Position numbers and translations under genes: made by a program. The notes under the pieces were generated by a model. The model searched no databases and was not told the origin of the DNA. It saw nothing but the letters and a program-made list of their open reading frames with translations. Of a stretch of DNA of 48,257 nt, positions 1 to 48,257 are shown piece after piece (positions within the stretch are counted from its first letter, which is position 1; each line of letters opens with the position of its first letter). This stretch comes from Minisyncoccota bacterium (GTDB lineage: Bacteria > Patescibacteriota > Minisyncoccia > Phycocordibacterales > UBA9973), in the NCBI GenBank assembly GCA_035438585.1, contig DAORIO010000002.1, forward strand, positions 1-48,257. The letters run 5' to 3'.

Positions 1-2126
1 CAATTGAAAAACTAAGAAATTTCGGTATTATCGCGCACATTGATGCGGGTAAAACTACTACATCTGAACGTGTTTTGTACTACACAGGTCAATCACACAA
101 AATCGGAGAAGTGCACGATGGAGGCGCAACTACTGACTGGATGGAACAAGAAAAAGAGCGAGGTATTACAATTACTGCCGCAGCTGTTTCTTGTTTTTGG
201 ACTCCAACTTATGCTCCAGGTGATAAGGCAAAAAAACATCGATTCAATATTATCGATACCCCAGGGCACATCGACTTTACTGTTGAAGTAAAGCGATCTC
301 TTCGAGTTCTAGACGGTGCGGTTGTTGTTTTCGACGGAGTTGCGGGTGTTGAGCCACAATCTGAAACAAACTGGCGTTATGCTGACGAAGCAAAAGTTCC
401 TCGAATTTGTTTTGTGAACAAACTTGATAGAACAGGTGCATCATTTGAGCACTCATTCAAAACAATCAAAGAAAGACTTTCTCCTAAAGCAGTTCGTTTT
501 CAAATCCCTATTGGTCTTGAGGGGGATCATGAGGGTGTTGTAGATCTTCTAAAAATGAAGGCTTATTACTTTGAAGGGGATATGGGTAATAAGGTTATAG
601 AAAAAGACATTCCGGAAAACTTGAAAGCTGATGCAGAAAAGTATCATGCTGAACTAGTCGAAAAAATCGTTGAAAACGACGAAGCTTTAATGACAGCTTA
701 TTTAGATGGAAACACTCCTGATATTGATACTCTTAAAAAAGTAGCTCGAAAAGCAGTTATTGCAAATGAAATTTTCCCAGTTTTTGCTGGTTCTGCTCTA
801 AAAAACAAAGGTGTGCAATTAGTTCTCGATGCTGTTGTTGATTATCTTCCAAGTCCACTTGATATCAAGGCGGTAAAAGGAACTCACCCTGATACTGATG
901 CTCCACTTGAAAGAGGGCCATCTGATTCAGAGCCATTTGCAGCACTTGCTTTTAAAGTTGCGACTGATCCATTCGTTGGTCAACTTATTTTCTTCCGTGT
1001 TTATTCTGGAACTGTTGAAGCAGGATCATATATTTACAATCCACGAACTGGAAATAAAGAAAGACTTGGGCGTATCGTTATCATGCAAGCAAATGAGCGA
1101 GAAGAAGTGAAGAAAGTTTACGCTGGAGAAATTGCTGCTGCTGTGGGTCTTAAGGATACAAAAACTTCTGACACATTGTGTGACGAAGCAAATCCAATTG
1201 TTCTCGACAAGATCAAATTCCCAGAACCAGTTATCTCTATGAGAATTGAGCCAAAGACAAAGGCTGACCAAGAAAAAATGGGTCTTGCCCTATCGCGACT
1301 TTCTGATGAAGATCCAACATTTAAAGTGATGAGTGATCCTGAAACTATGGAAACAATCATTGCTGGTATGGGAGAACTTCACCTTGAAATTATTGTTGAT
1401 CGTATGAAAAGAGAGTTTTCAGTGGAGGCAAATGTTGGACGACCACAAGTTGCTTATCGAGAAACAATTACTGCTACGTCTGAAGCTGAAGGAAAATATA
1501 TTAAGCAATCAGGAGGACGAGGAAACTATGGTCACGTTCGTATCAAGGTTAAACCAATGGATATGACAGTGGACAAAGATGACCTACCAAAGAACACAAA
1601 GAGAAGTGAAGGATTTGAATTTATAAATACAATCAAGGGAGGTGTTATTCCGCAAGAATATATTCCAGCCTGTGAAAAAGGATTCAAAGAAGGTCTTGAT
1701 CGTGGAATTTTGGCAGGTTATAAGATGGTAAATATTTCTGTTGAACTTTGGGACGGAAGTTACCATGAAGTTGACTCAAACGAAATGGCTTTCAAAATAG
1801 CATCTTCAATGGCAGTACAAGAGGCTTGTAATCGAGCAAAACCAGTTATTCTAGAGCCGATGATGAAAGTTGAAGTTGTTACTCCAGACAAATTCCTTGG
1901 AGACGTGACTGGTTCACTTTCTGCAAAACGAGGTCTAATTGATGGAGTGGAAGAGAGAGGTCTAAATCAAGCCATCAAAGCTGTTGTTCCTCTTTCTGAA
2001 ATGTTCGGGTACATGACAAGCCTTCGTTCTATGACTGAAGGACGTGCTGGATTTACTATGGAATTCTTGAGATACGACATTGTGCCTAGTAACGTCGCAG
2101 ATGAAATCGTAAAGAACAGAAAATAA
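1..2126 (+). CDS. fusA: Elongation factor G, 5'-truncated at window edge
   Basis: Frame 3 is open from nt 3 ([30 protein letters not shown]-loop AHIDAGKTT). DTPGH and NKLD motifs and the full EF-G domain order follow, with stop at 2124-2126. Confidence 0.97.
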
Positions 2127-2138
2127 TTTAAAAATAAA

Positions 2139-2166
2139 AAGACCGCTCAATGAGAGCGGTTTTTTA
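2139..2166 (+). terminator. Rho-independent terminator after fusA
   Basis: Stem ACCGCTC (2142-2148) / GAGCGGT (2154-2160), 5-nt loop, T-run 2161-2165. Confidence 0.8.
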
Positions 2167-2253
2167 TTTATTATTAAGGAAATAAAAATGAGAGCTTAAC
2201 ACTAGCTCCCATTTGGATTTTTAAAGCTACTTTAGAATATATTTTGTAGCTAT

Positions 2254-2331
2254 TTAGTGAGTAACTACTGCAATTACAGCAATTATAACTAATGCTATTG
2301 CAACAATACTGTTGATGGTTTGTGGTTTCAT
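2254..2331 (-). CDS. Possible 25-aa hydrophobic micro-protein (MKPQTINSIVAIALVIIAVIAVVTH)
   Basis: Hand translation of the minus strand gives ATG at 2331 and TAA at 2254-2256, forming a single TM-like helix. It is below the ORF-track size cutoff and no homology is recognised. Confidence 0.2.
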   Translation of the reverse strand: MKPQTINSIVAIALVIIAVIAVVTH

Positions 2332-2443
2332 TGTGTTTTGATTTTAGGTTCTATTGTTTGTTTATATTTTATTATTAAAATAAAATAAATCAACTCCTAG
2401 TCTTTTTCGCCAAAAATGCTAATCTGTTATAAAATATGAACTT

Positions 2444-3175
2444 ATGGAAACTAAAAAAGTATTGGTAGGTGGAGCAACTGGTAGTGCTGGATTTGCAATT
2501 GCGCAAGAATATCTCAAACGAGGCTACGATATTTATGCTATGGTCCGAGATATAAAGAAGGCTGAAGAAATGTTTAAAGTAGACGGAAAACGAGACCTAA
2601 GAGTCTATCTGTATGATGGATTTGATTTGGAGGATTCAAATTCTGTTAATGTGTTTATTTCTAACATGTCGGACGTTGATGTTTATTTTGATGCAGTAGA
2701 TTTGGCTGCAGGGAGTTTTGAATGGGATAACGACAGGAGAATTGAAAATCCAAAAACTGCAGAACAAGTAGCCAATTACCTCATGAATGCAAACTTTAAG
2801 ACTAAAGTTTCCGTAATTGAATCTCTTAAAAAGCTTCCAAAAAACATTAACAAAAAGACAAAAGTTGGTTTGATTGGTTCACATGCGGCGAATTTTGCTG
2901 AAGATGATCCAAGAAGATTGAATTTAAAGACTGGCTACAAAGAAGAGGGGTATATTGCTTCTATGCAAGCAGTTGCCAAATTAGCTAAAGATTTACAGAA
3001 AGAGGGAATATTTGCAGGAGTTTATCTTTTTGAGCCTGGGCTTATAAACAGTCCTTTAGCCCATAAACAGTTCAATGAAATTACTATTGGAGAAAATCCT
3101 CCTTGGGATGAACTACCGACACCAGAAGATTTTGCTTATGAAGTTGTTACTGCTATGGAATCAGGGGCCGTCTAA
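2444..3175 (+). CDS. NAD(P)-binding Rossmann-fold protein, SDR-like
   Basis: N-terminal VLVGGATGSAGFAIAQEYLKRGYDIYAMVRD matches the TGxxGxxG dinucleotide-binding pattern. I see no clear YxxxK, so the subfamily is uncertain. Confidence 0.7.
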   Translation: METKKVLVGGATGSAGFAIAQEYLKRGYDIYAMVRDIKKAEEMFKVDGKRDLRVYLYDGFDLEDSNSVNVFISNMSDVDVYFDAVDLAAGSFEWDNDRRIENPKTAEQVANYLMNANFKTKVSVIESLKKLPKNINKKTKVGLIGSHAANFAEDDPRRLNLKTGYKEEGYIASMQAVAKLAKDLQKEGIFAGVYLFEPGLINSPLAHKQFNEITIGENPPWDELPTPEDFAYEVVTAMESGAV

Positions 3176-3190
3176 AAACGGCCTTTTTTA
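3165..3190 (+). terminator. Terminator overlapping the SDR-like gene stop
   Basis: GGCCG (3166-3170) / CGGCC (3179-3183) with the TAA stop in the loop, then T-run 3184-3189. Confidence 0.6.
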
Positions 3191-3198
3191 TTTTGTAA

Positions 3199-3233
3199 AA
3201 TAAAAAAGGCCGTTATCTTTCGATAATGGCCTT
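3199..3233 (-). terminator. Minus-strand terminator for the 3238-4733 unit
   Basis: 12-bp stem 3206-3217 / 3222-3233 (one G-U) with loop TTTC. On the minus strand it is followed by a T-run (plus-strand A-run 3200-3207). Confidence 0.65.
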
Positions 3234-3237
3234 AATT

Positions 3238-3396
3238 TTAAATTTCGGTGAAATAATTTTCCAATACTTTTTTGTTCTTAAGTGTTTCACCACTAAAACC
3301 CCCTTGGCGAACTGGTGGCGGCTCTGTTTTTTTGTTGGATGAATCTGGTAATTCTTTCTTCTTATTCTTTCGTTTTAAGAAATCAAATATTCTCAT
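3238..3396 (-). CDS. Possible 52-aa basic protein (MRIFDFLKRKNKKKELPDSS...)
   Basis: Hand-translated ORF starting 11 nt after the stop of the upstream minus-strand gene and ending just before the terminator. No homology recognised. Confidence 0.25.
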   Translation of the reverse strand: MRIFDFLKRKNKKKELPDSSNKKTEPPPVRQGGFSGETLKNKKVLENYFTEI

Positions 3397-3407
3397 GGTT
3401 TATTTTT

Positions 3408-4733
3408 TTAAAATGTGCAATTGATTATTTCGATACTCTCAAATGATGGTTGTAATGTCAATTGTTCGGCTATTGGTAAAACGAATATTGTTTTGTGGTT
3501 TACATCTTCGCCGCAAAGAATCTCTCTTAAATTATCAAGAAAATTTCTCTGAAGACCAGTTATTGTCGGAGGGATTTCTGCCTGTTTGGTAATTATTTTC
3601 ATAATTAAAGCCAGTCTATCCCTGTAACAGAGGAGCGGGTGTGCAGATTGTAGAAATAGTGATAATTGATTTGGAATGTCTCGAATGCCACTATTTTCTA
3701 TACCCGATGCTTCTTTTGCTTTGTCTAAAATACTAATGCATTCTTCGGCAAATTTATTATCTAGATAATTCACATCTCTTAGCTTTCTTACTCTTATAAA
3801 TTCCTCTGTCCAAATTTTAGAATTTTCTTCAAAATAAGAATTAATATCAGAAAACCAAGCATGCTGAATTTTGCGCCAATTTCCCTTAAGAATTAACTCT
3901 CGGTATTCCTGAATGGTTTTGTTTGCATCCTCTTTGTATCCGGGTAGGAGGGCTTTCGTATTGCCTTGTAAATGTTCTTTTAGTGCTTGAAAGTTTTCAA
4001 GTATTTCATATATTACAAGTTTGTCGAAGTCACCAACATAAGCAATACTGTAAAGGGGGTATTCGCGGTCCGTGGGATAGTAAATTGAATGCGTCAGTAA
4101 AAAACTAAATGATCCTTCTGCTTTATGTAGTCCACCAATGCCATCAACAATATATTTTTGATTATCGATTTCCACCAACATGAATGGATGTTCAGTTGTC
4201 AATGCAAATTCCATAGGCAAACCTAGTTTTTTGATGAAGGAACCTAATAATAGATTTGTACCCAAGCAATTAAGTCCACCTATTTCGCTGTTTGTTTGAG
4301 ACATTATCTTCGGTGTAAAACCAGTTTTTGCATGCATGTTTGTCACATTGCCTCCTATCCAAACTGCAAAGTTGGCTATTATACTTTCAAGATATTTTTT
4401 CGGATCTTTTTTTGCTTCAGATAAGTTAAAATATTTCCATTTAGTTTTTAACACCTTCTTACTTTTATTGTCGGGTGTTTTCCATTTTCCAGCCAGAGTT
4501 TCTGTAGTCAAATTAATGGAATTAATAATATTGTTTGTTTTGGTTCGGTATTTAGAGTACTTTAGGTTAAATACATCAATAAAATCATTTTGAATCAATT
4601 GAGAAATATCTAAAATTGTATTCTTGTTCACTGCAACGTTCCTTGGTTCCTTAAAAACCAAAGCATTTAATATATCCTTGAAGGCTAGTACGTCTTCGGG
4701 GGATAGGGTTTCGGTAACTATTGAGTTTTTCAT
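3408..4733 (-). CDS. Hypothetical protein with possible transglutaminase-like Cys-His-Asp core
   Basis: The ORF-track start at 4751 is TTG, and the ATG at 4733 (MKNSIVTE) seems more likely. The segment GGLNCLGTNLLLGSFIKKLGLPMEFALTTEHPFMLVEIDNQKYIVDG follows the C..(GLP)..H..D spacing of transglutaminase-like cysteine peptidases. This is pattern recognition only. Confidence 0.65.
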   Translation of the reverse strand: MKNSIVTETLSPEDVLAFKDILNALVFKEPRNVAVNKNTILDISQLIQNDFIDVFNLKYSKYRTKTNNIINSINLTTETLAGKWKTPDNKSKKVLKTKWKYFNLSEAKKDPKKYLESIIANFAVWIGGNVTNMHAKTGFTPKIMSQTNSEIGGLNCLGTNLLLGSFIKKLGLPMEFALTTEHPFMLVEIDNQKYIVDGIGGLHKAEGSFSFLLTHSIYYPTDREYPLYSIAYVGDFDKLVIYEILENFQALKEHLQGNTKALLPGYKEDANKTIQEYRELILKGNWRKIQHAWFSDINSYFEENSKIWTEEFIRVRKLRDVNYLDNKFAEECISILDKAKEASGIENSGIRDIPNQLSLFLQSAHPLLCYRDRLALIMKIITKQAEIPPTITGLQRNFLDNLREILCGEDVNHKTIFVLPIAEQLTLQPSFESIEIINCTF

Positions 4734-4997
4734 GTGCGTTAGTTTTTTCAAACTTTAAAACAAAAACACAAATTAGTCAATAATTTGCTGTATTTTAAAA
4801 CCGTCTATTTGACACACCCTAAACATTTCTGCTAAGATAGCTCCAATCGCTCATTGGGGCTTTTTTTATTGTAAAAATCCTCAAAAACTTGATTTTTGGT
4901 CAAAAAATCATTGCGGTTACTATTACCAGCTAATATGTTGTACGTTTTATTTGCATTAATTTGTAGATCGGACGCTCAACCAATTTAGAATAAAAGT

Positions 4998-6185
4998 ATG
5001 GCAGATTTTAAAAGAGACAAGCCTCACGTAAACGTGGGAACAATTGGTCACGTTGACCACGGAAAAACTACCCTTACTGCAGCGATCCTGCACGTTCTTA
5101 ACATGTCTGGACAGACTGTTAAAATGAAGGGAATTGGTGAAATCGATAACGCTCCAGAAGAAAAGGAGCGAGGTATTACTATTAACATTTCGCACAACGA
5201 GTACGAAACAGCAACTCGTCACTATGCTCACATTGATGCTCCAGGTCACGCTGACTACATCAAGAATATGATCACAGGTGCGGCTCAGATGGACGGTGCA
5301 ATTCTAGTAGTTGCAGCAACTGACGGAGCTATGCCACAAACAAGAGAGCACGTTCTTTTGGCAAAACAAGTTGGAGTGCCAAAGATGGTTGTTTTCCTAA
5401 ACAAGTGCGACATGGTTGAAGATAAAGACCTTATCGATCTAGTTGAAGAAGAAATCCGAGAAATCCTTGGAAAGCAAGGTTTCGATAAGGATTGTCCAAT
5501 TATAAGAGGTTCAGGACTAAAAGCTCTTGAATCTACTTCTATGGACGACGAATGGGCAAAGAAAGTTCTTGAGCTTACAAATGCACTTGATACTTACATC
5601 CCAGTACCAGAAAGAGATATTACAAAACCTTTCCTTATGCCAGTTGAAGATATTTTCTCTATCGAAGGACGAGGAACTGTTGTTACGGGTAAAATCGAAA
5701 GAGGTGTTGTAAAAGTTGGAGAAGAAATTGAAATCGTTGGTATCAAAGATACTGTAAAAACTACAGTTACTGGTATTGAAATGTTCAACAAATCTTTACA
5801 AGAAGGTATGGCTGGAGACAACGCTGGTATCTTGCTAAGAGGAGTTAAAAAAGAAGACATTACAAGAGGACAAGTTCTTGCAAAGGTTGGTTCTGTTACT
5901 CCACACGATGAATTCGAATCAGAAGTTTACATTTTGAAAAAAGAAGAAGGAGGTCGTCACACACCTTTCTTTAAAGGTTATAAGCCTCAGTTCTACATCA
6001 GAACAACTGACGTAACAGGAGAAGTTACTCTTCCAGAAGGAAAGGAAATGGTTATGCCAGGAGACACTATTACATTTAAAGTTAAGCTTATTACCCCTGT
6101 TGCACTTGAAGATCAACAAAGATTTGCTATCCGAGAAGGAGGTAAAACTGTTGGAGCTGGAGTTGTAACTAAAGTTATTAAATAA
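4998..6185 (+). CDS. tuf: Elongation factor Tu
   Basis: [15 protein letters not shown] and NKCD motifs, full-length 395 aa. Confidence 0.98.
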
Positions 6186-6192
6186 AAAATTC

Positions 6193-6573
6193 ATGTCAGA
6201 GGCAAAAGAAAAAAAGACAAAGACTGCACCTAAGAAAAAGGCAACAAAAACGACTGGAGATAAAGATGTTGTTCGACTTAGAGTAAGAGTTAGGGCGTAC
6301 GAGAATAAAATTCTTGATGCGTCTGTAAAGCAAATTATTGATACTGCTTTACGCCATGATGCAAAAATTATGGGCCCAACTCCGTTGCCGACTGAAATAA
6401 AGAAGTACACTGTCAATCGATCGCCGTTTATTTACAAAAATACTAGAGAGCAATTCGAGATAAGAATGCACAAGCGACTAATAGATATCATAAATCCAGG
6501 ACCGAAAACTATTGAAGCTTTGACAAACCTATCTCTTCCATCTGGTGTTGATGTTGATGTTAAGATGATGTAA
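6193..6573 (+). CDS. rpsJ: 30S ribosomal protein S10 with Lys-rich N-terminal extension
   Basis: The RLRVRVRAYENKILD...GPTPLPT...RSPFIYKNTREQFEIRMHKRLIDI core is preceded by about 25 extra K/T-rich residues. Confidence 0.95.
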   Translation: MSEAKEKKTKTAPKKKATKTTGDKDVVRLRVRVRAYENKILDASVKQIIDTALRHDAKIMGPTPLPTEIKKYTVNRSPFIYKNTREQFEIRMHKRLIDIINPGPKTIEALTNLSLPSGVDVDVKMM

Positions 6574-6702
6574 ATCTGTTCAATCAGACTCGGACTTTAA
6601 ACAAAGAAAAAAGATAAACCACGAAATGGACGCGGAAATTAAGTGGACTGTTACAGATTTTATCTGCACAGCCATTATTTCCGTATGTGTATAAACAAAA
6701 TT

Positions 6703-7320
6703 ATGAAAAAAATTCTTGGAACAAAACTAAATATGACTCAGTTTTTTTCTGAAGACGGAAGAGCGTATCCGGCGACTGTAATTGTTGCTGGCCCTGCGAC
6801 TGTAACTAAAATCATGTCGAAAGACAAAGATGGTTACTCAGCTGTTCAAATGGGATTTGGAGTTCAAAGAGAAGCTCTTATGAGTAAGCCAAGAAAAGGT
6901 GCGCTTAAAGATCTTGGGAATTTCAGATATCTTCGCGAATTTCGAGTAGAAGAAAAAGACTTAGGGGAAAGCTCTGTTGGTGTGGCTATTACGGTAGACA
7001 ATTTTACACCAGGGGACAAAGTAACTGTTACATCAGTTTCGAAATCAAAAGGATTTCAAGGTGTTGTAAAAAGATATAACTTTAAAGGAGGTCCACGTTC
7101 ACACGGACAAAAACACTCAGAGCGTGAAGCAGGATCTATTGGAGGAGGTCTCCGAACACGAGTTCCAAAGGGTATGAGAATGGCCGGAAGAACTGGTGGA
7201 GATACTGTGACTGTAAAAAATTTAAAGGTACTAGCAGTGGATCGGGATACAAATCAAATCCTTGTTTCGGGTGCAGTACCAGGTCGAAGAGGGACACTTG
7301 TTAAGATTGAATCAAAATAA
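6703..7320 (+). CDS. rplC: 50S ribosomal protein L3
   Basis: Start chosen at MKKILGTKLNMTQFFSEDG (ATG 6703), not the track's upstream extension. KGKGFQGVVKRYNFKGGPRSHG motif present. Confidence 0.93.
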   Translation: MKKILGTKLNMTQFFSEDGRAYPATVIVAGPATVTKIMSKDKDGYSAVQMGFGVQREALMSKPRKGALKDLGNFRYLREFRVEEKDLGESSVGVAITVDNFTPGDKVTVTSVSKSKGFQGVVKRYNFKGGPRSHGQKHSEREAGSIGGGLRTRVPKGMRMAGRTGGDTVTVKNLKVLAVDRDTNQILVSGAVPGRRGTLVKIESK

Positions 7321-7321
7321 T

Positions 7322-8002
7322 ATGAAAACAGCTTTATACAATCAGGAAGGAAAGAAAGTTAAAGATATTGAAATTTCAGATAACGTTTTTGCCGTAAAAG
7401 CGAACAAAGACGCAGTTCATCAAACAATGACTTCTCTTCGACTTCGAGCACGACAAGGGACTGCAAATGTAAAAGACCGAAGTGAAGTGCGAGGTGGCGG
7501 AAAGAAACCTTGGAAACAAAAAGGTACTGGACGCGCTCGACACGGATCATCACGAAGCCCAATCTGGGTTGGTGGAGGTATTACTCACGGTCCAACAAGT
7601 GATAAAAATTACGATAGAAAAGTAAATGCAAACATGCTTAAAGTTGTGTTTACTATGGTAATGTCAGACAAATTGAAAGAAGGCAGAATGCTTTTTGTTG
7701 ATTCTGTATCTCTAAAAGAAACAAAAACAAAGTTGGCAAAAGATGTAATGATCGGACTTGCAAAAGTTGAAGGTTTTGAAACATTGTCTCGAAAGAATCC
7801 AACAAGTACACTATTTCTAACTCCAAAAATCGACAAAGAAATGGTTAGAGCATTCAAAAATTTACCAAAAGTAGACGTTATGCCTGTGTCACAAGTAAGT
7901 ATTTTAGATATCTTGGATCACAAGAACGTTGTTTTGGTAAATCCAGAAGAGGCTGACAAAGTGTTAGCAGGTCGAATTACAAAGAAGCCAAGAAAGAAAT
8001 AA
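7322..8002 (+). CDS. rplD: 50S ribosomal protein L4
   Basis: ATG at 7322 lies one nt after the rplC stop. GGGKKPWKQKGTGRARHGS motif present. Confidence 0.93.
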   Translation: MKTALYNQEGKKVKDIEISDNVFAVKANKDAVHQTMTSLRLRARQGTANVKDRSEVRGGGKKPWKQKGTGRARHGSSRSPIWVGGGITHGPTSDKNYDRKVNANMLKVVFTMVMSDKLKEGRMLFVDSVSLKETKTKLAKDVMIGLAKVEGFETLSRKNPTSTLFLTPKIDKEMVRAFKNLPKVDVMPVSQVSILDILDHKNVVLVNPEEADKVLAGRITKKPRKK

Positions 8003-8003
8003 T

Positions 8004-8282
8004 ATGAAATCAATTCATAGAATAATAAAAAATCCTAGAGTTACTGAAAAAGCTGTTCGGGCATCTGCGAATTCGACTTACACTTTTGACGTAGAAAAAG
8101 ATGCAACAAAGACTGAAATAATGAAATCAATCAAGGAAATTTATAAAGTTAATCCAATAAAAGTTGGAATAATTTACATAAAACCTAAAAAGATTGTTCG
8201 AAAGGGAATCAAGGGTGTAAAAAAGGGAGGCAAAAAAGCGGTCGTAACACTTAAAAAGGGAGAAACGATTAACATATATTAA
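8004..8282 (+). CDS. rplW: 50S ribosomal protein L23
   Basis: IIKNPRVTEKA...YTFDV...K.EI..AIE-type sequence in the conserved operon position. Confidence 0.92.
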   Translation: MKSIHRIIKNPRVTEKAVRASANSTYTFDVEKDATKTEIMKSIKEIYKVNPIKVGIIYIKPKKIVRKGIKGVKKGGKKAVVTLKKGETINIY

Positions 8283-8284
8283 TT

Positions 8285-9127
8285 ATGAAAAAGTATAAAC
8301 CAACAACACCATCTCGACGTGGGATGATAACAGTAAACTATCGAGGTCAAATTACAACGAATGATCCTCTAAAGTCTTTGACTTATGGAAGAAAGAGGAG
8401 CGTTGGAAGAAACAACCTTGGTCGTGTTACAACTCAACATAAAGGTGGTGGAAATAAGAGACTTTTCAGAGAAATTGATTTCATGTATGACAAGAAAAAT
8501 ATCCCTGCAAAAGTGGAGCACGTTGAATACGATCCAAACAGATCATCTTTTATCGCACGAGTTTTGTATAAGGACGGTGAAAGAAGATACGTGTTGGCTT
8601 CAAAGAATGTAAAAGTAGGAGATACTTTTATTGTCTCAGCTGACGCACCTGTAACTATCGGAAATAGACTTCCTTTGAAGAAAATTCCATCTGGTACTTT
8701 TGTTTACAATATTGAAATTAAGGCAAACGGAGGCGCAAAGCTTGTTCGTTCAGCAGGATCATTCGCTCAAGTTGTAGCAAACGACGCTGGGTATTCTCAA
8801 ATCAAAATGCCATCAACAGAAGTTCGAAAAGTTTCTGAAGAATGCTGGGCAACTATTGGTTCAGTTTCAAACGAAGAACATAAGTTGAAGAATTTTGGTA
8901 AAGCAGGACGCTCACGATGGCTTGGTATCAGACCAACTGTTCGAGGTACTGCCATGAACCCAGTTGACCACCCATACGGTGGAGGAGAAGGACGACAAGG
9001 ACGAGGTCTAAGACGTCCTAAGACACGTCACGGTAAGGTTACTGGAGGACGAAAGACACGAACTCCAAAGAAGTATTCAAACAAGCTTATTGTTACTCGA
9101 AGAGTAAAATCTCGACGAAAGAAATAA
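8285..9127 (+). CDS. rplB: 50S ribosomal protein L2
   Basis: GRNNLGRVTTQHKGGGNKR and RGTAMNPVDHPYGGGEG motifs. Confidence 0.97.
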   Translation: MKKYKPTTPSRRGMITVNYRGQITTNDPLKSLTYGRKRSVGRNNLGRVTTQHKGGGNKRLFREIDFMYDKKNIPAKVEHVEYDPNRSSFIARVLYKDGERRYVLASKNVKVGDTFIVSADAPVTIGNRLPLKKIPSGTFVYNIEIKANGGAKLVRSAGSFAQVVANDAGYSQIKMPSTEVRKVSEECWATIGSVSNEEHKLKNFGKAGRSRWLGIRPTVRGTAMNPVDHPYGGGEGRQGRGLRRPKTRHGKVTGGRKTRTPKKYSNKLIVTRRVKSRRKK

Positions 9128-9168
9128 GATCTAGTAGTTTAGAATATAGACAATTAGAAAATAGAAAC

Positions 9169-9195
9169 AAAAAACCACCGAAAGGTGGTTTTTTG
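9169..9195 (+). terminator. Terminator after rplB
   Basis: CCACC (9175-9179), GAAA loop, GGTGG (9184-9188), A-run before and T-run after. It runs directly into TTGACA at 9197-9202. Confidence 0.8.
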
Positions 9196-9196
9196 T

Positions 9197-9225
9197 TTGA
9201 CACTTTGTTTATGAAAAGGTAAGTT
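9197..9225 (+). promoter_or_regulatory. Candidate sigma70-type promoter for pyrF
   Basis: TTGACA (9197-9202), 17-nt spacer, TAAGTT (9220-9225). Confidence 0.4.
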
Positions 9226-9258
9226 AAGTAAAATTCTAACCTTATAAAACTAATAAAA

Positions 9259-10119
9259 ATGAAAAGAAAATTTCTTGATTTATTAAAAAATACTTCTGAT
9301 TACACACGTGTGTGTGTTGGAATTGATCCACGAATTGGTGCAATTCTTGATAAATACAAACGTTCAGGGCCTACAATTTCAGATGTAAATACCCACGCTG
9401 AAACGCTTGAAGATTTCTCTATTGCTATCATGGAGGAAACTTCAAGTTCTGCTGCTGCCTTTAAATTTAATCTTGCTTTCTTTGAAGCAGTAAAAGATGG
9501 CGAAAGGGCGTTAATTAATATTTTACAGCATGCTAAATCGAATTTTCCTCATGTTGGATTAATTGGTGATTCAAAAAATGCAGATATTGGTAATACTAAC
9601 GAGCTGTACTACGAAAAGATATTTGTGAGGTACGGTTTTGACGCTATGACCACAAATCCGTACATGGGTGAACCTGAAAAATTGAACCAACTGGTTATGG
9701 AAAATGAAAAATTCCTTATCCCGGTTCTGCTTACTTCTAACCCGGAAGCAGCCAAAGTTCAAATGCAAATTTTAAAAGATGGCCGGTTCTTGTATGAGGA
9801 AGTGGGGAGGCAAATATCACAAGAGTGGTTATGTAGGGAGCATTGCGGAGTGGTCATCGGTGCTACTACAAGTAAAGATGAATTTAAAAAGGCATGCAGT
9901 GTTAGCGAAAATCGTTTTGCTCTTGTCCCAGGCGTCGGTGCGCAAGGGGGAAGTTTGCAAATGTGTGTAAAGAATCTTTATGGTCGTCTGTACTTGGTTA
10001 ATTCTTCACGGGAAATTATTTATTCTGATAAACCGGGAATGGCTGCTGAAAAGTTAAGATTGGAAATAAATACTCTGAATACAGCAGAAAAAGAACTCCG
10101 GGCTCAGTCCGTTCATTAA
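9259..10119 (+). CDS. pyrF: Orotidine-5'-phosphate decarboxylase (type 2-like)
   Basis: CVGIDP..., FKFNLAFFEA, GDSKNADIGNT (DxK..DIxxT), LLTSNPEA and VPGVGAQGGS are colinear with OMP decarboxylase. Confidence 0.8.
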   Translation: MKRKFLDLLKNTSDYTRVCVGIDPRIGAILDKYKRSGPTISDVNTHAETLEDFSIAIMEETSSSAAAFKFNLAFFEAVKDGERALINILQHAKSNFPHVGLIGDSKNADIGNTNELYYEKIFVRYGFDAMTTNPYMGEPEKLNQLVMENEKFLIPVLLTSNPEAAKVQMQILKDGRFLYEEVGRQISQEWLCREHCGVVIGATTSKDEFKKACSVSENRFALVPGVGAQGGSLQMCVKNLYGRLYLVNSSREIIYSDKPGMAAEKLRLEINTLNTAEKELRAQSVH

Positions 10120-10141
10120 AACAAAAAACAAATTAAAAAAA

Positions 10142-10173
10142 GGGGGGGCACGATTCGTGCTCTCCCTATTTTT
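10142..10173 (+). terminator. Terminator after pyrF
   Basis: GGGGGGGCACG / CGTGCTCTCCC stem (G-U pairs allowed) with loop ATT, followed by TATTTTT. Confidence 0.6.
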
Positions 10174-10310
10174 ATGATTCCATCTCCATTTCCTAATGGA
10201 GAAACGGGTAATTTTTTGGGTTTTTCGGTTCTTTGTATAGGGTAGTTTTTAAAGTATTTTTCCTGTATTAACTATTTGTGGCTAAATATCAACCCCAACT
10301 GATTAATAAT

Positions 10311-10338
10311 TTGACAAGGTATAGCTCTTTCTGATAAT
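10311..10338 (+). promoter_or_regulatory. Candidate promoter for the rpsS-rplE unit
   Basis: TTGACA (10311-10316), 16-nt spacer, GATAAT (10333-10338) preceded by TG. A 40-nt leader with hairpin TAGCTC/GAGCTA follows. Confidence 0.45.
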
Positions 10339-10377
10339 CTATCCCTAGCTCCTTAAGAGAGCTATTTATTTTAGTCT

Positions 10378-10728
10378 ATGACAAGATCAACCAAAAAAGG
10401 ACCTTACGTTGACGAAAGAGTCCTAAAGAAAGTTCTAGGAAAAAACCCTCGAGAAATCGGGGTTATTAAAACATGGTCACGCGCATGTGTAATCAGTCCA
10501 GAAATGGTTGGTTTTACTTTTGGTGTCCACAATGGAAAAAATCATATTGAAGTACTAGCTACAGAGGATATGGTGGGTCACAGACTAGGTGAATTCTCTC
10601 CAACTAAAACATTCAGAAGACACGGAGGTAAAATGCAGAAAGAGCTTGAAGCAAAGGCTAAAGAGTCTGAAATTGCTGCCGCTAAAGCCGCAAAAGCTTC
10701 ATCTTCTGATGATAAGAAGAAGAAATAA
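10378..10728 (+). CDS. rpsS: 30S ribosomal protein S19 with Ala/Lys-rich C-terminal extension
   Basis: KKGPYVD...TWSR...[16 protein letters not shown]...MVGH.LGEF.PT core. Confidence 0.95.
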
Positions 10729-10737
10729 AAATAATAT

Positions 10738-11190
10738 ATGAACGCAAAGCTTTCAAATCTAAGAATATCTCCAAGAAAAGTCCGCCTAGTTGCGAGTCTT
10801 GTTCAAGGTAAAACTATATCTGACGCAGAGCTTTTGCTTACGTATTTACCAAAAAGATCAAGTGATCCGATTTTGAAACTAATCAAAAGTGCTTATGCAA
10901 ATGCCACAGTAAAGGGTGGAGCAAGTGAAGACGACATGATAATCAAAAGCATTAGAGTAGACCAAGGTCTTACAATGCACCGATTTATGCCACGAGCTTT
11001 TGGGCGTCCTGCTGCAATCAAGAAGCGATCAAGTCATGTTATGTTAACACTTAGTGCAAAGCCTGAAAAAAAAGAAAAAATCAGTAAAACCAAGAAAGAT
11101 ATTCAAAAAAGCACTGCTGAAGCAAAAACTGTAGCAAAAAAATTATCAAAAATTGATAAAGAAGAGCAAACTAAAGAAGAAAATAATTAA
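10738..11190 (+). CDS. rplV: 50S ribosomal protein L22 with K/E-rich C-terminal extension
   Basis: LRISPRKVRLVASLVQGK...A..LL and RAFGRPAAIKKRSSHV motifs. Confidence 0.93.
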   Translation: MNAKLSNLRISPRKVRLVASLVQGKTISDAELLLTYLPKRSSDPILKLIKSAYANATVKGGASEDDMIIKSIRVDQGLTMHRFMPRAFGRPAAIKKRSSHVMLTLSAKPEKKEKISKTKKDIQKSTAEAKTVAKKLSKIDKEEQTKEENN

Positions 11191-11195
11191 TTTAT

Positions 11196-11858
11196 ATGTC
11201 AAAAATTGTTAACCCATTTGCACATCGTCTACCTATAATTCGTGACTGGAGATCACGCTGGTTTTCTGTAGGTTCAAAATTCAAAGAAAATCTTCGAGGT
11301 GATGTTTTGATCCGTGAATATTTAACAAAGAAACTTAGAAATGCTTATGTTTCTTCTGTTGAAATTGAAAGAAGTCGAAAGCTTGCTCGTATTATTATCA
11401 GAACTTCACGTCCAGGTATCGTTATTGGGCGATCAGGAGAAGGTTCAAAGAAGTTGATGGATGATACAAGAAACTTCATGAAAAAGAACAATATTTCAAT
11501 GCCTGAAGATTTTAAGATTGAAGTAGTTCCAGTTGCAAACCCAGACGCAGATGCAGCAATCGTTGCATATTCAGTTGCTGAAGCGCTAGAAAAAAGAATG
11601 CCTTTTAGAAGAGTTATGAAGCAAACAATCGAAAAAGTTTCAACTGTTCGAGAAGTGCAAGGAGTTAGAATCGTTTTGGGTGGACGTCTTGGTGGGGCTG
11701 AAATTGCTCGAAGTGAAGAATTAAAGAAAGGTTCAATTCCACTTCAAACATTTAGAGCAGATGTTGATTTCGCACGAGAGCGAGCACATCTTCCATACGG
11801 AGATGTTGGAATCAGAGTTTGGATTTACAGAGGACAAAAATTCGATAGTGATAAATAA
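11196..11858 (+). CDS. rpsC: 30S ribosomal protein S3
   Basis: KH-domain and GRLGGAEIARSE motifs in the conserved operon position. Confidence 0.96.
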   Translation: MSKIVNPFAHRLPIIRDWRSRWFSVGSKFKENLRGDVLIREYLTKKLRNAYVSSVEIERSRKLARIIIRTSRPGIVIGRSGEGSKKLMDDTRNFMKKNNISMPEDFKIEVVPVANPDADAAIVAYSVAEALEKRMPFRRVMKQTIEKVSTVREVQGVRIVLGGRLGGAEIARSEELKKGSIPLQTFRADVDFARERAHLPYGDVGIRVWIYRGQKFDSDK

Positions 11859-11875
11859 TTTATATAAAAAGGCTT

Positions 11876-12301
11876 ATGTTATTCCCTAAAAAAGTAAAAT
11901 TTAGAAAGTGGCAAACTGCAAGAAGAAATTCTGCTACTTTTGCTCGTCCTGATACAAGAGGAGTAACTTTGTCTTTTGGGCAGTTTGGCTTAAAGGCTGA
12001 AACTCATGCTCGAATGACTTCAAATCAAATCGAAGCAGCCCGAAAAGCAATGGCGCGACAACTTACAAAAACAGGAAGAGTTTGGATTAGAGTTTTTCCA
12101 GATAGGCCTGTAACCGCTAAACCGCCAGAAGTGGGTATGGGAAAAGGTAAGGGAGATTTACAAAAGTATTGTTTTGAGGTAAAACCAGGAAGAATTATTT
12201 TTGAAGTTGACGGGGTTGATGAAAAGATAGCACGAGAGGCCCTAAGAAAAGCTGGAACAAAGCTACCTATTAAAACAAGAGTAATTTCACGAGTGATTTA
12301 A
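11876..12301 (+). CDS. rplP: 50S ribosomal protein L16
   Basis: MLFPKKVKFRK..., WIRVFPD.P.T.KP.EVGMGKGKG. Confidence 0.96.
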   Translation: MLFPKKVKFRKWQTARRNSATFARPDTRGVTLSFGQFGLKAETHARMTSNQIEAARKAMARQLTKTGRVWIRVFPDRPVTAKPPEVGMGKGKGDLQKYCFEVKPGRIIFEVDGVDEKIAREALRKAGTKLPIKTRVISRVI

Positions 12302-12302
12302 T

Positions 12303-12491
12303 ATGAAAAAGATAGATTTAAAAACAAAATCAGCACTCGAACTACAAAAGCTTATAAAAGATTCTGAAGTTAGACTTAGAGAAATTGCTTTTAGTACAAG
12401 CGGGGCAGGTGAAAAAAGTTTCGTAGAAAAGAGAAATCTAAAGAAAACAATTGCTAGATCAAAAACACAACTAGCGAGTTTAAATAAATAA
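12303..12491 (+). CDS. rpmC: 50S ribosomal protein L29
   Basis: Size, position between L16 and S17, and a helical K/E-rich L29-like sequence. Confidence 0.88.
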   Translation: MKKIDLKTKSALELQKLIKDSEVRLREIAFSTSGAGEKSFVEKRNLKKTIARSKTQLASLNK

Positions 12492-12496
12492 TATTT

Positions 12497-12739
12497 ATGG
12501 AAAATAAAAACAACAAAAGAAGATTGCAGGGAACAGTCGTGTCAAACAAAATGAAAGACACGGTGGTTGTTTCTGTTGTCCGTTTTGTTAAACATCCTAA
12601 ATATCAAAAGTTTATGAAAATAACTAAAAAACTAAAAGCTCACAATCCTGGTAATACAGCCGAGGTGGGGAGTAAGGTTTTTATAGAAGAGTCGAGACCA
12701 ATTTCAAAAGACAAGCATTTTATTGTTGTTAGTGAATAA
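12497..12739 (+). CDS. rpsQ: 30S ribosomal protein S17
   Basis: LQGTVVSNKMKDTVVVSV...KHPKYQK....KK..AH core. Confidence 0.92.
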   Translation: MENKNNKRRLQGTVVSNKMKDTVVVSVVRFVKHPKYQKFMKITKKLKAHNPGNTAEVGSKVFIEESRPISKDKHFIVVSE

Positions 12740-12745
12740 AATTTT

Positions 12746-13117
12746 ATGATACAAGCAGGAACAGTAGTAAAAATAACAGATAACGGTGGTGGAACAGTCG
12801 GCCAAGTTTTTAAGGTTCTTGGTGGTTCAAAAAGACGTTACGCTGAAATTGGAGATCGAGTTATTATCTCTGTGAAGGTTGCAACACCACGAAAAAACAT
12901 CAAAAAGAAAGATGTTCTTGAAGCTGTTATCGTGCGACAAAGAGAGGCTCTAAGAAGAAAAGATGGCTCTTATATCCGATTTGATGACAATGCTGTTGTG
13001 GTGCTTGAAAAGGGTAAGAAAGAACCAAAAGCTGGGCGTGTTTTCGGTCCAATTCCAAGAGAGCTTGCAGATAAGGGGTATCAAAAGATTATTTCATTAG
13101 CACCTGAAGTTATTTAA
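12746..13117 (+). CDS. rplN: 50S ribosomal protein L14
   Basis: MIQ.GT...DN.G......V.GG..RRYA.IGD core. Confidence 0.96.
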   Translation: MIQAGTVVKITDNGGGTVGQVFKVLGGSKRRYAEIGDRVIISVKVATPRKNIKKKDVLEAVIVRQREALRRKDGSYIRFDDNAVVVLEKGKKEPKAGRVFGPIPRELADKGYQKIISLAPEVI

Positions 13118-13121
13118 TTTT

Positions 13122-13421
13122 ATGAAAATCAAGAAAGGAGACAATTGCATAATTATCGCAGGAAATGATAAAGGAAAGACTGGAAAGATCTTGGAGGTTT
13201 TTGTTTCAGCAAACAGGGTTGTTGTTGAAGGTGTAAACGTAAAGAAAAAACACACAAGAGCACGAACTCGAGGTGAAAAAGGTCAAGTTGCAGAATTTCC
13301 TATGCCAATTCATATGTCAAACGTTATGCTTGTTGAAGGAAAAAAGAGAACAAGAATTGGAGCCAAGGTCGTAAATGGTAAAAATGTAAGAATTGCCAAA
13401 AAGTCTGGTAAAGAAATTTAA
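13122..13421 (+). CDS. rplX: 50S ribosomal protein L24
   Basis: KIKKGD.V.IIAG.DKGK.GKIL KOW motif. Confidence 0.93.
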   Translation: MKIKKGDNCIIIAGNDKGKTGKILEVFVSANRVVVEGVNVKKKHTRARTRGEKGQVAEFPMPIHMSNVMLVEGKKRTRIGAKVVNGKNVRIAKKSGKEI

Positions 13422-13422
13422 T

Positions 13423-13971
13423 ATGAAATCAATCAAAGAAAAACAAGATAGCTTTTTTAAAGAAGCAAAAGATAAATTTGGATACAAGAACATAATGTCT
13501 TCTCCAAAGCTTTTGAAAGTTGCTGTGTCTGTAGCTACTGGAACTATGATGAAGAAAGACAACAAGAGAAATGATTTTGTCTCTGATCGTTTAGCAAAGA
13601 TAACTGGACAAAAACCAGCTGTTCGTGGGGCTAAAAAATCAGTTGCGTCTTTCAAGGTAAGACAAGGAGACCCAATCGGACTTTTGGTAATACTAAGAGG
13701 AAATAGAATGCAGGATTTCTTGGAGAAACTTATAAATATTGCACTTCCTCGTACAAAAGACTTCCGAGGAATAAACCCGAACTCAGTTGATAACATCGGA
13801 AACATAACTTTTGGAATAAAAGAACACACTATTTTCCCAGAAACATCAGACGAAGATATTAAAGATATTTTTGGAATGGCTATTACAATCGAAACATCAG
13901 CTAAGTCAAAAGAAGAAGCAAAAGAATTTTTGACACACATCGGCCTTCCATTTAAAACAAACACTCAATAA
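13423..13971 (+). CDS. rplE: 50S ribosomal protein L5
   Basis: ATG at 13423 lies one nt after the rplX stop. The sequence ...ITGQKPAVRGAKKSVASFKVRQGDPIG.... is L5-like. The track's upstream extension was rejected. Confidence 0.95.
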   Translation: MKSIKEKQDSFFKEAKDKFGYKNIMSSPKLLKVAVSVATGTMMKKDNKRNDFVSDRLAKITGQKPAVRGAKKSVASFKVRQGDPIGLLVILRGNRMQDFLEKLINIALPRTKDFRGINPNSVDNIGNITFGIKEHTIFPETSDEDIKDIFGMAITIETSAKSKEEAKEFLTHIGLPFKTNTQ

Positions 13972-13974
13972 AAA

Positions 13975-14000
13975 ATTCCACCATTTGGTGGATTTTTTTA
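13975..14000 (+). terminator. Terminator after rplE
   Basis: TCCACC (13977-13982) / GGTGGA (13987-13992), then T-run 13993-13999. Confidence 0.75.
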
Positions 14001-14079
14001 TAGTTTCGTTGGAAGGGTAAAATACTTGCCAATTTTGTAATTTATTGTATTATTGTATTGAAAATAAAACCTTAGTAGC

Positions 14080-14343
14080 ATGAAACGTATGAGATTTTTA
14101 GATGAAGACCTAGAAAAAAGAGCTGGTGTTCTGTTGAAAAGTGGTACCTTTGTTAAACTTAAAAAAATAAAAAAACAAATTTTTGCTTTGTATGAATTGT
14201 ATGGTTATTTCGTTGAGGTTGTTGTGGTGAATAAAGAAGTAAAAAGTATGGAATTTATTCCAAATGATGACACTGAACGACTTGCGAGTTATGTGAAAAC
14301 AAAAGAGTTAAAAGATTTTCTAAAAAGGGAATTGTCTTTTTAA
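14080..14343 (+). CDS. Hypothetical 87-aa protein
   Basis: ATG-initiated ORF with its own TTGCCA-16-TATTAT promoter-like motif and its own terminator. No homology recognised. Confidence 0.5.
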   Translation: MKRMRFLDEDLEKRAGVLLKSGTFVKLKKIKKQIFALYELYGYFVEVVVVNKEVKSMEFIPNDDTERLASYVKTKELKDFLKRELSF

Positions 14344-14345
14344 AA

Positions 14346-14369
14346 AAGCCTCCGCGGAGGCTTTTTTTA
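14346..14369 (+). terminator. Terminator after the 87-aa ORF
   Basis: GCCTCCGCGGAGGC palindrome followed by a T7 run, leading into TTGACA at 14375-14380. Confidence 0.8.
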
Positions 14370-14430
14370 TTTGTTTGACAATACATAGTTAAAATTATAA
14401 AGTCAGGTAAACTTATAAAAAAAATAAAAA

Positions 14431-15591
14431 ATGGAAAATTTAACCTACAAAAAATCGGGTGTCGACTATGACGCCATGGATCCTTTCAAGAAAATGTGTC
14501 AAATTGCAGGACTTGAAACAGCTCAGGCTTTCAAGGTTTCAAGTAATCATATGAGAAATATTCTAATTGAGGAATATGAAAAAAGTCGAGGCGAAAGTGT
14601 TTACCTTCAAAGGTTCGCGGGTGTAGGAGATTTTTTGATTGCTCATGTCCATGAAGGCCTTGGTACAAAAAATCTGGTAGCCGATGCTATGTATAAAATA
14701 GGAGGACACTCTTATTACAATTGTATTGCAAAAGATACCATTGCTATGGGCGCAAACGATATGATTACGTTAGGAGCCTTACCTACGTCAATCGCAATGC
14801 ACCTTTCAGTCGGAAGATCAGATTGGTTTAATGACAAAAGAAGGGTTGGTGATCTTATTGAGGGTTGGAAAAATGGCTGCATTGAATCAGGTGCAATTTG
14901 GGGTTGCGGGGAAACACCCACATTAAAAGATGTTTTGCTACCTGAGGTTGCAGAATTGTCTGTTTCAGTTGTTGGTTTGGTGGAAAAAAGAAAATTATTT
15001 GAAACCTCTAAAATAAAAGACGGTGATGTGATCCTTCTTATTGAGAGTTCGGGTATTCACGCAAATGGTCTTACTTTAGCCAGGAAAATTGCTGGAATGC
15101 TTCCGGATGGATATATGACGCCGATCGATCAACATGGCCAATCATTTGGGGAAGCTCTACTTGAACCAACGGTAATATATGCTCCATTCATCCAAGATTG
15201 GTTGAGTATGGGAGTTGATATTCACTACGCTGTAAATATTACAGGACATGGTTGGAGAAAGCTTATGCGGGCACCACAAAATTTCAGTTACATTATTGAC
15301 AAGCTTCCATGGCAAAATCCGATCTTTGATTTCATAAAAGAAAAAGGAAATGTTACAGAAGAAGAGATGTATGGAAATTACAATATGGGCGCTGGTTTTG
15401 CTGTTTTTCTTTCAGAAAAAGACGCAGATTCTATTATAGAATTTGAGAAGGAAAATCGTTTTTTCCCTAAACATCATGATGGCCGGATTTCTGTTTTTAA
15501 AGCAGGGTATATTGAAAAAAGTGATATCAAGAAAGTGGTTATAAGGCCGAAAAATCTTGAATTCGCAGCTGATACACTTCAGGTTCGTTAA
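14431..15591 (+). CDS. AIR synthase (PurM)-family protein
   Basis: Colinear with PurM: YKKSGVDYDA (YKDAGVDIDAG), HEGLGTKNLVA (DGVGTKL), GANDMITLGALP (VNDLVVQGAEP), SSGIHANGLTLARKI (SSGPHSNGYSLVRK), NITGHG (HLTGGG), YNMGAGFAVF (FNCGVGM). Confidence 0.75.
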   Translation: MENLTYKKSGVDYDAMDPFKKMCQIAGLETAQAFKVSSNHMRNILIEEYEKSRGESVYLQRFAGVGDFLIAHVHEGLGTKNLVADAMYKIGGHSYYNCIAKDTIAMGANDMITLGALPTSIAMHLSVGRSDWFNDKRRVGDLIEGWKNGCIESGAIWGCGETPTLKDVLLPEVAELSVSVVGLVEKRKLFETSKIKDGDVILLIESSGIHANGLTLARKIAGMLPDGYMTPIDQHGQSFGEALLEPTVIYAPFIQDWLSMGVDIHYAVNITGHGWRKLMRAPQNFSYIIDKLPWQNPIFDFIKEKGNVTEEEMYGNYNMGAGFAVFLSEKDADSIIEFEKENRFFPKHHDGRISVFKAGYIEKSDIKKVVIRPKNLEFAADTLQVR

Positions 15592-15596
15592 TGTTA

Positions 15597-15627
15597 AAAG
15601 CCAGATAATTTTTGTCTGGCTTTTTTA
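15597..15627 (+). terminator. Terminator after the PurM-family gene
   Basis: GCCAGA (15600-15605) / TCTGGC (15615-15620), then T-run 15621-15626. Confidence 0.8.
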
Positions 15628-15628
15628 T

Positions 15629-15657
15629 TTGACATCCAAAAGCCCTTTTGGTAGTAT
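15629..15657 (+). promoter_or_regulatory. Candidate promoter for the rpsN-secY unit
   Basis: TTGACA (15629-15634), 17-nt spacer, TAGTAT (15652-15657). Confidence 0.55.
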
Positions 15658-15685
15658 CTTAGGACTTCAGCAATCCACGGTTCTC

Positions 15686-15721
15686 CTTGGGTATCCGAGT
15701 TTTCGGACGAAGATATCCAAG
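15686..15721 (+). promoter_or_regulatory. 10-bp hairpin in the rpsN 5' leader (possible r-protein operator)
   Basis: CTTGGGTATC (15686-15695) pairs with GATATCCAAG (15712-15721), one G-U, around a 16-nt apical region. It lies in the roughly 90-nt leader before the ATG at 15756. Confidence 0.35.
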
Positions 15722-15755
15722 AAAGATCGTGTGATATTGCGAAGTATTTATAAAT

Positions 15756-15941
15756 ATGGCAAAAACATCAGTAAAAGTACGCGCTGCGCGTACACCCAAG
15801 TTTTCTACAAGAGCGAAAAATCGCTGTTTTCGATGTGGAAGAGGAAAGGGATATATGAGAGACTTCGGTCTTTGCAGAATTTGCTTTAGAGAGCTTTCAA
15901 ACGAAGGAATGATTCCTGGAGTTAGAAAGTCATCTTGGTAG
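15756..15941 (+). CDS. rpsN: 30S ribosomal protein S14, zinc-binding type Z (61 aa)
   Basis: [20 protein letters not shown] contains CxxC...CxxC. The short form ends in W. Confidence 0.93.
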
Positions 15942-15955
15942 CATTTAAAAAAATT

Positions 15956-16348
15956 ATGACAGACCCTATTGGAGCAATGGTAAATGAAATAAAGGTTGGT
16001 GGCCTCGCTAAGAAGCCAGTAATCACAGTAAAACACTCAAGCATTAAAAGTGCGATTCTTGATTGTTTGAAAAAAGCAGGTTTCATTGATTCTTTTGAAA
16101 AGAGAGTAAAGCAAGGTCATCAAGTTTTGGATATAAATCTATCTTATTCTGAGGATGGAACTCCAAAAGTAAAAGAAGCAAAAAGAATCTCAAAGCCGTC
16201 ACGAAGACTTTATTATGGTTATAGAGATATAAGATTGGTTAAAGGAGGTCGAGGTGTTATTGTTTTGTCTACTCCAAAAGGAATTTTATCTGGAATTGAT
16301 GCTAGAAAAGAATTAGTCGGTGGAGAGCCATTATTTTGGATTTGGTAA
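15956..16348 (+). CDS. rpsH: 30S ribosomal protein S8
   Basis: Start chosen at MTDPIGAMVNEIK (ATG 15956). C-terminal GGEPLFWIW. Confidence 0.93.
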   Translation: MTDPIGAMVNEIKVGGLAKKPVITVKHSSIKSAILDCLKKAGFIDSFEKRVKQGHQVLDINLSYSEDGTPKVKEAKRISKPSRRLYYGYRDIRLVKGGRGVIVLSTPKGILSGIDARKELVGGEPLFWIW

Positions 16349-16354
16349 AAATAT

Positions 16355-16891
16355 ATGTCAAGAATTGGAAAACAACCTATTGAGATCCCAGCTGGAACAT
16401 CTGTAACAATCACAGATGGCGTGGTTACTGTAAAAGGTCCTAAGGGAGAACTAAAAAAGCCTTTCAACACAAAAGCTGTTTCTATAACAGTAGAAGGAAA
16501 CATTGCTCAAGTAACACCTCTAAACGAAGAAATCTCATCTCGAGCTCTTTGGGGAACATATGCTTCTCATTTAAAAAACATGGTAAACGGAGTAAACAAT
16601 CTATTTACAAAGAAATTAATTCTAGAAGGAGTTGGTTTTAAATCTGAAGTAAAGGGAAATGAACTAGTTCTAGCTTTGGGTTTTTCTCATCCTGTAAATG
16701 TTAAAATACCAGAAGGCCTTACTGTTACAGCTGAAAAGAATAATATAACAGTAACAGGAATTGATAAAGAAGCTGTTGGAGAATTTACAGCATCAACTCG
16801 CGCATTGAAGAAGCCGGAACCTTACAAAGGAAAAGGTTTTAGATATAGCGATGAGGTTATTAGACGAAAACAAGGTAAGAAAACTGCATAA
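16355..16891 (+). CDS. rplF: 50S ribosomal protein L6
   Basis: [17 protein letters not shown]...VKGPKGEL motif. Confidence 0.95.
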
Positions 16892-16896
16892 GGCTT

Positions 16897-17247
16897 ATGA
16901 GTAAAACAAAATCAAAAGTTCAAAAGAGGTTTAGAGTAAAACACCGAATCAGAGCTAAAGTTTCTGGTACTTCAGAGAGGCCGAGACTTGCTGTTTTTAG
17001 ATCTAATTCTAGAATATATACTCAGTTGATTGATGATGTTGCGGGTAAGACACTTGCTTCTGCTTCTGATATAAAGATTGAAAAAGGTTCTCCTATGGAA
17101 CGATCAAAAGAAGTTGGAAAAACTCTTGCAATAAACGCAAAAAAAGTAGGAATTACAAAGGTTGTATTTGATAGAGGTGGTTTTAAGTACACAGGAAGAG
17201 TCAAGCAATTAGCAGAAGGTGCTCGTGAAGGCGGATTAATTTTTTAA
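16897..17247 (+). CDS. rplR: 50S ribosomal protein L18
   Basis: [17 protein letters not shown]....TLASAS and [20 protein letters not shown] motifs. Confidence 0.94.
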
Positions 17248-17249
17248 TT

Positions 17250-17921
17250 ATGGAAGACACAAACACAACAACAGAAAATAATATATCATCAACAGTAGTT
17301 GGCAATTCTGAAGCGACTGCGGTAAACAAGGCGCCAAGCAGATTTCCTTCTAGGGGTAAATTTGCAACAGGAGACCAAAAATCTTTTGGGTCTAGAGGTG
17401 CAAATTCAAGTGGACCAAGAAGAAGTGGGCCAAGACCTGATTCAGAATTTGATCAAAAAACATTGTTAGCAAGAAGAGTAACTCGAGTTGTTGCTGGAGG
17501 AAGAAGATTCTCTTTGGCTGTTTTGGTTGCCCTTGGTGATAAAAAGGGGAAAATAGGACTTGGTGTTGGTAAGGCTGTAGATACTGCTTTGGCAATAAAC
17601 AAGGCAACTCGTGACGCAAAGAAAAATATGTTTAAGATTAGTCTTACAAAAGATTTAAGTCTTCCTCATGATGTGCATTCAAAATATTCAACTTCAAAAG
17701 TATATCTTTTTCCAAATAAATCAAAAGGACTTGTTGCGGGAAGTGCCGTTAGAGAAATTCTAGTTTTGGCTGGTATAAAAAACGTAACTGCAAAAATACT
17801 TTCTGGAAGTAAAAACAAAATGAACATTGCAAAAGCAACTATGGAAGCGTTGTCTGTTTTTGGAAAGCCGGTAATTAATGTAAAAAGATCAAAGGTATCT
17901 GAAGTAAAAGAAGATAAATAA
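17250..17921 (+). CDS. rpsE: 30S ribosomal protein S5 with about 60-aa N-terminal extension
   Basis: RVTRVVAGGRRFSLAVLVALGDKKGKIGLGVGKA core preceded by a low-complexity N-terminus. Confidence 0.93.
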   Translation: MEDTNTTTENNISSTVVGNSEATAVNKAPSRFPSRGKFATGDQKSFGSRGANSSGPRRSGPRPDSEFDQKTLLARRVTRVVAGGRRFSLAVLVALGDKKGKIGLGVGKAVDTALAINKATRDAKKNMFKISLTKDLSLPHDVHSKYSTSKVYLFPNKSKGLVAGSAVREILVLAGIKNVTAKILSGSKNKMNIAKATMEALSVFGKPVINVKRSKVSEVKEDK

Positions 17922-17926
17922 TTTTT

Positions 17927-18367
17927 ATGCAACAAAGTAAAATACAAAGAAATACTAAAAGAAAGAAGCATCGAATTGTCGGTCGTGGTGGTAAACACGC
18001 CAAGACTGCGGGGCGAGGAACAAAAGGACAGAAATCTCGTTCTGGAAGAAAAATGCGACCTGAAATCAGAGATACTATCAAAAAGATTCCAAAACTTCGA
18101 GGGCGCGGAAAGAATATTTTTAAAAGATTTAGAGAAGTTATTACTCCGATAAATTTAAATGTTCTGTCTATGGTGTACTCAAATGGAGAAACTGTTACAT
18201 CTGCGACATTGCTTGAAAAAAAGGTTATAGTATTAAGAAGAGGAAAGTCTCCACGAGTAAAGATTCTATCAGCTGGAGAAATTGATAAAAAATTAGAAAT
18301 TGTCGGATTGGCTGTAAGTCCTGCAGCAAAGACAAAGATAGAAAAAGCAGGAGGTAAGGTTTCATAA
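17927..18367 (+). CDS. rplO: 50S ribosomal protein L15
   Basis: RVGRGGKHAKTAGRGTKGQKSRSG motif. It starts 5 nt after the rpsE stop, leaving no room for L30. Confidence 0.92.
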   Translation: MQQSKIQRNTKRKKHRIVGRGGKHAKTAGRGTKGQKSRSGRKMRPEIRDTIKKIPKLRGRGKNIFKRFREVITPINLNVLSMVYSNGETVTSATLLEKKVIVLRRGKSPRVKILSAGEIDKKLEIVGLAVSPAAKTKIEKAGGKVS

Positions 18368-18369
18368 TT

Positions 18370-19632
18370 ATGAATTTTTGGCAAAAAGTTAAATTGTTAT
18401 TAAGTGATAAAGGTCTACGAAATAAATTACTTTTCGTAGTCTTTATTCTTTTTATTTTTAGACTTTTGGCTAATGTTCCAATACCAGGAATAGACGCTTC
18501 AAGACTTGGGCAATTTTTACAACAAAGTCAGCTTCTTGGCGTTCTAAATATTTTCTCAGGTGGAGGTCTTTCAAATCTTTCTCTTGTAATGCTTGGGGTA
18601 GGTCCTTATATTACTGCTTCTATTATTTTACAAGTACTTACTTTAATTTCTCCAAAACTTAAAGCTTTATACTCAGAAGAAGGAGAGGCGGGAAAAAAGA
18701 AATTTACTCAATACGGAAGACTTCTAACTGTTCCGTTGGCTGCATTGCAAGGATATTCTCTTATTTATTTGTTGTCTCAACAAGGTGTAATCGATCAACT
18801 TTATGGTTTTGCTCTATTTTCAAATATTATAATTTTGATTGCCGGCGCTCTTATTGCTATGTGGCTGGGCGAGCTTATTTCAGAATATGGAATTGGTAAT
18901 GGTGTTTCAATGATAATTTTTGCTGGTATTGTTGCAGGAATACCTTCTAAGTTTTCTCAGATTATTTCAACATTTGATACAACTATGATTCCTATGTATT
19001 TAGTTTTTCTTGCGGTTGCAATAGCTGTAATTGCTGGGGTTATTTTTATAACAGAAGCAGAACGGCTTGTTCCAGTAACTTACGCAAGACAAGTCCGAGG
19101 TATTGGCCAGGCGAATGCTTCATATTTGCCTATAAAATTAAATCAAGCTGGGGTTATTCCAATAATTTTTGCTTTATCTATTTTAGTTTTCCCTCAGATT
19201 TTAGGAGGACTTTTGGCAAATTCTGAAAATTCAACACTGGCTTCAATCTCAAAAACACTTTCAGGATTTACTCAAGCTTCTTGGTTGTATGCAGTCGTTT
19301 ATTTCGTGTTGGTTTTCTTCTTTACATATTTTTATACAGCTGTAACTTTTGATCCAAAAACTATTTCAGATAACTTGCAAAGAAATGGAGCTTTTGTGTC
19401 TGGTATTAGACCAGGGCAATCTACTTCAGAATATATTGGTGGAATCGTTAGTCGAGTTACTACAGTCGGAGCATTATTTTTAGGTGTTATTGCAATATTG
19501 CCTATAATTTCAACAAACCTTTCAAATACTCAAGCTATTTCAATTGGAGGAACATCTCTTTTGATTGCCGTATCTGTTATTCTTGATTTGGTAAAGAAAC
19601 TAAACGCCCAACTCACTCTTCGGGAATACTAA
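18370..19632 (+). CDS. secY: Preprotein translocase subunit SecY
   Basis: 10-TM profile with GIDAS...LF.GG.....S...LG..PYI.ASII.Q motifs. Confidence 0.97.
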   Translation: MNFWQKVKLLLSDKGLRNKLLFVVFILFIFRLLANVPIPGIDASRLGQFLQQSQLLGVLNIFSGGGLSNLSLVMLGVGPYITASIILQVLTLISPKLKALYSEEGEAGKKKFTQYGRLLTVPLAALQGYSLIYLLSQQGVIDQLYGFALFSNIIILIAGALIAMWLGELISEYGIGNGVSMIIFAGIVAGIPSKFSQIISTFDTTMIPMYLVFLAVAIAVIAGVIFITEAERLVPVTYARQVRGIGQANASYLPIKLNQAGVIPIIFALSILVFPQILGGLLANSENSTLASISKTLSGFTQASWLYAVVYFVLVFFFTYFYTAVTFDPKTISDNLQRNGAFVSGIRPGQSTSEYIGGIVSRVTTVGALFLGVIAILPIISTNLSNTQAISIGGTSLLIAVSVILDLVKKLNAQLTLREY

Positions 19633-19659
19633 AAAACATTGAGCAATCAATGTTTTTTG
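19632..19659 (+). terminator. Terminator after secY
   Basis: ACATTGA (19636-19642) / TCAATGT (19647-19653), then a T-run. Confidence 0.75.
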
Positions 19660-19723
19660 TTTAAATGACTTTTTTAAGCAATTTATATATAATTTAATCA
19701 TTACTAACTTATATTGAAGGGTT

Positions 19724-20539
19724 ATGAAAAAAGACTTAAGCAATGAAGAAAATAAATTAGCTCAGGAAATGGTGGATAATTCAGAGAAGCCAAATTTAGA
19801 ACTTTCTAAGGAAGGTAGTGTTTTTGATAAGGGTAACGAAAGATTTAACGCTGTTTCAAATACTATTTCTCTGGCAAAAGAAAAAGCAGCTTCTTTTTTT
19901 AAAAAGACAGGTAGTAGAATAAGTAATTTTTTTAAAAAAACAACAGTCGGAGTTCTCTCAATTCCAGAGATTGTAGAAAAAGGTGCTGAAAAATATGAAG
20001 AAATCGTTTCAAAGGGTGTTTATTTTACTGGAAATAAAATTACAGAAGGGACTAATTTTGCTATAGAAAAAATTGATCAAGGTGTTGAATTTGTAGATAG
20101 TTCAGTAGCTAAATCAGTTGATTGGGTTGAAGATAGAATAAAAGCAGTCCGTGGTTTTGTGGGTGAAGGCGTTGAGTTCGGAAAAGATGTTAGTTTTTAT
20201 CTTAGTAATAAGACAGCTGATGGTTTGGAAAATATAAAAAACGGGATTAGTCACAGGTATAAATCAGCTATAGAGTTTGGGATAAAATCAATTAATGGAG
20301 CTAAAGAATTGGTGCGGTCAAAAAAAGAAAGTTTTAATAATTGGAGGAATGAAATTCGAAAAGAGAGACTTGCAAGAGAAATAGAAAAAAATATTTCTGA
20401 GGTTTCTTTTGAAATAGGGTTCAATCGTGAAGAAATGGAAAAAAGAGCTAAGAATTTTCAAATATTAAATAATCGGTTGAATGAGTTATTAGAAGCTAAA
20501 AACGCACTTCTTGCGTCGCCGCAAGCTGTAGCTGTGTAA
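19724..20539 (+). CDS. Hypothetical 271-aa K/E-rich helical protein
   Basis: ATG ORF with no recognised domain. Confidence 0.55.
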   Translation: MKKDLSNEENKLAQEMVDNSEKPNLELSKEGSVFDKGNERFNAVSNTISLAKEKAASFFKKTGSRISNFFKKTTVGVLSIPEIVEKGAEKYEEIVSKGVYFTGNKITEGTNFAIEKIDQGVEFVDSSVAKSVDWVEDRIKAVRGFVGEGVEFGKDVSFYLSNKTADGLENIKNGISHRYKSAIEFGIKSINGAKELVRSKKESFNNWRNEIRKERLAREIEKNISEVSFEIGFNREEMEKRAKNFQILNNRLNELLEAKNALLASPQAVAV

Positions 20540-20540
20540 T

Positions 20541-20900
20541 ATGAAAGAATATATAGAAAAATTGCTTAAAAGTGACGCACTTTCTCATGAGGCTAAACAG
20601 AAAATAACAGCCTTATATCAGATGGAAATTTCTCCAGATATAATTGCTCAAATTCAAGATATTATTCAAGATGAAATAGATAGAACTTTTAATGAAGCGG
20701 GCATTTTGATTGACCAAAATGAACTTGAACTTAAGATGAATGAAATGGAGAATGATTTTAAATTGATAGAGAAAAACACAAAAGAAGATCTTGAGATTGT
20801 AAGAAATGAGCTAGACAATCTTGAAAGTATTGTTAATCAAATAGAAGAGTCCATAGATCAAGACAAAATTGAGGATTTAAGGAAAGAAATAACAGTTTAG
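20541..20900 (+). CDS. Hypothetical 119-aa acidic coiled-coil protein
   Basis: Starts one nt after the previous stop. No recognised domain. Confidence 0.5.
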   Translation: MKEYIEKLLKSDALSHEAKQKITALYQMEISPDIIAQIQDIIQDEIDRTFNEAGILIDQNELELKMNEMENDFKLIEKNTKEDLEIVRNELDNLESIVNQIEESIDQDKIEDLRKEITV

Positions 20901-20910
20901 TAAATATAAA

Positions 20911-21507
20911 ATGCAACTACAGACAATAATTTTTATGGGTCGTTCAGGTTGTGGAAAGGGGACTCAGGTGGCACTGTTAAAGGATTATATAAAGCAAAAC
21001 GACTCTGAAAGTAGAGAGCTTTTTTCTCTTGAAACTGGAGCAAAATTTCGTGAAATGATAGAAGGCGATTCTTTTACAAGTAAACTTGCAAAAGAAATTT
21101 ATTCAAACGGAGATCTTCAGCCTGCTTTTTTGGCAATTCATATTTGGTCTCATATTTTAATAGAAAATCTTAAGGAAAATAATCACATAATCTTAGACGG
21201 AACACCTAGGACATACTCAGAGGCTGTTATATTGGATTCCGTGATGGGTTTTTATAATAGGGTGAAGCCCATTGTTGTTCATATAAATGTTAGCCGAGAT
21301 TGGTCAAAAGAGAGACTTATGGAACGTGCGCGTTTTGATGACACAAAAGAGGGTGTTGAAAAAAGATTAAACTGGTTTGACAATGAAGTTGTGCCCGCCA
21401 TGAATCATCTTCGCGAAAGTGAAATATATAATTTTATTGAAGTAAACGGCGAACAAACGATTGAAGAAGTTCACAAGGAATTGATTCAAAAAGTTTTCGC
21501 ATCATAG
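20911..21507 (+). CDS. adk: Adenylate kinase
   Basis: P-loop GRSGCGKGTQ, ILDGTPRT, R..DD...V.KRL, in the conserved position before map. Confidence 0.88.
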   Translation: MQLQTIIFMGRSGCGKGTQVALLKDYIKQNDSESRELFSLETGAKFREMIEGDSFTSKLAKEIYSNGDLQPAFLAIHIWSHILIENLKENNHIILDGTPRTYSEAVILDSVMGFYNRVKPIVVHINVSRDWSKERLMERARFDDTKEGVEKRLNWFDNEVVPAMNHLRESEIYNFIEVNGEQTIEEVHKELIQKVFAS

Positions 21508-21509
21508 AA

Positions 21510-22271
21510 ATGAGTATTATAAAAGATCAAAAAGAAATAGAGTCTATTATTGAATGCGGTAAAAGATTGGCTAGTGTTTTAGATATTGTTGCAAAATCTG
21601 TAAAAGCAGGAATTACCACAGAAGAGCTCGACCGTATTGCAAGAGTTGAAATTGAAAAATTAGGAGATACTCCATCTTTTTTAGGCTTTACCCCAGAAGG
21701 CATAAGAAACCCATATCCTGCAGCCTTGTGCGTTTCAATAAATGAAGAAGTTGTACACGGAATACCAAGTAAAAAAATAATAAAAGAAGGTGATGTTGTT
21801 TCTGTTGATTTGGGGCTTAGGCATAATAAACTTTTTTGCGACCATGCTAAAACTGTCGTAGTTGGGAAAGCTTCAAAAGAAATCCATGATTTGGTTAAAG
21901 ATACAAAAAAAGCTCTGGAACTTGGGATTGCTCAGGCGCGAATAGGGAATACTACTGGCGATATCGGTAACGCTATTGAAACAATTGCTAAAAATAAGAA
22001 TTATGGTCTTGTAAAAATACTCTCTGGCCACGGTGTGGGAAAAAAGATACATGACGATCCTTATGTGCCTAATTATGGTAAACCGGGCCAAGGAGTGAAG
22101 CTTGTAGAAGGAATGGTTATTGCTATAGAACCAATGTTTACTCTCGGTAAAGGGCACGTTAGAGCCTTGAGTGACGAGTATACTTATGTAACCAAAGATA
22201 GGTCTATGTCAGCTCATTTTGAGCATACAGTTTTAATCACAGCTTCAGGCCCAAAAATACTAACAATTTAG
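21510..22271 (+). CDS. map: Methionine aminopeptidase type I
   Basis: VVHGIP, D.G...N..F.D, GHGVG...H..P.V.NY, IEPM and FEHTV motifs. Confidence 0.95.
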   Translation: MSIIKDQKEIESIIECGKRLASVLDIVAKSVKAGITTEELDRIARVEIEKLGDTPSFLGFTPEGIRNPYPAALCVSINEEVVHGIPSKKIIKEGDVVSVDLGLRHNKLFCDHAKTVVVGKASKEIHDLVKDTKKALELGIAQARIGNTTGDIGNAIETIAKNKNYGLVKILSGHGVGKKIHDDPYVPNYGKPGQGVKLVEGMVIAIEPMFTLGKGHVRALSDEYTYVTKDRSMSAHFEHTVLITASGPKILTI

Positions 22272-22285
22272 GTTATAATATTTCT

Positions 22286-22765
22286 ATGGAAAAAGCCCCA
22301 GAAAATGAAAATTTAATAGAGACAGAAGAAGGTTTGAAAATTGCCGAAGAGTCATTTGGTCCTAATGATAAATTGGAATCAGATTTGGTTGCCAGAGTAC
22401 AAGAAGCTGAAATGATGGAAAATCCTTCCGAAAAAATAAATACATTACTTAGACTTTCAATCGAAGCAAAAAGAAATGGTTTTTATGATTTATATAAAGA
22501 TCTAAAAGAGAGAGCGGTTCAGTTGGATGATGAAAATAATAAATTTTTTGACAGTGAGGCACAATTTAAGGCGGCAAAATTGAAAGACGAAATAGCTAGA
22601 ATGACATTACTTAATAGTGTAGATTATAGTGATTCTAAAAACAGTTATAAAGAAGGAGTTAATGAAGAAAGAGAGGAGGTTCCTCAAGAAATACCCAAAA
22701 ATGAAATTTCCGTTACCCAATCTATTCGCAAAAAAATAATGTCCACTTTAAAAAGCATTTTTTAG
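22286..22765 (+). CDS. Hypothetical 159-aa acidic protein
   Basis: ATG ORF with no recognised domain. Confidence 0.5.
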   Translation: MEKAPENENLIETEEGLKIAEESFGPNDKLESDLVARVQEAEMMENPSEKINTLLRLSIEAKRNGFYDLYKDLKERAVQLDDENNKFFDSEAQFKAAKLKDEIARMTLLNSVDYSDSKNSYKEGVNEEREEVPQEIPKNEISVTQSIRKKIMSTLKSIF

Positions 22766-22789
22766 TCTCTAAAAATAAATATTTTGATG

Positions 22790-22795
22790 TATAAT
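22790..22795 (+). promoter_or_regulatory. -10 box (TGTATAAT context) 8 nt before the ATG at 22804
   Basis: TATAAT at 22790-22795 is preceded by TG. The spacing would put the transcription start at or next to the start codon. Confidence 0.4.
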
Positions 22796-22803
22796 TGAAA
22801 TCA

Positions 22804-25542
22804 ATGGAAAATCAATTTTTCAAAGATCTACCTAAATTTACAACTCCAGAAGAGGAGATTAGTTATTTGCGTGAACATATAAGTTCTAGAGAAAAACAAC
22901 TCTCTGAAGAAAGAAAAAATGTTCCCCTAGAGCAGGTAGCCAAAGACGCTATTGATGCTTACAAATTTGTTCCAGCAGAAAAAGTAATACCAGATAATTT
23001 AATTCCACGACAAGAGGCGGAGCAAATAGTTTTGAGTCTTACACCGGAGGCTCACGACAAACAAATAGAAGAATTTTTTGGTCTGATGCTTGACCGTGGT
23101 CTAAAGAATACTTTTTCTGTTTTGAAAAAAATGAACAATCCGCATTTGGATGATGACTTTCATAGATTTTTAGTTCAGTATTTAATAACCGGACAAAAAC
23201 CATCTGATTTGAAAGAAGGACTCGAAGAAAATAGAGGACTTTCTATGAGGCTTTTTGAAGTTAGTCTTCCAAATTTTGATAAAGAAAAAAAGACCTCAGC
23301 GTCTTTAATTTCAGGGATGGAGCAATTTCTCTCCGGTATGCAGGCTGTTGGAGATGGACGAACTATTGAAGGAAAAGAATATTTTACACTAGAGCTTGCT
23401 GTTGAGAATCATGGTTCAAATATGTCTTTGTATGTTGCAGTTCCGGCGTCTCGGGCAGATCTTTTTGAAAAAAATATGTTAGCAGTGTACCCAGAAGCAA
23501 AAATAAAAGAAGTTCCAAATGACTACAATATTTTTAATGAGCAAGGTTTTGCCATGACTTCAGTTGCAAAACTATCAGAGCTTCCTGTTTTTCCGCTTCG
23601 TTCTTTTGAAAACGGAGAGACAGACCCGATGTCTTCAATAATTTCTGCTTTTTCAAAGTTCAATCAAGTCGGAGAAGGGGCGTCTATTCAATTTGTCATA
23701 AAGCCTGTCGGAGACGCTTTTATAAAAAGATACAACAGAATCCTTGATCAGGTTAGAAACGGCGGGAATATAAAAGAGATCTATAGTGGGATTGATAGCT
23801 GGAGCGGAGCTTTGAAAAATGCCGCAAAGGATTTTTTCTCTGCTCCTGCTAATAAAGATGAAAGTTCAAATGATAAAAAAGAAGACGAAAAACTAAGAAG
23901 TAATATTGAAAAAATGAACAAGAAACTTAGTTCTACTATTTTGTCAGCAAATATTCGTATTGTCGCTTCTGCTCCTACAAAAGAAAGAACAGAACAAATG
24001 ATAAGAGAGATTTCTTCTGCCTTCAATCAATTTACAGATACAACATCAAACTCTTTAGTTTTTCAAAACATTAGTGAATCCAGGCTTTTTGAAGAACTAC
24101 ATTCTTTTTCATATAGAATTTTTAAAGAGGAAAATAATATACCGCTAAGTCAAAAAGAAATTGCCAGTATGGTGCATATGCCAGAAAATACAGTTGCTTC
24201 GCCTCATATTGCACAAAGCTCAATGACAACATCTCCTGCGCCGACTGAGGTTGCAAATCGAGGTGTTATTTTGGGTATTAATTCTTATCGCGGACAAGAA
24301 ACAGAGGTAAGATTTTCTCCTGAAGATAGACTTAGGCATCTTTATGTTATTGGACAAACTGGAACTGGTAAAACAACAATTTTGAAAAATATGATTGTGC
24401 AAGATATTCAAAACGGAGAAGGTGTTTGTTTTATTGATCCGCACGGAAATGATATTGAAGATATATTGGCAAATGTTCCACCCGAGAGAGCAGATGATGT
24501 TATTTATTTTGATCCAGGATTTATTGACCGACCAATTGGGTTAAATATGCTTGAGTACGATGTTCGTTTCCCAGAGCAAAAAACTTTTGTTGTAGACGAA
24601 CTTCTTTCTATTTTTAGAAAACTTTTTGGAGGAACTCCAGAAAGTATGGGCCCAGCTTTTGAACAATATTTTAGAAATTCAGCCTTACTTGCAATGGATG
24701 ACCCAAGCGAGGGTGCAACACTTCTTGAAATTGGAAGAGTTTTAGCAAACAAAGAATACAGACAAAGATTGATTTCAAAATGCATGAACCCAATAATTAG
24801 ACAATTTTGGGAAAGTGCCGAAAAGACAACAGGGGAAGCGTCTTTGGCAAACTATGTAAACTACATAACCAACAAATTCGACGTTTTTATAACAAATGAA
24901 ATAATGCGACCGATTGTTGTTCAGCAAAAATCATCACTTAACTTTAGAGAAATAATCGACGGAAAGAAAATACTTTTGGTAAATCTTTCAAAAGGAAGGC
25001 TTGGAGAAATAAATTCAAACCTTTTGGGTCTTGTAATTGTTGGAAAATTATTTATGGCAGCACTTTCTCGCGTTGATTCAATTGGTAAGGATTTGCCGCC
25101 GTTTTATCTTTATATCGACGAGTTTCAAAATGTCACAACAAATTCTATCAGTCAGATTTTATCAGAAGCTCGAAAATACAAATTGGGACTTAATTTAGCA
25201 CATCAATATATTGCTCAAATAGATGAAGGAATAAAAAATGCAGTTTTTGGAAACGTTGGATCTATGGCTGCTTTTAGAATCGGAGTGGATGATGCTGACT
25301 TTTTAGCAAAACAATTTGAGCCAACTTTTACTGGACTTGATTTACAAAAACTAGAAAATAGAAATGCTTATTTAAAAATGCTTGTAAATGGATTTCCTGC
25401 TAAACCTTTCAATATTCGCACACTTGCTCCAAATCCCGGAAATAGGGAATTAGCTCAAAAAATAAAAGAACTTTCACACTTGAAATACGGGAAAGACCGA
25501 AAAATTGTCGAAGCGGAAATATTGAGCCGTTACTCGGCGTAG
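22804..25542 (+). CDS. Soluble VirD4/TraG/TraD-like (type IV coupling protein-like) P-loop ATPase with an uncharacterised ~470-aa N-terminal region
   Basis: Walker A GQTGTGKTT, FIDPHGN, Walker B YLYIDEFQN, and ARKYKLGLNLAHQYIAQI in the C-terminal half. No TM segments are evident. The ATG at 22804 is preferred over the track's TTG at 22795, which overlaps the -10 box. Confidence 0.8.
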   Translation: MENQFFKDLPKFTTPEEEISYLREHISSREKQLSEERKNVPLEQVAKDAIDAYKFVPAEKVIPDNLIPRQEAEQIVLSLTPEAHDKQIEEFFGLMLDRGLKNTFSVLKKMNNPHLDDDFHRFLVQYLITGQKPSDLKEGLEENRGLSMRLFEVSLPNFDKEKKTSASLISGMEQFLSGMQAVGDGRTIEGKEYFTLELAVENHGSNMSLYVAVPASRADLFEKNMLAVYPEAKIKEVPNDYNIFNEQGFAMTSVAKLSELPVFPLRSFENGETDPMSSIISAFSKFNQVGEGASIQFVIKPVGDAFIKRYNRILDQVRNGGNIKEIYSGIDSWSGALKNAAKDFFSAPANKDESSNDKKEDEKLRSNIEKMNKKLSSTILSANIRIVASAPTKERTEQMIREISSAFNQFTDTTSNSLVFQNISESRLFEELHSFSYRIFKEENNIPLSQKEIASMVHMPENTVASPHIAQSSMTTSPAPTEVANRGVILGINSYRGQETEVRFSPEDRLRHLYVIGQTGTGKTTILKNMIVQDIQNGEGVCFIDPHGNDIEDILANVPPERADDVIYFDPGFIDRPIGLNMLEYDVRFPEQKTFVVDELLSIFRKLFGGTPESMGPAFEQYFRNSALLAMDDPSEGATLLEIGRVLANKEYRQRLISKCMNPIIRQFWESAEKTTGEASLANYVNYITNKFDVFITNEIMRPIVVQQKSSLNFREIIDGKKILLVNLSKGRLGEINSNLLGLVIVGKLFMAALSRVDSIGKDLPPFYLYIDEFQNVTTNSISQILSEARKYKLGLNLAHQYIAQIDEGIKNAVFGNVGSMAAFRIGVDDADFLAKQFEPTFTGLDLQKLENRNAYLKMLVNGFPAKPFNIRTLAPNPGNRELAQKIKELSHLKYGKDRKIVEAEILSRYSA

Positions 25543-25620
25543 TATTGAGATAAGTTTTGTATTTTGCTATAGTCTTTGTGGCTTAGGCCATTTTTATTTT
25601 AATAACTAATATATATTTAC

Positions 25621-26130
25621 ATGGAAAGAACACTTATAGTATTTAAACCTGACGCAGTTCAGAGGGGGATTACTGGGGAAATTATTGCTCGTTTTGAAAA
25701 AGCGGGACTAAAAATCGTTGGGGCAAAGATGGTTTGGCCAAACGAAAATCATTACGATAAGCATTATGAAGGAATCGGAAAGCTTGCAACACGAATGGGG
25801 CAGAAAATTTGTGATATGACAAAGAATATGATGTGCGAAGGACCAGTTTTTGCTCTTGTTTTAGAGGGTGTTGAGGCTGTAACGCTTGTTCGAAAGATGG
25901 TTGGATCAACTGAACCAAAGAGTTCAGCACCAGGAACAATCAGAGGGGACTACGCACACATGAGTTATGGGCATGCTGATTCAAATGATATAGCTTTGCC
26001 AAATATTATTCATGCTTCAGGTTCACTTGAAGACGCAGTTCAAGAAATTCCACACTGGTTTTCTGATGATCAGATTTTTGAGTATGAAACTGTGTACGAA
26101 AAATTTACGTTGAAGAAAAAGGCTAAATAA
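25621..26130 (+). CDS. ndk: Nucleoside diphosphate kinase
   Basis: ERTLIVFKPDAVQRG..GEII.RFE..GLKIVG.KM and PGTIRGDY......N..HASGS motifs. Confidence 0.94.
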   Translation: MERTLIVFKPDAVQRGITGEIIARFEKAGLKIVGAKMVWPNENHYDKHYEGIGKLATRMGQKICDMTKNMMCEGPVFALVLEGVEAVTLVRKMVGSTEPKSSAPGTIRGDYAHMSYGHADSNDIALPNIIHASGSLEDAVQEIPHWFSDDQIFEYETVYEKFTLKKKAK

Positions 26131-26199
26131 TTTTTTTCTAAAACGCATTTTTTGAATTGTCTATATTGTTTTTGTGAAAAATTTTTTATAAGATTAAGA

Positions 26200-26386
26200 T
26201 ACGGTTATTTCAGCGTATTACCGAGAAACACAATATTTTAGGGAGCCAATAGTTTTCTTTATTTTTACAAGGAAGCGGTAATGATTTGCTTTGGCATTTC
26301 ATTCAGGCACCCCCGTGGGCCAAGGCTACGGTAATATTCTTGTAATAACCGTAAGTAACAAGCCGACGTTTTGTCGGCTTTTTTCT
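26200..26386 (+). ncRNA. Candidate structured RNA (unclassified sRNA or cis-leader) ending in an intrinsic terminator
   Basis: Long-range helix: TACGGTTATT (26200-26209) pairs with AATAACCGTA (26344-26353), and TATTACCG (26216-26223) pairs with CGGTAATA (26329-26336). Duplicated CGGTAAT and GCCAA boxes offer alternative pairings. Candidate -10 boxes are TATAAG (26187-26192) and TAAGAT (26195-26200). The terminator is at 26361-26386. Confidence 0.4.
26361..26386 (+). terminator. Intrinsic terminator
   Basis: AGCCGAC / GTCGGCT stem with a short T-rich loop, followed by a T6 run. Confidence 0.8.
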
Positions 26387-26392
26387 AAAAAT

Positions 26393-26800
26393 ATGAATTT
26401 TTTAAATAAAAAAATATTTTTCACCTTATTTTTAACACTTTTTTTGTTATTTTTACATGTTGGTGCTATAAAATTTGGCTGGTATTACATATTTTATGAG
26501 TTTGATATGGTTCCGCATTTTTTGGGCGGGCTTGTTATTTTTTTAATAATTTATAATTTCTCTTTAGTTTTTAAAAGAGAAATAAAAATTTTTAATATTA
26601 TTTGGTTGGTTTTTTTAGTTACTATTTTTTGGGAATTTTTTGAAATATACTTAGATAATACGTTTGGGGTAGAGTATGCTAGGACTTTTGATTCAATATC
26701 AGATATATGTTTAGGGTTAAGTGGTGCAATGATCGGTGCTTTTTTCACAGCAAAAATAGATAAAAACATATATAATAAAGTAAATGACAAACAAAGCTAA
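26393..26800 (+). CDS. Small multi-pass membrane protein (135 aa)
   Basis: Start moved to the ATG at 26393 (MNFLNKKIFFTLFL...), because the track's upstream part overlaps the structured RNA and terminator. About four hydrophobic helices. Confidence 0.6.
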   Translation: MNFLNKKIFFTLFLTLFLLFLHVGAIKFGWYYIFYEFDMVPHFLGGLVIFLIIYNFSLVFKREIKIFNIIWLVFLVTIFWEFFEIYLDNTFGVEYARTFDSISDICLGLSGAMIGAFFTAKIDKNIYNKVNDKQS

Positions 26801-28148
26801 GATAACTTTTTGTTCTGGGGCTGGTACTGTAACAGGTGCTAATTTTTTATTTGAAATAAATGAGAAAAAGTTTTTAATCGATTGTGGAATGATCCAAAAT
26901 TCTAAATTGGCAGACGAAATAAACTGGGATCCATTTCCGTATAATGCAGGAGAAGTTGAAATACTATTTGTAACTCACGCTCATATTGACCATGTTGGCA
27001 GAATACCAAAATTAATACAGGAAGGTTTTAGGGGGCGAATAATTTCATCTATTCCATCAAAAGACATAGCAGATTTGATGATGCGTGATACTGCTGGAAT
27101 TTTAACTCAAGATGACGCAAATGGATTAGAAATTTTCTTCAATGAAAAGAATATAAATTTGGCGCTATCTTTGTGGGAAACTTATGACTACAACAAAGAA
27201 ATTAAATTGTCAGAAAATATAACTGTCACACTAAAAGATGCTGGGCACATATTGGGTTCGGCAATGATCTGTTTTAGGGCGTACGGTAAAAATATTGTTT
27301 TTACAGGAGATTTAGGAAATTCTCCGTCGCCAATCTTGCCAGACACTGAAATCCTTAAAGATGTAGATTATTTGATAATGGAAAGCGTGTATGGGGACAG
27401 GAATCATGAATCACGTGATGAGAGAAAGAAAAAATTAGAAAAAGTAATTGAAGATAATTATGGAAGAAAAGGGGTTTTGATTATTCCAACATTTTCACTC
27501 GAGAGAAGTCAAGAATTACTTTTTGAAATAAATGATTTTGTTGAAAACAATAGAATCCCACCAATGCCAGTTTATATTGATTCGCCTTTAGCAATAAAAC
27601 TTACTGCTGTTTATTCAAAATATACAAAATATTTAAATTCCATTGCGTTAGGTAAAATAAAAGAAGGGGATGATATATTTAATTTCCCAGGCCTAAGGGT
27701 CACTCTTTCGACTGATGAATCAAAGGGTATATTAAAAGTTCCATCACCTAAAATAATTATGGCAGGGAGTGGAATGTCTATGGGGGGAAGAATAGTGCAC
27801 CACGAAAAAAATTATTTACCAGATAAAAACAACACTCTTCTTTTGATCGGATTTCAATCTCTTGGAACAATGGGTAGATTGATTGAAGAAGGTGCAAAGA
27901 AAATTAGAATCACAGGGCAGGATGTCATGGTTAATGCGCATATTGAGAAAATCAGTGGTTATTCTGGGCACAAAGATTCAGATTCTTTAATTTCTTTTGT
28001 TGAAACAAATGCAGATAGTTTAAAAAAAGTTTTTTGTGTGATGGGAGAACCAAAATCAGCAATGTTTTTAGCTCAAAAAATTAGAGATTATTTAGGTGTC
28101 GAAGCTATTTCTCCGGGAGCAGGAGATGTCTACGAAATAAACTTATAA
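26784..28148 (+). CDS. MBL-fold beta-CASP family ribonuclease-like hydrolase
   Basis: HAHIDHVGRIP (HxHxDH), DAGHILGS and ESVYGDR motifs, with a beta-CASP-like C-terminal H motif (GYSGHKD). Overlaps the upstream ORF by 17 nt. Confidence 0.85.
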   Translation: MTNKAKITFCSGAGTVTGANFLFEINEKKFLIDCGMIQNSKLADEINWDPFPYNAGEVEILFVTHAHIDHVGRIPKLIQEGFRGRIISSIPSKDIADLMMRDTAGILTQDDANGLEIFFNEKNINLALSLWETYDYNKEIKLSENITVTLKDAGHILGSAMICFRAYGKNIVFTGDLGNSPSPILPDTEILKDVDYLIMESVYGDRNHESRDERKKKLEKVIEDNYGRKGVLIIPTFSLERSQELLFEINDFVENNRIPPMPVYIDSPLAIKLTAVYSKYTKYLNSIALGKIKEGDDIFNFPGLRVTLSTDESKGILKVPSPKIIMAGSGMSMGGRIVHHEKNYLPDKNNTLLLIGFQSLGTMGRLIEEGAKKIRITGQDVMVNAHIEKISGYSGHKDSDSLISFVETNADSLKKVFCVMGEPKSAMFLAQKIRDYLGVEAISPGAGDVYEINL

Positions 28149-28188
28149 TTTATAAAATAAAATCAACGATACCAAATAAAATAAAAAT

Positions 28189-28812
28189 ATGGAAGATAAT
28201 AATAAACACAATCATTTAAAAATAAAAATAGGAGTCTCGGGTGCTGCAGAAACTGGGCATTGCGGAATTGATGCACTCGATAAAGCAAAAGAACTAGGTA
28301 GAGAAATAATTAGACAAGGTGGAATTGTTGTAACTGGTGCAACAACTGGATTTCCGCTTTGGTCAGCAATGGGCGCGAAAGAAGAAAGAGGGGTGTCTAT
28401 TGGCTTGTCTCCTGCGTCTAGTGAAAAAGAGCACGTCGAAGTTTATAGATTGCCGATAGATTATATGGATTTGATAATTTATACCGGTTTTGGTTTTCCA
28501 GGGCGAGATCTTTTGTTTACTAGATCGTGCGACGCTTTGGTTATTGGTTGTGGGCGAATAGGCACAATTCATGAATTTACTATTGCCTTTGAAGCGGGAA
28601 TGCCAATAGGGGTACTTCAAGGTTCTTGGAGTATGGATGAAACAATAAAGTTGATTCTAGAAAGAGGAAATCGTCCAAGTGATATGATAATTTTTGATGA
28701 TAATCCAAAAAGACTTGTAGAAAAACTTACAAAAATGGTTTTAGCTCAAAAGGTTAAGGAATACAAATCTCCATCAGTAACAGAAAATGTAAATCTTGGA
28801 AGGCTTGGTTAA
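28189..28812 (+). CDS. LOG/TIGR00725-family Rossmann-fold nucleotide-binding protein
   Basis: KIGVSGAA...GIVVTGATTG... and GCGRIGTIHEF resemble the (P)GGxGTxxE signature. Confidence 0.65.
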   Translation: MEDNNKHNHLKIKIGVSGAAETGHCGIDALDKAKELGREIIRQGGIVVTGATTGFPLWSAMGAKEERGVSIGLSPASSEKEHVEVYRLPIDYMDLIIYTGFGFPGRDLLFTRSCDALVIGCGRIGTIHEFTIAFEAGMPIGVLQGSWSMDETIKLILERGNRPSDMIIFDDNPKRLVEKLTKMVLAQKVKEYKSPSVTENVNLGRLG

Positions 28813-28843
28813 ATAAAAAAACCGTCATACGACGGTTTTTTTA
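28813..28843. terminator. Bidirectional terminator between the LOG-like gene and rplT
   Basis: ACCGTC (28821-28826) / GACGGT (28831-28836), flanked by an A-run and a T-run. Confidence 0.8.
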
Positions 28844-29185
28844 TTTAACTAGTTTTACGATGTCTGTGAATATTTGTGGGTAGTCATTTGCAAGAGTTGA
28901 AAGTACTTTTCGGTCTAGCATTATTCCTTTCTTCTTTAGTTCTCCCATAAATTTAGAGTAAGACATTTCGTGAGATTCTAGGGCTGCATTGATTCGAACA
29001 TTCCAGATTCTTCTTATATCTCCCTTTTTGTCTCTTCGGTGAGCACGAGCGTGTGAACCTGCGTGAAGTAGGGCATCTTTAGCTGCTCGCTCTTTTGTAC
29101 TAGCAGAATGTCTAAAACCCTTTGTTTGTTTTAAAACATTTCTTCTTCTCTTTAATCCAATTTTTCCTCTTTTTATTCTTGTCAT
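28841..29185 (-). CDS. rplT: 50S ribosomal protein L20
   Basis: MTRIKRG......RR...L...KGF.......A..A.......A...RR.KK...R.LW..RINAA motif. Confidence 0.96.
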   Translation of the reverse strand: MTRIKRGKIGLKRRRNVLKQTKGFRHSASTKERAAKDALLHAGSHARAHRRDKKGDIRRIWNVRINAALESHEMSYSKFMGELKKKGIMLDRKVLSTLANDYPQIFTDIVKLVK

Positions 29186-29191
29186 GTTTGT

Positions 29192-29380
29192 TTATTTATA
29201 AGGTAGTAATCGAGATGCAACCTTTGGAGATATTCTAAAAGTCTGCATTTTTTTACCAGCTAGTTGCTTACTTCTTGATTGCTTTGCATTGAAATGGTTA
29301 AAACCACTCTTTCTTGAGAGTATTTTTCCTGTTTTTGTAAGCTTAAGACGCTTAGTAAGTGATTTGTTTGTTTTCATCAT
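29192..29380 (-). CDS. rpmI: 50S ribosomal protein L35
   Basis: KTNKSLTKRLKLTKTGKI..RKSG..H sequence and position between infC and rplT. Confidence 0.9.
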   Translation of the reverse strand: MMKTNKSLTKRLKLTKTGKILSRKSGFNHFNAKQSRSKQLAGKKMQTFRISPKVASRLLPYK

Positions 29381-29394
29381 AAAATATAAAAATT

Positions 29395-29937
29395 TTAGTG
29401 CTTTCCGCTAGATCTCTCTATTGTCAGCATTAGTCCCTTCGGAACTCGTTTTATTTCTTCTGCAATTTTGTATTCTTCGGTTATAAGATTTAGTATTCTG
29501 TTGAGTCTTTCCTTTAGGAATTTTTCATCTAGAAACTTTGACCTTCCGTTTAAATAAAGCTCTATTTTGATTCTATGTCCTTCGGCTAGCCACTTTGAGG
29601 CAGTCTTAGCTTTTAGTTCTAAATCATGTTCTCCGGTCCCAACTTTAACTTGAATGGACTTAGTTTCGGTGGTTTTACCCCCTGAAGCCTTCTTTTTCTT
29701 TTTTCCGAGCTCGTAAAGGAATTTACCATATTCAGAGATTTTTGCAACTGGTGGGTTGGCTTGGGCGGTAACTTCTATAAGATCTAATTCTAAATCTTTA
29801 GCTCTTTGCAGTGCGTCTACAGTTTTCATTATTCCTAACATTTCTCCGTCTGGGCCTATGACACGTAGCTCTTCTGCTTTAATTGTGTTGTTTAATTTGT
29901 GTTCTGTTCTTTTTTCGAACTTTTTGAATTTATTCAC
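29395..29937 (-). CDS. infC: Translation initiation factor IF-3, GTG start
   Basis: INNTIKAEELRVIGPDGEMLGI...ALQRAKDLELDLIEV...NPPVAKISEYGKFLYE is colinear with E. coli IF3. The first codon on the minus strand is GTG (29935-29937). Confidence 0.93.
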   Translation of the reverse strand: MNKFKKFEKRTEHKLNNTIKAEELRVIGPDGEMLGIMKTVDALQRAKDLELDLIEVTAQANPPVAKISEYGKFLYELGKKKKKASGGKTTETKSIQVKVGTGEHDLELKAKTASKWLAEGHRIKIELYLNGRSKFLDEKFLKERLNRILNLITEEYKIAEEIKRVPKGLMLTIERSSGKH

Positions 29938-29947
29938 TGATAGGAGA

Positions 29948-29975
29948 ATTATATAGATATTTTGGAGTTTTACAA
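29948..29975 (-). promoter_or_regulatory. Candidate infC promoter
   Basis: On the minus strand: TTGTAA (29970-29975), 16-nt spacer, TATAAT (29948-29953), 10 nt before the GTG. Confidence 0.45.
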
Positions 29976-29994
29976 GGGAGATCGGGTTAAATAT

Positions 29995-30030
29995 AAGAAA
30001 AAACGCCGCGAAACTTTCGTTTCGCGGCGC
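29995..30030 (-). terminator. Terminator after the 30051-31235 gene
   Basis: 11-bp stem CGCCGCGAAAC (30004-30014) / GTTTCGCGGCG (30019-30029), followed on the minus strand by a T-run. Confidence 0.75.
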
Positions 30031-30050
30031 GAGGCTTTTTAAGTTGGTTT

Positions 30051-31235
30051 TTATTTACGAGCTTTAAAACACTGACTAAGGCCCATTTCGTATAATGGAC
30101 AGTCTTTCTTACAGATACTTTTAGAACATTCATTTTTGTATTTCGGATGAAATTGTTCCCCAAGACCATACACTACAGCATCTCTAATATCTTTTTTCGT
30201 AATCAAATCACCATAAAGTCCGGGAACATCTGGGTGAGAATGGCTTCCGTTTAACAAGTTTTCATGCTCCTTTATATAAAGTAACTCTGGAACTTGTTTG
30301 ATGCAGCCTTCTTTTCCAAGCTCTTCCCATTTTGTTTTAAGGCCTCTCTTTTTGCAGACACAAGATCTGATAACCCGCACATATCCTTCAATGTTCTTTT
30401 TGTCTTTTGGGTTATTTAATGATACGAGCCTTTTGCTTACTGGATCAGCGATGATTGTCAGAATATTCTTTCTCCAAATCTTTTTAGTTTTGTGACGGGC
30501 AATTTTACCGGCATCAATCAAATCAGATTCAACGAATGTAACTCTTTCTTTTCCATTTACATCAATGATGATTGGGTTGATCTCTGTATTTGCACGGTCT
30601 TCGTGAAAAATAATTTGAGCGGTTTGCACTATGTTTATATAATTCATGACAGCTTCAATCATCTTATTAATCTCTTCAACTTTTGTGTTGTCGTGTTTAA
30701 CGCAAGACCATATTGACTTTACTACACTACCTGGAAGTAGGGTGGAGGCAATGTTTCCAAAACGAATTTCTGGAATTGAGGCATCTTTATCTATAGCTAA
30801 ACGGTCACCATTTTTGTCAGTATACAGTGTGTAATCTAGTAAAAATGATAACGACGGTTTGTTTCTAACTCCAAGGTGCTTAGCCATTAGTGTTGCGGTG
30901 CATTGTTTTTCATTTCCAGGCGCGTGATCATCAAATGGTCCACCACCAAATCCTAGACATAAGTATCCATCTTTTAGCATGTTCCAAAAAATTCCAGCGC
31001 CATGATTATAGACTTCAACTTGCTTGTTAGTAGCAAAGCCAATCGGAATTTTATTACATTCCGGAAAGAGTGTTTCTCCTTCAGATCTGAAGATTGACGA
31101 AGCCATTATTTCGTCGAAGTGTTCACTGTTGTGAGTTAACATTGCGACAAGTCCAATGATTGGACGACGACCAAAGAATGCATCTTTGATTTCCTCAACT
31201 GAGGATTTGGTTACATCTAGAGGTTGTAATTTCAT
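30051..31235 (-). CDS. Possible MYG1/UPF0160-like (DHH-superfamily) metal-dependent hydrolase with Cys-rich C-terminus
   Basis: MLTHNSEHFDEIMASSIF resembles GTH.G.FH.DE..A, and GFGGGPFDDH resembles GG.(F/Y)D...FDHH. The tail is CSKSICKKDCPLYEMGLSQC. Functional call is tentative. Confidence 0.6.
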   Translation of the reverse strand: MKLQPLDVTKSSVEEIKDAFFGRRPIIGLVAMLTHNSEHFDEIMASSIFRSEGETLFPECNKIPIGFATNKQVEVYNHGAGIFWNMLKDGYLCLGFGGGPFDDHAPGNEKQCTATLMAKHLGVRNKPSLSFLLDYTLYTDKNGDRLAIDKDASIPEIRFGNIASTLLPGSVVKSIWSCVKHDNTKVEEINKMIEAVMNYINIVQTAQIIFHEDRANTEINPIIIDVNGKERVTFVESDLIDAGKIARHKTKKIWRKNILTIIADPVSKRLVSLNNPKDKKNIEGYVRVIRSCVCKKRGLKTKWEELGKEGCIKQVPELLYIKEHENLLNGSHSHPDVPGLYGDLITKKDIRDAVVYGLGEQFHPKYKNECSKSICKKDCPLYEMGLSQCFKARK

Positions 31236-31282
31236 TAGTTTTTTAATTTTTTAAGGTTCAACTTATTTTTTAGTTCTATACT

Positions 31283-31311
31283 ATTATATCACTATTTTAT
31301 CCTAAAGTCAA
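31283..31311 (-). promoter_or_regulatory. Candidate promoter for the 30051-31235 gene
   Basis: On the minus strand: TTGACT (31306-31311), 17-nt spacer, TATAAT (31283-31288), immediately after the algH-like terminator. Confidence 0.5.
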
Positions 31312-31312
31312 A

Positions 31313-31343
31313 TAAAAAAACCCTGAATTTTCAGGGTTTTTTG
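31313..31343. terminator. Terminator after the YqgE/AlgH-family gene
   Basis: CCCTGA (31321-31326) / TCAGGG (31331-31336) between an A-run and a T-run. Confidence 0.8.
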
Positions 31344-31904
31344 TTAATTCCATTGAGGGTCTTCGGGGTAATTTGCCGTAATTGCGTATTTTCCGCCCAT
31401 ACTTCTTAGAACTGTCCTCCATAAATCATTCGAGTTTTTGCTAAAGATAATTTCTCTATTGAAGGTTGAAAGCATCCAGTTTGTTTCTTCCACCTCTTCT
31501 TTTACACTAGAAGGTTCCCATCCTGCATATCCTGCAAAAAAACGAATCATGTGTGGCTGTATTTTCCCAATAGCTACTAATAGCTTTAATTGTTCATAAT
31601 TGCCTCCCCAATAAATATCATCTGTAATTTTTTTACTACCAGGTAATTTATCTCCTAAGGTGTGAATAAAGTACAGGGTGTCTGTTTCAACTGGTCCACC
31701 AAAGTAAAGGGTCGAATTGAAATCCGGGAAATCTTCTACTGCATCAGTAATATTTATATCTGTTGGTTTGTTTAGGATAAAACCAATGCTTCTTTCTGTG
31801 TTGTGTTCTGCAAGTAAAACCACTGAACGTTTAAAACAAGTATTATCAAGAAATAGGCCGGATGCCAAAATGGATCCTTGAGATATTTTAGGTGTAGGTT
31901 CCAT
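31344..31904 (-). CDS. YqgE/AlgH-family (UPF0301) protein
   Basis: F.RSVVLLAEHN...SIGFILNKP, YFGGPVE and AGYAGWEPSSVKEEVEETNWML motifs. Confidence 0.85.
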   Translation of the reverse strand: MEPTPKISQGSILASGLFLDNTCFKRSVVLLAEHNTERSIGFILNKPTDINITDAVEDFPDFNSTLYFGGPVETDTLYFIHTLGDKLPGSKKITDDIYWGGNYEQLKLLVAIGKIQPHMIRFFAGYAGWEPSSVKEEVEETNWMLSTFNREIIFSKNSNDLWRTVLRSMGGKYAITANYPEDPQWN

Positions 31905-31990
31905 AGAGCTATGTTTTAGAATTGTTAGGTTTAGAAAGAATTATTTAACAAGATGCTACTCCTCCTATATTTTAGTGTCAAATTTTCTTA

Positions 31991-32017
31991 GTTACTTTTT
32001 AACCGCCAAAAAGTAAC
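31991..32017. repeat. Perfect 10-bp inverted repeat with 7-nt loop
   Basis: GTTACTTTTT (31991-32000), loop AACCGCC, AAAAAGTAAC (32008-32017). The left arm and its flank (CTTAGTTACTTTTT) resemble the CTTAGTT-CTTTT trailer motif of the repeat family. Confidence 0.6.
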
Positions 32018-32176
32018 CAAAAATGCTCTCGCCAGAATAAAATTTTATTATAAAAACGTAATTCGTCCTCGTAAAAAATTTAAACTCGCCCCGCTCAAAC
32101 AGAAAATTTTTAGTCTTCGGACTCATTGGTTTTCATATATAAAATTTTATAAGGCGAAGGCCAATAATAAATATAG

Positions 32177-32301
32177 TTTTGTGGCGCGGAATATTACATT
32201 TCCGCATACTGCAAAAGCTTTGCGGTTTTTATTTTGTGGCGTCGCAGACTGTCTGTGACATCCCACAAAAATATAGTCGCCTCGCTCCTTATTTTTTGTG
32301 G
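32177..32301 (+). repeat. Three direct TTTTGTGG(C/G) core repeats plus one inverted copy and a 39-nt imperfect palindrome
   Basis: TTTTGTGG occurs at 32177-32184, 32232-32239 and 32294-32301, with CCACAAAA at 32263-32270. The palindrome 32232-32270 has an outer 8-bp stem and an inner 7-bp stem. Confidence 0.7.
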
Positions 32302-32393
32302 GCCATATGGGTTCAGTATCAGAGTTGTGAGACCACGTAAGGGTATTTAGCAAAGTTTCAGAAGTTAATTTGAGGTATGCGGGTCGGGGTGCC
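32293..32393 (+). repeat. Repeat-family copy A (~100 nt)
   Basis: By hand alignment, roughly three-quarters identical to copy B over GTT.AGTA...GTGAGAC...CGTAAGG.TAT.TTAGC...TTTCA..AGTT.A.TTGAGGTATG.GGGTCGGGGT. It ends 2 nt before the stop of the nucleotidyltransferase gene. Confidence 0.7.
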
Positions 32394-32395
32394 TA

Positions 32396-33202
32396 CTACT
32401 TTACTTCAAAGTATTTAGGAATTTCAGAAAGCAACCATTGCCCTAGATGGTCCATAACCATTTTTATTTCCTTTTTATCAGATGTTGGGTTAAGTGCGAG
32501 GTTAAGTGCTTCACGCATTTCCAACTCTTTTTCAGGGTAGTACTTAGCGAATGTTTCGTAGCATCGATACAAATCACGAGTATATTTTTGCTCGCGTTCC
32601 ATAGTAAGTTCAAATCCAACGCGGAGCAGTCCTTTCATTAACCAAACACATCCTTTCTTTATTTCCTCATCAGATTCATCTTCTTTCGATAAAAACTTTT
32701 CAAACCATGAAAAACGATTATGGAAGCCGGCAGCATGTATAGACATTTCTTTTCCGGGTTTCAATTTCGGAATCTCAATCGGTTCACCATACACACAGAC
32801 TGATTGATTAAGGATAATGTAATCATCTGCGATATCTGAGAGAGGAAAAGCTCCCATTTCAATCTCTTCAACAAAATCATATTTCTCTTCGAGATGCTTT
32901 CGCATTTCTCGGTTAGTATTGTTCTCTTTCAGATATTCTGGTGTTTTATCGACATACGCAAATGTATCAATATCCGATACGCCTTTCACGGCTTCTCCTT
33001 TTGCAACTGATCCACGAATATAGACCTGCCTTAAATGTTCGCCATACGCTTTCTTGTATACCGCAACAATGTCTTCAATGAGTGGTTTCCATTCTTCTTG
33101 AATTTTCTCCAGAGATGTAGGGTTTACCACATGTCCCTCTGCATCAAGTTCAAAATATGACCCTATTGGTTTTATCTCAATTTTTGAAGCTGATTTTTCC
33201 AT
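32396..33202 (-). CDS. Pol-beta-superfamily nucleotidyltransferase, ANT(3'')/AadA-like architecture
   Basis: VYIRGSVAKGEAVKGVSDIDTFAYV matches GS....G......SD(I/L)D. The 268-aa length with a helical C-terminal domain resembles aminoglycoside adenylyltransferases. The substrate is not inferable. Confidence 0.75.
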   Translation of the reverse strand: MEKSASKIEIKPIGSYFELDAEGHVVNPTSLEKIQEEWKPLIEDIVAVYKKAYGEHLRQVYIRGSVAKGEAVKGVSDIDTFAYVDKTPEYLKENNTNREMRKHLEEKYDFVEEIEMGAFPLSDIADDYIILNQSVCVYGEPIEIPKLKPGKEMSIHAAGFHNRFSWFEKFLSKEDESDEEIKKGCVWLMKGLLRVGFELTMEREQKYTRDLYRCYETFAKYYPEKELEMREALNLALNPTSDKKEIKMVMDHLGQWLLSEIPKYFEVK

Positions 33203-33243
33203 TGCGTTAATTATGTCTTAAGCGAAGACATTTGTATAGCCAA

Positions 33244-33297
33244 GGTACCCGAGTCGCCCTATGTACCTAAGCATGTGGGGCATGCCGATACTAAGTT
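33244..33297 (-). repeat. Repeat-family copy D (partial, inverted)
   Basis: The reverse complement reads ACTTAGTATCGGCATGCCCCACATGCTTAGGTACATAGGGCGACTCGGGTACC. It aligns with the left and middle part of copy B (ACTTAGT..GGCAT..TTAGGTAC.TAGGG.G). Confidence 0.5.
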
Positions 33298-33303
33298 TTT
33301 AGT

Positions 33304-33328
33304 GTGGAGATGGGCGGAATTTCGATCC
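33304..33328 (-). other. Degenerate direct copy of the tmRNA 3' end
   Basis: GTGGAGATGGGCGGAATTTCGATCC compared with the genuine GTGGAGATGGCGAGATTCGAACTC at 33481-33504 (first 10 nt identical). Confidence 0.55.
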
Positions 33329-33393
33329 TTACAGGATCAGTACACCTTTTCAATTTTCTCAGAGCAAAGCTCTTCGTAAATAATGAAAAGCTT

Positions 33394-33439
33394 TTCGAAT
33401 CTCGCACGCAAGCAAAGCAGTTTACTTGCTCATCTCCAC
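33394..33439 (+). other. Inverted, interrupted copy of the tmRNA/tRNA T-loop and acceptor 3' end
   Basis: TTCGAATCTCGC (33394-33405) and CATCTCCAC (33431-33439) on the plus strand are separated by a 25-nt insert. The uninterrupted original on the minus strand is TTCGAATCTCGCCATCTCCAC. Confidence 0.45.
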
Positions 33440-33444
33440 TGAAA

Positions 33445-33468
33445 AACAAAAAGCGCCCAAGGGCGCTA
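33445..33468 (-). terminator. Terminator after tmRNA
   Basis: AGCGCCC / GGGCGCT palindrome (33452-33467), followed on the minus strand by a T-run. Confidence 0.7.
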
Positions 33469-33480
33469 ATGTTTTTAAAA

Positions 33481-33864
33481 GTGGAGATGGCGAGATTCGA
33501 ACTCGCGTGCAAAAGTATGTTCAAATTGATCTTCGTGTGTAGTTTGCTCTGGTGTTTCGCGTATTGATAAAGGGCAAACAAAAATCTTTACGCTATCTTC
33601 TAAGTTTTCTTTTAGAAAGTCGAAGAAGTCTTTCTAAAATAAAGATTGACTGTATAAGACCCTAATCCCTGACATCAATCAGATCAAAGTAGGATCCGAG
33701 ACTCTTAAGCGAGTGCTCGTGCAAAGGCCACGTTTTGAAACGGGCTCTTTACATAACCAAATGTTTTTCCATTTGGAGTTGCAACATGTGTTAACGAGCG
33801 ACATTTGCATGCTCGACACGCACAATTTGAAGCGATATCTCTTGTCGATGCCATAAACATCCCC
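33481..33864 (-). ncRNA. ssrA: tmRNA (SsrA)
   Basis: On the minus strand, the 5' end is GGGGAUGUUUAUGGCAUCGACAAGAG and the 3' end is GCGAGUUCGAAUCUCGCCAUCUCCAC. The acceptor pairs GGGGAUG/CAUCUCC with G3:U70. There is an internal tag ORF, and the gene lies immediately downstream of smpB. Confidence 0.9.
33705..33782 (-). other. Predicted tmRNA tag reading frame (ATPNGKTFGYVKSPFQNVAFARALA*)
   Basis: Hand translation from resume codon GCA (33782-33780) to TAA (33707-33705). The Ala-rich hydrophobic C-terminus ...ARALA is typical of degradation tags. The choice of resume codon is an inference. Confidence 0.55.
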
Positions 33865-33879
33865 AATTGAATCGTCTTA

Positions 33880-34323
33880 TTAATTTTTCAAAGTCCTACG
33901 AAGTTCTCTTTCAGTATCTCTTTTTTTGATACTTTCTCTTTTATCGTACTTCTTTTTTCCACGAACCAAACCGATTTCACATTTAATCCGCCTTCCCACA
34001 CCATACAATTTAAGTGGTACAAGTGTCAATCTGTCAGACTTATGCTTTCTCTCAAATTCTTCCATTTCTTTTTTAGTAACCAAAAGCTTTCTCATACGCT
34101 CTGCGTCGTAATCTTTTGGTGTATTGCCACTTTGATATGGACTAACATTTGACCCTACCAAGAATAACTCTCCGCCAAGAACTTTTACATAACTTCCCGC
34201 CAGCCTTGCACCACCTTGTCTAACGGATTTAACTTCAAAGCCAAAAAGCTCGATTCCAGTTTCAACTGTATCGATTATTTCATAATCAAATCTCGCTTTT
34301 CGATTTTCAGCAAAAACTGCCAT
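33880..34323 (-). CDS. smpB: SsrA-binding protein SmpB
   Basis: NRKARFDYEI.......GIEL.G.EVKS.R........Y and LLV.K.E motifs. Confidence 0.95.
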   Translation of the reverse strand: MAVFAENRKARFDYEIIDTVETGIELFGFEVKSVRQGGARLAGSYVKVLGGELFLVGSNVSPYQSGNTPKDYDAERMRKLLVTKKEMEEFERKHKSDRLTLVPLKLYGVGRRIKCEIGLVRGKKKYDKRESIKKRDTERELRRTLKN

Positions 34324-34379
34324 AAGAGAAGTTTATCATTAATTTTTATTTATGTTAGTATTTGGAAAACTTCCACAAA

Positions 34380-34595
34380 ATGGTCAATAAAATAAAAGCC
34401 TTCTTTCGTGCGCGAAGGATTAAGAAAATCAGGGAAACTCCCGAAATATATCGATATATTAAATTCAAAGAACGAGGTAGCTTATATATCGAAACAGAAG
34501 ATTTCTTTAAGCTAAAAAAAGTTCGTTCGACTATTGTAGAAATAATGAATAGTAATTTCTACAAAAACACGTTCAAAAAGACCCCGCATTCGTGA
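34380..34595 (+). CDS. Hypothetical basic 71-aa protein
   Basis: ATG at 34380 (the track start at 34362 is TTG). TGA stop lies inside a terminator hairpin. No homology recognised. Confidence 0.4.
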   Translation: MVNKIKAFFRARRIKKIRETPEIYRYIKFKERGSLYIETEDFFKLKKVRSTIVEIMNSNFYKNTFKKTPHS

Positions 34596-34608
34596 GGTCT
34601 TTTTTTAT
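34577..34608 (+). terminator. Terminator
   Basis: AAGACC (34578-34583) / GGTCTT (34596-34601), then a T-run. Confidence 0.65.
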
Positions 34609-34630
34609 TCAAAATAATCCATCTTTCGTG

Positions 34631-34636
34631 TATAAT
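34631..34636 (+). promoter_or_regulatory. -10 box (TGTATAAT context) 8 nt before the ftsH ATG
   Basis: TATAAT at 34631-34636 is preceded by TG, and the ATG is at 34645. Confidence 0.4.
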
Positions 34637-34644
34637 TACACACA

Positions 34645-36579
34645 ATGAAAGCTAAAAAAGACATAAATCCAAACAATAACCCAGTAAAAAAATCGGGGGA
34701 GCCGAAGTTATCAAAAATGATAACAACTGTATTATTAATATTTTTAATGGTCACTGTTGCGTATTCGCTTGTTTCTGAAAATAAAAAAGCTGAAAAAGAA
34801 GTTGTTTCTATTTCAGAACTCGCAAGTGCCGTCCAAAGAGAAGAAGTAAAATCTATTTTAGTTGAAGGTTCAAAACTAACTGTTACATTTGGGGATGACT
34901 CTATAAAAGAATCAAAAAAAGAAGCTGAAAGTTCTTTGTCTGAAAGCTTTTCAAATTATGGAGTGGCACCAGAAGTACTTTCTAAGGTAAAGATTGAAAT
35001 AAAAGACGAGAGTGGTTTTGGTTATGTTTTATTAAATATTTTGCCAATTCTTTTGCCTGTTTTACTTTTTGTTGTTTTTATCTGGCTTATCAGTCGGCAA
35101 ATGAAAGGCTCAGGTATGCAGGCTTTTACATTTGGACAATCAAAAGCAAAAATCACAGATCCGAGTGATAAAAATAATCGCGTTACTTTTAAAGATGTCG
35201 CTGGTGTAAAAGAAGCAAAAGAAGAACTAAAAGAAATAGTAGATTTTCTAAAGAACCCAAAAAAGTTTATCGACATCGGAGCGAGAATTCCAAAAGGAGT
35301 TATTTTGACTGGTGCACCCGGAACTGGAAAGACTCTACTTGCACGAGCTGTTGCAGGAGAAGCGGGTGTCCCATTTTTTCATTTGTCAGGATCAGAATTT
35401 GTTGAAATGTTTGTTGGAGTAGGTGCATCGCGTGTAAGAGATCTTTTTCAAATGGCAAAAAAATCTGCTCCCTCAATTATTTTTATAGATGAGATAGATG
35501 CTGTTGGAAGAGTCAGGGGTTCGGGTCATGGTGGGGGAAATGACGAAAGAGAGCAGACACTAAATCAAATTCTAGTTGAGATGGATGGCTTTGATCCAAA
35601 TGAGAAAGTTATTGTAATGGCTGCGACAAATAGGTCTGATGTATTAGACCCAGCCCTACTTCGTCCGGGGCGATTTGATCGACGAGTTGTTCTTGATCTT
35701 CCAGATAGAAGTGATAGAGAAGAGATTTTGAGAATTCACGCCGTCAAAAAACCATTGACCGAAGATGTGCAATTCAAAGTTATCGCCGAAAGAACTTCTG
35801 GATTTTCTGGAGCAGAACTTTATTCTCTTATGAACGAAGCTGCGATTTTAGCAGCACGTGAAAACCGCAAATCTGTTTCGCAATATGATTTGGTTCGCTC
35901 TATTGAAAAAGTAATGATGGGGCCAGAAAGAAAAAGTCATTTGTTTAGTAAAAAAGAAAAAGAAATTACGGCATATCATGAAGCGGGGCACGCAATTTTG
36001 GCATCACTTTTGCCGTACGCAGATCCTGTTCATAAGGTTTCGATTGTTGCACGTGGACGAGCTGGAGGTTACACAATGAAAATTGCCATTGAAGATAAAA
36101 AACTTCAAAGTAAAAAAGAATACTTTGATGATATTGTTGTTTCTTTAGGTGGATATGTTGTTGAAGAAGAAGTGTTTGGTGACATTACAACTGGCCCATC
36201 AAACGATTTACAAGTTTCAACAGCACTTGCTCGAGCGATGGTCACAAGATGGGGGATGAGTGATGAAATCGGCCCAATAGCGCTTGAGTCAGATGGAGGA
36301 AAAACTCTTTTTGGGCAAGGTGTAAATGATAAAGAGTATTCTGAAAACATGTCTTCAATTATTGATGCGGAAGTAAGGAAGATAATAAAAGGTGCGTTTG
36401 AAGTAGCCAAAAAGACTATAAAAGAGAACAGAAAGGCCCTAGACGCTATAGCAAAAGCTCTATTGGATAAGGAGACATTAGAACAGGCAGAATACGAAAA
36501 AATCCTTGTTTTGCAAGGAATTGATCCACAAAAAGGAAAGGCAACTATACAAAAGGAGACTCTTGACATTATAGCTTAG
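34645..36579 (+). CDS. ftsH: ATP-dependent zinc metalloprotease FtsH
   Basis: [27 protein letters not shown], the second region of homology, and the HEAGHA zinc motif. Confidence 0.97.
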
Positions 36580-36597
36580 CTATGGTATCATAGAGGT

Positions 36598-37335
36598 ATG
36601 AATAAAATCATATCAAAAATTTATATAGTTATTTTAGGACTTGTTTTTATCCTACCTATAGGAGCTTTTGCAGAAGGGCAAGGTTCTTACTTCTCGGCTA
36701 ATACTCTAAGTGCCACAAGTATAACTACTTCAACCGCAAAACTAAGCGGATCTGTTTCTTTCGATGAAGGATCAGGAACTGCATGGTTTGAGTATGGTAC
36801 AAATTATAACCTTGATGAAAGCACTAGTGTTCTTAGATACGTTTCTAAGTATGAAGGTGTAGCCCAAGGTATATCAAAATCAATAGGTTCTCTAAAAGCT
36901 AATACAACTTATTATTTTAAAGTTTGTTTAGAAACTAATATACGAGGTGTTACTTGTGGAAACACAATGTCCTTCAAGACAAAATCAGCACCAGTTGCGA
37001 CAACAGTTTCAAGTTCAACTTCAACTTCAACAAATAGTAGTTCAAATTCAAATTCAAACTCAAGTTCAAGCTCTAGTTCATCTTCGTCAAATACAAATGA
37101 CGATGATAAAAAAGATGACAATAAAGAAGATGAAAATTCTCAAACTGCTTCTGTCGCTGGATCAACAAGAGATGGAAATTTCTTACCAGACACTTTTCTT
37201 GAATGGATTCTAACTATTGTTCTAATATTCTTTATCGTATTGTTTGGTAGATATTTATATCTAAAAAGACAAGAAGAAAAAGAAGAGGAAGAGAAGAGAA
37301 AAAAAGAAATGTTAATTAGAGGCCAGATGGCCTAA
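36598..37335 (+). CDS. Secreted/membrane-anchored protein with Fn3-like domain, Ser-rich linker and C-terminal TM helix
   Basis: Signal-like N-terminus, then AKLSGSV...AWFEYGTN...LKANTTYYFKV...G..CG..MSFKT. This is followed by an S/N/D low-complexity stretch, then LEWILTIVLIFFIVLFGRYLYL and a K/E tail. Confidence 0.7.
   Translation: MNKIISKIYIVILGLVFILPIGAFAEGQGSYFSANTLSATSITTSTAKLSGSVSFDEGSGTAWFEYGTNYNLDESTSVLRYVSKYEGVAQGISKSIGSLKANTTYYFKVCLETNIRGVTCGNTMSFKTKSAPVATTVSSSTSTSTNSSSNSNSNSSSSSSSSSSNTNDDDKKDDNKEDENSQTASVAGSTRDGNFLPDTFLEWILTIVLIFFIVLFGRYLYLKRQEEKEEEEKRKKEMLIRGQMA
37009..37090 (+). repeat. Imperfect TCA/AGT-rich short tandem repeats encoding the poly-Ser/Asn linker
   Basis: TCAAGTTCAACTTCAACTTCAACAAATAGTAGTTCAAATTCAAATTCAAACTCAAGTTCAAGCTCTAGTTCATCTTCGTCA. 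Confidence 0.6.
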
Positions 37336-37338
37336 ATC

Positions 37339-37366
37339 AAAAAATCCCGCAATGCGGGATTTTTTG
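37339..37366 (+). terminator. Terminator
   Basis: ATCCCGC (37344-37350) / GCGGGAT (37354-37360), T-run, then TTGACT at 37371. Confidence 0.85.
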
Positions 37367-37370
37367 TTTG

Positions 37371-37398
37371 TTGACTTCTGTGTGTCCGGGAGTAGTAT
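37371..37398 (+). promoter_or_regulatory. Candidate promoter for the 99-aa ORF
   Basis: TTGACT (37371-37376), 16-nt spacer, TAGTAT (37393-37398). Confidence 0.5.
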
Positions 37399-37416
37399 TA
37401 AAAAAAATTAAATAAA

Positions 37417-37716
37417 ATGGAAAATAAAAACTTATATTGCTTGTCTGTAAAAGACTCAAATTTTACTGGACTAAATTTTTTGCCGATAGATAAAGCCCCT
37501 GTTGGTTTAGAGGTTGATCTTAAGAATGGGAAGTGGAGAAATAGTTCTCAGACTCTTTCCCGTGGCGATAAACCTCAAGAAGGTAAATGGCAAATAATTG
37601 GATTGAATGGAGTAGGCTCAATTAATTCTGGTTGCGATGTAAGGCTAGTATTTGATGTTACAAATATTGACCATATCGAAAAGGCATTAGAGGTAGTAGC
37701 TGAATTTCATCGATAA
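37417..37716 (+). CDS. Hypothetical 99-aa protein
   Basis: ATG ORF bounded by a promoter-like motif and a terminator. No homology recognised. Confidence 0.5.
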   Translation: MENKNLYCLSVKDSNFTGLNFLPIDKAPVGLEVDLKNGKWRNSSQTLSRGDKPQEGKWQIIGLNGVGSINSGCDVRLVFDVTNIDHIEKALEVVAEFHR

Positions 37717-37738
37717 TATTTAAATATTACAAATTAAG

Positions 37739-37773
37739 ATAAAACTCACTGGTTATTACTTTGTGAGTTTTTT
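37739..37773 (+). terminator. Terminator
   Basis: AAACTCAC (37741-37748) / GTGAGTTT (37762-37769) with a 13-nt loop and a T-run. Confidence 0.65.
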
Positions 37774-37816
37774 ATTGCCTTTAATTCTTTTTTTATGTAA
37801 CATCTTTTATGCGTAT

Positions 37817-37890
37817 CCGCCCTTAGCTCAGTTGGTTAGAGCACAGAGCTTATACCTCTGGGGTCCATGGTTCGAATCCATGAGGGCGGA
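37817..37890 (+). tRNA. tRNA-Ile, anticodon UAU
   Basis: Hand fold: acceptor CCGCCCU/AGGGCGG, D arm GCUC-AGUUGGUUA-GAGC, anticodon arm CAGAG-CUUAUAC-CUCUG, variable GGGUC, T arm CAUGG-UUCGAAU-CCAUG, discriminator A. CCA is not encoded. Confidence 0.85.
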
Positions 37891-37897
37891 CAATCAG

Positions 37898-37906
37898 TGC
37901 TATAAT
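37898..37906 (+). promoter_or_regulatory. Extended -10 (TGCTATAAT) 6 nt before the ATG at 37913
   Basis: TG-C-TATAAT at 37898-37906, directly after the tRNA-Ile 3' end. Confidence 0.45.
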
Positions 37907-37912
37907 TTATTT

Positions 37913-39634
37913 ATGCGCGGAAAAAAATTTTTCCTTATAACTTCTTCTTTCTTAATTGGGGTGGCGATTATGTCATTTGTTGCTTTAAATTTGGGCAAGG
38001 TGACTTATAGTCTTCATTATAATAATGAAATTGTTATAAAGTTTAACAAAGAAGTAAAAATAACTACGGGAATTTTGACAGACCCCTTTGTAAAAGCCGA
38101 CGTGAAGACTAGAGGACTTTTTGGAACTAAAGAAATACGAATAATCCCGACTGATGATTTTCCAAAAGGGGAGAACATAAAAATAAATTTTGAATATAAA
38201 AAAGTTTTTACAAATAAAGTACTTTCCTTTGAAGATTCAGTAAACATTCCTATTAGTTCTGATATAAAGTCTTTTAATATAAACGAAGTAAATGGCTTTG
38301 TTTCTGTAAATCCTAAGATTACGCTAGAAGTAAATTCTTTGGAAGAAAATAATTACAACGTAAAGATAAAAGAATTTCAAAGTGTTTGGAAAAAAGATTC
38401 TTCATTAGGTAAGGTAACTTTTGAGCCGGCGGATAATTTGCCGTTGGGGGTAGAGCTAACTTTTGTTTTGTTAGAGGGAGATAATATTTTATATGAAAAA
38501 AAATTTATTACATCTGATCAGCCAAGAATTGTTGATATAACAAAAAAGGATTATTTTTTACCAGGTGATGTCGTGGATATATATTTTAGTAAACCGATGG
38601 ATATAAAATCAGAACCTTTGAGCATAAAGGCTCCAGGGAGTGGTAAATGGATAAGCGAGACATACTACTCTTTTACTTTGGGGGATATTGAGCCAGGTGG
38701 TCAGTACTTGTTTGAATTAAAAAGTGGTTCAATGTCGAAAGATGGAGGGTTTGTAATTGATGCACAAAGCTATATAGTAAAGGCGCCAGGAGAAGTTACT
38801 GCAGATATAATTCGATCAGAGGACGATTCTCAAATAAAAGTTGTATTCAATCAACCGGTAGATAAAAAAGATGTAGAGTTTAGATTTTTAACTGTTCCAA
38901 AAATCAACGGAACTTTTTCGTGGTCTGAAAATACAATGTTTTTTAATATCGATAAACTCTCTTATGAAACTACATATAACATAACAGTTCCAAGAGAAAT
39001 AAAACCATCTTTTGGTATTCCAAATAAAAAAAGTTTTAATCTTTCTTTTACAACAGAACCAATGCCTTTCAAAAATGACATTCCTATTTCAAAAACAAAA
39101 TATGTTAAAGGTGGAAGTCTGTCAGCTATAGTAAATGTTTTGGCATTTTATAAAATAAAAGCAACCGAAGAAACAATTTTACAAAAAATGGGACAAGATA
39201 CATCTATTCGTTCGGGAAATACTTGGGGTGATCCGAGAAAAGTTTTTGTTGGGCCATATAATGAATTAAGTGGTTACGGTGTTCATGCTGGAGTTATTGC
39301 CAGGGTAATATCTAGTTATGGAAAAAATGTAACACTTTTAACTAGTCCGTCAGTTCAGTCTATTGCTAAAGAAGTATTTGCAGGAAAGGTTGTGATTGTT
39401 ATTTCGGCTGATGGGGCGGACTCTTGGCAGGTTGCCGAAGGAACTACAATAAAAACAGGAAAAAATATAAAGTACCAAATCGTATCAGGGGTTTATGGTA
39501 AATCTAGTCTCAAAGGTTTTTTCCTTAATGACCCACAAACAGGGCAGATTTATAAATATATAACAGCAAGTTCTATGGCAACTCTTCTTAAAAATGTTAC
39601 TGGCGTGACCGATCAGGTGATAGTTGTAAAATAA
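37913..39634 (+). CDS. Membrane-anchored protein with Ig-like repeats and a C-terminal peptidase-C39-like domain
   Basis: Start moved to the ATG at 37913 because the track's N-terminus reads through tRNA-Ile. There is an N-terminal TM helix and repeated beta-rich modules. The C-terminal GGSLSAIVNVLAFYK...WGDP...GYGVHAGVIARV...NDPQTG is colinear with C39-like domains, but Ser sits where the catalytic Cys is expected (tentative). Confidence 0.7.
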   Translation: MRGKKFFLITSSFLIGVAIMSFVALNLGKVTYSLHYNNEIVIKFNKEVKITTGILTDPFVKADVKTRGLFGTKEIRIIPTDDFPKGENIKINFEYKKVFTNKVLSFEDSVNIPISSDIKSFNINEVNGFVSVNPKITLEVNSLEENNYNVKIKEFQSVWKKDSSLGKVTFEPADNLPLGVELTFVLLEGDNILYEKKFITSDQPRIVDITKKDYFLPGDVVDIYFSKPMDIKSEPLSIKAPGSGKWISETYYSFTLGDIEPGGQYLFELKSGSMSKDGGFVIDAQSYIVKAPGEVTADIIRSEDDSQIKVVFNQPVDKKDVEFRFLTVPKINGTFSWSENTMFFNIDKLSYETTYNITVPREIKPSFGIPNKKSFNLSFTTEPMPFKNDIPISKTKYVKGGSLSAIVNVLAFYKIKATEETILQKMGQDTSIRSGNTWGDPRKVFVGPYNELSGYGVHAGVIARVISSYGKNVTLLTSPSVQSIAKEVFAGKVVIVISADGADSWQVAEGTTIKTGKNIKYQIVSGVYGKSSLKGFFLNDPQTGQIYKYITASSMATLLKNVTGVTDQVIVVK

Positions 39635-41797
39635 TTATTCAAAATGACTCGTCGATTCACGAACATCCACTTTAATCTTAAGAATTGGATGTTTTTCTAT
39701 TTCAGGATCTTGCGCAATTAAATCTTTGGCTTCATTTCGTGCTGCTTCTACCATTTTCAAATTTTTAATTGCTTCCATCCCAATGTCTGTGATGCCCCAT
39801 TGTTTACCACCACCAAGCTCTCCAGCTCCACGCAAAACCAAGTCCATTTCAGCAAGTTCAAACCCGTTTTTAGCAGTGGAAATAGCTTTCAGTCTTTCGG
39901 CAGTTTTTTCATTTGAGCTATCAGTAAATAGATAACAATAAGGCTGATGTGTGCTTCTCTGAACTCTTCCACGAAGTTGGTGAAGTTGGGCAAGGCCAAA
40001 ACGTTCAGCGCCTTCAATAATAATAGAAGTTGCATTCGGGACATTTACCCCGACTTCAACAACAGAAGTCGCAATCAAGATATCAATTTTACCTTCGGCA
40101 AAATTTTCCATAACTTCTTCTTTTTTATCTTTGGTTAATTTTGAGTGAAGGGTTCCAATGGTGTATTCTGGAAAAACATTTTTTTTGAGACGCGCAGCCT
40201 CACTACTGACAGATTTTAAAATAAGTGCCATTTCTTTTTCTGGATCTGGATCATCGATTCGTGGACAAATTATATAAGCTTGTCTTCCAGCAATTAATTC
40301 TTTTCTAATTTTTTCATAAACAGCATCTCTTTTATTAGGTTTTACGATTTCAGTTATAACAGGTAGTCGTCCTTTTGGTTGTTCGTCGAGTATTGATAAA
40401 TCAAGGTCGCCATAAATGGTCAGTGCAAGTGTTCTAGGAATTGGAGTAGCTGTCATAGAAAGTAAGTGGGGGACATATTTTGAATTTTCTTTTTTGGTCA
40501 AAAGCATTCTTTGTTTTGTTCCAAAACGATGTTGTTCGTCAATAATAACCAAAGAGAGGTGTTTGAAATTTACGGTTTTTTGAATAAGAGAATGCGTCCC
40601 GATTAGAATCGGTATTTCACCATTTGCGACCCATTTCAAAAGTTGAGTTCGAGATATGTCAGTCCAGCCGTTCGGGTTTATTTTTGATGGAAATTTTTTA
40701 CAACCAGAACTTGTAATGAGTCCTATTTGAATAGGCATATGTTTGAAAAAAGAAATAAATGATTCGAAATGTTGAGTTGCAAGTATTTCTGTCGGTGCCA
40801 TATATGCTACTTGAAGGTTTCCAAAATTTTTTCCACCAGGATTTGATGTCACAACAGAGTATGAAACACTTGCCGCTACAGCTGTTTTTCCACTACCTAC
40901 ATCTCCTTCGAGAAGTCTCGACATTGGAGAATTTTTTGTGAAATCATCAACTATTGTGTTGATAGAATTTTTTTGCCCTTTTGTCATTTCAAAAGGAAAT
41001 CTCTTTATGAAAGTTTCCAATTCTTTTTTATCAACTTTTATTTTTTCAGATTCAAGTTTCGTTAGGCGAAATTTTTCTCTTTGTTTTGCGAGTTGAATCA
41101 TAAATACTTCTTCAAAAGCAAATCTTTTTCTAGAAGCAGTTGCTTCTTTCTCGCTACGAGGGGAATGGATCCAAACAAAAGCAGTTGAAAGCTTTGGAAG
41201 TTTATATCGTTCAAGAATTTCAGAAGGAATTGGGTCGATAATTGTTTCGTGAATTTTTTCTAAAAATATTTTTCTGACCGCATGAAATAAAAATTTTGAA
41301 GTTACGCCTTTTGTTTCTCTATAAACAGGATACATTATGTCGTGGTTGGTATCACCCTGAAACAGAGAATTGTGTGTGTCGATTGGAAGTTCGGGTAGAA
41401 CTTCAACTTCAGGATTGATAAGGCTCAGGCCATTTTTGTTAGAAGTTATTTTACCCGAAAGTCTTACGATCGAACCTTCTTTTATTGTTTTGACCAAAAA
41501 AACTTGATTGAACCACACAACTTTTATTTTTCCACTTTGGTCTTCAACTACCGCTTCGCCCATCGGCACACCCCCACGGAATGATTTTTTAGATTTTAGG
41601 TTTCTGATTGTTCCAAATATTGTCGCATCCTCGCCAGAATTTAATTCTTTTATTAAATGCTGTTCGCGAATACTTGAATACCTGACAGGGAAGTATCTTA
41701 AAATATCCTCAATAGTTTCAATTTTGAGTTTTTTGAGACTTAAAAGCTGAGAGCTTGTCAGTCTAAATTTTTCAGTTAGACGCATCTTTGCGTCCAT
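39635..41797 (-). CDS. recG: ATP-dependent DNA helicase RecG
   Basis: Wedge/OB N-terminus, GDVGSGKT, DEQHRFG, SMTATPIPRTL, and QLHQLRGRVQRS. Confidence 0.95.
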   Translation of the reverse strand: MDAKMRLTEKFRLTSSQLLSLKKLKIETIEDILRYFPVRYSSIREQHLIKELNSGEDATIFGTIRNLKSKKSFRGGVPMGEAVVEDQSGKIKVVWFNQVFLVKTIKEGSIVRLSGKITSNKNGLSLINPEVEVLPELPIDTHNSLFQGDTNHDIMYPVYRETKGVTSKFLFHAVRKIFLEKIHETIIDPIPSEILERYKLPKLSTAFVWIHSPRSEKEATASRKRFAFEEVFMIQLAKQREKFRLTKLESEKIKVDKKELETFIKRFPFEMTKGQKNSINTIVDDFTKNSPMSRLLEGDVGSGKTAVAASVSYSVVTSNPGGKNFGNLQVAYMAPTEILATQHFESFISFFKHMPIQIGLITSSGCKKFPSKINPNGWTDISRTQLLKWVANGEIPILIGTHSLIQKTVNFKHLSLVIIDEQHRFGTKQRMLLTKKENSKYVPHLLSMTATPIPRTLALTIYGDLDLSILDEQPKGRLPVITEIVKPNKRDAVYEKIRKELIAGRQAYIICPRIDDPDPEKEMALILKSVSSEAARLKKNVFPEYTIGTLHSKLTKDKKEEVMENFAEGKIDILIATSVVEVGVNVPNATSIIIEGAERFGLAQLHQLRGRVQRSTHQPYCYLFTDSSNEKTAERLKAISTAKNGFELAEMDLVLRGAGELGGGKQWGITDIGMEAIKNLKMVEAARNEAKDLIAQDPEIEKHPILKIKVDVRESTSHFE

Positions 41798-41799
41798 GG

Positions 41800-42171
41800 C
41801 TAAGCAATTAGAGATTTAACTTTCTCCGTTAGTTCATCAAGGGTAAAGTTTGATTTGATCATGTATTCAGTTGCGCCTAGATCTTTTGCTTTTTGAATAT
41901 CTGTTGTTTCAGAAAGATTTGAGAAAACAACCACTGGAGTTTTTGTTGTCTTTATATTTTCACGTATTTTTTTTAGTATTCCAAATCCATCAGTTCCAGG
42001 TAGTAGTAAGTCTAATAGAACACAAGAGATCTTTGCTTCTTCGTCGATTGCTTTGAATGCCTCTTCATCATTTTTTGCAATTCTAACTTTAAGGCCTTCT
42101 TTTGAAAGTCTAGTTGCTGCAAGTCCTTGTAAGAATGTGTCATCTTCTATAAGTAAAATTGTTTTTTCCAT
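41800..42171 (-). CDS. Stand-alone response-regulator receiver domain protein
   Basis: ILLIEDD...LLDLLLPG.DG....K.....TK..PVVVFSN CheY-like pattern with no output domain. The stop lies 2 nt before the recG start. Confidence 0.9.
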   Translation of the reverse strand: MEKTILLIEDDTFLQGLAATRLSKEGLKVRIAKNDEEAFKAIDEEAKISCVLLDLLLPGTDGFGILKKIRENIKTTKTPVVVFSNLSETTDIQKAKDLGATEYMIKSNFTLDELTEKVKSLIA

Positions 42172-42207
42172 AAGTATAATTTTAGCACAATGTCTTTTGT
42201 CTACAAA

Positions 42208-42981
42208 TTAAGCAATTGGTAGGGTAAAAAAGAATGTTGTTCCGTTGCCGTCCTTGCTTTCAAAACTTATTTCTCCAGAGTGTGCATCTATAATTTTTTT
42301 AGCTGTGTATAGTCCAAGTCCTGTACCTAAAGCTTTTATTGATTTTGCTTTTTCACCTCGATAGAATTTATCAAATATATGGGCTTTGTCTTCGTTTGGA
42401 ATTCCTATGCCGTTATCTTTTACAGAGACCCTAATACTTTTTTCTTCTTTTGAGATTGAAATTATTATTTTACTGCCTTTGTTTGAATATTTTAGGGCAT
42501 TTTCTATTAGATTTTGTATGACAACTCTAATTTTATCACCGTCAGCTGTGACCTTTGGTAGTTTGTCTTCGGGTTTAATAAAAACTATTTCAATATCTTT
42601 TTTGTTTGATTCACCAATAAAATCAAATAAAACACCTTCAATTATTTGCAAAATATCTACAGATTGAAATTTATAAGTAAGTCCCGTTGATTCTGCGTGA
42701 TTGATTTCAAGCATTTCTTGGACAAGTGATAGCATTCTTTCAATTGATGTCTTTTCTTTTTCAATAAAATCTTTTTGCTCTCTCGTTATTTCTCCGACAT
42801 CTCCGTCTAGTAACATTTCATTTATCCAGCGGAGCGCTGTCAGAGAAGTCCTAAGTTCATGAGCTGAGATTGAAATAACATCAGATTTGAACGCATTAAT
42901 TTTTTCTAATTGATCTATCTTTCTTTGTAAGTCTTCCATAAATTGAATTATATCTTTTTGCAGGCTTTTGGGAACTAGCAT
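42208..42981 (-). CDS. Cytoplasmic sensor histidine kinase (HisKA + HATPase_c), no TM segments
   Basis: H-box ISISAHELRTSLTAL, N-box NLIENALKYS, D/G boxes DNGIGIP and GTGLGL. The start could alternatively be the in-frame Met at 42939. Confidence 0.9.
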   Translation of the reverse strand: MLVPKSLQKDIIQFMEDLQRKIDQLEKINAFKSDVISISAHELRTSLTALRWINEMLLDGDVGEITREQKDFIEKEKTSIERMLSLVQEMLEINHAESTGLTYKFQSVDILQIIEGVLFDFIGESNKKDIEIVFIKPEDKLPKVTADGDKIRVVIQNLIENALKYSNKGSKIIISISKEEKSIRVSVKDNGIGIPNEDKAHIFDKFYRGEKAKSIKALGTGLGLYTAKKIIDAHSGEISFESKDGNGTTFFFTLPIA

Positions 42982-42992
42982 ATGATTGAGCT

Positions 42993-43769
42993 ATGACATT
43001 TTGGGATTCTATAATTTTAGGGGTGGTAGAGGGTATTACTGAATTTTTACCTATTTCGTCGACTGGCCACCTTATTTTGTTCGGCAAAATTTTAAATATC
43101 GGAGAGTCAGAGTTTTTGAAGAGCTTCAATATCGCTATTCAATTTGGGGCAATTTTAGCAGTAGTATATTTATTTCCAAAAAGATTTTTTAGAGAATGGG
43201 GGACTTTTAAAAAAATAGCTATTGCTTTTATCCCTACAATTATTTTGGGACTTATATTTTACTCAATAATAAAAAAATATTTATTGGATAATGTTACGGT
43301 AGTACTAGTCTCTCTTTTTGTTGGGGGAATATTGTTTATAATTTTAGAGAAGTTTTTAGCTAAAAAAGAAACAAAAAAAATAGATGAAGGGATTGAAGGA
43401 GTTACATATAAACAATCTTTTTTTATTGGGCTTTATCAATCACTCGCCATGATTCCTGGTGTTTCAAGATCTGCTTCGACAATTTTCGGAGGTATGCTGA
43501 TGGGAATAAGTCGTAGAACTATCGTGGAATTTTCTTTTCTTCTGGCAGTGCCTACAATGCTTGCAGCAACGGTGCTTGATGTATATAAAAATTTTGAAAG
43601 TTTTAAAGATTCACAGGTTTCATTGTTGCTTGTTGGTTTTGTTGTAGCTTTTGTTGTAGCTATATTTGCAATAAAGTTTTTGATTCGATATGTAGAGAAA
43701 AATAATTTTATTGCCTTTGGTATTTATAGGATAATTATTGCTGTTTTATTTTGGGTTGTCTTATTTTAG
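42993..43769 (+). CDS. uppP: Undecaprenyl-diphosphate phosphatase
   Basis: GITEFLPISSTGHLIL and PGVSRSASTI motifs with a multi-TM profile. Confidence 0.94.
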   Translation: MTFWDSIILGVVEGITEFLPISSTGHLILFGKILNIGESEFLKSFNIAIQFGAILAVVYLFPKRFFREWGTFKKIAIAFIPTIILGLIFYSIIKKYLLDNVTVVLVSLFVGGILFIILEKFLAKKETKKIDEGIEGVTYKQSFFIGLYQSLAMIPGVSRSASTIFGGMLMGISRRTIVEFSFLLAVPTMLAATVLDVYKNFESFKDSQVSLLLVGFVVAFVVAIFAIKFLIRYVEKNNFIAFGIYRIIIAVLFWVVLF

Positions 43770-43851
43770 GCTAAGTGCTAGTGTTTGGTTAAACAAAATA
43801 CATTAGCAAATCGAAACAACGACTTATGAGTATTTAAAGAGCATTGGCAAA

Positions 43852-44283
43852 ATGAACTGTATATTGTCGGGCATAGACAATGATGAATTGATTAAAAACC
43901 CCAAAATAAATTTTGATTTAAGGGTAGTAAAAGAAGAAGTTTATTCTCTTCCAAAAATTACCGATGGATTAATAAAATTTGAAGTTTTGGAATTGGTTCA
44001 TTCAGTAAATATTCAAGATCTTCTTGAAGATGCCTGTAGGGGGAGTATTGAAAAAATCGCTTTTGATACTTTATCAACAACAGTTGAGGTTGCCAACCTT
44101 AACATTTCTCTTCTTTCAGAAGATGGAAACACCAATCTTTTTGTTTTTGGGAGTAATAATAATTTTTTTATTTCAAGAGTTTACAAAACAGATAAAGGTG
44201 TAAGTCACTATGTAGGACTTAAAAATTTCGATCTTCCTTTTAGAGGAGGCGGAATACACAGATTTTTTATTAAGAGACTTTAA
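43852..44283 (+). CDS. Hypothetical 143-aa protein
   Basis: ATG ORF followed by a strong terminator. No homology recognised. Confidence 0.5.
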   Translation: MNCILSGIDNDELIKNPKINFDLRVVKEEVYSLPKITDGLIKFEVLELVHSVNIQDLLEDACRGSIEKIAFDTLSTTVEVANLNISLLSEDGNTNLFVFGSNNNFFISRVYKTDKGVSHYVGLKNFDLPFRGGGIHRFFIKRL

Positions 44284-44316
44284 AAAATCCTCCGAAAGGA
44301 GGATTTTCTTTTTTAA
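44284..44316 (+). terminator. Terminator
   Basis: ATCCTCC (44287-44293), GAAA loop, GGAGGAT (44298-44304), T-rich tail. Confidence 0.8.
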
Positions 44317-44340
44317 TTTTATTAGTATAAGATTGGTGAT

Positions 44341-44610
44341 ATGGAAACACTTGTAAAAGCAGATATATTTTTTTTCGTAACAACAATTGCCGTGATAGTT
44401 GTCACCATTCTTCTTGCGGTTTGTCTTTATTATTTATCTGGAACATTAAAAAATTTCAGAGATATTACAGATAAATTGAAATTAGGTGTGAATAGTGCAA
44501 GTGAACATCTTGAAGAGTTGATTGAAAAAGTAGAAGAGAATCCTGTTTTTAGATTTATTTTTGGAGGCAGAAAGCCGATCAAAAAGAAAAAGATAAAAAA
44601 TAAAGAGTAA
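44341..44610 (+). CDS. Small N-terminally anchored membrane protein (DUF948-like architecture)
   Basis: One TM helix followed by a helical acidic region and a K-rich tail. Family assignment is tentative. Confidence 0.5.
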   Translation: METLVKADIFFFVTTIAVIVVTILLAVCLYYLSGTLKNFRDITDKLKLGVNSASEHLEELIEKVEENPVFRFIFGGRKPIKKKKIKNKE

Positions 44611-44665
44611 TTTTTTGTGTATGATATAATTTGGATATAAAATAATTATTAGTTAATAAATTTAT

Positions 44666-45022
44666 ATGATCAAAAAACAAGCAGTAAATAAGAGCACAAC
44701 AGGAAAGGTTTTAGCAGTCGGAGCAAGTATTGCCGCACTTTCAGCCGCAGCATATGTTTTGTTTGGTCCGGATGCAAAGAAGAATCGAAAAAAGATAAGC
44801 GGATGGGCTACAAAAATGAAAGGCGAAATAATTGAAAAATTTGAGAAGATGCAAGAAGTAACAGAACCAATTTACAACAAAGTAATAGATGATGTTGCAA
44901 AAAAATATGCGAAATCAAAAGCTGTCACAGAAGAAGAGTTAGCAAGCATTGTTTCAGAGATTAAAAAACACTGGAAAACAAACAGTAAGCCTAAAAAGAA
45001 AGTAGCTAAAAAATCTAAATAA
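44666..45022 (+). CDS. Small YtxH-like membrane-associated protein
   Basis: GKVLAVGASIAALSAAAYVLFGPDAKKNRKKI resembles the YtxH G..AG...G.LFAPKSGKE.R pattern. Tentative. Confidence 0.5.
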   Translation: MIKKQAVNKSTTGKVLAVGASIAALSAAAYVLFGPDAKKNRKKISGWATKMKGEIIEKFEKMQEVTEPIYNKVIDDVAKKYAKSKAVTEEELASIVSEIKKHWKTNSKPKKKVAKKSK

Positions 45023-45034
45023 TTTTTAAAATAC

Positions 45035-45062
45035 AAAAAGCCACACAATGTGTGGCTTTTTG
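45035..45062 (+). terminator. Terminator
   Basis: GCCACAC (45040-45046) / GTGTGGC (45050-45056), A-run before and T-run after. Confidence 0.85.
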
Positions 45063-45074
45063 TATTTTAGGATT

Positions 45075-45083
45075 TGATATAAT
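45075..45083 (+). promoter_or_regulatory. Extended -10 (TGATATAAT) 6 nt before the ATG at 45090
   Basis: TG-A-TATAAT at 45075-45083. Confidence 0.45.
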
Positions 45084-45089
45084 TACAGG

Positions 45090-45512
45090 ATGAAAACAAG
45101 AAATATTTTTAATATTCTAAGGGTGGCAATGTCTTTTATTTTTTTATGGGCATTCGTTGATAAGTTATTCGGTTTTGGACTTGCGACAAAGCCTGAGAAT
45201 GCATGGATAAATGGCGGATCTCCAACAACCGGTTTTTTGGCAAATGCTGTTCATGGGCCATTTACTACTATTTTTAATAGTCTTTCTGGGATTGCGCTTA
45301 TTGATTGGATGTTTATGTTGGGACTATTATTTATAGGGCTTACATTTTTATTCAACAAATATGTAAAGTATGGTGCGATTGCTGGAATGATTATGATGGC
45401 GCTAATGTATTTGGCACTTTTGTTTCCAGAGAATAATCCATTGATTGATGAACATATAATTTATTTATTAGTCTTTGCTTTGTTTTTCTCAAGAGATACA
45501 GCAGGGAATTAG
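45090..45512 (+). CDS. DoxX-like small membrane protein
   Basis: RVAMSFIFLWAFVDKLFGFG...W..G.SPT.GFL plus four hydrophobic helices. Tentative family call. Confidence 0.55.
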   Translation: MKTRNIFNILRVAMSFIFLWAFVDKLFGFGLATKPENAWINGGSPTTGFLANAVHGPFTTIFNSLSGIALIDWMFMLGLLFIGLTFLFNKYVKYGAIAGMIMMALMYLALLFPENNPLIDEHIIYLLVFALFFSRDTAGN

Positions 45513-45522
45513 ATGGTATTTT

Positions 45523-45625
45523 ATTTGGAGGGCTACTCGCGTTAAGTACCCCTTAAGTAAGATCGTGTAAGGGTATTTTAGTATCTTTTGACTGGGTCAA
45601 TTTAGGTACTCAGGTCGGAGTCTCA
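45523..45625 (+). repeat. Repeat-family copy C (~100 nt, most diverged)
   Basis: TTTGGAGGGCTACTCGCGTTAAGTACCCCTTAAGTAAGATCGTGTAAGGGTATTTTAGTATCTTTTGACTGGGTCAATTTAGGTACTCAGGTCGGAGTC is colinear with copies A and B. It lies between the DoxX-like gene stop and the SEC-C gene start. Confidence 0.6.
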
Positions 45626-45666
45626 ATAGGCTAGCGACCATAACCTCACAGTAGTAAGATTGAGGC

Positions 45667-47073
45667 ATGGGTAAGGGAAATTTATTAAACAAACCGTGTG
45701 ACTGTGGGTCTGGCAAAAAATACAAGAAATGTTGCATGAATACTCCAAAAGAAAAAGAAATTTTAACTGGAGCAAATGCGGAGGCACTGGTTGAATTTTT
45801 GAGCTCGAAAACCTTTTTAAAACCATGGGTGTTCCGTAGTCCGAAATATACCTCAGACAATAAGGAGTTTTGCGATGTCGCAATATTATTCAGAGGCACG
45901 CTTATATTAATTGAAGTTACTGGGTCCAAGTTTGACCCAAGCAATCCTCAAAGATATTTAAGAAAAGTTAAAAAGAAACATGGGCAGTTAAATATTGCTC
46001 ACAGAATAGTCACTAATAAATCTAAAGAAGTTCAATTTGTGAATGATTATTTTGATTTTAAAACTACATTTGGAGAGATCGATACCGTCCATAAAATATT
46101 CTTATCTACAGGTGATGGTGAGATGAAAATAGCTGAAAATCCAGGCAAGACAAACGGAATTACATTTGAAGATTTAGGAAGGTATTGTGGTTTTTATAAC
46201 GATGAAGACGGAATACACTCTTTCACTTTGTCTGAACTATCTTATGCTAGCGAACATATAAATACACTGAAAGACTTCGATTGGTATTTACAGTTTGAAA
46301 AAAAGTTCTTAACTAATGACTTTGGTGATTTTAGTGGAAAAGTTTTACCTGTTGTAGATTCAGAAAGAGAAGATTTAATTGCTGTATACCTCCTCACATT
46401 CTCTCAGGATGAGGAATTAAATATAAGTGGAGTCGTAAATTTGTCGAAAATATTTGGCGATAATGATTTGAGTGAATCGACAATGATTATGTACTCCGCA
46501 ACTGGTACACATAAAAATCTTGAAAGTGACGACTACTACAGAGAGATAATTTCTGAGAGAAAGATAAGTTATTTTTGGGATAGCTTGGTAACTGATATGG
46601 CTGCTCAGTGCCAAACGATGTTGAGAGTGAATTCAAATGGTACTGAAAATGTTGTAAACAGAATGGAAGAAATGATAAAAGTTTTAGAAGTTCTCAGTCA
46701 CACATCACGCTTTGAGAGAGTGAAATACTCTGAGGGTATTATAGGGTCACAAAATCAAGGCAGGGATGGAAAGATTTTTTATAGAAACATTTTTTCTTTG
46801 GCAAAAGATTCAGATACTCTCTTTTCATATTTAAGACGCCAGTATCAGGTCATTCCATCAGATAATGAGAAAGTAAGTACCGCTATTAGGCATGCTAGAA
46901 CGGTGTGGTGTCGAGTCAATTATTCGGACAGAATGTCAGCTCATAAGGATCGAATCAAAAGAGCTTGCCTTATAACGCACCATATTTATGGAGAAAATTC
47001 AGTTTTTACCTTTTCTTTAGCAGACCCAATTGAAGTCACCCGACATGAGTGTGACCCATTTCTCAATTTTTAG
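45667..47073 (+). CDS. SEC-C metal-binding motif protein, otherwise uncharacterised (468 aa)
   Basis: The N-terminal CDCGSGKKYKKCC is the SecA-C-terminal-type zinc motif. A weak D...E....K segment (CDVAILFRGTLILIEVTGSK) hints at a NERD/PD-(D/E)xK-like core. TAAGAT lies 6 nt before the ATG. Confidence 0.75.
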   Translation: MGKGNLLNKPCDCGSGKKYKKCCMNTPKEKEILTGANAEALVEFLSSKTFLKPWVFRSPKYTSDNKEFCDVAILFRGTLILIEVTGSKFDPSNPQRYLRKVKKKHGQLNIAHRIVTNKSKEVQFVNDYFDFKTTFGEIDTVHKIFLSTGDGEMKIAENPGKTNGITFEDLGRYCGFYNDEDGIHSFTLSELSYASEHINTLKDFDWYLQFEKKFLTNDFGDFSGKVLPVVDSEREDLIAVYLLTFSQDEELNISGVVNLSKIFGDNDLSESTMIMYSATGTHKNLESDDYYREIISERKISYFWDSLVTDMAAQCQTMLRVNSNGTENVVNRMEEMIKVLEVLSHTSRFERVKYSEGIIGSQNQGRDGKIFYRNIFSLAKDSDTLFSYLRRQYQVIPSDNEKVSTAIRHARTVWCRVNYSDRMSAHKDRIKRACLITHHIYGENSVFTFSLADPIEVTRHECDPFLNF

Positions 47074-47097
47074 TTAGAATACATATATGCTTCCAAA

Positions 47098-47125
47098 TCA
47101 AAAAGCACGTTAAACGTGCTTTTTG
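47098..47125. terminator. Terminator (bidirectional-looking)
   Basis: AGCACGT (47104-47110) / ACGTGCT (47114-47120) between an A-run and a T-run. Confidence 0.8.
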
Positions 47126-47132
47126 ATTTCTA

Positions 47133-47265
47133 AGGGAGTCGGGTCACTGCGATACTTAGTTCTTTTGGCGGGCATCGTGGGTTAGGTACTAGGGTGGTGA
47201 GACACCGTAAGGATATTTTAGCACCATTTCACGAGTTGAATTGAGGTATGTGGGTCGGGGTCGCT
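47133..47265 (+). repeat. Repeat-family copy B (longest, with tRNA-end-like core and trailer)
   Basis: GGAGTCGGGTCACTGCGATACTTAGTTCTTTTGGCGGGCATCGTGGGTTAGGTACTAGGGTGGTGAGACACCGTAAGGATATTTTAGCACCATTTCACGAGTTGAATTGAGGTATGTGGGTCGGGGTCGC. GTCGGG(G)TC occurs at both ends. The element ends 11 nt before the stop of the DUF4440 gene. Confidence 0.7.
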
Positions 47266-47276
47266 CTTTTGCAAAT

Positions 47277-47639
47277 TTAGCCAATCCGAGTCGCTTGATG
47301 GAAAAACATTTGCCATCCACTAGCGGTCTTTCTCCAATGCGAACTTCGTAGCGAAATAACCTTATCTTTACCATCTGTAGCCCTTTCCGTTTTAAATGTT
47401 GCAACGGCTATATTTTCAGAAGGGGTGTCGACATTGAAATCGCTCACCGAATATTCAACCTTTTCAAGGGTATTCGGAAGTCTTTCGAGAATATCCGCCT
47501 TTGTGTACTTATTCCCCGATGTTCCGAACTCGATGAAATCGTCAGCGAGCAACCCATTAAGAGCCTCTTTCGAAGATCTTACTTCGGGTTTCAGAAGCGA
47601 TAGCTCTAGATCATAAATTGTTTTGGTTATTTCGTTCAT
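47277..47639 (-). CDS. DUF4440/NTF2-like (SnoaL-like fold) protein
   Basis: LLADDFIEFGTSGNKYTKADIL ... SSHWRKTASGWQMFFHQAT is typical of DUF4440 proteins. Confidence 0.8.
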   Translation of the reverse strand: MNEITKTIYDLELSLLKPEVRSSKEALNGLLADDFIEFGTSGNKYTKADILERLPNTLEKVEYSVSDFNVDTPSENIAVATFKTERATDGKDKVISLRSSHWRKTASGWQMFFHQATRIG

Positions 47640-47682
47640 AAGTATTTTTAGGCACTCGGGTTATATATCTACTAAGTTTTCT

Positions 47683-47772
47683 TGGCGGAGACGGCGAGAT
47701 TCGAACTCGCGGGGCTTGTAACAGCCCGCCTCCTTAGCAAGGAGGTACCTTAAACCGCTCAGACACGTCTCC
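47683..47772 (-). tRNA. tRNA-Ser, anticodon GCU (type II, CCA encoded)
   Basis: On the minus strand: GGAGACG ... CCUCC-UUGCUAA-GGAGG, long variable arm, GCGAG-UUCGAAU-CUCGC, CGUCUCC-G-CCA. Confidence 0.9.
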
Positions 47773-47854
47773 ATTTACACGTGTAATAATAAAAACAATA
47801 CCATATTTCTTATTTATAGAAAAAAGATTTTGTTTGTGATATATTCAACCAACA

Positions 47855-47942
47855 AGGAGAATTGGGTGAGTGGTTTAAACCAGCGGTTTACTAAACCGCC
47901 GACGGGTAAAACTGTCCGTGAGTTCAAATCTCACATTCTCCG
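47855..47942 (+). tRNA. Type II (Ser-like, discriminator G) tRNA; hand-folded anticodon loop UUACUAA gives ACU
   Basis: Acceptor GGAGAAU/AUUCUCC, anticodon arm GCGGU-UUACUAA-ACCGC, variable arm GACGG-GUAAAA-CUGUC, T arm GUGAG-UUCAAAU-CUCAC. The D region is one nt longer than the E. coli Ser tRNAs I compared, so the isotype needs software confirmation. Confidence 0.7.
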
Positions 47943-47985
47943 CAGTAAGAATTTAGTATCGGTAGACTCATCTGCCTAAAATATC

Positions 47986-48257
47986 ATGGAAAAAGGAATG
48001 GAATCCCAAATCAATTACATGGAAAGAAATCTTAACAAAGTTAAGATTGAAGGTAACGTCATATCGATTGGAGAGGGTCAATCATCATATCAGGATATAT
48101 TTACAATTCACTTGCTTGGACCAACGAATAACTCTCAAGTAATCGGTGTTTTTGAGGAGATAGAAAATGATAAAAATTATGAAATAAACTCCGGTGGTTA
48201 TATAAGTTGTGTTGAGATTGCTGGAAGTTTTGATATAAATAAAAAATTTCTTATTCA
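47986..48257 (+). CDS. Hypothetical protein, 3'-truncated at window edge
   Basis: Hand translation from the ATG at 47986 (MEKGMESQINYMERNLNKVKIEGNV...) stays open to the end of the window. It is absent from the track, presumably because there is no stop. Confidence 0.4.
   Translation, partial: MEKGMESQINYMERNLNKVKIEGNVISIGEGQSSYQDIFTIHLLGPTNNSQVIGVFEEIENDKNYEINSGGYISCVEIAGSFDINKKFLI

Follow-up and report, generated by a model that had tools for sequence, protein, structure and literature searches.

6S RNA is a small RNA that imitates an open promoter and thereby regulates the RNA polymerase of bacteria. In the 6S-1 RNA of B. subtilis, the 5' strand of the central bubble is open, while the 3' bubble strand holds a preformed hairpin of 5-7 bp (PMC8876501). 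Truncated 6S-1 constructs, reduced to the bubble and two short arms, still complete the cycle in vitro: they bind the holoenzyme, serve as template for product RNA and are released (PMC8876501). The 6S RNAs of B. subtilis are matured and degraded by RNase J1, a beta-CASP enzyme (PMC10578484). Our literature search found nothing specific on 6S RNA in Patescibacteria or CPR bacteria.

The window analyzed here, i.e. the whole stretch of 48,257 nt, originates from a 551-kb genome assembly (82% complete, CPR type). It contains an ndk gene (25621-26130; Pfam NDK, E 8e-39) that is followed by an intergenic gap of 262 nt, extending from the end of ndk at 26130 to an ATG at 26393. A previous sequence-only reading had proposed a structured RNA in this gap, whose coordinates hold. 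The gap very probably contains ssrS, encoding a compact and divergent 6S RNA of a Paceibacteria (CPR/Patescibacteria) bacterium. We base this identification on covariance models that bridge the RNA, via intermediates, to RNAs recognized by the Rfam 6S model (RF00013), and on a core motif shared with the RF00013 consensus. The ATG at 26393 opens an ORF for a membrane protein of 135 aa with four transmembrane segments and without a Pfam match (26393-26800), which overlaps a gene for a beta-CASP metallo-beta-lactamase RNase (26784-28148). Metagenomes of wastewater, activated sludge, rivers and freshwater, from 13 studies (2015-2025), contain DNA nearly identical to positions 25621-27200, and the organism is therefore widespread in engineered and natural fresh waters.

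The RNA is preceded by promoter-like elements on the plus strand. The predicted -35 element TTGTTT (26166-26171) is separated by a 17-nt spacer from the predicted -10 element TAAGAT (26189-26194), which ends 6 nt before the closing stem of the RNA (P1). In relatives, the -35 element reads TTGCNN or TTGTNN. At the fixed -10 position, 75 homologues most often carry TATACT (41 sequences), TATAAT (13), TAAAAT (6) or TACAAT (6), and nearly all of the hexamers fit TAnnnT. Just 5' of the -35 element, and overlapping it, lies the motif GTCTATATTG (26159-26168, plus strand), present as a single exact copy in the window; many of the family's genomes carry GTCTA(N)ATTG at the same place 5' of the RNA, and a promoter pattern search of the window found no second promoter of the GTCTA..TTG type. 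The GTCTA(G/T)ATTG motif, also seen for example at loci L035, L047 and L048, is partly palindromic (TCTAGA), and may represent a regulator site or an upstream promoter element.

The position of the -10 element places the predicted transcript start at ∼26199-26201, at the foot of P1, and the terminator defines the predicted 3' end. The resulting 6S RNA transcript (26199-26386, plus strand) would comprise ∼188 nt including the terminator hairpin, with a core of ∼155 nt (26200-26353). As noted in the sequence-only reading, a strong intrinsic terminator lies 6 nt before the ATG at 26393; it spans 26360-26386 (plus strand) and is composed of an 8-bp stem (26360-26367/26373-26380) with a 5-nt loop, and a T run that ends at 26386. 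A run of at least four T residues is present within 70 nt downstream of the RNA in 73 of the 75 homologues, and is preceded by a GC-rich hairpin at the loci that were inspected. Between ndk and the membrane-protein gene, the gap holds a self-contained unit in which a structured RNA is flanked by a sigma-70-type promoter and a strong intrinsic terminator. In the segment 26387-26395, the ATG follows the T run by 6 nt, with neither a Shine-Dalgarno sequence nor space for a promoter. Expression of the membrane ORF and of the beta-CASP gene in this genome probably depends on transcription that reads through the 6S terminator, or else on a promoter located within the RNA gene. A separate TATACT-like -10 element was observed 3' of the terminator at many of the relatives' loci.

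Public sequencing runs were consulted as Logan assembled contigs, from which transcript ends, strand and level cannot be read and in which uncovered parts are uninformative. In run X18, which is labelled as cDNA and was flagged as probably DNA, one contig of read length (151 nt) covers 26201-26350, with both flanks uncovered, which gives at most a weak hint of expression. In X19, a true metatranscriptome, coverage is confined to 26966-27113, within the RNase gene. Run X16 yielded two read-length contigs, and in X3 everything was covered, in a DNA-like manner.

The plus strand of 26161-26392 was found to fold better than shuffled sequences: the predicted energy is -66 kcal/mol, compared with -45.1 ± 4.1 kcal/mol for 200 shuffled sequences (z = -5.16), none of which reached the native value. 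The minus strand of the same segment folds less well (-53.1 kcal/mol, z = -3.8). The closing stem P1 is formed by 26200-26210 and 26343-26353 (plus strand; 10 bp and a U-U mismatch), and includes the 10-bp helix 26200-26209/26344-26353 recognized in the sequence-only reading. An internal loop, also recognized there and measuring 4-5 nt on each side, separates P1 from P2, in which 26215-26222 pairs with 26330-26337 (plus strand; 8 bp) and which is the counterpart of the 6S ‘downstream’ helix. The previously described 8-bp pairing of 26216-26223 with 26329-26336 is present as well, together with a G26215-U26337 wobble. In relatives, both partners have changed in nine of the 11 pairs of P1 and in six of the eight pairs of P2.

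Beyond P2 the RNA opens into a central bubble. Its 5' strand (26223-26240, plus strand; 18 nt) is single-stranded and would be the template of the product RNA. Across the 75 homologues this strand is unpaired in the consensus, measures 16-21 nt (mode 17) and opens with UAGAACA in 53 sequences, the window having GAGAAAC; it corresponds to the 16-nt open stretch that precedes GGG in the Rfam 6S consensus. The base of the apical stem, P3, is formed by GGGAGCC (26241-26247) and GGCACCC (26306-26312), both on the plus strand, which pair across a conserved A-A mismatch; both-side changes were found in five of its six pairs. P3 carries a variable apical domain (26248-26305, plus strand) of 58 nt in the window and 31-66 nt in relatives, which differs in both length and sequence and is often capped by a GC-closed UUCG, CUUG or UUUG loop. 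The apical arm is short (∼17-20 bp), and may be too short to reach a -35-like contact. The 3' bubble strand (26313-26329, plus strand) holds the hairpin P4 (26315-26318/26326-26329); in the 75 homologues it is 16-20 nt long (mode 17), with a hairpin of 4-5 bp. P4 has been kept in spite of sequence change, with CUAGC/GCUAG in relatives and GUGG/CUAC in the window, where the outer C-G pair has become G-C and the third pair, A-U, has become G-U. The core is 134-170 nt long in relatives, with a median of 142 nt.

To assess conservation, the gap was compared by BLAST with 200 genomes of the same family, which gave a single full-length match, in a genome of the same genus (84% identity), and partial ones in many genera. 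Eleven homologues that were extracted and aligned, including that of the window, share the same helices, with compensatory changes in 11 of 32 pairs, and were used to build a first covariance model, confined to this family (R1). This model found exactly one copy on the sense strand in 145 of the family's 151 genomes, and in all 116 of those with a completeness of at least 90%. Second matches were limited to much weaker antisense ones at the same locus, scoring 27-50 bits where the sense strand scored 78-156 bits, a roughly threefold difference; the sense strand of the window itself gave 127 bits, and the antisense strand of a near-identical copy from the same genus gave 33.5 bits.

Covariation was examined in 34 sequences from three families, over 29 consensus pairs in four helices. 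Standard pairs are formed in 94.2% of the cells, compared with 34-44% when the partners are slid, and 20 of the 29 pairs show both-side (compensatory) changes. None of 500 shuffles reached any of the observed measures. The same helices hold across the 75 homologues. When 151 genomes from across the class were sampled with a broader model built from 60 sequences (R2), 41 of them, representing at least 25 families, were found to have a single copy, and all 23 newly fetched matches that were inspected have the same architecture and core motifs. These results show that the gap contains a conserved, single-copy RNA gene that extends from promoter to terminator and has a covariation-supported fold. 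The earlier proposal of an independent structured RNA of ∼185 nt with its own promoter and terminator is supported; the helices are kept in homologous regions of relatives, a check which that proposal had itself suggested.

A search against Rfam had been suggested as well. At both gathering and permissive thresholds, the window and the region gave only terminator look-alikes (IS128, AgrB, STnc430) at the RNA gap. RF00013 remained silent on the RNA of the window even at E ≤ 10 on a 171-nt segment, and had no match in the window, the region, its own genome or 41 genomes of the family. No other 6S candidate was found in the window's own genome or in the 41 relatives. RF00013 does match a member of the same class (G247) directly 3' of ndk, with 35.9 bits (E 4e-6) against a threshold of 46.4 bits, and R2 matches the very same place. 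Across the phylum, a scan of 151 genomes with RF00013 gave 22 matches, seven of them above the threshold of Rfam; the one in G247 is the match within the window's class.

The class-wide and Rfam-recognized RNAs were connected by the covariance models in both directions. R2 found 14 of 20 RF00013-positive loci, agreeing with RF00013 in position and strand, and its best score was 45.9 bits (E 6.6e-7). A third model (R3) was built only from the seven Patescibacteria RNAs above the 6S threshold of Rfam. At three loci of family f47 (L063, L064 and L065), which R1 detects with 54.7, 38.3 and 35.7 bits, R3 gave matches that agree in position and strand, with 27.7, 35.3 and 32.6 bits (E 6e-5 to 7.5e-7). 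In total, R3 matched 17 loci of the class at E ≤ 0.013, namely these three and 14 others, with up to 48.7 bits (E 3e-10). The automatic consensus structure of R3 is not the canonical 6S fold, and its matches therefore rest mainly on sequence. R3 reaches the family of the window only weakly (best score 14.5 bits, E 0.12), so that the chain of homology needs both the intermediates and the shared core motif.

This motif is found in the part of the RNA that surrounds the bubble. The core of the RF00013 consensus reads ...GGGagccc...gggcaCCCACCUgg..CaGG... (gggcaCCCA CCUgg..CaGG, followed by the P2 3' strand), and that of the window's family reads GGGAGCC...GGCACCCAC-CUAGC..GCUAG. In the window itself, GGGAGCC (26241-26247) and GGCACCC (26306-26312), followed by the hairpin, match the 6S consensus core, and P4 aligns with CCUgg...CaGG of the consensus. 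In the 5' bubble strand, the motif ..AACA.. is shared with the Patescibacteria 6S RNAs that RF00013 detects. The 6S-like closed rod that the sequence-only reading had discerned is supported. Beyond shape, the core around the bubble is that of the Rfam 6S consensus, and the models link it via intermediates to RNAs that pass RF00013. We conclude that the RNA is a divergent, compact member of the known 6S RNA family, missed by the standard Rfam model.

By analogy with E. coli and B. subtilis (PMC8876501), the RNA would imitate an open promoter, lodge in the active-site channel of the sigma-70-type holoenzyme and hold the polymerase back when nutrients are scarce. Once NTPs return, the polymerase would copy the 5' bubble strand as a template, probably starting opposite the conserved C of UAGAAC and proceeding into P2, to give a product RNA of ∼14 nt; a product of 14 nt would reach exactly the end of P2. 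Its synthesis would unwind P2, refold the RNA and free the enzyme, and the preformed P4 could be extended by pairing of the freed GG with CC. The release step was examined by folding. The duplex energy between the distal 5' bubble strand and the P2 3' strand was compared with that of shuffled sequences, and no bubble-collapse helix of the B. subtilis type was found beyond shuffles (mean z = -0.33). When P2 and the proximal bubble were held open, a weak GG:CC extension of P4 appeared in some sequences only, and no uniform rearrangement was seen with P2 opened.

Throughout the family of the window the genes are arranged as ndk - RNA - (membrane ORF) - beta-CASP, an order that recurs in families f47 and f9; outside the window's family, ndk is the most frequent upstream neighbour of the RNA. 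Interest in the beta-CASP neighbour comes solely from the action of RNase J1 on the 6S RNAs of B. subtilis. One could envisage a natural ‘minimal’ 6S RNA without the -35-mimicking arm that evolved as a unit with ndk and the beta-CASP RNase, or was re-used for a task other than polymerase control. Under such a scheme ndk would provide the NTP supply that sets product-RNA synthesis and the beta-CASP enzyme would carry out 6S turnover, which, if true, would amount to a compact starvation-exit module in bacteria with ∼0.6-Mb genomes. We regard this as unlikely.

Also improbable is the idea of a 6S descendant that no longer traps polymerase at all and has taken on another role in connection with its fixed neighbours. 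The RNA might, for instance, serve the adjacent beta-CASP ribonuclease as partner, decoy or substrate, or convey a signal connected with ndk. The unusually short arms, the score below the Rfam model, the gene order shared by the family and several others, the activity of RNase J1 toward 6S RNAs and the outcome of the release tests would all agree with it. However, the parts of the RNA that have been conserved are precisely those by which known 6S RNAs are recognized by polymerase, i.e. the bubble, the flanking G-C pairs and the 3' hairpin. Moreover, the beta-CASP gene is not invariably adjacent to the RNA in other families of the class, and gene order within a single class is a weak sign of functional coupling. 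In addition, a minimal 6S-1 RNA works in vitro (PMC8876501). The gene preceding ndk in several other families (loci L063-L066, L109-L111, L120, L129 and L131) codes for a membrane protein that has a metallo-beta-lactamase motif of the FLDVGQGDA type (ComEC/Rec2-like); in the family of the window, that position is occupied by a VirD4/TraG-like ATPase instead of the ComEC/Rec2-like gene found elsewhere.

The sequence-only reading had also pointed to a riboswitch- or leader-like element, and a cis-regulatory leader (riboswitch or attenuator) could in principle control the operon of the membrane protein and beta-CASP genes through the terminator. The terminator ends so close to the ATG at 26393 that no room is left for a separate promoter, the RNA is always upstream of the same genes in the family of the window, and its conserved nucleotides cluster at a three-way junction, as in an aptamer. 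Nevertheless, we consider this very improbable. In other families of the class the gene 3' of the RNA is ThiI-like, site-2-protease-like, QueA-like or UMP-kinase-like, and in some the downstream genes are on the opposite strand with the RNA still present. At many loci the terminator is followed by a TATACT-like -10 element. A P1 that switches would be far less stable than the closing rod of ∼20 bp formed by P1 and P2. Between relatives the terminator differs freely in sequence and has no conserved complement inside the RNA, and no antiterminator pairing exists beside the rod. The repeated boxes on which alternative pairings had been based do occur where they were described (CGGTAAT at 26276 and 26329, GCCAA at 26245 and 26319, ATTACCG at 26217, TTGGC at 26291), but the mutually exclusive pairings drawn from them are not conserved: the boxes at 26276 and 26291 lie in the variable apical part, and the CGGTAAT at 26276 is changed in a genome of the same genus. 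The leader interpretation was rejected because the downstream genes vary and the alternative pairings are unconserved; in addition, both sequence and structure link the RNA to 6S RNAs.

A divergent signal recognition particle (4.5S) RNA would likewise be a single-copy, small and overall hairpin-like RNA present in every genome, and Rfam finds no SRP RNA in these genomes, but the probability of this assignment is negligible: domain IV would have to sit in the apical part, which is the variable one, and the lack of any model match together with the lack of Ffh and FtsY rules it out. Specifically, the SRP RNA models RF00169 and RF01854 gave no SRP-clan match on the region at E ≤ 10 and none in the genomes searched. 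SRP54-type GTPases (PF00448; Ffh, FtsY) were absent from 10 genomes of six families, nine of which are at least 95% complete, the tenth being the 82%-complete assembly of the window, and the SRP M domain (PF02978) was absent from six of those 10. The genomes in which SRP components were looked for are G000, G006, G041, G077, G074, G026, G206, G307, G311, G294 and G214. The SRP pathway thus appears to be absent from near-complete genomes of six families of the class, in agreement with the absence of ffh and ffs from Parcubacteria published in 2015 (PMC4508563). RNase P RNA and tmRNA were ruled out, as both are found elsewhere (the former at G000:C16, the latter in the window at 33479-33864).

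The 6S RNA reading fills a gap in annotation: judged by Rfam-based annotation, this large class of ultra-small, uncultured bacteria seems to lack 6S RNA, yet it has one copy per genome. It would mean that 6S RNA has kept its global control of RNA polymerase through extreme genome reduction, including in bacteria that have lost SRP. No new kind of system is revealed; what is new here is the bridge to 6S RNAs recognized by RF00013, the shared core motif and the exclusion of a leader by the variable downstream genes. The alignment could serve as the seed of a new Rfam model or of an extended one, and the naturally short arms offer a test of the minimal 6S RNA needed for function.

In comparison with 6S RNA/SsrS (RF00013) of the B. 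subtilis 6S-1 type, the RNA of the window's class has the same rod made up of a closing stem, a central bubble and an apical stem. It also shares the bubble of ∼17 nt per side, in which the 5' strand is open and the 3' strand contains a small preformed hairpin (PMC8876501), the core GGGAGCC / GGCACCCA followed by a CCUNG...CNAGG hairpin, the single copy per genome and a strong sigma-70-type promoter of its own. It differs in size, its core of 134-170 nt (median 142) contrasting with about 185-200 nt, in its closing stem, which consists only of P1 (11 bp) and P2 (8 bp), in its short and variable apical arm, and in the separate intrinsic terminator hairpin located 3' of the closing stem. Unlike in B. 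subtilis 6S-1, no bubble-collapse helix is detectable in the RNAs of the window's family.

The 6S RNAs that RF00013 detects in other classes of Patescibacteria (for example L132-L138, 47-73 bits) are likewise of ∼150 nt, have ..AACA.. in the 5' bubble strand and the same core (GGGAGYC...GCGGRCACCCACCUGG, or with CCUAG), and are cross-detected by R2 and R3. In contrast to the RNAs of the window's class, their closing stem is longer and richer in G+C, and they adjoin neither ndk nor a beta-CASP gene. At three of the RF00013-positive loci, all in family f93 (L133, L136 and L137), the G+C-rich closing stem runs into a U tract and looks like a terminator. A tRNA gene follows within about 10 nt of the 6S RNA at L140 (1663-1733), and is located ∼1.4 kb downstream of it at L132 (3023-3098).

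The truncated B. subtilis 6S-1 RNAs (78-82 nt; PMC8876501) resemble the RNA of the window in having the bubble between short arms and no clear -35-like arm. These are laboratory constructs with an about 10-fold lower affinity, whereas the RNA described here is natural, conserved and of intermediate size. Since the short-armed constructs complete the cycle in vitro, the short arms found here are compatible with function. The RNA of the window's class fills a 6S slot that would otherwise be empty in these genomes.

Follow-up and report, generated by a model that had tools for sequence, protein, structure and literature searches.

We found that a repeat of about 100 nt, here called E, which occurs three times in the 48,257-nt stretch of CPR (Patescibacteria) DNA that we analyzed (the window), is probably a recombination module of attP/attR type that acts at the DNA level and forms one arm (the P arm) of the attachment site in integrative elements of CPR that target tRNA-Ser and tmRNA genes and belong to a family not described before. 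A full-text literature search found no earlier description of the E element. An attP-arm-like recombination module had been one of three readings offered in the initial annotation of this DNA, and it is backed by the position and orientation of the repeat, a shared core, mimicry of a tRNA end, exact junction polymorphisms, and an association with prophages and serine integrases. Judged from the sequences, members of the family appear to range from prophages down to single-gene cassettes that lack an integrase, and the window itself would hold three of the latter, namely a nucleotidyltransferase cassette at the tmRNA gene, a DUF4440 cassette at tRNA-Ser(gct), and a SEC-C cassette behind the DUF4440 one, together with the start of a fourth at tRNA-Ser(act) (Table 1). 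Below, E' denotes the repeat read on the strand of the neighboring tRNA, that is, the reverse complement of E.

The copies A, B, and C are homologous, colinear, and all on the + strand, in agreement with the initial annotation, which had treated them as one repeat. Their pairwise identity is 59-70%; a profile built from these same three copies recovered them at nhmmer E values of 2.7e-32 to 9.8e-31, a 59-sequence profile at 3.6e-20 to 2.6e-25, and a search of the whole window with the three-copy profile yielded no further copy. The copies have a G+C content of 42-49% compared to 35% for the window. Across the family, the length of E is conserved with few indels, and near-invariant blocks (GCGGGC, GGGTTAAGTAC, GTAAGGGTATTYTAGCA, and GAGGTAYnnGGGTCGGGG) leave two variable stretches between them. 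The gene-boundary relations described earlier (A ending 2 nt before the stop codon of the nucleotidyltransferase gene, B 11 nt before that of the DUF4440 gene, and C filling the gap between a DoxX-like stop and the SEC-C gene) were correct. A leftward extension of B (47133-47162) is likewise real, but it constitutes a separate motif, U, and not part of the repeat. The supposed partial inverted copy D (33244-33297) was detected by neither profile; it is a U motif beside a duplicate of the tmRNA end and has only a ~12-nt sub-motif (GGTAC..GGGTC) in common with the repeat.

Table 1. Features of the window, with candidate roles in the proposed elements (positions in nt)
Feature	Position	Strand	Candidate role or sequence	Basis
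E'(A)	32292..32394	-	putative right-end module, nucleotidyltransferase cassette behind tmRNA gene	nhmmer E 3.6e-20; missing in L169-L172
NTP_transf_2 nucleotidyltransferase	32396..33202	-	putative cargo of tmRNA-linked cassette	Pfam
U after duplicated tmRNA 3' end (formerly D)	33262..33310	-		U profile E 2.3e-11, alignment
tmRNA gene	33479..33864	-	3' end GTTCGAATCTCGCCATCTCCA	Rfam 121.7 bits
E'(C)	45522..45626	-	putative right-end module, SEC-C cassette	nhmmer E 2.8e-22
SEC-C-motif protein, 468 aa	45667..47073	+	putative cargo of cassette 2; terminator at 47094-47130	Pfam
U directly after E'(B)	47125..47173	-	CCGCCAAAAGAACTAAGTATCGCAGTGACCCGACTCCC	U profile E 7e-13, alignment
E'(B)	47161..47264	-	putative right-end (P-arm) module, DUF4440 cassette	nhmmer E 2.6e-25, junction comparison with L173
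Most conserved E block	47207..47223	-	F strand TGCTAAAATATCCTTAC; resembles extended -10 (TGnTAnAAT)	alignments
Copy of ~12-nt direct sub-motif	47245..47256	-	F strand GACCCACATACC; consensus GACCCGAGTACC	
DUF4440/SnoaL-like protein	47277..47639	-	putative cargo of cassette 1 behind tRNA-Ser(gct)	Pfam
U directly after tRNA-Ser(gct)	47642..47692	-		U profile E 1.4e-11
tRNA-Ser(gct)	47683..47772	-	putative integration target (attB-derived part of attL)	ARAGORN, Rfam
tRNA-Ser(act)	47856..47943	+	putative second integration target	ARAGORN, Rfam
U directly after tRNA-Ser(act)	47937..47985	+	would begin a further cassette running off the window	U profile E 5.1e-10

U, (GG)TACTCGGGTCAYTCCGATACTTAGTTCTCTTG, is the second conserved motif of the family. 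On the + strand it precedes about a third of the E copies, so that about a third of the E' copies are followed by U, and the remaining ones touch the host flank directly. It also stands directly 3' of tRNA-Ser in ~15 of 25 loci (...CTCCGCCA/AGAGAACTAAGTATCGGAGTGACCCGAGTACC, with a slash marking the junction here and below). Of the four U copies in the window, two follow tRNA-Ser genes (gct and act), one comes after E'(B), and one, at ~33300, follows a tmRNA 3' end that is duplicated and diverged (~33301-33335). The attL-like junctions read ...GTCTCCGCCA/AGAAAACTTAGTA...ACCCGAGTGCC at tRNA-Ser(gct) and ...CCCATCTCCA/CACTAAAAACTTAGTATCGGCATG at the duplicated tmRNA end, where the homology with relatives stops at 33307, and the 3' ends of the tmRNA and of tRNA-Ser(gct) differ at 2 of 21 nt. 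In its final 26 nt (GGGTACTTAACCCACGTAGCCCGCCA), E' resembles tRNA-Ser (GGGTTCGAATCCCACCGTCTCCGCCA) from the T-arm through the acceptor strand and discriminator to the CCA, and hence CCGCC(A) terminates both tRNA-Ser and E'; on the F strand, the 3' end of E'(B) is ...CCTAACCCACGATGCCCGCCA. A displaced 3' fragment of a tRNA or tmRNA within the repeat was considered and rejected, as the resemblance is limited to these terminal 26 nt. The core CCGCCA is common to every junction. Such a pattern is what would be expected if tRNA/U represented attL, E'/host flank attR, and E'/U an attP-like junction between tandem elements. E'(B) with its U would then be a composite, attP-like junction between two tandem cassettes, while the junction of E'(C) is attR-like because a non-U flank follows it.

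A profile scan of related CPR genomes, suggested along with the first description of the repeat, revealed further copies far beyond chance: 83 matches with E below 1e-6, corresponding to 72 unique cores at 65 loci, all of them intergenic. The loci derive from pattern scans of GTDB species genomes (10 loci, in Saccharibacteria, Paceibacterota, Nomurabacteria, and other Patescibacteria MAGs) and of JGI metagenome contigs (55 loci), followed by the profile search. Two to three co-oriented copies, spaced 0.5-1.7 kb apart, are present at many loci. The E pattern had 0 matches in IMG/VR, and blastn returned none in INPHARED.

The surroundings of E follow one rule of position and orientation. ARAGORN found a tRNA-Ser in ~25 of 57 loci, and in all of these ~25 loci E lies downstream of the tRNA-Ser 3' end and antisense to it, mostly at a distance of 0.4-2 kb, with the copies in series at multi-copy loci. 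Read in the direction of the tRNA, the gene maps share a single plan, in which tRNA-Ser is followed by one or more cargo genes, E', and conserved host genes (ComF-PilM-PilO, RecG). A prophage serves as cargo in ~12 loci, its TerL, TerS, and ParB-methyltransferase genes adjoining E'. Cargos elsewhere include a reverse transcriptase and an AbiJ-like protein, some being defence-like in appearance, and the nucleotidyltransferase of the window showed weak similarity to defence cyclase/PDC-S09 models in PADLOC. The same plan might arise if E belonged to the host (for example as a small RNA gene, or as a boundary or landing-pad element) and normally stood behind tRNA-Ser, with mobile DNA inserting between the two. 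This would agree with the outer side of E' always touching conserved host genes, with invariant blocks that are kept across distant CPR lineages, with the lack of E from most related phage contigs, and with one locus (L005) in which only 594 nt, without an intervening ORF, separate the tRNA from E'. We nevertheless consider a host feature unlikely, since arrays of two to three co-oriented E copies, one gene apart, would need tandem host copies, and since the E'/U composite junctions repeat the tRNA/U junction. Moreover, the SEC-C cassette has travelled to another tRNA-Ser locus together with an E' fragment and U of its own, and close relatives lack E(A) and its cargo together.

Comparison of these loci with the window showed breaks at the core. 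In loci L173 and L174, the SEC-C cassette recurs with a 468-aa homologue, in a segment 89% identical to window positions 45601-47164, and there its U and terminator adjoin tRNA-Ser(tga) as left partner (...CTCTCCGC/AGTAAAAACAAAGTATCGG) instead of the E'(B) of the window (...GATGCCCGC/CAAAAGAACTAAGTATCG). The switch of partner between L173 and the window breaks immediately after CCGC. Past the other end of the cassette, only ~27 nt from the start of E' remain in L173; at the 12-nt motif they run into a different gene, beyond which come a divergent E', a U, and an AbiJ-like gene. Contigs from four samples (L078-L081) match the window at 100% identity over the stretch that runs from SEC-C via DUF4440 and U to 47688, past which two different sequences replace the tRNA and thus form alternative left junctions; as the identity stops at 47688, the break falls at CCGCCA. 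For the tmRNA cassette, relatives with 92-98.7% identity (L169-L172) lack window positions 31986-33306, which comprise U, the nucleotidyltransferase gene, and E(A), and the homology stop (33307) lies within 2 nt of the tmRNA-end/U junction. On the right-hand side, the difference from the relatives lies 62-306 nt beyond E'(A), with a sequence resembling their native flank (CGCCACAAAATAA) ~62 nt past E'(A), and this boundary cannot be placed exactly because the SmpB-tmRNA block is inverted in L169-L172. Polymorphism of the flanked genes precisely at the repeat boundaries, which the initial annotation had named as a check, was hence observed at the core for L173, for L078-L081, and for the left side of the tmRNA cassette, while the right side of the latter is inexact.

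An element of such regular length might also be a structured non-coding RNA, be it an sRNA or a cis-regulatory leader, and several properties of E would suit one: a G+C content of 42-49% in a 35% genome, a conserved intergenic length with few indels, one-sided G-C/G-U changes compatible with GUACC/GGUAC pairing on the + strand, and a local hairpin of 4-6 bp in 51 of 55 copies. Yet Rfam had no match to the repeat, either at gathering thresholds across the whole window or at E<=10 within 45300-47500, consistent with the earlier remark that it resembles no known ribozyme or riboswitch. Upon comparing RNA covariation with DNA-level conservation by RNAalifold on 55 copies, we obtained 10 consensus pairs at -5.5 kcal/mol and almost no compensatory change (two-sided in 1 of the 10 pairs). 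The mean MFE of the + strand (-25.3) equaled that of shuffles (-24.9), with -16.5 for the other strand. RNAalifold on 3 sequences, averaged base-pair probabilities, and mutual information likewise gave weak signals, the top mutual-information pairs being direct, and the strongest co-variation linked xxGGGTT, close to the 5' end, with xxGGGTC, close to the 3' end, a pair of segments that are direct and not complementary. The hairpin is the sole recurrent helix and could just as well have been copied from the dyad of the tRNA T-arm. A riboswitch or leader was rejected, as no consistent gene lies downstream of E. Overall, we regard a structured RNA as very improbable, and of the "cassette-associated structured RNA" once proposed, the association with cassettes is apt but the RNA is unsupported. 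We also discarded a tRNA-like reading, as neither ARAGORN nor the Rfam tRNA model makes a call and the 5' acceptor strand is missing, bearing out the earlier failure to fold the repeat as a tRNA. A coding remnant was rejected as well, given stops in several frames on both strands and a 1-nt indel in copy A. A consensus promoter scan was uninformative.

The direct co-variation is accounted for by the ~12-nt direct sub-motif, which recurs at the start of E', at its tRNA-mimic end (47176-47189), and in U (47134-47145), and which likewise explains the partial likeness of D to the repeat. Motifs resembling GACCCGAGTACC were observed 107 times at -90, -15, and +20 relative to the junction, compared to ~2 expected. 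The invariant block TGCTARAATACCCTTAC, on the strand in tRNA direction, varies among 55-59 copies at essentially only position 3 of the hexamer (A, G, T, or C). Because this most conserved block reads as an extended -10-like element, it is possibly an outward-facing promoter, or else a putative protein-binding site; in 50 of 73 cases, E' and its right-hand neighboring gene have the same orientation. In prophage loci, E is followed by tandem 8-mers (AATGAGACAAATGAGACA), and repeats in tandem were also noted as AATGAGACA. The junction-distal 70 nt of E', together with the direct sub-motifs, look more like arm or accessory sites. As the invariant blocks are kept across phylum-level lineages, more than is typical of phage att arms, E may have an additional function.

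Recombinase genes were absent from the window and from the small cassettes examined. At three other loci, we found a large serine recombinase (Resolvase, Recombinase, and Zn_ribbon_recom domains) at the junction: convergent on tRNA-Ser and overlapping it in L011, directly beyond the junction, as seen from E', in L043, and immediately inside E' in L139, an IMG/VR prophage. In each of the three, the 3' end of the recombinase gene faces the junction. The L139 protein is 25-28% identical to known phage serine integrases, and homologues 40-55% identical to it are present in most of 79 TerL-related IMG/VR contigs; these TerL relatives in viral collections were retrieved with an alignment-based scan, a single-protein scan having given none. 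E is carried by only 4 of the 79 contigs, which fits att sequences that vary with the target. A motif regex of limited sensitivity across 556 ORFs, and Pfam scans of the neighbors, gave no credible match to a tyrosine recombinase. A conserved 446-aa Zn-ribbon protein beside E (g446) was rejected as an integrase, as it has no Pfam or PHROG match, its AF2 model (pLDDT 85) matches only zinc ribbons in the PDB, and it is missing from many E-bearing prophages. Around the core, an imperfect inverted repeat (GTACTTAA ... TTAGTAT) lies ~13-20 bp to either side; the dyad around the junction is weak, with its best center 3 nt left of the junction and 42% complementary, and conservation at E' junctions reaches far past 50 bp. 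A point against the preferred reading is the 100-nt conserved arm with its direct sub-motifs, which serine integrases do not explain and which is more typical of tyrosine integrases. Also speaking against it are the missing recombinase in the window and small cassettes, the low share of TerL-related contigs with E (4 of 79), the weak dyad, and the inexact right-hand boundary of the tmRNA cassette.

The prophage loci raise another possibility, namely that E, or its distal 70 nt, is a phage cis-element beside attP, either a packaging (cos/pac) site or the promoter/regulatory region of the ParB-methylase-TerS-TerL genes, and that E persists in decayed prophage remnants solely through the adjoining junction. 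E (+ strand) indeed lies directly upstream of ParB-MTase-TerS-TerL in the same orientation at these loci, the tandem 8-mers come after it, its invariant block is extended -10-like on the opposite strand, and serine integrases require no long arm. Against this, conservation breaks off right at the core of the junction, the sub-motif recurs beyond it in U, that is, at the opposite end of the integrated element, single-gene cassettes without phage genes retain a full-length E, and most TerL relatives lack it. We thus find a phage cis-element improbable as the explanation of E.

Under the reading of E as a recombination module, the elements would target tRNA-Ser genes at their 3' end, whichever the anticodon, and also tmRNA, giving an integrated layout of tRNA-Ser...CCGCCA, U (as P' arm), cargo, and E' (as P arm)...CCGCCA, followed by the host flank. 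Repeated insertion at one tRNA would build tandem arrays with composite, attP-like E'/U junctions between units of ~1 kb. Strand exchange would occur within or beside CCGCC(A), the large serine recombinase of related phages might act in trans on the small cassettes, and the GACCCGAGTACC sub-motif and TGCTARAATACCCTTAC block may bind accessory factors, or TGCTARAATACCCTTAC may be an outward promoter. A bolder version, which we regard as possible but rather doubtful, is that the E'/U junctions mark an integron-like cassette system anchored at tRNA-Ser, in which phage recombinases would capture, stack, and exchange ~1-kb units in trans, and the 100-nt module would combine a mimic of the tRNA end with sites for accessory factors and with an extended -10 promoter that faces outward.

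That E is itself an integron attC site, or a repeat derived from a MITE or IS, is extremely unlikely. E is multicopy, intergenic, and in contact with gene ends, it contains GTTAGGT and GTTAAGT, which are like the attC R' core, and the arrays of ~1-kb single-gene units recall integron cassettes. However, neither strand forms a long imperfect palindrome or hairpin, the neighborhood contains neither a transposase nor a tyrosine recombinase, be it of the IntI type or another, and insertions occur solely behind tRNA-Ser or tmRNA, at a fixed site and in a fixed orientation. The initial annotation had rightly judged the repeat not to be attC, whereas its suggestion of a MITE-like element is unsupported, because terminal inverted repeats are lacking and the shared sub-motifs are direct; target duplications are absent too.

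CPR bacteria (Patescibacteria) have tiny genomes, and how they gain accessory genes is little understood. E and U provide searchable markers that bound cassettes and prophages behind tRNA-Ser and tmRNA in several CPR lineages, and they would make it possible to map the mobile gene pool systematically and to link phages with CPR hosts. Candidate attP/attB pairs, together with the serine integrases, would be genetic tools for organisms that now have none. If the small cassettes are mobilized in trans, they would constitute a cassette-exchange platform distinct from integrons, and if the integron-like reading is true, these ultra-small genomes would possess a dedicated hotspot for accessory genes, many of whose cargos are defence-like (AbiJ-like, reverse transcriptase, nucleotidyltransferase).

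Among known systems, Lactobacillus phage mv4 integrates at tRNA-Ser via a tyrosine integrase (bioRxiv 10.1101/2023.11.06.565760). Elements of the mv4 type that target tRNA or tmRNA genes resemble the E family in the tRNA-Ser 3'-end target, the fixed orientation, the short core at both junctions, and the element-borne arms. They differ in the tyrosine integrase, as none was found for the E family and the only recombinase seen at its junctions is the large serine type. The E family is further set apart by its ~100-nt arm, which is kept across phylum-level lineages of CPR, ends in a mimic of the T-arm and acceptor, and occurs mostly on integrase-less units with a single gene. Canonical serine-integrase sites (phiC31, A118, Bxb1) are 40-50 bp long without accessory arms (PMC3783163, PMC3556126). 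E/U appears similar to them in the large serine recombinase at the junction (L011, L043, and L139) and in the imperfect inverted repeat about the core, but differs in conservation that extends over ~100 nt to one side and over 35-75 nt to the opposite side, with direct repeats and a weak dyad. Like attP of the lambda type, E'/U has arm-type sites that recur to the left and right of the core, but the motif and Pfam scans found no tyrosine integrase nearby.

The streptococcal ICESt1/ICESt3 are a known case in which islands and cis-mobilisable elements (CIMEs) accumulate in tandem at a single att site. The CPR arrays are alike in being bounded by att-like sites, in mostly lacking recombination genes of their own, and in their composite attP-like junctions, here behind one tRNA, but their units are only ~0.5-1.7 kb long, usually carry one gene, and are found in many CPR lineages, at every tRNA-Ser isoacceptor and at tmRNA. 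With integron arrays they share co-oriented ~1-kb single-gene cassettes, a conserved ~100-nt site, and the presence of the same cassette in different arrays; unlike the attI/attC system, they have no imperfect palindrome and no IntI, are anchored at a tRNA gene in place of attI, and show mixed cargo orientation. While tRNA-linked integration and tandem accretion are classical, the conserved 100-nt module with its tRNA-end mimic, its breadth across CPR, and the integron-like stacking of tiny cassettes are new.

Insertions of seemingly more than one kind were found at the tRNA-Ser hotspot, behind which cassettes carry their cargo between the partner motif U and E', the reverse complement of the ~100-nt repeat E. 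Directly after tRNA-Ser, at the junction …CTCCGCC|TTCGCCCGCCATAGC…, several loci carry small GIY-YIG ORFs (79-126 aa) with G+C-rich hairpin repeats in front of them, apparently a further type of mobile element that uses the same site. Similar G+C-rich hairpins make up the alternative left junction in L078-L080. The motifs themselves are also interrupted: two E copies share a ~24-nt insertion (ATTTATGGTGAGCTTGTCGAACC) that falls precisely in their best-conserved block, where it separates TATTTT from AGCA, and U is split by a ~32-nt G+C-rich insertion (CATCTTCGCCCAAGGTTTCGCAGGGACGCGGT) between GTATC and CGGAGTGACCCGAG.

Upon comparing independent assemblies of the nucleotidyltransferase cassette (L082-L086, contigs of 963-1289 nt), we found that they break either inside E(A), the copy at window 32292-32394, or within the U region, which would fit repeats or heterogeneity having interrupted assembly at the ends of the cassette. 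A diverged second copy of the tmRNA 3' end (GGATCGAAATTCCGCCCATCTCCA) lies ~150 nt downstream of the true tmRNA end and its terminator, and the whole SmpB-tmRNA block, between AlgH and FtsH, is flipped in the close relatives L169-L172 versus the window. Elsewhere, a bidirectional terminator with a perfect 20-bp stem separates a 118-aa ORF from the DoxX-like gene; 43 nt of it self-match in inverted orientation by blast.

Two tRNA genes recur in other genomes. A tRNA-Ser with anticodon ACT (A34), uncommon in bacteria, adjoins tRNA-Ser(gct) and is found in several CPR loci, and in related genomes a tRNA-Ile(TAT) keeps its position beside the RecG region.

The gene of a 440-aa Zn-ribbon-rich protein always points towards the 3' side of E(+), E on the plus strand, and tandem 8-mers (AATGAGACAAATGAGACA), both halves of which co-vary, lie in between. 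The family has >261 homologues (50-95% identity) in Parcubacteria and Paceibacterota, without a match in Pfam or PHROG; an AF2 model (pLDDT 85) gave no PDB fold match.

Coordinates of the features by locus
Feature	Locus	Position	Also in
GIY-YIG ORF	L052	3961-4290	L058, L061, L064, L017, L024, L027
E with insertion	L044	948-1088
E with insertion	L024	1179-1320
U-splitting insertion	L052	about 3330-3365
U-splitting insertion, upstream flank of E	L029	within the flank of E at 3288-3397
Breaks in E(A)	window	32383-32389
Breaks in U region	window	33349-33403
tmRNA-end duplicate and stretch up to the tmRNA gene	window	33301-33478
SmpB-tmRNA block	window	33307-34346
Terminator	window	45025-45071
tRNA-Ser(ACT)	window	47856-47943 (+)	L005, L006, L008, L015, L041, L058
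tRNA-Ile(TAT)	window	37817-37891 (+)	L008, L052, L055, L169
Zn-ribbon-rich protein	L065	474-1814	L009, L025, L034, L037, L042, L044, L062, L087, L101
Reverse transcriptase	L038	2852-3892
AbiJ-like Abi_C protein	L173	6202-7320
Nucleotidyltransferase	window	32396-33202

The cassette cargos suggest that the hotspot gathers defence genes, as they include a reverse transcriptase, an AbiJ-like Abi_C protein and the nucleotidyltransferase. The first matches the PADLOC RT/DRT models (E 5.6e-50), and the last is weakly similar to the defence cyclase/PDC-S09 models.
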